64,000 nucleotides of DNA, taken from Balanoglossus misakiensis. Taxonomy: Eukaryota > Animalia > Hemichordata. This document shows positions 1 to 64,000 of this stretch, one piece after another (position 1 is the first letter of the stretch; each line of letters opens with the position of its first letter). The DNA is taken from the NCBI GenBank assembly GCA_040954595.2, contig CM082585.2, positions 1,426,318-1,490,317 of the forward strand, given 5' to 3'. The translations under genes were made by a program, and so were the position numbers. The notes beneath the pieces are model-generated. The model saw only the letters and a list, made by a program, of their open reading frames with translations, ran no database searches and had not been told where the DNA came from.

Positions 1-2763
1 TGCGTGACCTCTGGCTTACTTACCATTTCTCAGCATCCATAACAGATACAGCCTTTGCTTTCTGTTGGAACCATGCTAACCACTTTGGTCACTCCAATGC
101 TGCTTATAGTTGGGTCTTCTTCATGGCGGCCATATTGGATTTTCTGATAATCTCTAAAAGTGTACATTTTTTTCTAAACTGCAGGGCCAATCAAGTTCTA
201 ATTTACTGGCCGTTCCAATTTTTTTTCAATTATATTAATAGTGGTCATGTGAATTTGGATTTATTATGGATTTTTTCAAAAACTCATGAAGATTTCCAAA
301 ATCTTTTTTAATCAAGCTTTCAAGTGAATTGTGATTGGTTAAACCTTATTGAAGCCAAATTGGATTGTCTGAACTCCGATTAAAAACTAAAATTTCCTAT
401 TTCAAGGCTACTGAATGATAGCACACCAATCCTTTTTATGGATACGAGTCACCATAAGACCAGAATATGTTAAACAATTTTTATCAACTTTCACATGTCC
501 TTTCATCCATTTTTTCAACACTTAATTATACAATTTTTTTGCAACTGTCATTCGTCTTTTGATCCAGATCTTTCAGAACTTAATTCTACGTTGATATGCC
601 TCTTGTTAAAAAGCACAAGAGTCGTGATTTTGTTCACATGAGTACTACTGCTGCCCGGACATAACCCAAATATTTTGATAATTTTGGCAGTAACTTTTGA
701 TCTACATTCCCATAACTTGGCATGCACAGCAGATACAGCTTTTAAATTTAGAGGACTGGAACACCTAATAAAGTACATGTATTAACTTTAACACAATAAT
801 TATGTATATAAGCTATTTAAAGTTAACCAATAAAGCGTAGAAGTCTGCTTTTTGTTGGACACTGATCAGTTTGGTATCAAATTTTGTTGGCACATTTTGC
901 ATCACCTCTGGCATACTTTACCATTTCTAGGCATCCACAACAGATGCAGCATTTGCTTTCTGTTGGAACCATGCTAACCGCTTTGGCCACTCCAATGCTG
1001 CTTGTAGCTCTAATTGTCTTCTTCATGGTGGCCATATTGGAATTTCTAATAACCTTTAAAAGTTGACATTTTCATAAACTACAGGGCCAATCAAATTCTA
1101 GTTTACTGTAGGGTTGAAAGTTTGACAAAAATATCATTAGTGGTCAAGTGACTTTGGGTGCCTAATTGGATTGTTTAAAAATCTCATTAAAAAATTACAG
1201 AACATCTTTTTCTAATCAAGTTTTCAAGTGAATTGTGATTGGTGTCACCTTATTGGAGCCAAATTGGATTTTTCTAAACACTGATTAAAAACTAAGATTT
1301 TCTATTTCTAGCCTACTCATTGAAAGCACACAAATTAATTTTATGGATACGAGTCGCCATATGACTAGAATACGTTACATTTTTTGGCAACTTTCACATG
1401 TCCTTTGATCCAGTTTTTTCAAAACTTGATTAAACAATTTGTTGGCAACTCTCGCATGTCCTTTGACCCAGTAATTCCATAACTAAATTTTATGTGGATA
1501 TGGCTCTTGATAAAAAGCTAAACAGTCATGATTTTGTTCAAAGAGTACTACTGCTGCCAGGACATAACCCAAATATTTTGATAATTTTGGCCATGACCCT
1601 TGATCTACTTGGATATGTCTCTTGTTAAAAAGCACAACAGTCATGATTTTGTTCACATGAGTTTTATTGCTGCCAGGACATAACCCAAATATTTTGATAA
1701 TTTTGGCCATGACCCTTGATCTACTTGCATATGTCTCTTGTTAAAAAGCACAACAGTCATGATTTTGTACACATGAGTACTATTGCTGCCTGGACATAAC
1801 CCAAATATTTTGATAATTTTGGCCATGATCTACTTTCCCATAATTTGACATGCACAGCAGATATGGCTTTCAAATATAGAGGACTGGAACACCTAATGAA
1901 GTATTAATCTTTAACACAATCATTATGTACTTATCCTATTTAAAGTTAACCAATTGAGCTTAGAAGTTTGGTTCTTGTTGGACACTTATCAGTTTGATAT
2001 CAAGATTTGTTGGCACAAATTTGCGTGACCTCTGGCTTACCTACCATTCTATGAATCCACAACAGATACAGAGTTTGCTTTCTGTTGGAACCATGCTAAC
2101 TGCTTTGGCCCCTGTGATGCTGCATGTTCTTTTAATTGTCTTCTTCATGGTGGCCATATTGGATTTTCTGATAACCTTTAAAAGTTGACATTTTTTTTCA
2201 AAAATTACAAGGCCAATCAAGTTCTAATTTACTGTACGTTCCAATTTTTTAAAATAATATTGTTAGTGTTCATGTGAATTTGGATTTATTATGGATTTTT
2301 GAAAAATACCATGAAAAATTTCCAAAATCTTTTTTTAATCAAGCTTTCGCGTAAATTGTGATTGGTTAAACCTTATTGAAGCCTAATTGGATTTTCTGAA
2401 CTCCGATTAAAAACTAAAATTTCCTATTTGTAGGCTACTGAATGATAGCACACCAAGCCTTTTTATGGATAGAGTCAACATAAGACAAGAATGTTAAAAA
2501 AATTTGTCAACTTTCACATGTCCATTGATCCTTTTTTTAACACTTAATTATACAATTTTTTGCAACTTTCATTTTCCCTTTGATCAAGATCTTTCAGAAC
2601 TTAATTGTACATTGATATGTCTCTTGTTAAAAAGCACAACAGTCATGATTTTGTTCACATGAGTACTACTCTGGCAGGACATAACCCAAATATTTTGATA
2701 ATTTTGGCAATGACCCTTGATCTACATTTCCAAAACTTGGCATGCACAGCAGATACAGCTTTT

Positions 2764-3120
2764 ATTAGCTCTGCTGTCACTTGTGTCAGCCGAGCTGTAG
2801 CAGTAGGTTGATAAATGTCTGTCCGTCGTCTGTCGTCCGTCATCCGTCGTCTGTCAACTTTTGGTATTTCAATCTTCTTCTATAAAACTACTTGGCATAT
2901 TTAGCTGAAATTTGGTTGGAATGTGTGTTATGGTGCCCTTACCTGATTTTGTTAATTTGGATTTGATCGGGTCATGAATATGCAAATTAGATCTAAAAAT
3001 AAAATTTTTGGTAAAAAAATCTTCTTCTCCCTAACTACATGTACGATGGAGCTGAAAATTGGTAGGAATGTGTGGTATGGTGCCCCTACCTGATTTTGTT
3101 AATTGGAATTTTGATGGGGT
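2764..3120 (+). mobile_element. 3'-deleted HINE/Helentron-type non-autonomous element
   Basis: Same 5' hairpin (agctctgctgtcacttgtgtcagccgagct) and (gtc/gtcc)n microsatellite as 8931-10734. It is joined directly to the next satellite unit. Confidence 0.7.
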
Positions 3121-3675
3121 CTGCTTTCTGTTGGAACCTTGGTCCCTCCAATGCTACTTTTAGTTGTAATTGTCTTCTTCATGGCGGCCATATTGGATTT
3201 TCTAATAAGCTTTAAAGGTTGACATTTTCATAAACTACAGGGCCAATCAAGTTCTAATTTACTGTGCGGTTGAAAGTTTGATAAAATATCATTAGTGGTC
3301 ATGTGACTTTTGGTGCCTTATTGGATTTTTTAAAAATCTCATTCAAAAATTACGAAAATCTTTTTCTAATCAAGTTTTCAAGTGAATTGTGATTGGTTTA
3401 ACCTTATCAGAGCCAAATTGGATTTTCTGAACTCCGATTAAAAGCTAAAATTCCTTTTTTTTATCCTACTCATTGAAAGCACACAAATTCTTTCTGTGGA
3501 TACGAGTCACCATATGACTAGAATATGTTACATTTTTTGACAACTTTCATATGTTCTTTGATCCAGTTTTTTTTCAGTATTTGATTAAACAATTTGTTGG
3601 CGACTCTCGCATGTCCTTTGATCCAGTAATTCCATAACTTAATTTTATGTGGATATGGCTCTTGATAAAAAGCTC

Positions 3676-6070
3676 AACAGTCATGATTTTGTTCAAAGAG
3701 TACTACTGCTGCCAGGACATAACCCAAATATTTTGATAATTTTGGCAATGACCCTTGATCTACTTGGATATGTCTCTTGTTAAAAAGCACAACAGTCATG
3801 ATTTTGTTCACATGAGTTTTATTGCTGCCAGGACATAACCCAAATATTTTGATAATCTTGGTAATGACCCTTGATCCCTTGGATATGTCTCTTGTTAAAA
3901 AGCACAACAGTCATGATTTTGTTCACATGAGTTTTATTGTTGCCAGGACATAACCCAAATATTTTGATAATTTTGGCCATGACCCTTGATCTACTTGGAT
4001 ATGTCTCTTGTTAAAAAGCACAACAGTCATGATTTTGTTCACATGAGTTTTGTCGCTGCCAGGACATAACCCAAATATTTTGATAACTTTGGCAATGACC
4101 CTTGATCTACTTGGATATGTCTCTTGTTAAAAAGCACAACAGTCATGATTTTGTTCACATGAGTTTTATTGCTGCCAGGACATAACCCAAATATTTTGAT
4201 AATCTTGGCAATGACCCTTGATCTACTTGGATATGTCTCTTGTTAAAAAGCACAACAGTCATGATTTTGTTCACATGAGTTTTATTGCTGCCAGGACATT
4301 ACCCAAATATTTTGATAATTTTGGCAATGACCCTTGATCTACTTGGATATGTCTCTTGTTAAAAGGCACAACAGTCATGATTTTGTTCACATGAGTTTTA
4401 TTGCTGCCAGGACATAATCCAAATATTTTGATAATCTTGGTAATGACCCTTGATCTACTTGGATATGTCTCTTGTTAAAAAGCACAACAGTCATGATTTT
4501 GTTCACATGAGTACTATTGCTGCCTGGATATAACCCAAATATTTTGATAATTTTGGCAATGACCCTTGATCTACTTGGATATGTCTCTTGTTAAAAGCAC
4601 AACAGTCATGATTTTGTTCACATGAGTTTTATTGCTGCCAGGACATAACCCAAATATTTTGATAATCATGGCAATGACCCTTGATCTACTTGGATATGTC
4701 TCTTGTTAAAAAGCACAACAGTCATGATTTTGTTCACATGAGTTTTATTGCTGCCAGGACATAACCCAAATATTTTGATAATTTTGGCAATGACCCTTGA
4801 TCTACTTGGATATGTCTCTTGTTAAAAGGCACAACAGTCATGATTTTGTTCACATGAGTTTTATTGCTGCCAGGACATAACCCAAATATTTTGATAATCT
4901 TGGTAATGACCCTTGATCTACTTGGATATGTCTCTTGTTAAAAAGCACAACAGTCATGATTTTGTTCACATGAGTACTATTGCTGCCTGGACATAACCCA
5001 AATATTTTGATAATTTTGGCAATGACCCTTGATCTACTTGGATATGTCTCTTGTTAAAAAGCACAACAGTCATGATTTTGTTCACATGAGTACTATTGCT
5101 GCCTGGACATAACCCAAATATTTTGATAATTTTGGCAATGACCCTTGATCTACTTGGATATGCCTCTTGTTAAAAAGCACAACAGTCATGATTTTGTTCA
5201 CATGAGTACTATTGCTGCCTGGACATAACCCAAATATTTTGATAATTTTGGCAATGACCCTTGATCTACTTGGATATGTCTCTTGTTAAAAAGCACAACA
5301 GTCATGATTTTGTTCACATGAGTACTATTGGTGCCTGGACATAACCCAAATATTTTGATAATTTTGGCAATGACCCTTGATCTACTTGGATATGTCTCTT
5401 GTTAAAAAGCACAACAGTCATGATTTTGTTCACATGAGTTTTATTGCTGCCAGGACATAACCCAAATATTTTGATAATTTTGGCAATGACCCTTGATCTA
5501 CTTGGATATGTCTCTTGTTAAAAAGCACAACAGTCATGATTTTGTTCACATGAGTTTTATTGCTGCTAGGACATAACCCATATATTTTGATCATTTTGGC
5601 AATGACCCTTGATCTACTTGGATATGTCTCTTGTTAAAAAGCACAATAGTCATGATTTTGTTCACATGAGTTTTATTGCTGCCAGGACATAACCCAAATA
5701 TTTGGATAATTTTGGCAATGACCCTTGATCTACTTGGATATGTCTCTTGTTAAAAAGCACAACAGTCATGATTTTGTTCATATGAATTTTATTGCTGCCA
5801 GGACATAACCCAAATATTTTGATTATTTCGGCCATGACCCTTGATCTACTTGGATATGTCTCTTGTTAAAAAGCACAACAGTCATGATTTTGTTCACATG
5901 AGTTTTATTGTTGCCAGGACATAACCCAAATATTTTGATAATTTTGGCCATGACCCTTGATCTACTTGGATATGTCTCTTGTTAAAAAGCACAACAGTCA
6001 TGATTTTGTACACATGAGTACTATTGCTGCCAGGACATAACCCAAATATTTTGATAATTTTGGCCATGAT
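3676..6070. repeat. 116-bp tandem array, ~21 copies
   Basis: The unit aacagtcatgattttgttcacatgag...ggacataacccaaatattttgataattttggcaatgacccttgatctacttggatatgtctcttgttaaaaagcac starts at 3676, 3791, 3906, 4022, 4138 and onward. Confidence 0.97.
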
Positions 6071-8930
6071 CTTCTTTCCCATAACTTGCCATGCACAGCA
6101 GATACGGCTTTCAAATTTAGAGGACTGGAACACCTAATGAAGTATTAATTTTTAACACAATCATTATGTACTTATCCTATTTAAAGTTAACCAATTGAGC
6201 TTAGAAGTTTGGTTCTTGTTGGACACTTATCAGTTTGATGTCAAAATTTGTTGGCACAAATTTGCCTGACCTCTGGCTTACTTACCATTTCTCAGCATCC
6301 ATAACAGATACAGCCTTTGCTTTCTGTTGGAACCATGCTAACCACTTTGGTCACTCCAATGCTGCTTATAGTTGGGTCTTCTTCATGGCGGCCATATTGG
6401 ATTTTCTGATAATCTCTAAAAGTGTACATTTTTTTCTAAACTGCAGGGCCAATCAAGTTCTAATTTACTGGCCGTTCCATTTTTTTTTCAATTATATTAA
6501 TAGTGGTCATGTGAATTTGGATTCATTATGGATTTTTTCAAAAACTCATGAAAAATTTCCAAAATCTTTTTTAATCAAGCTTTCAAGTGAATTGTGATTG
6601 GTTAAACCTTATTGAAGTCAAATTGGATTGTCTGAACTCCGATTAAAAACTAAAATTTCCTATTTCAAGGCTACTGAATGATAGCACACCAATCCTTTTT
6701 ATGGATACGAGTCACCATAAGTCCAGAATATGTTAAACAATTTTTATCAACTTTCACATGTCCTTTCATCCATTTTTTCAACACTTAATTATACTATTTT
6801 TTTGCAACTTTCATTCGTCTTTTGATCCAGATCTTTCAGAACTTAATTCTACGTTGATATGCCTCTTGTTAAAAAGCACAACAGTCGTGATTTTGTTCAC
6901 ATGAGTACTACTGCTGCCAGGACATAACCCAAATATTTTGATAATTTTGGCAGTAACTTTTGATCTACATTCCCATAACTTGGCATGTACAGCAGATACA
7001 GCTTTTAAATTTAGAGGCTTGGAACACCTAATGAAGTACATGTATTAACTTTAACACAATAATTATGTATATAAGCTATTTAAAGTTAACTAATAAAGCG
7101 TAGAAGTCTGCTTTTTGTTGGACATTGATCAGTTTGGTATCAAATTTTGTTGGCACATTTTGCATCACCTCTGGCATACTTTACCATTTCTAGGCATCCA
7201 CAACAGATACAGCCTTTGCTTTCTGTTGGAACCATGCTAACCGCTTTGGCCACTCCAATGCTGCTTGTAGCTCTAATTGTCTTCTTCATGGTGGCCATAT
7301 TGGATTTTCTAATAACCTTTAAAAGTTGACATTTTCATAAACTACAGGGCAAATCAAATTCTAGTTTACTGTAGGGTTGAAAGTTTGACAAAAATATCAT
7401 TAGTGGTCATGTGACTTTGGGTGCCTAATTGGATTGTTTAAAAATCTCATTAAAAATTACAGAACATCTTTTTCTAATCAAGTTTTCAAGTGAATTGTGA
7501 TTGGTGTCACCTTATTGGAGCCAAATTGGATTTTTCTGAACACTGATTAAAAACTAAGATTTCCTATTTCTAGCCTACTCATTGAAAGCACACAAATTAA
7601 TTTTATGGATACGAGTCGCCATATGACTAGAATACGTTACATTTTTTGGCAACTTTCACATGTCCTTTGATCCAGTTTTTTCAAAACTTGATTAAACAAT
7701 TTGTTGGCAACTCTCGCATGTCCTTTGACCCAGTAATTCCATAACTTAATTTTATGTGGATATGGCTCTTGATAAAAAGCTCAACAGTCATGATTTTGTT
7801 CATAGAGTACTACTGCTGCCAGGACATAACCCAAATATTTTGATAATTTTGGCAATGACCATTGATCTACTTGGATATGTCTCTTGTTAAAAAGCACAAC
7901 AGTCATGATTTTGTTCACATGAGTTTTATTGCTGCCAGGACATAACCCAAATATTTTGATAATTTTGGCCATGACCCTTGATCTACTTGGATATGTCTCT
8001 TGTTAAAAAGCACAACAGTCATGATTTTGTACACATGAGTACTATTGCTGCCTGGACATAACCCAAATATTTTGATAATTTTGGCCATGATCTACTTAAA
8101 TCCTATTTAAAGTTAACCAATTGAGCTTAGAAGTTTGGTTCTTGTTGGACACTTATCAGTTTGATATCAAAATTTGTTGGCACAAATTTCCGTGACCTCT
8201 GGCTTACCTACCATTCTAAGAATCCATAACAGATACAGAGTTTGCTTTCTGTTGGAACCATGCTAACTGCTTTGGCCCCTGTGATGCTGCATGTTCTTTT
8301 AATTGTCTTCTTCATGGTGGCCATATTGGATTTTCTGATAACCTTTAAAAGTTGACATTTTTTTTCAAAAATTACAAGGCCAATCAAGTTCTAATTTACT
8401 GTACGTTCCAATTTTTTAAAATAATATTGTTAGTGTTCATGTGAATTTGGATTTATTATGGATTTTTGAAAAATCCCATGAAAAATTTCCAAAATCTTTT
8501 TTTAATCACGCTTTCGCGTAAAATGTGATTGGTTAAACCTTATTGAAGCCTAATTGGATTTTCTGAACTCCGATTAAAAACTAAAATTTCCTATTTGTAG
8601 GCTACTGAATGATAGCACACCAAGCCTTTTTATGGATAGAGTCAACATAAGACCAGAATGTTAAAATTTTTTGTCAACTTTCACATGTCCATTGATCCTT
8701 TTTTTAACACTTAATTATACAATTTTTTGCAACTTTCATTTTCCCTTTGATCAAGATCTTTCAGAACTTAATTGTACATTGATATGTCTCTTGTTAAAAA
8801 GCACAACAGTCATGATTTTGTTCACATGAGTACTACTCTGGCAGGACATAACCCAAATATTTTGATAATTTTGGCAATGACCCTTGATCTACATTTCCAA
8901 AACTTGGCATGCACAGCAGATACAGCTTTT

Positions 8931-10734
8931 ATTAGCTCTGCTGTCACTTGTGTCAGCCGAGCTGTAGCAGTAGGTTGATAAATGTCTGTCCGTCGTCTGT
9001 CGTCCGTCATCCGTCGTCCGTCAACTTTTGGTATTTCAATCTTCTTCTATAAAACTACTTGGCATATTTAGCTGAAATTTGGTTAGAATGTGTGTTATGG
9101 TGCCCTTACCTGATTTTGTTAATTTGGATTTGATCGGGTCATGAATATGCAAATTAGATCTAAAAATAAAATTTTTGGTAAAAAAATCTTCTTCTCCCTA
9201 ACTACATGTACGATGGAGCTGAAATTTGGTAGGAATGTGTGTTATGGTGTCCCTACCTGATTTTTAGCTCTGCTGTCACTTGTGTCAGCCGAGCTGTAGC
9301 AGTAGGTTGATAAGTGTCCGTCCGTCGTCCGTCGTCTGTCGTCAGTCGTCTGTCGTCCGTCAACTTTTTGTATTTCAATCTTCTTCTTTAAAACAACTGG
9401 GCATATTTAGCTGAAATTTGGTTGGAATGTGTGTTATGGTGCCTTTAACTGATTTTGTTAATTTGGATTTGATGGGGTCATGAATATGCAAATTAGATCT
9501 AAAAATAGAACTTTTGGTAAAAATCTTCTTCTCCACAACTACATGTGCAATGGACCTGAAATTTGGCAGGAATGTGTGTTATGGTGCCCCTACCTGATTT
9601 TGTAAATTTGGATTTGATGGGGTCATAAATATGCAAATTAGATCTAAAAATAGAATTTTGGTAAAAAATCTTCTTCTCCATAACTACATGTACAATGGAG
9701 CTGAAATTTGGTAGGAATGTGTGTTATGGTGCCCCTACCTGATTTTGTAAATTTGGATTTGATGGGGTCATAAATATGCAAATTAGATCTAAAAATATAA
9801 TTTTTGGTCAAACATTTTCTTCTCCCTAACTACATGTACGATGGAGCTGAAATATGGTAGGAATGTGTGTTATGATGCCCGTACTTGATTTTATAAATTT
9901 GGATATGATCGGGTCATGAATATGTAAATTAGATCTAAAAATATAATTTTTGGTAAAAAATCTTCTTCTCCCTAACTATTTGTACGATGGAGCTGAAATT
10001 TAGTAGGAATGTGTGTTATAGTGTCCCTACCTGATTTTGTTAATTTGGATTTGATTGGGTCATAAATATGCAAATTAGATCTAAAAATAGAATTTTTGGT
10101 CAAAAATCTTCTTCTCCCTAACTACATGTACGATGGCGCTGAAATTTAGTAGGAATGTGTGTTATGGTGCCCCTACCTGATTTTGCTAATTTGGATATGA
10201 TGGGGTCATAAATATGCAAATTAGATCTAAAAATAGAATTGTTGGTCAAAAATCTTCTTCTCCCTAACTACATGTACGATGGCGCTGAAATTTAGTAGGA
10301 ATGTGTGTTATGGTGCCCCTACCTGATTTTGCTAATTTGGATATGATGGGGTCATAAATATGCAAATTAGATCTAAAAATATAATTTTTGGTAAAAAAAT
10401 CTTCTCCCTAAATACATGTACGATGGAGTTGAAATTTGGTAGAATGTGTGTTATGGTGCCCCTACCTGATTTTGTTTTATTGGAATTTTGATGGGGTCAT
10501 GAATATGCAAATTAGAACATTGGTACTTCCTTTTGATGTTGTTCTTTAGAATTCAATTCTTTCTTTCTTTAGTGCAATGAATCAAGCTGAATTTGGATAA
10601 ATACTTGTGATGTCTATGTTTGGTTTTGTTCAATAGAATACAATTGTTATGAATTAAAACCTAGGGTATTCATATCATCGCCCAGGTTACACTGTTAAGG
10701 TCAGCAGAGCTCATTTGACCAATAGGTCACTTGT
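8931..10734 (+). mobile_element. HINE/Helentron-type non-autonomous element with an internal ~146-bp tandem array
   Basis: 5' hairpin/sub-TIR, (gtc)n microsatellite and ~8 copies of a 145-146-bp unit (atgcaaattag at 9486, 9631, 9776, 10068, 10214, 10360, 10505; variant atgtaaattag at 9922). 3' sub-TIR tcagcagagct (10701-10711), then hairpin tgacc-aata-ggtca and cttgt. Inserted into the T-run of cagcttttaaattt with no TSD. Confidence 0.75.
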
Positions 10735-13546
10735 AAATTTAGAGGACTGGAACACCTAATGAAGTGCATGTGTTAACTTTAACACACTAATTATGTATAT
10801 GAGCTATTTAAAGTTAACCAATAAAGCGTAGAAGTCTGCTTTTTGTTGGACACTGATCAGTTTGGTATCAAATTTTGTTGGCACATTTTGCCTCACCTCT
10901 GGCGTACTTTACCATTTCTGGGCATCCACAACAGACACAGCCTCTGCTTTCTGTTGGAACCATGCTTAACACCTTGGTCCCTCCAATGCTACTTTTAGTT
11001 GTAATTGTCTTCTTCATGGCGGCCATATTGGATTTTCTAATAAGCTTTAAAGGTTGACATTTTCATAAACTACAGGGCCAATCAAGTTCTAATTTACTGT
11101 GCGGTTGAAAGTTTGATAAAATATCATTAGTGGTCATGTGACTTTTGGTGCCTTATTGGATTTTTTAAAAATCTCATTCAAAAATTACGAAAATCTTTTT
11201 CTAATCAAGTTTTCAAGTGAATTGTGATTGGTTTAACCTTATCAGAGCCAAATTGGATTTTCTGAACTCCGATTAAAAGCTAAAATTCCTTTTTTTATCC
11301 TACTCATTGAAAGCACACAAATTCTTTCTGTGGATACGAGTCACCATATGACTAGAATATGTTACATTTTTTGACAACTTTCATATGTTCTTTGATCCAG
11401 TTTTTTTTCAGTATTTGATTAAACAATTTGTTGGTGACTCTCGCATGTCCTTTGATCCAGTAATTCCATAACTTAATTTTATGTGGATATGGCTCTTGAT
11501 AAAAAGCTCAACAGTCATGATTTTGTTCAAAGAGTACTACTGCTGCCAGGACATAACCCAAATATTTTGATAATTTTGGCAATGACCTTTGATGTACTTT
11601 CCCATAACCTGGCCTGCACAACAGATACAGCCTTCAGATTTTTAGGCCTTAAACACCTAATAAAGTATTAAACTTTAACACAAAAGTTGTGTACATAAGC
11701 TTTTTCTAGTTAACCAATTGAGAATAAAAGTCTGTTTTTTTGTTGAACACTGATCAGTTTGATGTCAAAATTTGTTGCCACAAATTTCCGTGACCTCTGG
11801 CTTACCTACCATTTCTAAGCATCCACAACAGATACAGAGTTTGCTTTCTGTTGGAACCATGCTAACTGCTTTGGTCCCTGTAATGCTGCATGTTCCTTTA
11901 ATTGTCTTCTTCAGGGTGGCCATATTGGATTTTCTGATAACCTTTAAAAGATGACAGTTCTTTTCCAAAACTACAGGGACAATCAAGTTCGAATATACTG
12001 TGCAGTTCAAAGTTTGACTGTAATATTGCTAGTAGTCATGTGACTTAGAATTCCTTATTAGATTTTTGAAAAATATCATTAAAACACTTTTTCTAATCAA
12101 GTTTTCAAGTGAATTGTGATTGGTTAAACCTTATTGGAGCCAAATTGGATTTTCTGAACAACGATTTAAAACTAAGATTTCCTATTTATGGCCTACTCAT
12201 TGATAGCACAAACATTATTTATATGTATATGACTCACTATATGACCAGAATATGTTACCATTTTTGGCATATTGCACATGTCCTTTAATCCAGTTTTTCC
12301 AACACTTAATAATACAAATTTTTAGGCAACTTTCATTTGTCTTTTGATCCAGATCTTTCAGAACTTAATTAAAGTTTATTGAAGCCAAATTGGATTTTAT
12401 GAATTCTGATTAAAAACTTTGATTGCACACCAATTCTTTTTATAGATACGAGTCACCATATGACCAGAATACGTTGCATTTTTTGGCAACTTTCGCATGT
12501 ACTTTGATCCATTTTTTTTTCAGAACTTAATTATTCGTGGATATGCCTCTTGTTGAAAAGCAAAACAGTGATGATTTATTTTTCACACGAATAGTACTGC
12601 TGCCAGGACATAACCCAAATTTTTTGATAATATTGGCATTGAACTTTGTCCTAAGTTTGGCACCTGTATTCTTTTCTGAATATCTTATGGCGACTAGACT
12701 AATAGCACTAGAGGTTTGGTTTTTGATGTATATGGACAAGTATGGGACTTAGCTTTTTTTGTTACATTTGGAATCCACTGGACCAATGTTGAGCTTATTA
12801 AATATGTGAATATCTAATGCTGAGCTTACCCATATTGTTACAGGTTGAATTTTTTATGAACATGCTCTACTATTGGACTTAATTTTTTTGCTGAATTTCT
12901 TGACCAATGATAACCTTATAAATATGTGCTTACGTAATTGTAGACTAGATAATGAAGCTTTGAGTCTGGGTTTTCTTGAACATTCACCAGTATGCGATCA
13001 CATTTTTTTCTGACATTTTTGTTAGCTTTGGTTACCTTAAACCTATTTTCCCTGCCTTGGCATGCACAGCAGATAACGCCTTCAAATTTTGAGGGCTGGA
13101 ACACCTAATTACCAGGTTAACCAATAGAGCCAGAAGTCTTGTTTTTCATTTTACACTGATAATTTTGGAAGAAACATTTGTTGACAATTTTGGGTGAGCT
13201 CTTGGTGACCTTTGATCTGCTTTCCTATATACATAGCAGATACAGCATTGGCACTCTCTGGTATCCATAGGAACTGCTTTGACCTAGCCAATGTTTGTTG
13301 CACTTTATTTTTTTTTCATTAATTGACGATATGTACCCCTTGACCCGCAGTATGTTGGGTTGGGCTGGCTTGCCAAATTAATCCTATTATTATCATTGAT
13401 TTCATGCATTTAATTCTTTCATTCTTTTTTTTTTGTAGGTCCCACCGGTACTCTTCTCCTTCTCTCTCTCTTTCTTTCTTTCTTTCTTTTTTTCTCTTCT
13501 TTTCTCTTTTTTTTCTTTTTTTCCCTGTAGGCCCCAATGGTAACAC

Positions 13547-14060
13547 CATAATCAACCTACTAACGTAACATTTGATGGATGGATGGAGCGGAGTGTCAAC
13601 CATAGTCAACCTACTAATATAAACTTTGATGGATGGATGGAGGGGAGCGTCAACCATAGTCAACCTACTAATATAAACTTTGATGGATGAATGGAGCGGA
13701 GCGTCAACCATAGTCAACCTACTAATATAAACTTTGATGGATGGATGGAGCGGAGCGTCAACCATAGTCAACTTACTAAAATATAAACTTTGATGGATGG
13801 ATGGTGCCGCGGAGCGTCAACTTAAAGGATGGAGAAGTGGAAGGATGGAGAAGTGGAGTTTTTTCTCTGTTTTTTCCTCTTTTTCTTTCCTGTAGGGCAC
13901 ACTGGTAACACCATAATCAACCAACTAACGTAAAATTTGATGGGAGGATGGAGCGGAGAGTCAACCATAGTCAACCTACTAATATAAACTTTGATGGATG
14001 GATGGATGGAGCGTCAACCTAAAGGATGGAGAAGTGGAAGAATGGAGAAGTGGAGTTTCA
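13547..14060. repeat. 54-bp minisatellite in two blocks
   Basis: The unit catagtcaacctactaatataaactttgatggatggatggagcggagcgtcaac starts at 13547, 13601, 13655, 13709 and 13763, with a second block at ~13890-14060. It explains the 18-aa repeats in ORF 13319..13771. Confidence 0.9.
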
Positions 14061-15649
14061 ACATAATATCCTATTGACCAAAATTATAAGATAGAGTAAT
14101 ATAGACGTACAAAACGAGGTGATCGTAATATAAAACTTAATAGTCCAATAAATCGGGTTAATAATTGGTAGTGATTACTTGTTTTAAAATTAGGTTAACA
14201 GCAATGGCTTTGTGCAGGGTATGATAATAGGTTCCGAAATGTGTATGGTATAATAACGGTGAACAAATTTGAATTTGGTTTAATAAAAGGGTTACAAATG
14301 TGATGATGGTTTTATGGTAAAATTTGAGTGTACACAGGTTATAAAGGGGTAACAACGGTTGCTTGTATGAAGGGAATAATATTAGGGTAACAAATGTGGT
14401 ATAAAGGTATAACGGGTTTATAATATGATGATGGCTTGTGTACACAGGTTATAATGGGTATATGAATGAGAAGGGTATAATAATAGTAATAACTGTGTCG
14501 GGTTTAATAAGGGTAACAATTGTGCAAGGGTATAATAACGATTAATAATTGTGGTGATGGCTTATGGTGATATTAAGTATAAAAAGGGTGTTAATATTGA
14601 TGATGATGACAGAGGTATAATAATGATAAAATGTTAAATAAGTGTCCAAGGTCTAATAATCATGTTGGTTCATTCATTGGTTAATGTGTATATTTTATGA
14701 ATAACATGCTATTATTTCTCAGATAGATAATACTCGTCAGCATCGTTATTCGGTGGAATTTCTCGCAACGGTACCCGTGATTGTATTCGCGCATCGACAC
14801 ATTGTACGCGACAGACAGGCAGAAAATGTTAGCACAATGTTAGGTTAGCTTAACCTCCCCACCCCATCCAAATTCCAAATTTAGCTTAGATCATGGGGTG
14901 AGAGGAGGAGAGGACAGTTTTTTTTCCCTCTTTTGTAATTGGTATGAGGTTTTTTAACTGCCCTTTAGGCGCGTAAATTAGATGTGTGTTATCATACATG
15001 TAGTTATCTTGCTTTATTTTAAAACAATTGTGAATGAGCTCTGCGAGATTATGTACACGATAGTGTGTTATATAACGCTAAGGTAAAAGTAAACTTAACC
15101 CACTAACCCATCACACTATTGTGTGCATAATTAGCAGATGCTATTTTGACTGGCCCATTGTTCAACCAAATGACACCTTGTTTCAAAAAGAGCTGAAACT
15201 ATATTGGTTAATTTCTTTCAGTTTAACCACATGACACATTGTTTCAAATTGGCCTGCAAGATATGCTACTTGAACTCCCCCCCCCCCACCCCCACCCCCC
15301 CCAAAACAATAAATTAGGGATTAATCACTCGCTATATTATGAACATTCACATGAAAATTATGCAACCAATTTAAAGGTATTCTGGAGGCGTCTTCTGATG
15401 TCAGGTGGTTCAAATCCACCGATACCTAAGCTGGAAACATAACTTTTCATTGGTGTTCATATATGGCGAATAAAACATGCATATTCGTATTATCATATTT
15501 CAGATATGAACGAATTGAAATAGATTCTTTTCGATATGATTTCAGAAATGAACGAATTCAAATAGATTCTTTTCGATATGTCACTATAAACTTTAATCCC
15601 ATTTCACCCCTTTTACTCAAAATGTAATGTTTAAATAGCAAAGAAGTTA

Positions 15650-18600
15650 ATCACTAAACGTTGACACCGGGGTTTAAAATGCATACAGGGATACTAAAAG
15701 TTGACTGAAATCCCTGGGTTAATACGTGTCCAAAAGCAATTTTATTTGACATTGCTAATGCAACGATGACATTGAATCTGATTCTTTGCATTAGGGGGAA
15801 TGGCGATGCAAGCTTGATGATGCAGCCAGGTAGATAGTGATGCAAACACTTCACTTTGACATAGGTATTTAATGCATGTGCATGGGTATTTAATGTTGAC
15901 TGTAAATCCCCAGGTTAATACGTGGCCAAAAGCACTGTAATTTGACATTGCTAATGCTACCGTGACACTAAATCTGATTCTTGCATCAGGGTAAATTGTG
16001 AAGCAAGCTTGATGATGCATCATGATAGATGGTGTTTCAAGCCCTTCACATTGACATTGGAATATAACGCATATGGGGATTTAAAGTTGATTGTATATCC
16101 TCAGGTTAATACGTGGCCATAAGCACTGTAATTTGACATTGCTAATGCAACGATGATATTGAATCTGATTCTTTGCATCAGGGTAAATGGCGATGCAAGC
16201 TTGATGATGCATCCCGGTAGATAGTGATGCAAACACTTCACTTTGACATGGGTATTTAATGCATGCGCATTGATATTTAAAGTTGACTCTAAATCCCGAG
16301 GTTAATACATGGCCAAAAGCACTGTAATTTAAAATTACTAATGCAAGCGTGACATTGAATATGGATAAATGGTGAAGCAAACGTGATGATGCATCAGGAT
16401 AGATGGTGTTTGAAGCCCTTCACATTGACTTTTGAATATAATGCATATGGGGATTTAAAGTTGATTGTAAATCCCTAGGTTAATACATGGCCAAAAGCAC
16501 TTTTATTTGACATTGCTAATGCAACGGTGACATTGAATCTGATTCTATGCATCAGGGTAAATGGCGATACAGGCTTGATGATGCATCACGGTAGATAGTG
16601 ATGCAAACAGTTCACTCTGACATGGGTATTAAATGCATATGGGGATTTCAAGTTGATTACAAATCCCTGGGTTAATACGCACCCAAAAGCACTGTAGTTT
16701 GACATTGCTAATGAAATGGTGACATTGAATCTGATTCTATGCATCAGGGTAAATGGCGATACAGGCTTGATGATGCATCACGGTAGATAGTGATGCAAAC
16801 AGTTCACTCTGACATGGGTATTAAATGCATATGGGGATTTCAAGTTGATTACAAATCCCTGGGTTAATACGCACCCAAAAGCACTGTAGTTTGACATTGC
16901 TAATGAAATGGTGACATTGAATGTAATTCTTTGCATTAGGGGAAATGGCTAAAAGTTTAATGATGCATTGGAGTAGATGGTGATGCAAGCTATGCATTTT
17001 GACATAGGTATTTAATGCATGTGCATGGGTATTTAATGTTGACTGTAAATCCCTAGGTTAATACATGTCCAAAAGCACTGTAATTTAAAATTGCTAATGC
17101 AAGGGTGACATTGAATCTGATTCTTTGCATCAGGGCAAATTCTGAAGAATGCTTGATGATGCACCAGGGTCAATGGTGATGCAATCACTAAACTTTTACA
17201 CCGGGGTTTAAAATGTATACAGGGGGATTAAAAGTTGACTGTAAATCCCCAGGTTAATACAAGTCCAAAAGCACTTTAATTTGACATTGCTAATACAACG
17301 GTGACATTTAATCTGATTCTTTGCATCAGGGAAAATGGTGAAGCAAGCTTAATAATGCATCGGAGTAAATGGTGATGCAAGCTCTGCACTTTGACATAGG
17401 TATTAAATGTATATGCATGGGTATTTAAAGTTGTCCGTAAATCCCGAGGTTAATACGTGGCCATAGGCACTGTAATTTGACATTGCTAATGCTACCGTGA
17501 TACTAAATCTGATTCTTTGCATCAGGGTAAATTGTGAAGCAAGCTTGATGATGTATCATGATAGATGGTGTTTCAAGCCCTTCACATTGACATTGGAATA
17601 TAACGCACATGGGGATTTAAAGTTGATTGTATGGCCAAAAGCACTGTAATTTGACATTGCTAATGCTACAGTGACATTGAATCTGATTCTTTGCATTAGG
17701 GCAAATGGCGAAGCAAGCTTGATGATGCATCACGGTAGATATTGATGCAAGCACTTCGCTTTGACATAGGTATAAAATTCATATGGGGATTTCAAGTTGA
17801 TTATAAATCCCTGGGTTAATATGTGGCCGAAAGCACTTTTATTTGCCATTGCTAATGCTATGGTGACACTGATTATTTGCATCAGGGTTAATGGCGAAGC
17901 AGCTTGATGATGCATCAGGATAGATGGTGATGCAAGCTCTGCACTTTGACATGAGGATTAAATGCATGCTGAGGGGGATTTAAAGTTGTCAAAACAAACT
18001 TGATGATGCATCAGGGTAGAAGGTATTTCAAGCCCTTCACATTGACATTGGAATATAACGCATATGGGGATTTAAAGTTGATTGTAAATCCCCAGGTTGA
18101 TACGTGGCCATAAGCACTGTAGTTTGACATTGCTAATGCTACCGTGACATTAAATCTGATTCTTTCCATCGGGGTAAATTGTGAAGCAAGCTTGATGATG
18201 CATCAGGACAGATGGTGTTTCAAGCCCTTCACATTGACAATGGAATATAACGCATATGGGGATTTAAAGTTGATTGAAAATCCCTAGGTTAATACATGGC
18301 CAAAAGCACTGTAATTTAAAATTGCAAATGCAATGGTGACATTGAATGTCATTCTTTGCATTAGGGGAAATGGCGTAGCAAGCATAATGGTACATCAGAG
18401 TAGATGGTGATGCAAGCTCTGCACTTTGACATAGATATTTAATGCATATGCATGGGTATTTAATGTCGACTGTAAATCCCCAGGTTAATATATGTCCAAA
18501 AGCACTGTAATTTAAAATTGCTAATGCAAGGGTGACATTGAATCTGATTCTTTGCATTATGGGGAATGGCGATGCAAACCTAATGATGCATCAGAGTAGA

Positions 18601-21600
18601 TGGTGATGCAAGCTCTGCACTTTGACATAGGTATTTAATGTATATGCATGGGTATTTAAAGTTGTCTGTAAATTCCCAGGTTAATACGTGGCAATAAGCA
18701 CTGTAATTTGACATTGCTAATGAAATGGTGACGCTGAATGTGATTTTTTGCATCAGGGTAAATTGTGAAGCAAGCTTGATGATGCATCAGGATAGATGGT
18801 GTTTCAAGCCCTTCACTTGACATTGGAATATAACGCATATGGGGATTTAAAGTTAATTGCAAATCCATAGGTTAATACATGGCCAAAAACACTGTAATTT
18901 AAAATTGCTAATGCAATGGTGACATTGAATGTGATTCTTTGCATTAGGGGAAATGGCGTAGCAAGCCTAATGGTGCATCAGAGTAAATGGTGATGCAAGC
19001 TCTACACTTTGACATAGGTATTTAATGGATATGCATGGGTATTTAATGTTGACTGTAAATCCTCAGGTTAATACGTGGCCATAAGCACTGTAATTTGACA
19101 TTGCTAATGCAACGGTGACATTGAATCTGATTCTTTGCATAAGGGTGAATGGCGATGCAAGCTTGATGATGCATCACGGTAGATAGTGATGCAAACACTT
19201 CACTTTGACATGGGTATCAAATGCATATAGGGATTTGCTAATGCTACCATGACACTAAATCTGATTTTTTGCATCAGGGAAAATGGTGAAGCAAGCTTGA
19301 TGATGCATCATGATAGATGGTGTTTCAAGCCCTTCACATTGACATTAGAATATAATGCATATGGGGATTTAAAGTTGATTGTACATCCCCAGGTTAGTAT
19401 ACGGCCAAACGCACTATAATTTGACATTGCTAATGCAACAGTGACATTGAATCTGATTCTTTGCATTAGGGCAAATGGCGAAGCAAGCTTGATGATGCAT
19501 CACGGTAGATATTGATGCAAGCACTTCGCTTTGACATAGGTATAAAATTCATATAGGGATTTCAAGTTGATTATAAATCCCTGGGTTAATATGTGGCCGA
19601 AAGCACTTTTATTTGCCATTGCTAATGCTATGGCGACACTAAATCTGATTCTTTGCATCAGGGTAAATTGTGAAGAAAGCTTGATGATGCATCAGTATAG
19701 ATGGTGTTTCAAGCCGTTCAAGTTAACATTGCAATATAATGCATATGGGGATTTGAAGTTGATTGTAAACCCGCAAGTTAATACATGGCCAAATGCTCAG
19801 TAATTTGACATTGCTGATGCTATGGTGACACTGATTATTTGCATCAGGGTTAATGGCGAAACAAACTTGATGATGCATCAGGGTAGATGGTATTTCAAGC
19901 CCTTCACATTGACATTGGAATATAATGCATATGGGGATTTAAAGTTGATTGTAAATCCCCAGGTTAATACATAGCCAAAAGCACTGTAATTTGACATGGC
20001 TAATGCTACTGTGATACTAAATCTGATTCTTTGCATCAGGGCATATAGCGAAGCATGCTTGGTGATGCATCAGGATCAATGGTGATGGAGACACTGCACT
20101 TTGACATGCGTATTTAATGCATATGCACAGATGTTTAAAGTTGACTGTAAATCGCCAGGTTAATACGTGGCCAAAAGCACAGTAATTTGACATTGCGAAT
20201 GCAACAGTGACATTTAATCTGATTCTTTGCATTAAGGCAAATGGCGAAGCATGCTTGACGATGCATCACAGTAGATAGTGATGCAAACACTTCGCTTAGA
20301 CATGGGTATAAAAAGCATATAGGGATTTCAAATAGATTATAAATCCCTGTGTTAATACGTGTCCAAAAGCACTGTAATTTGACATTGCTTATGCAATGGT
20401 GACACTATATCTGATTCTTTGCATCAGGGCAAATGGCGAAGCAGCTTGATGATGCATCAGGATAGATGGTGATGCAAGCTCTGCACTTTGACATGGGGAT
20501 TAAATGCATGCTGAGGGGGATTTAAAGTTGTCAAAACAAACTTGATGATGCATCAGGGTAGATGGTATTTCAAGCCCTTCACATTGACATTGGAATATAA
20601 CGCATATGGGGATTTAAAGTTGATTGTAAATCCCCAGGTTGATACGTGGCAATAAGCACTGTAGTTTGACATTGCTAATGCTACCATGACATTAAATCTG
20701 ATTCTTTCCATCGGGGTAAATTGTGAAGCAAGCTTGATGATGCATCAGGACAGATGGTGTTTCAAGCCCTTCACATTGACAATGGAATATAACGCATATG
20801 GGGATTTAAAGTTGATTGAAAATCCCTAGGTTAATACATGGCCAAAAGCACTGTAATTTACAATTGCAAATGCAATGGTGACATTGAATGTCATTCTTTG
20901 CATTAGGGGAAATGGCGTAGCGAGCATAATGGTGCATCAGAGTAGATGGTGATGTAAGCTATGCATTGTGACATAGATATTTAATGCCTATGCATGGGTA
21001 TTTAATGTTGACTGTAAATCCCCAGGTTAATACATGTCCAAAAGCACTGTAATTTAAAATTGCTAATGCAAGGGTGATATTGAATCTGATTCTTTGCATC
21101 AGGGCAAATTCTGAAGAATGCTTGATGATGCACCAGGGTCAATGGTGATGCAATCACTAAACTTTGACACCGGGGTTTAAAATGTATACAGGGGGATTAA
21201 AAGTTGACTGTAAATCCCCAGGTTAATACAAGTCCAAAAGCACCGTAATTTGACATTGATAATACAACGGTGACATTTAAACTGATTCTTTGCATCAGGG
21301 CAAATGGTGAAGCAAGCTTAATAATGCATCGGAGTATATGGTGATGCAAGCTCTGCATTTTGACATAGGTATTAAATGTATATGCATGGGTATTTAAAGT
21401 TGTCTGTAAATCCCCAGGTTAATACGTGGCCATAATCACTGTAATTTGACATTGCTAATGCTACCGTGATACTAAATCTGATTCTTTGCATCAGGGTAAA
21501 TTGTGAAGCAAGCTTGATGATGTATCATGATAGATGGTGTTTCAAGCCCTTCACATTGACATTGGAATATAACGCATATGGGGATTTAAAGTTGATTGTA

Positions 21601-24600
21601 AATCCCCAGGTTAATACATGGCCAAAAGCACTGTAATTTAAAATTGCTAATGCAATGGTGACATTGAATGTGATTCTTTGCATTAGGGGAAATGGCGTAG
21701 CAAGCCTAATGGTGCATCAGAGTAGATGGTGATGCAAGCTCTGCACTTTGACATAGGTATTTAATGCATATGCATGGGTATTTAATGTTGACTGTAAATC
21801 CTCAGGTTAATACGTGGCCATAAGCACTGTAATTTGACATTGCTAATGCAACGATGATATTGAATCTGAGTCTTTGCATCAGGGTAAATGGCGATGCAAG
21901 CTTGATGATGCATCTCAGTAGATAGTGATGCAAACACTTCACTTTGACATGGGTATTTAATGCATGCGCATTGATATTTAAAGTTGACTCTAAATCCCGA
22001 GGTTAATACATGGCCAAAAGCACTGTAATTTAAAATTACTAATGCAAGGGTGACATTGAATATGGATAAATGGTGAAGCAAACGTGATGATGCATCAGGA
22101 TAGATGGTGTTCCAAGCCCTTCACATTGACTTTTGAATATAATGCATATGGGGATTTAATGTTGACTGTAAATCCTCAGGTTAATACGTGGCCATAAGCA
22201 CTGTAATTTGACATTGCTAATGCAACGATGATATTGAATCTGAGTCTTTGCATCAGGGTAAATGGCGATGCAAGCTTGATGATGCATCTCAGTAGATAGT
22301 GATGCAAACACTTCACTTTGACATGGGTATTTAATGCATGCGCATTGATATTTAAAGTTGACTCTAAATCCCGAGGTTAATACATGGCCAAAAGCACTGT
22401 AATTTAAAATTACTAATGCAAGGGTGACATTGAATATGGATAAATGGTGAAGCAAACGTGATGATGCATCAGGATAGATGGTGTTCCAAGCCCTTCACAT
22501 TGACTTTTGAATATAATGCATATGGGGATTTAAAGTTGATTGTAAATCCCTAGGTTAATAATGGCCAAAAGCACTTTTATTTGACATTGCTAATGCAACG
22601 GTGACATTGAATCTGATTCTATGCATAAGGGTAAATGGCGATGCAGGCTTGATGATGCATCACGGTAGATAGTGATGCAAACAGTTCACTTTGACATGGG
22701 TATTAAATGCATATGGGGATTTCAAGTTGATTACAAATCCTTGGGTTAATACGCATCCAAAAGCACTGTAATTTGACATTGCTAATGAAATGGTGACATT
22801 GAATGTAATTCTTTGCATTAGGGGAAATGGCTAAGCAAGCTTAATGATGCATTGGAGTAGATGGTGATGCAAGCTATGCATTTTGACATAGGTATTTAAT
22901 GCATGTGCATGGGTATTTAATGTTGACTGTAAATCCCTAGGTTAATACATGTCCAAAAGCACTGTAATTTAAAATTGCTAATGCAAGGGTGACATTGAAT
23001 CTGATTCTTTGCATCAGGGCAAATTCTGAAGAATGCTTGATGATGCACCAGGGTCAATGGTGATGCAATCACTAAACTTTGACACCGGGGTTTAAAATGT
23101 ATACAGGGGGATTAAAAGTTGACTGTAAATCCCTGGGTTAATACAAGTCCAAAAGCACTTTAATTTGACATTGCTAATACAACGGTGACATTTAATCTGA
23201 TTCTTTGCATCAGGGAAAATGGCGAAGCAAGCTTAATAATGCATTGGAGTATATGGTGATGCAAGCTCTGCATTTTGACATAGGTATTAAATGTATATGC
23301 AAGGGTATTTAAAGTTGTCCGTACATCCCGAGGTTAATACGTGGCCATAGGCACTGTAATTTGACATTGCTAATGCTACCGTGATACTAAATCTGATTCT
23401 TTGCATCAGGGAAAATGGTGAAGCAAGCTTGATGATGCATCAGGATAGATGGTGTTTCAAGCCCTTCACATTGACATTAGAATATAATGCATATGGGGAT
23501 TTAAAGTTGATTGTAAATCCCCAGGTTAGTATACGGCCAAACGAACTGTAATTTGACATTGCTAATGCAAGGGTGACATTGAATCTGATTCTTTGCATTA
23601 GGGCAAATGGCGAAGCAAGCTTGATGATGCATCACGGTAGATATTGATGCAAGCACTTCGCTTTGACATAGGTATAAAATTCATATGGGGATTTCAAGTT
23701 GATTATAAATCCCTGGGTTAATATGTGGCCGAAAGCACTTTTATTTGCCATTGCTAATGCTATGGTGACACTGATTATTTGCATCAGGGTTAATGGCGAA
23801 ACAAACTTGATGATGCATCAGGGTAGATGGTTTTTCAAGCCCTTCACATTGACATTGGAATATAATGCATATGGGGATTTAAAGTTGATTATAAATCCCG
23901 ATGTTTATACATGGCCAAAAGCACAGTAATTTGACATTGCTAATGCAATGGTGACATTGAATCTGATTCTTTGCATCAGCGTAAATGGCGAAGCATGCTT
24001 GATGATGCATCACAGTAGATAGTGATGCAAACACTTCGCTTAGACATGGGTATAAAAAGCATATAGGGATTTCAAGTAGATTATAAATCCCTGTGTTAAT
24101 ACGTGTCCAAAAGCACTGTAATTTGACATTGCTAATGCAATGTTGACACTATATCTGATTCTTTGCATCAGGGCAAATGGGGAAGCAGCTTGATGATGGA
24201 TCAGGGTAGATGGTATTTCAAGCCCTTCACATTGACATTGGAATATAACGCATATGGGGATTTAAAGTTGATTGTAAATCCCCAGGTTGATACGTGGCCA
24301 TAAGCACTGTAGTTTGACATTGCTAATGCTACCGTGACATTAAATCTGATTCTTTCCATCGGGGTAAATTGTGAAGCAAGCTTGATGATGCATCAGGACA
24401 GATGGTGTTTCAAGCCCTTCACATTGACAATGGAATATAACGCATATGGGGATTTAAAGTTGATTGAAAATCCCTAGGTTAATACATGTCCAAAAGCACT
24501 GTAATTTAAAATTGCTAATGCAAGGGTGACATTGAATCTGATTCTTTGCATTAGGGGGAATGGCGATGCAAACCTAATGATGCATCAGAGTAGATGGTGA

Positions 24601-27600
24601 TGCAAGCTCTGCACTTTGACATAGGTATTTAATGTATATGCATGGGTATTTAAAGTTGTCTGTAAATTCCCAGGTTAATACGTGGCAATAAGCACTGTAA
24701 TTTGACATTGCTAATGAAATGGTGACGCTGAATGTGATTTTTTGCATCAGGGTAAATTGTGAAGCAAGCTTGATGATGCATCAGGATAGATGGTGTTTCA
24801 AGCCCTTCACTTGACATTGGAATATAACGCATATGGGGATTTAAAGTTAATTGCAAATCCATAGGTTAATACATGGCCAAAAACACTGTAATTTAAAATT
24901 GCTAATGCAATGGTGACATTGAATGTGATTCTTTGCATTAGGGGAAATGGCGTAGCAAGCCTAATGGTGCATCAGAGTAAATGGTGATGCAAGCTCTGCA
25001 CTTTGACATAGGTATTTAATGTATATGCATGGGTATTTAAAGTTGTCTGTAAATTCCCAGGTTAATACGTGGCAATAAGCACTGTAATTTGACATTGCTA
25101 ATGAAATGGTGACGCTGAATGTGATTTTTTGCATCAGGGTAAATTGTGAAGCAAGCTTGATGATGCATCAGGATAGATGGTGTTTCAAGCCCTTCACTTG
25201 ACATTGGAATATAACGCATATGGGGATTTAAAGTTAATTGCAAATCCATAGGTTAATACATGGCCAAAAACACTGTAATTTAAAATTGCTAATGCAATGG
25301 TGACATTGAATGTGATTCTTTGCATTAGGGGAAATGGCGTAGCAAGCCTAATGGTGCATCAGAGTAAATGGTGATGCAAGCTCTGCACTTTGACATAGGT
25401 ATTTAATGGATATGCATGGGTATTTAATGTTGACTGTAAATCCTCAGGTTAATACGTAGCCATAAGCACTGTAATTTGACATTGCTAATGCAACGGTGAC
25501 ATTGAATCTGATTCTTTGCATAAGGGTGAATGGCGATGCAAGCTTGATGATGCATCACGGTAGATAGTGATGCAAACACTTCACTTTGACATGGGTATCA
25601 AATGCATATGGGGATTTGCTAATGCTACCATGACACTAAATCTGATTTTTTGCATCAGGGAAAATGGTGAAGCAAGCTTGATGATGCATCATGATAGATG
25701 GTGTTTCAAGCCCTTCACATTGATATTAGAATATAATGCATATGGGGATTTAAAGTTGATTGTAAATCCCCAGGTTAGTATACGGCCAAACGCACTATAA
25801 TTTGACATTGCTAATGCAACAGTGACATTGAATCTGATTCTTTGCATTAGGGCAAATGGCGAAGCAAGCTTGATGATGCATCACGGTAGATATTGATGCA
25901 AGCACTTCGCTTTGACATAGGTATAAAATTCATATAGGGATTTCAAGTTGATTATAAATCCCTGGGTTAATATGTGGCCGAAAGCACTTTTATTTGCCAT
26001 TGCTAATGCTATGGCGACACTAAATCTGATTCTTTGCATCAGGGTAAATTGTGAAGAAAGCTTGATGATGCATCAGTATAGATGGTGTTTCAAGCCGTTC
26101 AAGTTAACATTGCAATATAATGCATATGGGGATTTGAAGTTGATTGTAAACCCGCAAGTTAATACATGGCCAAATGCTCAGTAATTTGACATTGCTGATG
26201 CTATGGTGACACTGATTATTTGCATCAGGGTTAATGGCGAAACAAACTTGATGATGCATCAGGGTAGATGGTATTTCAAGCCCTTCACATTGACATTGGA
26301 ATATAATGCATATGGGGATTTAAAGTTGATTGTAAATCCCCAGGTTAATACATAGCCAAAAGCACTGTAATTTGACATGGCTAATGCTACTGTGATACTA
26401 AATCTGATTCTTTGCATCAGGGCATATAGCGAAGCATGCTTGGTGATGCATCAGGATCAATGGTGATGGAGACACTGCACTTTGACATGCGTATTTAATG
26501 CATATGCACAGATGTTTAAAGTTGACTGTAAATCGCCAGGTTAATACGTGGCCAAAAGCACAGTAATTTGACATTGCGAATGCAACAGTGACATTTAATC
26601 TGATTCTTTGCATTAAGGCAAATGGCGAAGCATGCTTGACGATGCATCACAGTAGATAGTGATGCAAACACTTCGCTTAGACATGGGTATAAAAAGCATA
26701 TAGGGATTTCAAATAGATTATAAATCCCTGTGTTAATACGTGTCCAAAAGCACTGTAATTTGACATTGCTTATGCAATGGTGACACTATATCTGATTCTT
26801 TGCATCAGGGCAAATGGCGAAGCAGCTTGATGATGCATCAGGATAGATGGTGATGCAAGCTCTGCACTTTGACATGGGGATTAAATGCATGCTGAGGGGG
26901 ATTTAAAGTTGTCAAAACAAACTTGATGATGCATCAGGGTAGATGGTATTTCAAGCCCTTCACATTGACATTGGAATATAACGCATATGGGGATTTAAAG
27001 TTGATTGTAAATCCCCAGGTTGATACGTGGCCATAAGCACTGTAGTTTGACATTGCTAATGCTACCGTGACATTAAATCTGATTCTTTCCATCGGGGTAA
27101 ATTGTGAAGCAAGCTTGATGATGCATCAGGACAGATGGTGTTTCAAGCCCTTCACATTGACAATGGAATATAACGCATATGGGGATTTAAAGTTGATTGA
27201 AAATCCCTAGGTTAATACATGGCCAAAAGCACTGTAATTTACAATTGCAAATGCAATGGTGACATTGAATGTCATTCTTTGCATTAGGGGAAATGGCGTA
27301 GCGAGCATAATGGTGCATCAGAGTAGATGGTGATGCAAGCTATGCATTGTGACATAGGTATTTAATGCCTATGCATGGGTATTTAATGTTGACTGTAAAT
27401 CCCCAGGTTAATACATGTCCAAAAGCACTGTAATTTAAAATTGCTAATGCAAGGGTGATATTGAATCTGATTCTTTGCATCAGGGCAAATTCTGAAGAAT
27501 GCTTGATGATGCACCAGGGTCAATGATGATGCAATCACTAAACTTTGACACCGGGGTTTAAAATGTATACAGGGGGATTAAAAGTTGACTGTAAATCCCC

Positions 27601-30600
27601 AGGTTTCAAGCCCTTCACATTGACATTGGAATATAACGCATACGGGGATTTAAAGTTGATTATAAATCCCCAGGTTAATACATGGCCAAAAGCAATGGTG
27701 ACATTGAATGTGATTCTTTGCATTAGGGGAAATGGCGTAGCAAGCCTAATGGTGCATCAGAGTAGATGGTGATGCAAGCTCTGCATTTTGACATAGGTAT
27801 TAAATGTATATGCAAGGGTATTTAAAGTTGTCCGTACATCCCAAGGTTAATACGTGGCCATAGGCACTGTAATTTGACATTGCTAATGCTACCGTGATAC
27901 TAAATCTGATTCTTTGCATCAGGGAAAATGGTGAAGCAAGCTTGATGATGCATCAGGATAGATGGTGTTTCAAGCCCTTCACATTGACATTAGAATATAA
28001 TGCATATGGGGATTTAAAGTTGATTGTAAATCCCCAGGTTAGTAAACGGCCAAACGAACTGTAATTTGACATTGCTAATGCTACAGTGACATTGAATCTG
28101 ATTCTTTGCATTAGGGCAAATGGCGAAGCAAGCTTGATGATGCATCACGGTAGATATTGATGCAAGCACTTCGCTTTGACATAGGTATAAAATTCATACG
28201 GGGATTTCAAGTTGATTATAAATCCCTGGGTTAATATGTGGCCGAAAGCACTTTTATTTGCCATTGCTAATGCTATGGTGACACTGATTATTTGCATCAG
28301 GGTTAATGGCGAAACAAACTTGATGATGCATCAGGGTAGATGGTTTTTCAAGCCCTTCACATTGACATTGGAATATAATGCATATGGGGATTTAAAGTTG
28401 ACTGTAAATCGCCAGGTTAATACGTGGCCAAAAGCACAGTAATTTGACATTGCGAATGCAACAGTGACATTTAATGTGATTCTTTGCATTAGGGCAAATG
28501 GCGAAGCATGCTTGACGATGCATTACTGTAGATAGTGATGCAAACACTTCGCTTTGACATGGGTATAAAAAGCATATGGGGATTTCAAGTTGATAATAAA
28601 TCCCGATGTTTATACATGGCCAAAAGCACTGTAATTTGACATTGCTAATGCAATGGTGACATTGAATCTGATTCTTTGCATCAGCGTAAATGGCGAAGCA
28701 TGCTTGATGATGCATCACAGTAGATAGTGATGCAAACACTTCGCTTAGACATGGGTATAAAAAGCATATAGGGATTTCAAGTAGATTATAAATCCCTGTG
28801 TTAATACGTGTCCAAAAGCACTGTAATTTGACATTGCTAATGCCATGTTGACATTATATCTGATTCTTTGCATCAGGGCAAATGGGGAAGCAGCTTGATG
28901 ATGGATCAGGGTAGATGGTATTTCAAGCCCTTCACATTGACATTGGAATATAACGCATATGGGGATTTAAAGTTGATTGTAAATCCCCAGGTTAATACGT
29001 GGCCATAATCACTGTAATTTGACATTGCTAATGAAATGGTGACGCTGAATGTGATTTTTTTGCATCAGGGTAAATTGTGAAGCAAGCTTGATGATGCATC
29101 AGGATAGATGGTGTTTCAAGCCCTTCACTTGACATTGGAATATAACGCATATGGGGATTTAAAGTTAATTGCAAATCCCTAGGTTAATACATGGCCAAAA
29201 ACACTGTAATTTAAAATTGCTAATGCAATGGTGACATTGAATGTGATTCTTTGCATCAGGGCAAATGGCGAAGCAGCTTGATGATGCATCAGGATAGATG
29301 GTGATGCAAGCTCTGCACTTTGACATAGGTATTTAATGCATATGCATGGGTATTTAAAGTTGTCTGTAAATTCCCAGGTTAATACATGGCCATAAGCACT
29401 GTAATTTGACATTGCTAATGCAACGATGATATTGAATCTGATTCTTTGCATCAGGGTAAATGGCGATGCAAGCTTGATGATGCATCACGGTAGATAGGGA
29501 TGCAAACACTTCACTTTGACGTGGGTGTTAAATGCATATGGGGATTTGCTAATGCTACCGTGACACTAAATCTGATTCTTTGCATCAGGGAAAATGGTGA
29601 AGCAAGCTTGATGATGCATCAGGATAGATGGTGTTTCAAGCCCTTCACATTGACATTAGAATATAATGCATATGGGGATTTAAAGTTGATTGTAAATCCC
29701 CAGGTTAGTATACGGCCAAACGAACTGTAATTTGACATTGCTAATGCTACAGTGACATTGAATCTGATTCTTTGCATTAGGGCAAATGGCGAAGCAAGCT
29801 TGATGATGCATCACGGTAGATATTGATGCAAGCACTTCGCTTTGACATGGGTATAAAATTCATATGGGGATTTCAAGTTGATTATAAATCCCTGGGTTAA
29901 TATGTGGCCGAAAACACTTTTATTTGCCATTGCTAATGCTATGGCGACACTAAATCTGATTCTTTGCATCAGGGTAAATTGTAAAGAAAGCTTGATGATG
30001 CATCAGTATAGATGGTGTTTCAAGCCGTTCAAGTCAACATTGCAATATAATGCATATGGGGATTTAAAGTTGATTGTAAACCCCCAAGTTAATACATGGC
30101 CAAACGCTCAGTAAATTGACATTGCTAATGCTATGGTGACACTGATTATTTGCATCAGGGTTAATGGCGAAACAAACTTGATGATGCATCAGGGTAGATG
30201 GTATTTCAAGCCCTTCACATTGACATTGGCATATAATGCATATGGGGATTTAAAGTTGAGTGTAAATCCCTAGGTTAATACATAGCCAAAAGCACTGTAA
30301 TTTGACATGGCTAATGCTACTGTGATACTAAATCTGATTCTTTGCACCAGGGCATATAACGAAGCATGCTTGATGATGCATCAGGATCAATGGTGATGGA
30401 GACACTGCACTTTGACATGTGTATTTAATGCATATGCACTGATGTTTAAAGTTGACTGTAAATCGCCAGGTTAATATGTGGCCAAAAGCACAGTAATTTG
30501 ACATTGCGAATGCAATGGTGACATTGAATCTGATTCTTTGCATTACGGCAAATGGCGAAGCATGCTTGACGATGCATTACTGTAGATAGTGATGCAAACA

Positions 30601-31280
30601 CTTCGCTTTGACATGGGTATAAAAAGCATATGGGGATTTCAAGTTGATTATAAATCCCGATGTTAATACATGGCCAAAAGCAGTGTAATTTGACATTGCT
30701 AATGCAATGGTGACACTATATCTGATTCTTTGCATCAGGGCAAATGGCGAAGCAGCTTGATGATGCATCAGGATAGATGGTGATGCAAGCTCTGCACTTT
30801 GACATGGGTATAAAATGCTTGCTGAGGGGGATTTAAAGTTGTCGAAACAAACTTGATGATGCATCAGGGTAGATGGTATTTCAAGCCCTTCACATTGACA
30901 TTGGAATATAGTGCATATGGGGATTTAAAGTTGATTGTAAATCCCCAGGTTAATACCTGGCCAAAAGCACTGTAATTTGACATTGCTAATGCAATGGTGA
31001 CACTATATCTGATTCTTTGCATCAGGGCAAATGGCGAAGCAGCTTGATGATGCATCAGGATAGATGGTGATGCAAGCTCTGCACTTTGACATGGGTATAA
31101 AATGCTTGCTGAAGGGGATTTAAAGTTGTCGAAACAAACTTGATGATGCATCAGGGTAGATGGTATTTCAAGCCCTTCACATTGACATTGGAATATGGTG
31201 CATATGTGGATTTAAAGTTGATTGTAAATCCCCAGGTTAATACGTGGCCAAAAGCACTGTAATTTGACATTTCTAATGAT
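15650..31280. repeat. ~190-bp satellite array (~80 diverged monomers) with higher-order duplications
   Basis: The anchor ggttaatac..gg/tccaaaagcactgtaatttgacattgctaatgc occurs at 15717, 15913, 16104, 16300, 16478, 16670 and onward (spacing 178-196 bp). Identical spurious ORFs recur at offsets of 6381, 387 and 374 bp. Confidence 0.97.
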
Positions 31281-31416
31281 GGTGAGATGTTGTTTGCTCC
31301 CCAGGGAGTTGAATGGAATAGTAAGGTCCAACGACCTAGGTCAAATTACCATGGGACAACTTTAAAGCATGTTGAGATTTAATGTGCTACATAAGTTATA
31401 AATATTATATTAATAT

Positions 31417-32052
31417 TTAGGGGTTATTACACGAATTTTGGTCGATAACGCGTCGTATTCGAGTGATGTCCGTATTTTGATGAGTTGCGCTTCGCAACGA
31501 GTCAAAATACAGACATCACGAGAATGCGTCGCGTTATCGACCAAAATTCGTGTAATAACCTCTTTATCATACATGCCTACCTATAAAACAGTACGATTTG
31601 CAGAAATGCGCCGAGAAAAATAATTTCAAATTTGAACCGGGCGCTGGGATCACGGCAGTAGCCATGTTGTGACGTATGACGTGTGGGCCGTAGTATCATT
31701 TTAAGGGGGTTGGCAGCTTTCATTACGATGGGCACATCCACATTCTAAATAAAATTGTCTACGTTCTCTTTCAAAATATCATGTTAACAATTATTTTGCA
31801 TTGAGAATTTCGAAGAACTAAAAATGATGCATTCAACATGACAAAACCGCCAGCTTTGAAAACTTTATTACAGCTTCTAATAACCGAATTTTACAACACC
31901 CCTCTCCACTATGCCCCGTGTGTCGCTCGCGCGCGCAGTGAACTGTCACGCCGAGACGTGGACGCGATATTTTCACATTGTGAAATACCGTAAAATATCT
32001 TCGGGGCGAGAACAATAGAAAGTGTTAAATACAGGCGTTGCATGTATGATAA
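31417..32052. mobile_element. TSD-less non-autonomous element with a terminal ~145-bp palindrome and short sub-terminal inverted repeats (Crypton-like architecture)
   Basis: Palindrome at 31419-31563. ttatcatacatgc (31564) is inverted as gcatgtatgataa (32040-32052). The empty site aatat|tattacat is seen in paralogous copies near 34050 and 47980. Confidence 0.65.
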
Positions 32053-33013
32053 TATTACATAAACAACACTCTTACTTAGCTAAGGAAGTGGTCAGGTGAA
32101 ATATATTTGCAGAGCTGACCAATTCTTTAAGGAAAATTAAAGTTGGGTATTTTGGATGTATTCATACCTACAAACTGTGTTATGTATGGGACGTTGATGT
32201 TGCCTAATACGTCTCCACATTAACTTGAATTATTAACAGCAGCTATACAAGGCAGCGTATGGAAAGATCATTGTAAGACATACACAACACTTTTATGGAG
32301 CATGGGAAATGTTCATGAGAACTGTGTTCTCGGAGCTCAAAACTGTGTTATGAGAAATTCAAGCTGCTAAACTTGCGTGTCTCTAAATTTACTGAAACCG
32401 TGATAATGAGCAAAAGAAGGCAACGTATAGGAATGCCATTCTACCACATACTGTTACTCAACACTTCTATTAAGCATGGGAAATAGTATTGAGAACAGTA
32501 TTCTCAAAGTTGACAAACTGTGTTATGTGTAGAATATCCAAATTGCCTAATTGGCAATCGTTAGCAACCAGTTGTCTTCAAGAGGGTTTGGGGCACCAAC
32601 CTCAACATGCTTTAAGTCTTTAGTGATCTAGCAAGTTAGCCTGCATATCGAGCAACTGTTAATGGAGTGAGTTGCTCAATGATAGGAAACTCCTTTGTTC
32701 ATTTTCAAAATAAAAACCAAAAATGTGAACAAAACACACTGAATTATGTATGGGATATATGGGATTGCCTAATTTGCGTGTCTCCACATTTACTTAAACT
32801 CTCACAGGGAGACAAATGTCACAGCAGACGGAAAAATGATTATGCCACACACAGCACTTTTATTTAGCACGGGAACTGGTCTTGGGAAATGGGAGCTGAC
32901 ACACTGAATTTTTGGAAATTCAAAGAGCCTAATATGCATGTTTCCATATTTGCTTAAACCCTGACTGAGAGCTGAACAAGGCACTAAATGGAAAGGTCAT
33001 TGTGCCACATAAA

Positions 33014-33350
33014 GTCATAGTCCAGTCGTTAGAGCATCAGACCCATAATCAAAGAATCAAGGGTTTGATCCCTGGCATGGTTGTGGTGTTGTGGTGTTTA
33101 CATCTCCTTGCCTCTCCCCGCCCATAAGAAAAGGTAATTTGGTGGATCCGATATTGTAATGAGTATGTTTAGGTCTGCTGTGCTGATATAAAAGCTGCAC
33201 ATGTGAGCTGTTGTTTGCTCCCCATGGAGTGGGATGGAATATTTTAGGTCCACCGACCTAGGTCAAATTACCATGGGAAACACTTTGAAGCAGCACATTG
33301 AGATTTATTGTGTAATGTGCTATATAAGTAATAAATATTATATTGATATC
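33014..33350 (+). mobile_element. tRNA-derived SINE (internally deleted copy)
   Basis: A-box-like tagtccagtcg and B-box-like ggtttgatccc, with a 3' tail ctccccatggagt...gtgctatataag followed by an AT-rich end. Confidence 0.65.
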
Positions 33351-33427
33351 ATTACATAAACAACACTCTTACTTAGCAAAGGAAGTGGTCAGGTGAACTA
33401 TATTCGCAGAGCTGACCAATTGTTTAA

Positions 33428-33758
33428 AGGGGCAAAGTCTCTCTTTCGCCACCATTGTTCAATTAAGTTTGATACATGAACCCATTTATGTTATTCTACA
33501 TGTGGCTATATAGTGAATCAACATTCAACCAACAACTTTCATCCCGTTTGTAGAATCTGAGAGTAAAAATCTCGCAAAAATGAATAAATGGTAAACACCG
33601 ATTATTCATTTTGGCGAGTTTTTTCATTCTTGTGTGTACAAGTGGGGTGGAAGTTGTGTTTGGTCGAACATTGATTCACTATACAGCCAACATAAACGAT
33701 GTCTTGTATCAAACATAATTAATGGTAAAAAGGGCAGCGAGAGAGACACTTTGTCCCT
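33428..33758. mobile_element. Kolobok-type MITE (TTAA TSD), related to the autonomous element at 35519
   Basis: TTAA|AGGGGCAAAGTCTCTC...GAGAGACACTTTGTCCCT|TTAA, nearly palindromic throughout. The empty TTAA site is seen at paralogues 32127 and 34129. Confidence 0.85.
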
Positions 33759-33819
33759 TTAAGTAAAATTCAAGTTGTGTAATGTGGACATATTCACATT
33801 TACAAACTGTTTTATAGTC

Positions 33820-35518
33820 ACATGGGGATTAAATGCATATGCATGTGTATTTAAAGTTAACTGTAAATCCCCAGGTTAATACGTGGCCAAAAGCACTGTA
33901 ATTTGACATTTCTAAAGATGGTGAGATGTTGTTTGCTCCCCAGGGAGTTGAATGGAATATTTATGTCCAACGACCTAAATCAAATGACCATGGGACAACT
34001 TTAAAGCACATTGAGATTTAATGTGCTACATACGTTATAAATATTATATTAATATTATTACATAAAAAACACTCTTGCTTAGCAAAGGAAGTGGTCAGGT
34101 GAAAAATATTTGCACAGCTGACCAATTATTTAAGGAATATTAAAGTTGGGTAATTTGGACGTATTCATACGGGTGTTGGTCAATGGAAAGTCCTTTGTTC
34201 ATTTTCAAAATGGCAACCAAAAATGCGAACAAAACACACTGAATTCTGTACGGGATATTGATGTTGCCTAATTTGCGTGTTTCCACATTTACTTAAACTC
34301 TCACACGGAGACAAATGTCACAGCAAACGGAAAAATGACTATGCTACACACAACACTTTTATTGATCATGGGAAATGTTCATGAGAATTGTGTTATGGTA
34401 CTTTTCGGGGCTCACGAACTGTGTTATGGGAAATCTGACAAGGAATCTAAACTGTACCACATACACAACACTTTTATTAAGCGTGGGACATGGTCCTGAG
34501 AACAATATTCTCAGAGCTGACAAACTGTGTTATGTGAAATTCATGTTGCCTATTTCATGATAATGGCTTGTGGTACACAAGGGTTAACAGCAATCAGCAA
34601 TTGCTTGTATGATAGGTATGATGATCGATTTATAAATTTCAATGGTATAATAATGGGCAACACATGTGGAAGTGTTTAATAAACAGTTAACTAATGTGGT
34701 GATGGTTTGTGGTAAAATTGAGGGTACACAGATTATAATGGGCCAAAACAATGAATATAATAGAGGTTGATGATGGTGAAGGGTTTCATATGAATGGTGT
34801 AATAAAGGTTAACAAATGTGGTGATAGCTTTGGTGTACAGGGCTGTTGATATATTTAGTAATGACAAAGGTATAATAATGATAAAAGCTTAAATAAGTGT
34901 TGGGGCACAATCTTCACGATGGTTCATTCATTGGTTAATGTGTATATTTTATTAATATCATGCTATTGTTTATCAGTTAGATCATAATCAGGATTTTTCC
35001 ATGCACATCGTCACCATGATTCAGCGGAATTCTTCTGAATAGTACCTGTGATCATTTTTCCGCACCGACGCATTGTACGCGACAGACATGCAGAAAATAT
35101 TAACATGTAACTCACAGGCATAATGTTAAATCTAAACGACTGTACGTTAGGTTAGCTTTACCTCCCCACCCCATCCAAATTCCAAATTTAGCTTGCCATG
35201 CAGTTTTCGGGTAGTACCAATTCGGAAACTTTCATGGTTCATTCATCGAACCAAATATTGGATTTGACACACTGTGCCATGGGTGGGTAAAGCATGGTGA
35301 AATGTTGGCGGTAAACTTTAACCAGGCAGGTCACATGAAATGAAGATATTATCCTTTGAGTTTGATGACATACATGATAAGATATGTCAGTTTTGACACC
35401 TTTTTGCAGACATAGATGCTGATGTATTTTTTCCATTGGACACAGTAGTCAAAGTCCAGTCTGTGTTTAAAATGATACCCTGGTCACACACAGTGAGAAA
35501 TATCAGCCTTTGACTTAA
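33820..35518. repeat. Segmental duplication, copy 1 (paralogue at ~47755-49615)
   Basis: Colinear, highly similar sequence from the satellite end/SINE tail through to cagcctttgacttaa in both copies. Confidence 0.9.
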
Positions 35519-37595
35519 AGGGACAAAGTCTCTCTCTTTTTGCCTTTTTTCCATTACTTTTGATTCATTCAAGACACTGTGTATGTTATTTTAAATGTTG
35601 ATATATAGTGAATCAACGTTCGACCACACACAAGTTCCATCCCGCTTGTAGACACGAGAGTAAAAAAATCACCAAAATGAATAATCGTTCTTTACCATTT
35701 ATTCGAGCGCGGACGCGGGCCGGGCTTCGATCATTACCAATGTGCGCATGTGCAAGGGTATATACACAAAATGAAACGTCATACATATAATTATAGCTGT
35801 AGCGACAGTCATGGCGGATGCTTTGGCGTCTGTTCCCAGTAGCAGTGGTAAACGTAAACGTGCTCGTGGCCGCCCACAAACCACTGCTTCGGCAAAAAAA
35901 CGTAAACAATTGCTGAAACAAGTAGGTCAGATAAACATTTTCTCGGAAATTCATCGTTGGAATGAAATCAAACGCTCCTTGGTATTGGAAACGAACCGCC
36001 AGGTCGCAAAGGTACTGATCGACCGGTAAGTACATATTCGTGCATTCACTGTGTACGTACTCCATAGCCAAAGATACGGCATGAATTGTGTACATGAATT
36101 TAGAATCTGTGTCTCACAGAATCACTGCGAGCATCATCTCAATGTAATTCTAAATGTGCTGTTTCAAGTCGTATTTCACTTAGTGATTTTGCCCAGCGCA
36201 TACCTCGCCCTCGACCAGCAGTTGTATGTAGTACGCTGGACCGTTTGTATCAATGTATGACTATGCGAGATAAATTGTACGGTACTGCAATTTTTTTTTT
36301 TTTCTTTTTTTTCCTCCGGACAATCTACATGTATTACTGTTATCGAACATACGAGACAATATGCTTTTAGCGGAATTTGGTTGTTCTTTGTTCTGCTACA
36401 ACTTCCGTTTTGTTATAGCCAGTTGTGTACATTTCTTGAGCTGTATATGAACTGAAGAAAAATTTGGCTATTTTCTCGTAGTTATCTTATTCTCACCTGA
36501 CGTGTCTGTAACCTGTCCTCTGAGGCAAATTATGGCTGTGTGTAATCCCTTCTAAAGACAGAAATTGGCTACGTAAACAAGCCATTGTAAAGGCAAAAAA
36601 GGTTCATTGTGTCTTATTATTTGTGTGGACAGGTATTATGAACATCAAGTTACAGCAACAACAGATGCAGAATTTACCAGGCCTGCATCATCTCCAAGTG
36701 GCCAAGAAACACTGCAAGTATTTGCACCGTCTATGGAAACTAGGTACCAAATAAATTTTGATCATGATACTTTGAGCTTTGTATAGTACACAATAGATTT
36801 TCATATTTGATGGGGCTCTTGCAGTATACATGATGTATATTGTTTTAAAGAGGTGACATGTTTTTATGGCTCATGAAAAGTAATTGTGTCCGTAATATAA
36901 TTTATAGAAATGAAACAATGAAATGTTGCATTCCACATAGTTATCTGTGTGATAGATGGGAATACCTAAAAGTATATATTTGTTTCTTAAAATTTATAGG
37001 CAACGTGATGATCAAGGACAAGCCACCCAAACTTTTCCTATGACATCAACGCCAGGAAATGGCCATCTTTGTGATATCGAAAAAAATTTAGAAGAATTAG
37101 TTGCATCAGAAATATCATCAGTCAGGTAGGTGTTTAAGCACTGTTTTTTTACATTACATGATAATTTCAATGCTTCTAGCCACAATCTGTAGTATGAGGA
37201 AAAGCCTCTGCTCAAACTCTCAGGTGACAATAATCAACATAACAATGGCGAAGTATACCTGACATTTGCCCTCCAATAAACAACCAAAATCATCCTATAC
37301 AATTTATTCAGTGTGTTGACCAAGACATTCACGTCTATGGTTTTAATCCAGCAAACATAGGTTTTTCACTGCTTACTGGTTGGGGGATTAGGGGGAACTG
37401 GAACCTACAACGTTTGTGCAGACCTAGTTTGTCATGTATCAAATTTTAGTCTTTTTTTTCTTTGTACAGGGTTTCTTCCATCTCTGGAATTGCAGAGATA
37501 GATGTTCAGGAGATAGGAGAATCATCACAAGAGAAACCTATGGAATCTACAGAAGGCCCATCACAGCCAGTACAAAGTGAAAGGTATGACACTAT

Positions 37596-38012
37596 CTTTT
37601 CTTACACTCCCCGTACGCTGGGAGTGTGAGAACAGAGTGTGGGAACAAATTGTTCTCACAATCTCACTGAATAGAAAGCTGTATATGACGTGAGTGCTGA
37701 TTGGTTAACAAAGTGTTCTGTCGCTACGCGCACTAAATGTTATCCAATGGCGCGATGTGTATTACAGGCACAGAGACTACAACGTGCCCCCAGACAACAA
37801 TTCCAGAGTCATTTATTCAATGTTTTTAACGAACTTGGCTAATTTGTGACCGTGTGAGAAAAAGAATCTCACACACCAAGGACCTGGGATCATATTTCTC
37901 ACACTCGTCGGGGATATTCTGTCCCACACGAGCCTGCGGCTCGTGTGGGACAGAAAATCCCCAACTCTTGTGAGAAATGTGATCCCAGGTCCTTGGGAGT
38001 GTGAGATTCTAT
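37596..38012. mobile_element. Palindrome-capped non-autonomous element (same architecture as 31417-32052, opposite orientation) in transposase intron 4
   Basis: ttttcttacac (~37597) is inverted as gtgtgagaaaa (~37852-37862), followed by a ~150-bp palindrome at 37863-38010 centred on gagc-ctgcg-gctc. Confidence 0.6.
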
Positions 38013-39183
38013 TAATCTGAAGATAAACTGTAGTTAGGTAAACTTTTATAGTGAAATGTGGCTTTCCCCCCTCTTTTGTACCTTTTGTGATAAACATTAA
38101 TCTCCTGCTTTAGGACAAAAGCAGGAGCGACTGCTTTACATACATGTAAATGTACTAATTTCTAACTCCCTTGCTTATGCTTGTGTGAATAAGTTATTCT
38201 GTGTAGCTATCAACATGAAAATATTTCTTAGAAAGCAAAATGGCAAATGTTTACCAAGCACCCTAAATTTACTTGTGTGAAACCAAGATAGAGAGGAACC
38301 TGTAAAAATAAGCAGTGATGCTGCTGTCCCTGTGTGCCCCTGTCACTTTGTTTCAGAGTTCAATTTTCATGTGTGTTATATTTAGTTCACAGCTGTAAAT
38401 TAGTTCAGTACATATTGCCGTCTCATGTGTGCCTATTTTGTCATTTTTTTCTCCAGCGGCCGTGTAAGATTTCCAAGAAATTTGTCTGAGTCTTTCATCA
38501 ATCCATTTGAGTAAGTTTTCCTTATTCTATTGTCATATACGGCATGCATGTATCCCTTGCTTGAGCAAGCCTTTTCGATTGCTTCTTTTCTCCTGTTACA
38601 CTAAATTTAAATTTGTTGGGAAAATCAGTTTCATGACATGCATCACGTGTGTCAGAACATTTGCTTGTACTTAAATTCATGGGAAATGTTTTCTTTCTTT
38701 TTTGTGCTTATGAGTGACTATATGTATTTTTAGTGAGCAGCATTGTCCCACTATTCAGATTAATTCCTTGGTTTTATTACTACCAGGTTGAGCATTGATA
38801 TTTCTGAGGAAGACAAAGAGGAAGACATGAACCTATGTGACGATGATGATTATGACTATGAGCCCAGCTTTGATATTTCTATAATGTAAGTGCGCATTTA
38901 TCACTATCATCAAAGTTCCTTATTGGATGGGTACACAACAAATGGAAAGCAAAATATCCTCATGGTTAAAAAAAGCCTAAGTGTTGGACGCTAAAATTCA
39001 TATATATGATAAATTTTCTTTTATGAATGAAACATCAACTTACAACATTTGTACTAACAGCTGACTGACAAACTCTGATGGACAAGTCATGAGCATTGTT
39101 AGGATTTTTTGTCCATTTCTCAGAACTAATGGCGTGCAGGTGGTTCCTGCCATTGGTGACGACGATATTGAAAGTGACGGTGG

Positions 39184-39216
<33 letters not shown>
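39184..39216 (+). repeat. (GAT)n microsatellite encoding poly-Asp in transposase exon 7
   Basis: The gatgatgat run is in the frame of exon 7. Confidence 0.9.
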
Positions 39217-39217
<1 letters not shown>

Positions 39218-40536
39218 ACACCATCACCGGGTCTGCAGAGAGTTGTCACAGAAGAAGATGGGGAAAGCCTCCTTGGTGACTCTACAACATGTCTGTTTTT
39301 TTTAACCAGCTTCTGGCCCTTGGCAAAAAATCTATTAGGCAAGTCTGTGCATTGAAGTCTTGCAGTGGATTGATATCCTCTACTTCAAAGTTTGTTGGCT
39401 CAGCTTTATATCTAAAGTGGGTGAGTGTGAACTAAATATGGTATATTCTTGACAATTATTGTTAAACTATACCAACTGTAGTGTGCATTGTATGGACAAT
39501 CACTATGCCAGTATTATTTAGATGAACAGGAAACTCTAGTTATAATCCTATGTGGGTGCACATTGTTCCTTTAGGTTTATAATAAAAAACAATAGTCAAC
39601 TGAAATTACAAAGTTATCGGTATTAACATCTGTTTTATCGTGTCTTGGAGAAATCAACATGAAATGATCAAATAAGCATGAATCTTTAAACTTTTTTTTT
39701 TCAGGAATGCTCAGCTGGTCACCTTGAGTACGAATGGTGTTCACAACCAATTTTGAACAGGAGACTTCATAGTGGTGATCTCTTCACAGCAGCTGCCATT
39801 CTATTGTCTGGTAATAATTATGCCAAAATTAATTTTTTGGCAAGCATTCTGTCACTCAGAATTTGCTCCCAGAATACTTACAATAGAATTCAGAAAGCTT
39901 ATCTAATACCATGTCTTGATGAATTTTGGATACGACAACAACAAGACATCATTGATTCATTTGATGGCCAAGAACTTGTTTTACTGGGTAAGTTTTTAGC
40001 TTCATTGTTAATGACACGCACCTAATCTGATTGGCTCACCCCACTGATTATCCATCACATGTCGGCCAATGCACTTGTAATTTATGTCTAAAAGTTTATA
40101 CTTACACACTCTATTCTGCTGATTTAGAAAAGAATACAATAGTTATTATTTGGTGGCATTTACTTCCTCATTTGCATCATTTCATACTCATTGTAAAATC
40201 ATTGAATTGGAAATGTTCTCACTTATGCATACTTATGTATAATTTGACTGACATATTTACTTGATTATGTCTCAGGTGATGGGCGAATGGATTCCCCGGG
40301 TTTTTGTGCGCAATATTGCACCTATACTGTGATGGAGGAAACCACCAAGAAAATTCTGTCGATAATAACCATGGACAAAAGAGAAACAGAGAAGAAGTCA
40401 ACAAACATGGAAAAGGCCTGCCTTGTTAAAAGTCTAAACCAGCTTCAGGAGAAAGGTGTAAATGTCAAAGAAGTCGTAACAGATGCCCACATGCAGATTA
40501 CAGCTCTGATGAGTAAGTGTAATTTTATGATTTTAA

Positions 40537-41331
40537 GATGGGTCCCTAGGATCTTTTTGCCCGTTGCTATGGGCCTTTATAGGACATTACACCCCGATTT
40601 GGACTAAGCCGTTTTCAGAGTCTAACAAGGGGCTGGTAACTAGTTGAAAATCTGCACGATTGTGAGCGCGCGCCCCCTGACGCCATTGATATGCAAATTA
40701 GCTAGGTCAAATTTCAAAAGCCTAAGGCTTTTTATTCCGTGACCTCAAAAACGAACTTGATACGTATTCATTAGTTGCTTGAACCAGGGAAGATCGTGAC
40801 GGATTTTGTTTTCGAATATTATCGTTGTATCCTACGATTTCAGCATACCCGTACCACACCTGAAAAAGTCATCGATTTTGGGTGTTTTTGGACGCACTCT
40901 TCCACCGGTATCGCTTCTTAGCACGACGAAAACCGAAAAAACGATCCGTCACACTATGCGGAAGTGCGTTCTCAACAAGCAGGTCAAATTTGGCTGGCCT
41001 ACGTCGCCTATGAAAAAAGCCTTAGGGATTTTCGTGAACGGTACAAAATCTCTGTGTACAAAACATTGGATATTTAGCGTTCGATCCAGTTACTGTGGTT
41101 ACAGGACGCGCACGCTATCGGTGACTGCTGCTTTGCCGTATTAGCGTGGCGGCCTATGGCCGGGCGGTAGCTGCCGTAACCATACTCGGACAGGGGGTGT
41201 GCACACAATCGTGCGTATTTTTAACTAGTTACAAGCCCCTTGTCGGACGTTCATAACGGTTTCGATCAAAATTGAGTGTAGTGTCCTATAAAGGCCCATA
41301 GCAACGAGCAAAAAGATCCTAGGGACCCATC
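40537..41331. mobile_element. TTAA-targeting MITE (Kolobok-like) with ~140-bp imperfect TIRs, in transposase intron 9
   Basis: TTAA|GATGGGTCCCTAGGATCTTTTTGC...GCAAAAAGATCCTAGGGACCCATC|TTAA. Confidence 0.88.
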
Positions 41332-41817
41332 TTAACTTGGGTTATATGTTGCTTTGAAATGCCAAAAGCAAAGCTGTTATACAGGTCAATGTTGATTTTG
41401 TTTTTCTGAGATAATGTATTTGGCAATCATAACACTGTCATTTTGAAGCTCCATTTGTAATCACATTTACCCACTCTTATAGGAGACGATCACCCAGACA
41501 TAAAACATTCTCATGACATTTGGCATGCTGCCAAGAACTTGTCAAAGAAGATCATAAAGGTTAGACAAACTTTTATTCTTGTATTCAGTTTTCATTTATC
41601 TTCTAAATATGTGTGACACTGACACATAAAAATGTAAGGGTATAGAATGTTACTAACTGATCCTTCTATCATTTTGGGTGGGGTGGGTGTCAAACTACCT
41701 TTGAAAATAGTTATGGCAATATTCAAATTGTGCAGTTGTTATTTGCATCAGTAAATGTCACAAACAAGTTCAGGTCTATGGTGAATAGTTATGAACCATC
41801 AGTTTATATCAGATCAT

Positions 41818-41971
41818 TGTGATAGTATTGTCATGATCACGTGATTGTCACATGGTCTGTATACGTGATTTCCTGTAACTGTTAGTTCCCGCGTGGTTGT
41901 CATTCAATAAACATCACTTCTGTGGAACTCCGTCGTTGTCGACTGTCAATAACCCCTCCCCGGACATCACA
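41818..41971 (+). repeat. 5' LTR
   Basis: tgtgatagt...ggacatcaca, contains AATAAA. Confidence 0.97.
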
Positions 41972-41975
41972 TAAC

Positions 41976-41988
41976 TGGCGACGAGGAT
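41976..41988 (+). promoter_or_regulatory. Primer-binding site, probably tRNA-Ser(GCU)
   Basis: TGGCGACGAGGAT lies 4 nt after the 5' LTR and is complementary to a ...AUCCUCGUCGCCA tRNA 3' end. Confidence 0.8.
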
Positions 41989-42071
41989 TTAGTTGTCTAA
42001 ATTAACTATCGAAGAACATACGCAAGCAACCTTTACGAGATTTGGTGACTTTTTAGCCGTGATTTGAGTGC

Positions 42072-43703
42072 ATGAAAATGTCTACACCCGTAACGCTGTC
42101 CGGACTGCCAGGAGTGGCGGGATTCGACTGTGAAGGCGAACCGGAGGCTCTTCAGCAAAGGTGGGAGCGTTGGCTTCAGGAATTTGAACTGTTCGTAGCA
42201 GCTTCTGGTGTTTCAAATAATGCGCAGAAGCGTGCCTTACTTTTGCACATGGCTGGAGCGGGCATCAGAGACATTGTTAGCACTAAATCTGAAGATGAAA
42301 CTGGTGACGTCACAAACTGCGCAACGTTGATAGCATGTTTGGATAAACACTTTCAACTGCAGAAAAACGTTCCTATGGCGAGACAGAAGTTTTACAGCGC
42401 AACTCCCACGTCCGGGGAGACGGTCGACAGCTACGTAATACGTCTCAAGAACCTACTGAAAGACTGTGATTTTCCCGAGACGGAAAAAGACAACCAGATA
42501 AGAGATCGTGTCTTGCTCTACATCAGCGACAAGGTGCTAAAAAGCAAGCTGTATCGTGAAAAGAATTTGGACACTACCAAACTACTACAAATCATACGGT
42601 CGTATCACGACAAAGATGCACTAGTTTTGGTGTCTGGTACTCAAGCTGTGAGTGCAAATGCAGTCAATATTGGCGGTAAACGTACGCGCGCCAAAAACAA
42701 AATGGCGGACTTAGCCTGTTTCCGTTGTGGAAGGAAAGGTCACATGCAACGTGAATGTCGCGCCAGTACAAGTGGTAGTTCTCGCAATGCCGAACAAAAA
42801 TCCGACCGGTGTTTCCGATGTCAAAAACCGGGACACAGAGCTGCAGACTGTCGTGCTAAGTGGGAAGACTGTCCGTCTAAAGACAGTGAAAATGGCAACA
42901 GTCGAGGCAGTGGTGGTAACCGCAGCGCACGTGGACGTGGCCGTACGCGTGGTGATGGTCGCGGTACACACAAGGTAGCTCAGACGACTACTGATGCAAA
43001 CGCCGATGGTGGCCATGCAGACGTCGAGACTGACGAGGAGAAAGCGTACTATGCTTTCAATGCTGCTTTCCGTGCTTCCAGTGGGAAGGACCTCACTGAT
43101 ACAGGTATTCAGATCGAGAATCAACACGTGCCGGTTATCATCGACAGTGGTGCTACATGTAATCTCATTGGTGAAAGACAATTTCGCAGACTTGCTGAAA
43201 AGCGTGGTGTGAAAGTTCGAAATTGTAACAATAAAGTGTTTACCTATGGTTCTAGTAAACCTTTAGATATATTGGGTAAATGTGCCTTACATGTTGAAGC
43301 GCCTACTAAAAAGAAATGTATTGCTGATTTTATAGTGATCAAGGCTGATCAACCGATTTTGTTGAGTCGGAGTACTTCTGAGAATTTAAATATGTTGAGA
43401 GTTGGAAATGTGAATCTGTACACGATAAATTCAATATCTGCTGATAATTCTTCGCCAATTCTTGCAGAATTGCGGAGGAAATATCCTGAGGTATTTAATG
43501 GGTTGGGTAAGTTAAAGGGCTACAAGCTCCATTTGCATATTGATGAGAGTGTCAAACCCATAGCCCAGTACCGGCGAATTCCTTTCAACCGCCGTGCTAA
43601 AGTTGTTGAAAAAACTCAACGACCTTCAAAAGCTGGGAGTAATAGAGAAGGTTTCGGGTCCGACCTCTTGGGTCAACCCCCTTGTAACAGTACAAAAGCC
43701 TGA
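42072..43703 (+). CDS. gag: Gag (two CCHC zinc knuckles) plus aspartic protease
   Basis: CFRCGRKGHMQREC and CFRCQKPGHRAADC knuckles, protease IIDSGATCNLI. Homology moves to the next frame at the A6 run ~43609-43614. Confidence 0.92.
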   Translation: MKMSTPVTLSGLPGVAGFDCEGEPEALQQRWERWLQEFELFVAASGVSNNAQKRALLLHMAGAGIRDIVSTKSEDETGDVTNCATLIACLDKHFQLQKNVPMARQKFYSATPTSGETVDSYVIRLKNLLKDCDFPETEKDNQIRDRVLLYISDKVLKSKLYREKNLDTTKLLQIIRSYHDKDALVLVSGTQAVSANAVNIGGKRTRAKNKMADLACFRCGRKGHMQRECRASTSGSSRNAEQKSDRCFRCQKPGHRAADCRAKWEDCPSKDSENGNSRGSGGNRSARGRGRTRGDGRGTHKVAQTTTDANADGGHADVETDEEKAYYAFNAAFRASSGKDLTDTGIQIENQHVPVIIDSGATCNLIGERQFRRLAEKRGVKVRNCNNKVFTYGSSKPLDILGKCALHVEAPTKKKCIADFIVIKADQPILLSRSTSENLNMLRVGNVNLYTINSISADNSSPILAELRRKYPEVFNGLGKLKGYKLHLHIDESVKPIAQYRRIPFNRRAKVVEKTQRPSKAGSNREGFGSDLLGQPPCNSTKA

Positions 43704-46191
43704 TGGGGATATCAGACTATGTCTGGACATGAGAAAAGCAAATCAAGCCATTGTTAGGGAAAGACACCCTGTTCCCACCATGGATGAAACGCTAGAGGAA
43801 ATTTCAGGGGCCAAGGTATTTTGCAAGCTTGATATGAATATGGCTTTCCATCAAATTGAGCTCGATGAAAAGAGCAGGGATATTACAACCTTTTCAGGGC
43901 CCAACTCTTTGTATCGCTACAAGCGTTTAGTTTTTGGTGTGAACATGGCGACTGAAAAGTTTCAAAATCTAATTAGCCAGGTTTTGAAGGGCTGTGAGGG
44001 TGCCCACAACATGCATGATGATATTAGAGTAGTAGCTGAAAATTATGAGCAGCTGCATGCCAGAGTTGGGAAAGTGATCAAGCGTTTTAGTGAGCATGGT
44101 TTAACGCTGAACTTTACAAAATGTAAGCTAGGAGACAGTATGATATTCATGGGTCACTTGATGACGGCCCAGGGTATGAAACTCACTGATGAGAAGGTCA
44201 AAGCTATTGTAAAAGCTCGAACGCCAACTGACAAATCAGAATTGAGAAGTTTCTTTGGGCTGGCTCAATTTTGCTCAAAATATGTCGATAAATTTGCAAC
44301 AGTGACAAGCCCACTGTGGGATTTGACTCGCAAAGATGCAAAGTGGAAATGGCTTCCCAAGCATGAGAAAGTATTCAATCTCATCAAACATAAATTGACC
44401 ACAAGTCCATTCATGGCTTATTTCAAGCAGGGTGCTAAAACTCGAGTCACTTCTGATGCATCGCCCGTTGGTGTTGGAGCAATCCTTGAACAAATGCAAA
44501 GTAATGGTTCATATCAACCAGTGTACTATGTTAGCAGAAAGCTTACACATGTTGAGTCGAGGTACTCTCAGTTTGAGCGAGAGGCGCTTGGAGTTAAATG
44601 GGCATGTGAGAAACTTCAGCAGTTTCTGCTAGGCAGTCATTTTGAGGTCAGAACTGACCATAAGCCTTTATTGAAAGTATTCAGCCCTAACTCCAGGCCC
44701 CCTTCAGCTAGAATTGAGAGATGGCTGTTATATATGCAACAATTTGATTATCATATCACCCATATCAAGGGAAAGAATAATTATGCGGACATGTTGAGTA
44801 GATTGCCCGTGGACGAACCATCTGACAACTATTGTAGAGAGACTGAAGATTTTGCATGTAGTGTTGTTTTAGAGGCTATGCCATCTGCTATCACCCCACG
44901 TGATATTGAGAGAGAATCTGCAAAAGACCAGAGCTTGCAATTGGTTGAAAAGTGTATTACCTCTGCAAATTGGTCAAAATTGAAGTCTTCACCCTATTGG
45001 CATGTGAAAGACGAATTATGGTTGTATGGCAGATTGATCATGCGTGGTAACAGATTGGTTGTTCCTCAAGTTTTGCAAAGAAAAATCTTGAAAATTGCAC
45101 ACCAGGGTCATCAGGGAATTGTGAGGACAAAGGCTCGTTTACGTGACAGAGTTTGGTGGCCAGGAATGGACAGGGATGTGGAAAAACTGATACGATCCTG
45201 TCATCCATGTCAATTGGTCAGTGCCAGGCCAAACCCAGAGCCATTATTACCCACACAGTTACCTGAAGGACCATGGTTCGATTTAGCAGTTGATCTTTTG
45301 GATGTATGTGATGGTGAGAAATTACTAGTGGTAACTGATTTATACTCTAGATGGCCTGAAGTAGTTTTGTTAAAGAAAACAGATGCTGCCCATGTCATAA
45401 AAGCCATGGAAGCTATGTTTCTTACACATGGGTTGCCTTACTGTGTCAAATCAGACAATGGTCCACCTTTTACCTCAGCCGAGTTTGAAGGTTTCCTTGA
45501 TTACTTAGGTATTGATCATGAATATTCCATTCCATACTGGCCTCAGAGCAATGGAAGTGTTGAGAGGCTGAATGAAATAATTTTGAAGTCTGTACGAATT
45601 GCTAAATTGCAAAAGAAAAGTTGGTACAAAGATTTGACACATTTTCTATTTGAATATAGAAATACACCCCATACTGTGACAGGCATATCTCCTGCTATGG
45701 CTCTGATGGGAAGAGAGTTTAGGGACAAAATTCCTAGACTGAGAATTCCATCCCAAACAATCAATGAGTCTGATTGGCAAATCAAAATGAGAGAAAGAAA
45801 CAACAGAATGAAAATGAAACAAAAGTTCTATGCCGACAACAGGAGACATGCCACTTCCTCAGATATCAGGGAAGGTGATACTGTTTTGCTCCAGCAAGCA
45901 TTTAGGCAAAACAAACTCACTCCCAATTTCGAGACAGAACCATACAAAGTCATCCAGAAAGATGGAGGTGCGTTAGTATTGGAAAACTCCAAAGGTGTAA
46001 AAAGAAGGTCCACTGGACATGTAAAGAAATATGTTGAGGAATATCCAGAATTTTCCTTCCAGGGCACTGAATGGAACTCCAAACATTTGACATATGAACA
46101 ACCTCAAAGGGTTCAAAATGGTGTTCCATCCTGTAACCCCCATATCCATGATTTGTCTACACATAACAACCTGGATAACTTGCCAGTATAA
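43594..46191 (+). CDS. pol: Pol: reverse transcriptase, RNase H, integrase
   Basis: RT (LCLDMR, KLDMNMAFHQ, MHDD), RNase H (SDASPVG, EREAL, TDHKPL), integrase (H..H..CHPC, VDL, SDNGPPF, NGSVER). The frame continues past the TAA at 46189 to RRSTRIKSKPPWHKDY and stops at 46413. Confidence 0.95.
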   Translation: MLKLLKKLNDLQKLGVIEKVSGPTSWVNPLVTVQKPDGDIRLCLDMRKANQAIVRERHPVPTMDETLEEISGAKVFCKLDMNMAFHQIELDEKSRDITTFSGPNSLYRYKRLVFGVNMATEKFQNLISQVLKGCEGAHNMHDDIRVVAENYEQLHARVGKVIKRFSEHGLTLNFTKCKLGDSMIFMGHLMTAQGMKLTDEKVKAIVKARTPTDKSELRSFFGLAQFCSKYVDKFATVTSPLWDLTRKDAKWKWLPKHEKVFNLIKHKLTTSPFMAYFKQGAKTRVTSDASPVGVGAILEQMQSNGSYQPVYYVSRKLTHVESRYSQFEREALGVKWACEKLQQFLLGSHFEVRTDHKPLLKVFSPNSRPPSARIERWLLYMQQFDYHITHIKGKNNYADMLSRLPVDEPSDNYCRETEDFACSVVLEAMPSAITPRDIERESAKDQSLQLVEKCITSANWSKLKSSPYWHVKDELWLYGRLIMRGNRLVVPQVLQRKILKIAHQGHQGIVRTKARLRDRVWWPGMDRDVEKLIRSCHPCQLVSARPNPEPLLPTQLPEGPWFDLAVDLLDVCDGEKLLVVTDLYSRWPEVVLLKKTDAAHVIKAMEAMFLTHGLPYCVKSDNGPPFTSAEFEGFLDYLGIDHEYSIPYWPQSNGSVERLNEIILKSVRIAKLQKKSWYKDLTHFLFEYRNTPHTVTGISPAMALMGREFRDKIPRLRIPSQTINESDWQIKMRERNNRMKMKQKFYADNRRHATSSDIREGDTVLLQQAFRQNKLTPNFETEPYKVIQKDGGALVLENSKGVKRRSTGHVKKYVEEYPEFSFQGTEWNSKHLTYEQPQRVQNGVPSCNPHIHDLSTHNNLDNLPV

Positions 46192-46664
46192 CCCGTCTGT
46201 TCTAGTCAGAAATCAACTGGACCAGCATGTCCTAGTCCTGTTTCACCTACTGGTACAGCATCGTTGGAAACGATTGTAAATGTTCCTCCAACAATGCCAG
46301 TGACAAATTCACCTAAGACAAATGTAAACCCCAATAGTACTGATGTGAGACGCTCAACAAGAATAAAATCTAAACCTCCTTGGCACAAAGACTATTGCAT
46401 GCCAGAAGGATAGATTATATTGACATAAGACTGTCCACAAACATTATGGAATGAGTTTCTGTAGAGCAAATTTTCTCTTGGAGATTTGTATTTTCCTAGT
46501 TATGAAGTTCTCAAGTTCTTGTTAAGGTTAAGGTTCTGTTTGTTTTCGTTTGTTAGAACATGATCATTCACAAAGCATTACAATTTGACAGTGTTGGCAA
46601 ATTTCATACTTTCCAAAGCGAGTTGTAAACTTAAAGTACAAGTTTTCTTCTAAAGTTGAGGAGA

Positions 46665-46818
46665 TGTGATAGTATTGTCATGATCACGTGATTGTCACAT
46701 GGTCTGTATACGTGATTTCCTGTAACTGTTAGTTCCCGCGTGGTTGTCATTCAATAAACATCACTTCTGTGGAACTCCGTCGTTGTCGACTGTCAATAAC
46801 CCCTCCCCGGACATCACA
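46665..46818 (+). repeat. 3' LTR
   Basis: Identical to 41818-41971 on base-by-base reading. Confidence 0.97.
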
Positions 46819-47215
46819 ATCATGAGTGTATTCTGTGTTTTTTTAAGGCTGCACAAAACAAAGAGTGCAAACCACTGCTGAAATGGGTGACCCACATTGT
46901 GAACCACTTTTGGTATTGTTGTCAAAAAGCATCAGATATGGACAAGTTTCTGGTAAGTATTACTTATCATCAGCTAGCCTAGATGTTAAAATGTGTGATA
47001 CTATAGAGACTTCTTAGGGTAATCTTAAAAATTAATATTTGATAATAAATATTGAGACATGTTTTAACATTCAATTGGATTGGTTGCTGCTGTTTTGCTG
47101 TGCATTGAACATGTCATAGTTCATGTTATTGCAATAGTGATTTATGGGATTGTAAACTTTACTAGGGCAGAGAATAAGTACCCCTGGCCCTTGCTAGGGC
47201 AGAGAATTGGTACCC

Positions 47216-47855
47216 CTGGTTAATACTTGGCAAAAAGCAATTTTATTTTACATTGCTAATGAAATGGTGACACTGAATCTGATTCTTTGCATCAGGGTAA
47301 ATGGCGATGCAAGCTTGATGATGCATCCCGGTAGATAGTGATGCAAACACTTCACTTTGACATGGGTATTAAATGCATGTGGGGATTAAAAGTTGACTGA
47401 AAATCCCTGGGTTAATACAAGTCCAAAAGCACTGAAATTTGACATAGCTAATACAATGGTGACATTGAATGTGATTCTTTGCATTAGGGGAAATGGCGTA
47501 GCAAGCCTAATGATGCATCAGTGTAGATGGTGATCCAAGCTCTGCGCTTTGGCATACGTATTTAATGCATGTGCATGGGTATTTAATGTTGAATGTAAAT
47601 TCCCAGGTTAATATATGCATGGGTATTTAATGTTGAATGTAAATTCCCAGGTTAATATATGCATGGGTATTTAATGTTGACTGTAAATCCCTAGGTTAAT
47701 ACATGGCCATAAGTACTGTAAGGGGTAGATGGTGATGCAAGCTCTGCACTTTGACATGGGGATTAAATGCATGCTGAGGGGGATTTTAAGTTGTCTGTAA
47801 ATCCCCAGGTTGATATGTGGCCAAAAGCACTGTAATTTGACATTGCTAATGATGG
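47216..47855. repeat. Short block (~3 monomers) of the ~190-bp satellite
   Basis: Same monomer motifs as 15650-31280, ending at the same SINE-tail junction. Confidence 0.92.
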
Positions 47856-49615
47856 TGAGCTGTACTCCCCAGGGAGTTGAATGGAATGTTTAGGTCCAAC
47901 GACCTAGGTCAAATGACCATGGAACAACTTTAAAGCATGTTGAGATTTAATGTGCTACATAAGTTATAAATATTATATTAATATTATTACATAAACAACA
48001 CTCTTACCTAGCTAAGGAAGTGGTCAGGTGAAAAATATTTGCAGAGCTGACCAATTACTTAAGGAATATTAAAGTTGGGTAATTTGGACGTATTCATACG
48101 GGTGTTGGTCAATGGAAAGTCCTTTGTTCATTTTCAAAATGGCAACCAAAAATGCGAACAAAACACACTGAATTATGTACGGGATATTGGTGTTGCCTAA
48201 TTTGCGTGTTTCCACATTTACTTAAACTCTCACAGGGAGACAAATGTCACAGCAAACGGAAAAATGACTATGCTACACACAACACTTTTATTGATCATGG
48301 AAAATGTTCATGAGAGTTGTGTTATGGTACTTTTCGGGGCTCACGACCTGTGTTATAGGAAATCTGACAAGGAATCCAAACTGTACCACATACACAACAC
48401 TTTAATTAAGCATGGGAAATGGTCCTGAGAACAATATTCTCAGAGTTGACAAACTGTGTTATCTGCGTTATATTGATGTTGTCTAATTTACACGCCTGTA
48501 CATTTATTTATACTCTGACTTTGAGCTTAATAAGGCAGCGCCTGCTAAGGTCAATTTCCCACGTACACTTTTAATTAGCATAGATAATGATCATGATAAC
48601 TTCATTTTCAGAGCTGACAAACTGTGTTATGTGAAATTCATGTTGCCTATTTCATGATAATGGCTTGTGGTACACAAGGGTTAACAGCAATCAGCAATTG
48701 CTTGTATGATAGGTATAATGATCGATTTACAAATTTCAATGGTATAATAATGGGCAACACATGTGGAAGTGTTTAATAAACAGTTAACTGATGTGGTGAT
48801 GGTTTGTGGTATAATTGAGGGTACACAGATTATAATGGGCAAAACAATGAATATAATAGAGGTTGATGATGGTGAATGGTTTCATATGAATGGTGTAATA
48901 AAGGTTAACAAATGTGGTGATAGCTTTGGTGTACAGGGCTGTTCATATCTTTAGTAATGACAAAGGTATAATAGTGATAAAAGCTTAAATAAGTGTTAGG
49001 GCACAATCTTCATGATGGTTCATTCATTGGTTAATGTGTATATTTTATTAATATCATGCTATTGTTTATCAGTTAGATCATAATCAGGGTTTTTCCATGC
49101 ACATAGTCATCATGAATCAGCGGAATTCTTCTGAATAGTACCTGTGATCATTTTTGCGCACCGACGCATTGTACGCGACAGACATGCAGAAAATATTAAC
49201 ATGTAACTCACAGGCATAGTGTTAAATCTAAACGACTATATGTTAGATAAGCTTTACCTCCCCACCCCATCAAAATTCCAAATTTAGCTTGATGTGACGT
49301 TTTCGGGTAGTACCAATTCGGAAACTTTCATGGTTCATTCATTGAACCAAATATTGGATTTGACACACTGTGTCTTGGGTGGGTAAAGCATGGTGAAATG
49401 TTGGCAGTAAACTTTAACCAGACAGGTCACATGAAAGGAAGATTTTATCATTTGAGTTCGATGGCATACATGATAAGATATGTCAGTTCTGACACCATTT
49501 TTGCAGACGTAGATGCTGATGTATTTTTTCCATTGGACACAATACTCAAAGTCCAGTCTGTGTTTAAAATGATACCCTGGTCACACACAGTGAGAAATGT
49601 CAGCCTTTGACTTAA
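47755..49615. repeat. Segmental duplication, copy 2 (empty Kolobok site at 49612-49615)
   Basis: Colinear with 33820-35518, with an extra ~140 bp near 48470-48610. Confidence 0.9.
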
Positions 49616-49636
49616 TTATCTAATTTATGCATTGTT

Positions 49637-50308
49637 AACAATGCACTGTGACATTTACTGCATGTATTTTTCCCACTGTGGAAACTTACTATGCTTTGAA
49701 TACATGTTCCCTAATGGGGTGTTAAAGGATACAGTAGGATCTGTTTCGGTAGCAAATATGACACTGTTTTCAACATATTTGACTGGTGGCAATATGTGGT
49801 TTTACGTTGGTATCCATCATGTAACTCGGATCACCTATATGAAGCTCCATAGTAAATTTCACAGAAGTCGGCTGATCAATTCCAGAAAAGTAGATTTTTT
49901 ACCAAAAATGTGGAAAAAGACAAAAAAATGCATAACAAGTAGAAAATTCACACTATTAGCTTAAAACATACAGAAATGTGTGAGGCTAATATAAGGTACT
50001 ATCATACCATTTTTTCAAATCAACATGACCAGGACTTGTCGTGTTTCTGAGTTTTGACCAAATTAAGGTTTTCCCAGCTAATTTGTATATATTTTTGGCA
50101 ATGACAACTTCGTTTGAACAAACTCCCATCTACAGCCTAGCATGCATCTACACACCAAATATCGAGGTTATTGGCGCAACGGTTTTCAAGTTTTTGATGT
50201 GTACGGACATACATCCATCTATCCGTCCATATGTCCATACATACATACAGACGCAACCAAATCCATAAGGTCCCACTGTATATACCTATACAAATGGGAC
50301 CAAATAAA
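49637..50308 (-). mobile_element. HINE/Helentron-type non-autonomous element
   Basis: On the minus strand: 5' hairpin ggtcccatttgtataggtatatacagtgggacc, (tatg/gatg)n microsatellite, 3' sub-TIR cagtggga, small hairpin and terminal ttgtt. Confidence 0.6.
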
Positions 50309-51080
50309 ACACACAAAAAATAACACTTAACATCTTACAGTGCAGGGCCTTGCTAGTTGATGTGGTACAATTCTATCATATCACTTCACAGCTGGTAGCC
50401 AAGGGCAGTGTTTGCACAGAGGAGCCTCCTGAATGTCTTCGCTCGTTCACACCTCTTCAGTGATAATGTCTGGATTACATTGACATGAAACTGTTTGTTC
50501 AGTAGTGTTTCAACTGCCAGCTACCTGGGTTCATTTTACACCCAAACACTGAAAATATTGTAGCAGTCAATAATATAACCTACACACTGTGTGAAATTCA
50601 CCATGTTCTAAAGTAATGTTGATGTCTAATGTGCATTGTGACTTACAGGGCATGCACGGCTAAAGCTTGTCGAAAGTTGACAAAGCAAAAGACCAGACCA
50701 GTTGCCTGTTTTAAAATGTGCTTCATTCCAAGGACCTTGGCGATGAGTCATGAATTGGGGAACGTTCATGAGACCCATTTTTTTTCACTGGACCAGCACA
50801 TTTAATGATATGACCTTGAAATTGAACTGTTCCCAGGAGCTACTGAGAGTTGCCTTGTTTCACCCCCAAGTTACTACCTGGGGTTTTTACAATGTCGACA
50901 GTAGTTCCAAAAAAAAAAACGTTGTACTTTTATGAATAATCGATTAGGGTAGATTTATTCATGGTAGTAAAACTTTTTGGCCTGCAGTTGCCAAACAAAG
51001 ACAATTACAAGTAAGGGACTGGACGTAAACTACCAGGGGGAGCGCAGGGAAATTGACGAAAGCGATGGCCTCAAATTAAT

Positions 51081-51432
51081 GTCATAGTCCAGTGGTTAGA
51101 GCATCAGACCCATAATCAAAGAATCAAGAGTTTGATCCCTGGCATGGTTGTGGTGTTGTGTCCTCTGGCAAGGCAATTTACATCTCCTTGCCTCTCCCCG
51201 CCTATAAGAAAAGGGTAATTTGGTGGATCGGATATTGTAATGTGTATGTATAGGTCTGCTTTGCTGATATAAAAGCTGCACATGTGAGCTGTTGTTTGCT
51301 CCCCATGGAGTGGAATGGAATATTTTAGGTCCAACGACCTAGGTCAAATTACCATGGGAAACACTTCAAAGCAGCACATTGAGATTTATTGCATAATGTG
51401 CTATATAAGTAATAAATATTATATTGATATTA
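51081..51432 (+). mobile_element. tRNA-derived SINE
   Basis: A-box tagtccagtgg, B-box-like agtttgatccc, central gtgttgtgtcctctggcaaggcaattt domain, and a tail shared with 33014-33350. Confidence 0.7.
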
Positions 51433-51508
51433 TTACATAAACAACACTCTTACTTAGCAAAGGAAGTGGTCAGGTGAACTATATTCGCAGAGCTGACCAA
51501 TTGTTTAA

Positions 51509-51850
51509 AGGGGCAAAGTCTCTCATCGCTGCCTTTTTTCAATTAATTATGTATGATACAAGACGCCATTGATGTTATTCTACATGTGGATATATGGTGA
51601 ATCAACATTCGACCACACACAACTTCCGTCTCGTTTGTACGATATGAGAGTAAAAACTCGCCCAAAATGAATAAATGGTAAAGAACGATTATTCATTTTG
51701 GCGAGTTTTTCACTCTCCTGTCTATAAGAGGGATGGAAGTTGTGTGTGGTTGAACGTTCATTCGCTATATATCCACATGTAGAATAACAAACGGTGTCTC
51801 TTATCAAATATAATATGGGAAAAGGGCAGCGAGAGAGAGACTTTGTCCCT
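51509..51850. mobile_element. Kolobok-type MITE, right TSD deleted
   Basis: TTAA|AGGGGCAAAGTC...GACTTTGTCCCT, followed directly by cacatggggatt. Confidence 0.85.
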
Positions 51851-54240
51851 CACATGGGGATTAAATGCATATGCGTGTGTATTTAAAGTTAACTGTAAAT
51901 CCCCAGGTTAATACGTGGCCAAAAGCACTGTAATTTGGCATTTCTAATGATGGTGAGATGTTGTTTGCTCCCCAGGGAGTTGAATGGAATATTTAGGTCC
52001 AACATCCTAGCTCAAATGACCATGGGACAACTTAAAGCACGTTGAGATTTAATGTGCTACATAAGTTATAAATATTATAAAAATATTATTACATAAACAA
52101 CACTCTTCCTTAGCAAAGGAAGTGGTCAGGTGAAATATATTCGCAGAGCTGACCAATTCTTTAAGGAAAATTAAAGTTGGGTAATTTGGATGTATTCATA
52201 CGAGTGTTGGTCAATGATAGGAAAGTCCTTTGTTCATTTTCAAAATGAAAACCAAAAATGCGAACAAAACACACTGAATTACGTATGGGATATTGATGTT
52301 GCCTAATTTGCGTGACTCTACATTTACTTAAACTCTCACAGGGAGACAAATGTCACAGCAAACGGAAAAATGATTATGCTAAGCAATACGCCAACCTTTA
52401 AAATATTACTTTAGAAAGTTTGTATTCATACTTTCTTCAAGTTGTCATAACGCTACCCCAAAATGTGTTTAAGTATTGCCTTTGTATTAATGGGCTAGAT
52501 TCATGGCGTTATATGTCATAAATTAAAAAGCCAACCCTTATTGATTTTGATAATATTTATGTCGGAGAATCCACAATGAAAAATATGTATTTCAATTTCA
52601 TAACTCAAAATGATTTTCAAATCCATGACCTTATTTTCAACTCCAGTGATCGTACATCCTGAACCTTGTGCCAGTAAATGATTGGCCATTACAGGGTTAA
52701 TGGGCACTCTCCCGTTCTCTTCCTCCGCAGTTTCATTCATGTTCTTGTTTGACGGAAATGGGTGTGACCAGACGCTTGAATGTTTTCATGTGGGTGTCGT
52801 TGTTCATCGGGATCGGTCTCCTGGTGTGTCTGTACAGGTACGCAAGGAGAAACTGCCCACAAGAAGCTGCGAGTGAAACTATTTAAGGTAGTATGTGCCT
52901 CGCGGTCCGAGATTCAGACAAATGATAGTCCTCAAAACTTTTTCAAGTCTTTGATTTACTAAAGTGTATGGTGAGTCTCTTTGAAAACAACAAAAACATT
53001 ACTCACCATATTGTTATTTTTTTGAAAGTTTAAAATGAAGTTGACAATGTACCAAACAGATTCTATTTATTTCTTCATGACCATGTTCACCCCAAGGTCA
53101 TATGGACCTGCAAGTATATGCCAGAGCCAGAGTCGACATTACCGAAGCCAGAGTTCAAAGCTTGCAGGTCACCCCTTGCCAGCTCATGTCTAGCTAAACT
53201 GCCATGGATGCCAAGAGATATAGGACTACAGTAACCTGTAGATGGTTTCAGTATGTTTGAAGAAAGTGGTGGCGCACTTTTGGCTACATTTGAAATGGCT
53301 ATGGTACCAGTGGTTGAATTTGCAAAGGTGACCTTTGACCTGGTATCATTAAAGATATTAAAGAACGATTGAACATTCCTTGTTGTCGTAAAATGACATC
53401 TGTAATAACTTATATTTTATCTGTTCATCTTGAAGTACTATATATTTAAACGCCAATTTTCCATTGCCAATCAAGTTTTTACAAATAAATTGTAATATGC
53501 ATGTTGATTTTACAAAAACTCCTTACTTCCAAGTGAATTCTGTTACACATCACGTAAATATTTTCCCCACGAATTCTTCAGTTGCTGACTCGGAAATTTC
53601 ATATATTGGGCAGAAATTGGATACATTACCGAGCCATTAAAATTACAGTTTTCTATTTTAATTGATCTTCCATAACTTCAAGTACTTTGATTTGACATAA
53701 ATTAAAAACATCATGGTGAATAAATAAAAAATCTTTGATTATCTAATTGTGCATGTTTACATGGTTTTATTTTAGTATGCTGGGTACTTAATGTCTAATT
53801 GCTCGCTGATTTTATACTGTTCAAGATGACAATCTAATTTTAGTTTTCAGCTGATAATGGAAATCACTGATTAAAAAAATTGAATTTTGTCATGAATAAA
53901 CTTGTTGTTCATGGCAGTTGCTGTATTTTGTTTCATGTGTATTCAATTTTTGCAAGAATACCATTGAGCACAGTTTGATTTGATTAAACACGTTTATCGG
54001 AAAATTTTGTCATTTGAAATATCTGTTTTTGCGCCCTCTACCATTTGACCAAATGATTCTCTTATTTTGGTGGCCTTTGTCTGTGTATATGAGAATACTA
54101 TAGTACTCTCGCATCGATGATAGTAGAAGTTGAAAACGTCTCTTGCCACGTGGCCTAGAAGAAAGGTGATCTTTAGAGTAAAATAAAACAAACTATCCAG
54201 ATAGGAAGCTAGAAAAGAAGTTGAATCGTTGAATTTTATT

Positions 54241-57226
54241 TATTAGGGCCCAAGCGCATACCAGCGCTTGGGCCCTATTGGTTTCGTTGGGGTTTTTACG
54301 GGCCCAAGCCAAGCCAGGCTTGGGCCCGTATTGGTTTCGTTGGAATTTTACTTTCTTTCTTTCTTTCTTTATTCTTGTGTCAATTCTTTGACCCACGAGA
54401 TCTCAGACACCGCTGCAGGTACACTTCTGAAACTTGCTACAGTGGTCAAGGTCAATGAGTAGTCGTGCATTGAACCCTTGAATTTTTAATTAGTCACGTG
54501 ACCTGGCGGCCATCTTGGATTTTCTGAAAAAATGCAAATCTCAGATCTCAGAAACTACAAGTCAGATCGACTTCAAATTTGGCATGCTGGTAGACTACCT
54601 TCTGCCCATCATTTTTGTAATTGGAAATTATGCTGACAAAGTTGCAGTTTTTTGCTACAATTTTTTTTCTGAAATCTGGCTTAAATTTCAAAAATCTTCT
54701 TCTCCAGAACCGGTGATAACCGAGACACAGGGTTTGGTGTATGTGGTCACCTAACTGATGTTTATCAAGTTTGCGAAGATCATTGTGATTGGTCGAAGAT
54801 TATGGCGGCCATATTGGATTTTCGAAAAACCCTAGTAAAATTTCAAAAATCTTCTTCTCAAGAACCGGCGATAACCGAGTCACAAGATTTGGTGTGTGTG
54901 GTCATTAAAAAGATGTCTATCAAGTTTGCTAAGAAGAATGTGATTGGTCGAAGATTATGGCGGCCATATTGGATTTTGTGAAAAACCATTAAAAAGTAAA
55001 AATTCCCTTTCTGGCCTAAAAATTGATAGCACATAAATTCTTTTTAAGGATATGAATCATCATATGACAAGAATAAGCTATAAATATTTTGGTAATTTTG
55101 ACAATGACCTTTGACCTACTTTTGACGCATCCTTTTTCTGCATATCTAATTCCAGGCTAACCAATAGGGCTATAAGTTTGGTTTTTGATGTATGTGGATT
55201 TGTATGTGATCAAAAAATTTTGATACTTTTCATGACCACTTTGACATCTGCTGACCTCATTAAATATGCACATACCTAATTACAGATGAACCAATAGACC
55301 TAGAGATTTTGTTTTTGTTATACATGGACCACTATGGGGTCAAAATATTTTGCCCAAATGTTGGGTGACCTCGGGTGACCTTTGACCTACTTTTCCATAT
55401 CTTGACATCCACAGCAGATACAGCCTTGGCGTTTGGAGGTATGGGGCCATAATGAAAAGCCAAAGTTTTTGGTCACCTGTGACACCTGCTTAACTCATTA
55501 TTTATGTGCATACCTAATTACGGGCTAACCAAAAGGGCTAGAGATCTGGTTTTTGTTGAACATGGACCACTATGGGTCAAAATTTTCTGCCCAAATTGTG
55601 GGTGACCTCTGGGTGACCTTTGACCTACTTAACACTATATCAACACCAAACATAGATATAAACTTGATATTTCATGGGATAAAACACAGCATTATGTTTC
55701 TACTCATTAATTATGTGCATATCTAATAATCAGATCAGATAATAGAGCTTGGGCCCGGACAATGCTGCTTGCAGCTTTAATTCTGTCTTTCCTTCTTTCT
55801 TTCTTCTTTCTTTATTCTTCTGTCAATTCTTTGTCGCTCTAGATCTCAGACACCACTGCAGGTACAGTTCTCAAACTTGCTACAGTGGTCAAGGTCAATG
55901 AGGAGTCGTGCATTGAACCCATGAATTTTTAATTAGTCACATGACCTGGCGGCCATCTTGGATTTTCTGAAAAAATGCAAATCTCAGATCTCAGAAACTA
56001 CAAGTCAGATCGACTTCAAATTTGGCGTGCAGGTAGACTACCTTCTGTCAAACATTTTTGTAATTGGAAATTATGCTGTCAATGTTGCAGTTTTTTTGCT
56101 ACAATTTTTTTTCTGAAATCTGGCTTAAATTTCAAAAATCTTCTTCTCCAGAACCGGTGATAACCGAGACACGGGGTTTGGGGTATGTGGTCACCTAACT
56201 GATGTCTATCAAGTTTGCGAAGATCATTGTGATTGGTCGAAGATTATGGCGGCCATATTGGATTTTCGAAAAACCCTAGTAAAATGTCAAAAATCTTCTT
56301 CTCGAGAACCGGGGATAACCGAGCCACAAGATTTTGTGTGTGTGGTCATTCAACAGATGTCTATCAAGTTTGCGAAGAGGAATGTGATTGGTCGAAGATT
56401 ATGGCGGCCATATTGGATTTTGTGAAAAACGATTAAAAAGTAAAAATTCCCTTTCTAGCCTAAAAATTGATAGCACAGAAATTCTTTTTATGGATATGAA
56501 TCATCATATGACAAGAATAAGCTATAAATATTTTGGTAATTTTGGCAATGACCTTTGACCTACTTTTGACGAATCATTTTTCTGCATATCTAATTCCAGG
56601 CTAACCAATAGGGCTATAAGTTTGTTTTATGATGTATGTGGATTTGTATGTGATCAAAAAATTTTGCTACTTTTCATGACCCCTTTGACCTCTGGTGACC
56701 TCATTAAATATGCGCTTACCTAATTAATGATAAACCAATAGACCTAGAGGTTTTGTTTTTGTTATACATGGACCAGTATGGGGTCAAAATATTTTGCCCA
56801 AATGTTGGGTGACCTCGGGTGACCTTTGACCTACTTTTGCATATCTCGACATCCACAGCAGATACAGCCTTGGTGTTTGGAGGTATGGGGCCATAATGAA
56901 AAGCCAAAGTTTTGGGTCACCTGTGACACCTGCTTAACTCATTATTTATGTGCATACCTAATTCCGGGCTAACCAAAAGGGCTAGAGGTCTGGTTTTTGT
57001 TGGACATGGACGACTATGGGTCAAAATTTTCTGCCAAAATTATGGGTGACCTCTGGGTGACCTTTGACCTACTTAACACTATATCAACACCAAACATAGA
57101 TATAACCTTGATATTTCATGGAATAAAACACAGCATTATGTTTCTACTCATTAATTATGTGCATATCTAATAATCAGATCAGATAATAGAGCTTGGGCCC
57201 GGACAATGCTGCTTGCAGCTTTAATT
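54241..57226 (+). mobile_element. Two nested HINE/Helentron-type elements of one family (~1.44-kb bodies)
   Basis: Two 5' hairpins (54245-54276, 54298-54329), (cttt)n microsatellites, and two 3' ends gcttgggccc...gctgcttgcagc-tttaatt (55747-55782, 57191-57226). Confidence 0.75.
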
Positions 57227-58846
57227 TTTATATTGTTAATATCGTTCGTGATGTTGACTGGCCGACAATCTTTGTCACACCAGTATTTGCAGGTAGATTA
57301 AAACATTGCCTATTCCAGCAATAATCACAACAGTCTTACTTTTTCTATCTTTGTAAGCGTTAATCTTTATTGACCTCGCTTGTTGTTTTGTGTTTTTGTG
57401 TTGTTTTTGTTTTTGTTTTGTTTTTTTAGTAGTTTCATAATTTTATTTGTATTTTTAAAATGTTTTCCTGTTTTTTGTTTACTTTTTTATTTTTTTTACT
57501 ATTTGTTGATTGTAATGCTGTATGGGTCTCGACTGTCGGTCCCAACTTGTCATATAATTAGGTAGTACTGGAGTCAGTGGAAACCCAGGTGCCCGCATAA
57601 TTTCAGGTGTAGTGACACCGTGTATTGTCATGTTAATGAATAGGGCTTCGTTAGCTAAGTTTCGTGTAGTAAGAGAGCACACTTCAATTTAGGTCTTGAA
57701 GGGAGCAACAAGTCGGGTCTCCCTGCTCAGTGAGTAGAAATACTAGGGGAAATATTGCACCATACCTTGCTGTGTCCATGTAATGCTGTAGCGCGCATTA
57801 GTGCTCTCAGGACCACTGTTTCTGCAATTCGAGTGGAAGTAAATTCAGTACTTCTAGAAAGCAGAATTGTGCTTATTCAGTGCAAACCGGTGTGGTCGGG
57901 CGATTGGCGTGGCTGGCATGGTCGTATGTGGTGTGGCTGGAAATTGCTCCAAGCAGAGTTCTGTGGAACCATCCTATAGACCCGGTATTGCTGAGCATGA
58001 AGTGTGGTGAAGAATTCTCGTGTAAGTAATGTATTTGTTTATTTATTTACTATAACTTAAATTTATATTTTATGGATATTTATGTCAAATTCGACAATTT
58101 GTAAGTAATAGGACGGTCATAGTTAAAGCATAATTTTCCATGATATCACATGTAATCATGACGCTTTAACTAGTCCAAATTTCTGATAATTATTATTGAG
58201 AAACGTCAGTATTCATTTGTGAACAGTTGCTAAGGTGGACATTTCAGTCAATGTTTGTTGATTTTTCATTCAGCCATTTAACCCAAGACTTGCATCTAAC
58301 AAGTCAGTCTTCAGTGTGTTTACTTGACTACTGGAGGACTACAAGTGGTAGAAAACATGGTGTATCACAGATTGTATGTGTAATGTGGATCGTCGCTACA
58401 TCGTTCATCTATACAGGACTCCATCCCATATTGTGGTTGAATCATGATTGTTTACTATGAATGTTATATACAGCTAAGTGACACTTACCATTGTTTAGAC
58501 AATATGCAATAGACAATAAACTATAGTGATATTGTGAATATATTCATTTATGTAATATATTAAGTAACCCATTGTATTGTATGACCAATTGTATCAGCAT
58601 ACTTGTACCTGCTAAATTGGTTAGGACAGAGACATTTGATATTGTGCATATTGTGCACAAAAATTATATTCCTAGTATTATCTTTATATTATTTAATTGA
58701 TTTAAATTAAATCAACTGTATTATTGTATCCGCACTGGTTTGTGTAGTTTCTCCCCATACCTTATCCACGGATGTTTACTCCTTGGCACTGAGAGCTGCT
58801 CAATATTTATCCTGGAATCAGAGGGGTGCCCTCCACCTCTGACATT

Positions 58847-58863
58847 TGGGGGCTCGTCCGGGA
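58847..58863 (+). promoter_or_regulatory. Primer-binding site for tRNA-Pro
   Basis: TGGGGGCTCGTCCGGGA lies 2 nt after a probable LTR end (...ctctgaCA at 58844) and matches the canonical tRNA-Pro PBS. Confidence 0.85.
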
Positions 58864-59139
58864 GTTTTATCGTTTTGTTGTGCATTTGTTTGTATACTAT
58901 CATAAATTGTTGCCATATAGTGGAGACCATGGTTTTGATAGGTAGAGATTCTGCAAATTGTGAAGACGGTGCTGGGTCTGTAGGCTGGTACTGTTACTGT
59001 ATGTGCGCTTGTGGTTTCCTGCTATATAATATGGGCCGTGTTGGTTTGCGTCGTGCGTTTGGCTGTGTTGACTTGTGCTGAATGCCCTGTACTGCTAGGG
59101 GTTGTCAAACTGGGGGTTGTAAATCGCGATACAGCAAAG

Positions 59140-60953
59140 CATATATGCAGAAAGAATATCTAAGATAGGGAGAAAATTTGGGTTGGAAGGGACTGCTTTA
59201 AAAGATTATGTTAGAGAGGAACAAATTAGACAGAGGGATCTTAGGGCTACTGAGAGAGAGGAGCAGAGAGAAGATAATAGGCGGCGCGAGGAACATGAGA
59301 GAGAGATACTGAAAATGCAAATTCACTTACAAGAATTAAAATTGAAAGGGGAAAATACAGAACAGCAGGTTACTGAAAATAATTTGGCCAAAGCGCGTGC
59401 TCCGAGACTACAGGGTTTTCGTGAGGATGTTGATGATATGGATGCGTACCTTCAACGTTTTCAGCGCTACGCCACTGCTCAGAAGTGGGAAAAAGATGAC
59501 TGGGGGTGAATCTCAGTGCATATTGTTACAAGGTAAGGATGTATCCACATACAACCAAATGCCTGCAGCGTCTGCAAATAATTATGATGAATTGAAACCA
59601 GAGTTATTGAGGGCTTACCAGTTAAGTGAGGAGAGTTTTCATGACAAGTTCCGTTCGTGTATGCCACATTATGATGAAAGTGCTCAAAAGTTTATGGACC
59701 GTATTGGTGACTATTTGGGCAGATGGGTAGAACTGGCTGGTACTCCAAAGACGTACAATGGGCTTACAGATCTGTTACTTCGAGAGCAGTTTATTGGAGT
59801 ATGTTCCAGAGACATGGCAATGTTCATTAGAGAGCGACGGCCAGAGAATGTCCAAGAGATGGTATCTACTGCCTCAAAATACTTAGATGCCCGAGGGTGG
59901 TGGAAACTGCCAAGTAATGCCAAGAATAATCCAAGGAGCCAGCCGACAGCAAATACCAAGCCTGCTGTATATCCAAATCAAGTAAATAAGTTTAATAACA
60001 AAACCAATGGTTCCCATGTTTTTAAAGGTACGTGCTTCGTATGTGGTAAAGGTGGTCATATGGCCAAAGATTGTAGAAGTAAGCCAAAGATGCATAAGAC
60101 GGCGGTATTGTTAACTGAAGAAGATAGAAACTATCCACCTAAACAAGAATGTACACATTGGGGCAACCGTCAACAGCCCAGGGGACTAGACACTGGTTAT
60201 GCATGTATGGTGGTAGCAATGGAAATAGATAAAACAGATGCAACACTGAATAAGGAGTTCGTGTTACCATGTGGTCATAAGCTCCCAGTGATGAGTGCTG
60301 CTTGTAGTGCCCATGGAGTGAAGAAGATGCCGGTAATGAAGGGATTGCTCGATGGTAAGCTGGTTAGCGTTTTGCGTGATAGTGGGTGTAGTAGCGTGGT
60401 AGTTCGAAGAAGTCTGGTGTCAAGTAATCAGCTGACTGGTGAGTACAGGACGTGTGTTCTGATAGATGGGACTATTAGAAGAGTACCTGTAGCCTCTATA
60501 AAAGTTGATACCCCTTACTTTGTTGGTGATGTTACTGCACTGTGCATGATGAACCATGTGTATGATTTAATACTGGGCAACATTGATGGTGTATCTGACC
60601 CTTCGAATCCTGATACTACATGGCAGGAACCATTGCCGACATGTAGACTGTGTACAACTGTTGGACAGGTACCAGGTTTAGCAAATGCTGTGGAGACCAG
60701 AGCCCAGAAGATAGCCAACCAAAAACCAATCAGAGAGCTTAAAGTACCTAAAGCTGTTGGTGAAGTGGTGATGCCAGGGAAGCTTCAACAAGCTCAAGAA
60801 GAAGACTCCACTCTTGACAAACTACGTGAGAAGGCAATTTTGGGTGACGAGAAAGTGACTAGGAATGGAGGTAGGTTGAAGTTCATCATGAAAGATGGGA
60901 TCCTGTACAGAGAGTTCAATTCGCCAATGGTCCAATTTGGTGAAAAGCTGTTA
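59140..60953 (+). pseudogene. gag: Gmr1-like Gypsy gag (SCAN-like capsid, CCHC) and protease, frameshifted and interrupted
   Basis: DDMDAYLQRFQRYATAQKW, then a frameshift at ~59500, LLLREQF, CFVCGKGGHMAKDC, LRDSGCS, AVETRAQ and the pre-integrase segment QEEDSTL..KDGILYR. Homology stops at ~60953. Confidence 0.85.
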
Positions 60954-61039
60954 CACACTGCGGGAAATACTAGAGCTATGTTGGGCAGTATTCAGCGAAG
61001 CGCGAGCTCCCATGTTCACCATAGCAATGCATTGCCAAG

Positions 61040-61690
61040 ATGGCGGCGCCCGTGTTGATCGATGCCGAGAAAGTTATAAAACGCAAATTGCGAGAGGCAA
61101 AATCTGTGCTTAAACGTAAAAAATGCGTGTCGGACAATCTGTATATACACCCACTCTTTGATGAACTTGAGGATGTGACAACAAGGGCCATATTTCGAAA
61201 CGACAAGCTGTCAAAGGACAAGATTCGTTGGCGTGACGTCGCCGTATTTCCCATGTTTCAGCGTGATATGACCTACTGGCAGAAGACCTTCTACGCTCGG
61301 CTGTCAACATCCCCGTCGTTAAGGTCACCATGGCAAAGCAGCTTTACACGACAAATGCCGAGGGAAGTATTTGATGTTTTTCATCAGTTTGCTACTCGGA
61401 CCGGTTTTGGTATCGACGAGAAGACCTCCAGGGCTATCATAACCTTGACCTTCACAAGTTCCTTGAAGCTATTGTATGTGATACGGAAAGGTTATTGCTA
61501 CGAGGGCGCTATCGGTCAGCATACAGAGAATATCCTAGAGAAGAAAGTCCGTGGAAAGAGGGTAGCTGTTATATTCACACCTGAGAAGCCCTGTGTTGTG
61601 AAATATTTTATCAACAGGGAGACTGTTGCTGTTAGATTCAGCTTTGGTGCCTGGAACAAACATGGAATTCCATTACATCCAGAGAACTGA
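61040..61690 (+). CDS. Orphan basic 216-aa protein, putative transposon accessory protein
   Basis: Uninterrupted ORF with a strong start context (caagATGGCGGCG), GC-richer than the AT-rich sequence downstream, and AATAAA at 61819-61824. No domain recognised. Confidence 0.7.
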   Translation: MAAPVLIDAEKVIKRKLREAKSVLKRKKCVSDNLYIHPLFDELEDVTTRAIFRNDKLSKDKIRWRDVAVFPMFQRDMTYWQKTFYARLSTSPSLRSPWQSSFTRQMPREVFDVFHQFATRTGFGIDEKTSRAIITLTFTSSLKLLYVIRKGYCYEGAIGQHTENILEKKVRGKRVAVIFTPEKPCVVKYFINRETVAVRFSFGAWNKHGIPLHPEN

Positions 61691-62542
61691 ACCCTATTGA
61701 TTTTTCACACTGATTCAACCCATCTGAGGAACATTTTTTTCCTGATCTGTGGCACATGTTGTTCAGTGTAGATGTATCAGTCTGTCAAGACAGTCCTCTC
61801 ACAATTGACATATATTCAAATAAAAAAAGGAAAATTAGAAGACTCAAAAATTCATCACTTGTCTTTATTTATCTACATTCAATACAAATGAACAGATAAT
61901 GTTTACAAAATTTCCTAAACTGTAAAATTCTTTTTTTCCATCATTATTGTAACATAGATTTTTCATTAGTTTCAGAAAAAAATGTATGTTACCTACAATC
62001 AACATTGATAAGTCAATCAAAACTGCTCATCTAACAGTTAACCAGGATTTCTGGTCTAAATTTAATTAATATTTACAATTAATTCCATGACAAAATTTAT
62101 AAATATCAAGAATTTGATGAGACTTAATTCTTTATTTTTTCACAAATTCATTAAAATTTCGTGCAGGTGCAGAATAAACAACTCCTCAAGAAAAATGTAA
62201 AACTTTTCTATCAAGCTTATGTATGTCATACATTTTAATTTTGCAAAGCACTGCAATCACTATACGATTAAGGGTTTATTCACAATACTTAATAGTGGTA
62301 AGATAAGTTTCAATTTCCCTGTCCCCATACATGCACACATATACAAAATCCCATAAGAAACATATCATCTCCAGTTCAAAAAGTGTGAATTCATGTGATT
62401 TGTGATCTCCATTTTTATTAAATGCAGCTCTCAACTACAGATGAGTCTTTATAATTCTGTAATGTAATTAATACTATAGTTATCCTTTAATTCTAAAGTA
62501 GCACACAGTGACACAATCCACTGTTTCAAATTCAATCATTGT

Positions 62543-64000
62543 TCACAGCATAAGTTTCTTGAGTTTATTTGATATTTTACCAGTGACAGCTGCTTTTTTT
62601 ATGTCATCCATAATTGGGTCAACACATATTTCACAGGCAGTCATTGTTTCATTTTTTTAAATTGCCACACATACAGTAGCCTGCATTCTCATAATATCGA
62701 CTGGGAATGTATTTTTCTTTTTCTTTAAGCTCAAATTGACCTACATTTGCATTTCTATAGTTGTCAGCTTTTGGACTGTTGTTCCTCAGCCAAAAAAGCA
62801 TCACATATTCGTGTCGAAATATGAGGGCCCACCTATTTTGAGGTGTAGAATTTTCACTGAATTCTAGCAGGCGTAGATGCTTTGCCTCTCTGCCTTCCAT
62901 TGTGTTTAGGCCTAATCCCAGACTGAATTGCTTATAGATACTAGTGGTGTGTTTTGGGACTACATAACCAATGTGCCACACAGTATTATTGACATTCAGA
63001 AACAGGGAATGTAGATTAAAGTACCACCGACACTTATGCCTAAGTACAAGCAAATCTCCCTCATTTATGTTGAATCGTGAGAATAACAAAGTGATATCTC
63101 TAAGCAAGATACCAGTATATGTGTAGAGAGCTAATTGAGCCCGACGCTTTGGTCTGTCTGTATCGCTTCTCAATGCTAATACCAATCCTATGAAATGCCA
63201 AGCAAGTTTGCGAGACTCCTCACCAGTGAAGCGATAAACCACATTAATGTTGGCATTTGACTTGACACTATTTTCATTGAAGTATTTTACAATCTTATTA
63301 TACAACTTTCCAGCTTTTACTTGATATTTTAGGGCAGACAGGAATTTGTACAGATATGACTCGTTAGGTAGATTCTCAATTTTAACTCCATTTTCACGAC
63401 CCTTTTCCGAAGTGTGGGCAACTGCGTCAATCAGTAATCGTTGGAAGTAGTATTGCCATGCATTGTTCTTTAAATGCAATGGCTCAGCCTTGGCACAATC
63501 AATAAATCTACCCAACGGTGGTACAAATTCCTGTCTTGACCTCAGACTGGCTATAAATTGTGTGATTTTGGGTCGCACTGTTTTGGGCTTTCCAGTTTTA
63601 ATTTTCTTAGTTGACTTCAACTTTTCAACAGCTTCTGCATCTTTAATTCTTTTCTGATATTTCCATTCATCCCACTTCTGACCTGGGCCAATTTCTGCTC
63701 CAATACAATCAATATCATTTTTGGAACGTTAGCAAATGAGCTGAAATACTTTGCTGCATTGCTTAGTTCTCCAGACACACTGGCCAATCCCTTCTGATCA
63801 AAGGGTAAAAGTGACACCTGAAAAGTTACATCAAGACTGCCAACTTTATATTTACGTTTCTCAATACACTCAAGGTCTTTTGACAATGCAATTGCAAATT
63901 CAATCATTATGGGGTCATCCTCTTTTATGTTTGCCCCTAATAGGAGAAAATTGTGGTCTGGGCTAGCAACACGGTGGGTCACATTCAAGAAACTAACTAG
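62543..64000 (-). pseudogene. Divergent Transib/RAG1-like DDE transposase (N-terminus outside the window; two 1-nt frameshifts)
   Basis: Ordered motifs LVSFLNV...PFDQKGL..SG, EPLHLKNN, RFTGEESRKL, TVWHIGYVVPKH, NTMEGREAKH parallel the RAG1/Transib motifs DxK, DxLH, GN.ARK, HxxxxH and SE..E. Frameshifts at ~63720 and in the A-run at ~62652 join the two listed ORFs and extend the C-terminus to a stop at 62543-62545. Confidence 0.65.

Follow-up and report, generated by a model that had tools for sequence, protein, structure and literature searches.

One long-standing question about the origin of V(D)J recombination is how a RAG1-like transposase became dependent on another protein. Plant CACTA elements, for their part, use a second, DNA-binding protein, TnpA. 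In the RAG-like transposons (ProtoRAG/RAGL-A, RAGL-B and TransibSU) and in RAG1-RAG2, the transposase gene faces that of a RAG2-like protein, and Transib (HzTransib; the Nozomi/Hayabusa group) has a single gene. RAG1L and Transib proteins average 26% identity (PMC9435367), and RAG and HzTransib both cut DNA through a nick and a hairpin, according to the available part of PMC10629977. The locus described here lies at the right edge of the window, a term that denotes the whole 64,000-nucleotide stretch of Balanoglossus misakiensis DNA analysed. The reading that I favour, at a probability of roughly 0.7, is that it holds a copy of a cut-and-paste transposon of an apparently unnamed lineage, made of a gene for a DDE transposase of predicted RAG1/Transib fold and a facing, co-inherited helper gene whose product likely binds DNA. 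The lineage is called unnamed by comparison with Pfam, PDB sequences and the open literature.

The copy in the window

The copy is a real DNA transposon, now broken, whose insertion site lies in a decayed element of Gypsy type. Its features are as follows (P0002 is a homologue 75% identical to the transposase).

59123..60953, + strand: host element, a decayed Gypsy-type gag-protease region (SCAN, zinc knuckle zf-CCHC, aspartyl protease), truncated by the insertion
60951..60953, + strand: TTA, predicted from relatives to be one half of a 3-bp target-site duplication
60954..60962, + strand: partner-side terminus CACACTGCG, family pattern CACGCYGGG, opening a short terminal inverted repeat whose mate is placed beyond 64000
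61040..61690, + strand: intact partner gene for a 216-aa protein, which has helices at its N-terminus and an alpha/beta domain that closes with a YG.WN..G.P.H-type motif; the start context is AAGATGGCG
61691..62542, no strand: AT-rich spacer (71%) that separates the facing stop codons; hexamers resembling poly(A) signals occur on each strand
62543..62651, - strand: transposase piece 3, C-terminal CxxC and stop, past the second frameshift, by comparison with P0002
62652..63724, - strand: transposase piece 2, which contains the LH and FxG motifs, the conserved His (in VVPKH) and the catalytic Glu (in MEGREAKH)
63725..64000, - strand: transposase piece 1, which corresponds to residues 195 to about 286 of P0002, contains the second catalytic Asp (PFDQK) and is still open where the window ends

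That an insertion beginning CACACTG interrupts a Gypsy ORF had been read from the sequence alone, and this stands: the Gypsy-type frame runs to 60953 and CACACTG follows from 60954, the insertion starting CACACTGCGGG. Since in run X2 a 70-nt contig joins a flank different from the window's to the sequence from precisely 60954 onward, this base is the end of the element, and the fit of the window terminus to the family pattern lends the boundary independent support. The family consensus was derived from 41 ends (C40 A41 C38 G38 C39 Y41 G36 G33 G41), and the window end departs from it much as the ends of L003 and L056 do. Only CAC is therefore common to the element and the RSS heptamer; the likeness to that heptamer, which the sequence-only reading had seen in CACACTG, is incidental, and this interpretation of the end was dropped. 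No second copy of the end was found within the 64-kb window and no Rfam match in 57000-64000, and an X1 contig reaches about 2.07 kb past 64000. A domesticated host gene pair, another candidate, is ruled out by the termini and by the many different flanks.

The host, in which a SCAN-bearing gag is followed by a protease running toward the integrase, may be a Gmr1-like element. The likely end of its 5' LTR lies at 58836-58862, with loose ends at 58844, and the stretch that follows looks like a primer-binding site. Contig depth over 58500-64000 is roughly 11-15x that of a paralogous contig, for Gypsy and insert alike; the composite may lie in a multi-copy segment, depth being no copy number. Tandem repeat units with GGCGGCCATATTGGATTT-type motifs occupy 54500-57200, upstream of the Gypsy element, and 42063-46191 carries a further, unrelated pair of gag and pol genes, which are LTR-retrotransposon-like and whose frames are long and open.

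The partner gene was correctly recognized from the start as an intact plus-strand ORF: its ATG is 86 bp inside the element end, and an ATG-ORF of its length arose in none of 200 shuffles of the 3-kb stretch. Most relatives start the gene about 60-130 bp inside the end, and AAnATGGCG stands at the start both in the window and, among the 12 relatives checked, in 11, a sequence that resembles the TISU/YY1 element of short-leader genes as presented in the available part of PMC2518114. The partner would be made from a short transcript starting just inside the end. The poly(A)-signal-like hexamers of the spacer may be due to chance. Runs X1 and X2 also contain an 83% identical paralogue of the partner gene start (window 61035-61094), and a second subfamily is therefore present in the same organism.

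On the minus strand, the motifs PFDQK (63805-63791), EPLHLKNN (63485-63462), RFTGEE (63233-63216), VVPKH (62963-62949) and MEGREAKH (62900-62877) follow one another in this order; the window thus holds the second D and the E of the triad, and the first D is placed past 64000. The convergent ORF with ordered motifs reported earlier is upheld as to the order of the motifs, not as a single ORF, for the gene lies in three frames, with breaks near 63724 and in a T run at 62652-62658, and stops at 62543. Assembly error was considered as the cause of the frameshifts and is disfavoured, in spite of a single X2 contig with one additional base at 63724: X1 contigs span both sites without gaps, so the frameshifts are probably real in this sample. 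The window copy is unable to make its own transposase, yet its partner gene is still intact. The transposase shares 75-79% identity with a protein of Ptychodera flava; the nearest named protein, at 75%, is from this species and is its sister in the tree (support 1.0).

Relatives, linkage and repeated traces

A search with piece 2 gave 76 long homologues among 3102 candidates; those from named organisms (Ptychodera, Acropora, Porites, Desmophyllum, Actinia, Lineus and Owenia) are labelled uncharacterized, hypothetical or unnamed. With near-duplicates removed, 65 of the 76 went into a profile, which matched 3338 clusters at E<=0.001 and, at the stricter E<=1e-30, 721; fragments are numerous among them. 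The hosts include corals, an anemone, a nemertean, an annelid and a lancelet. No transposase relatives were found in viral contigs. The catalytic residues are nearly invariant (D181 in 65/65 members, D262 in 64/65, E566 in 65/65). The C2C zinc motif is found in none of the 65 members and in none of 46 more distant ones, Y/F-F/P-S-x-F taking its place; in the window copy YFSSF of piece 1 stands where RAG1-type proteins have C2C. A C-terminal CxC..CxxC motif is conserved (60-63 of 65). At the position of H(3-4)H, a motif of the CMCT clade, aligned by eye to the RAG1 register, the second His is present in 63/65 members and a His five positions earlier in only 24/65. The N-terminus, where Chapaev/Chapaev3 has its Chapa zinc finger, has no Cys/His-rich region in eight sequences inspected by reading. 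Four sequences (P0270, P0282, P0293 and P0311, from Branchiostoma and unnamed sources) form a distant subfamily with C-terminal SAP domains and, in two of the four, C2H2-like domains.

The convergent layout was followed in metagenomes, where the best 80 of 212 related stretches, falling into 49 families at 88% identity, were analysed. A convergent downstream partner was present in 34 of these 80 loci. Where the downstream sequence reached at least 1400 bp it was present in 33 of 37 loci, and where it reached at least 2000 bp, in 21 of 22; four of the 37 (L001, L018, L037 and L040) have none. The two-gene arrangement proposed for the window thus recurs in other DNA. In four close pairs (dS 0.16-0.41), dN/dS was 0.33-0.36 for the partner and 0.11-0.23 for the transposase; the other partner pairs were eight distant ones, saturated or nearly so, and one almost identical. 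Judged by these ratios, purifying selection acts on both genes. The partner evolves faster, with a median identity of 21% versus 39% for the transposase. Trees of the two proteins from 17 family representatives have 8 of 14 splits in common; when the labels were shuffled 5000 times, the number never exceeded 3. The shared splits together with the linkage indicate that the two genes are inherited as a unit.

The relatives also bear on the target site. Two-ended elements measure 4.2-8.5 kb and their terminal inverted repeats match over about 10-35 bp. The clearest case is L081, an 8542-bp element inserted in a 294-bp tandem array, whose neighbouring units represent the empty site: exactly ATA is doubled. 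L081 was counted apart from the other two-ended metagenome loci with readable flanks, of which there were 11 after L068, whose flank is too short, had been dropped. Three of the 11 show a 3-bp duplication and none a duplication of 4-8 bp, with modest statistics (binomial p 0.009, permutation p 0.07); among the eight that show no 3-bp duplication, several are chimeric contigs, and in L073/L075, visibly chimeric, the left flank is common and the right flank is not. As relatives duplicate 3 bp, TTA is predicted to follow the far end of the window copy, in place of the 5-bp TGTTA duplication that the sequence-only reading had foreseen. This far end is expected 1.4-3.8 kb beyond 64000, a range taken from 12 relatives. 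L081 is a complete element (4241-12782) in a MAG labelled Anaerolineae and is the sole match among prokaryotic genomes. It was rejected as a bacterial copy, being an AT-rich element in a tandem array with 74% DNA identity to metagenome locus L018, and is probably animal host DNA within a bacterial MAG.

Pieces of the partner gene lie inverted in the arm upstream of the transposase in six of the nine families for which both ends are available:

L002: 569-746, inverted, transposase-side arm
L012: 3705-3938, inverted, transposase-side arm
L048: 3128-3234, inverted, transposase-side arm
L068: 282-472, inverted, transposase-side arm
L075: 806-903 and 1727-1813, inverted, transposase-side arm
L081: 4777-5172, inverted, transposase-side arm

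These scraps measure 31-339 bp and are 84-96% identical to the partner gene of their own element; in 9/9 the orientation is inverted and the source is the coding region of the partner, a region that makes up 11-23% of the DNA compared. In L048 an internal copy of the far terminus lies beside the scrap. The five scraps that were tested match their own family only and are broken by stops or frameshifts, so that they must have arisen repeatedly and be non-coding. Repair at the paired ends may have left them as scars, or they may supply regulatory RNA. One possibility is that the partner stands outside the reaction altogether, shielding the element from silencing or limiting its activity, with the scraps tuning it through double-stranded or antisense RNA. 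The recurrence, uniform orientation and common origin of the scraps, and their confinement to their own family, would fit such a role, and fungal transposons of the same clan carry anti-silencing cargo (TET/JBP), as reported in the available part of PMC12730594. Three of the nine families, however, lack scraps, and since the partner gene adjoins the opposite end, scraps could form by template switching during repair, and have no function. I regard a role outside the reaction as rather improbable, and prefer to see in the partner a helper of transposition.

Predicted folds and the proposed role of the partner

The fold of the transposase was approached through P0002, whose model has a pLDDT of 91.6. 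Foldseek matched this model to RAG1 (E 8e-12) and HzTransib (E 2e-7). VIA aligned it with RAG1 over 467 residues (Z 22.8, rmsd 3.8, 10% identity), and gave Z values of 20.0 for ProtoRAG, 19.8 for HzTransib, 12.4 for the P element and 6.7 for Hermes. The best structural match of the P0002 model is thus RAG1, in keeping with the fold that the sequence-only reading had assigned, and the DDE transposase is predicted to have the RAG1/Transib fold. The first rank of RAG1 may be due only to the matches among solved structures including no CACTA, Chapaev, Mirage or Plavaka transposase: among the predicted models of the Atlas, where TM was 0.63 for RAG1, 0.62 for a Transposase_21 cluster, 0.59 for Plavaka and 0.58 for DUF1280, the lead of RAG1 is smaller than among solved structures. 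Close kinship with ProtoRAG and Transib, which had also been suggested, is not supported: identity to RAG1, ProtoRAG and Transib is 9-13% even in structural alignments, C2C is missing, and among PDB sequences the 65-member profile matched neither RAG1 nor Transib chains at E<=10.

The partner is harder to place. In its model (pLDDT 78.9), residues 9-87 hold three long helices; the model also has seven strands, with an alpha/beta domain. Conserved positions are mostly Arg/Lys and aromatic, with no Cys pattern and no acidic catalytic cluster, and the pI spans 5.5 to 10.0 across the family, so the partner is not uniformly basic. It is unrelated to the transposase. A single-sequence homology search gave no match, and comparison with Pfam, PDB sequences and PHROG none of weight; a Pfam family nevertheless exists for it, since 22/22 database homologues carry the precomputed identifier PF26709. 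Its predicted fold has no clear match in PDB (Foldseek best E 0.025; VIA best Z 6.6, for the N-terminal helices only, and 5.2 for the C-terminal domain) or in BFVD (best E 0.004), and Atlas features gave no usable match for the homologue P0131. The absence of a clear match among these models does not show that the fold is new. That the partner is not RAG2, as first proposed, is confirmed by size and topology, on which the judgement was made, and not by missing matches: it has 216 aa, with helices and seven strands, against a six-bladed kelch core of about 350 aa.

If the transposase works as its fold suggests, a dimer would pair both ends and cut adjacent to CAC, the probable chemistry being the nicking and hairpin formation of RAG1 and Transib; insertion would follow with a 3-base stagger at AT-rich sites. 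By its conservation, and by analogy with the Myb/SANT protein of Nuwa elements or the TnpA of CACTA, the partner would be a non-catalytic helper that binds end DNA or the transposase and builds the complex. An alternative is that it is a stoichiometric subunit of the transposase, a stand-in for RAG2, in which case a RAG1-fold enzyme would have recruited a second subunit twice independently. The layout is the facing one of RAG1L and RAG2L, as given in the available part of PMC10629977, and partner and transposase are tightly co-inherited, both of which a subunit would explain. On the other side stand the unlikeness to RAG2 in size and predicted secondary structure, the faster evolution of the partner, and the fact that second genes of other transposons can encode plain DNA-binding proteins, such as the Myb/SANT protein of Nuwa (PMC12730594, available part). 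I consider a subunit unlikely, if worth keeping in mind, and retain the helper as the working hypothesis. Of 52 near-full transposases, 29 have no breaks; with so many copies seemingly intact, both the cutting chemistry and the dependence on the partner are open to direct test.

Comparison with known transposons

By its ends and duplication the lineage could pass for something already named. CAC..GTG ends with a 3-bp duplication are those by which elements are filed under EnSpm, according to the available part of PMC12730594, and a curator might file it there; some true Transibs make 3-bp duplications as well (bioRxiv 10.64898/2026.08.26.747230, available part), so that this feature alone would not exclude Transib. 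The lineage could thus be a highly diverged member of a group already in Repbase, be it EnSpm/CACTA, Chapaev3 or a 3-bp offshoot of Transib, and the Atlas TM of 0.62 to the Transposase_21 cluster and the Pfam number that the partner already has are compatible with this. Against it, C(2)C is said to be common to all named lineages of the clan, and none of the 65 and 46 family members has it; the 22 Pfam families matched by the 65 members at E<=0.1 include no transposase family; and the matches from named organisms bear no transposon name. Membership of a named group appears quite unlikely to me, and the best reading places the element as an unnamed two-gene lineage within the CACTA/Transib/RAG1 clan. 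No description of it was found in the openly searchable full-text literature, and no such group is described in the available parts of PMC4411706 and bioRxiv 10.1101/2021.09.26.461848. It is doubtful whether the lineage amounts to a superfamily-level RAG1-fold branch that lost the zinc site, independently recruited an obligatory facing subunit and uses partner scraps as an RNA brake.

With EnSpm/CACTA and the CMCT clade (Mirage, Chapaev, Plavaka, ESTA and Lanisha; PMC12730594, available part) the lineage shares CA..TG ends, a 3-bp duplication and a similar predicted fold (Atlas TM 0.58-0.62). The same part of that paper defines the CMCT clade by CA..TG termini and a duplication of 2-5 bp, both found here, and ascribes to it the C(2)C that is absent here; neither the partner nor the facing layout is described for EnSpm/CACTA or the CMCT clade in the literature consulted. 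For EnSpm/CACTA, where the CAC..GTG ends and 3-bp duplication also agree, the likeness of the transposase is at fold level only (TM 0.62). Including the lineage would require a wider motif definition for the CMCT clade. The lineage would also account for many "uncharacterized" proteins in the genomes of corals and other invertebrates; its 721 clusters at E<=1e-30 include numerous fragments.

Transib resembles the lineage in predicted fold (Z 19.8 for HzTransib), in protein length (about 650-800 aa) and in short CAC inverted ends, and differs in having a single gene and C2C, whereas the lineage has two genes, no C2C and no sequence-level similarity to it; the 9-13% identity found here compares with the 26% average between RAG1L and Transib. 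The RAG-like transposons and RAG1-RAG2 are alike in predicted fold (Z 20-23), DDE triad, CAC and facing genes. They differ in their six-bladed kelch RAG2-like partner, in place of the 216-aa alpha+beta protein, in their 5-bp duplication, in place of 3 bp in the relatives, in an RSS-like heptamer, in place of CACGCYGGG, and in C2C, in place of which the lineage has a different C-terminal Cys motif. The lineage is therefore neither RAGL, as it has no RAG2, a 3-bp duplication and other ends, nor Transib, as it has two genes and no sequence homology, though it likely operates in the manner of a Transib/RAG-type transposon that has a second gene. The family would then be a natural second experiment, in which the same predicted core and the same layout are combined with another partner, another stagger and other ends.
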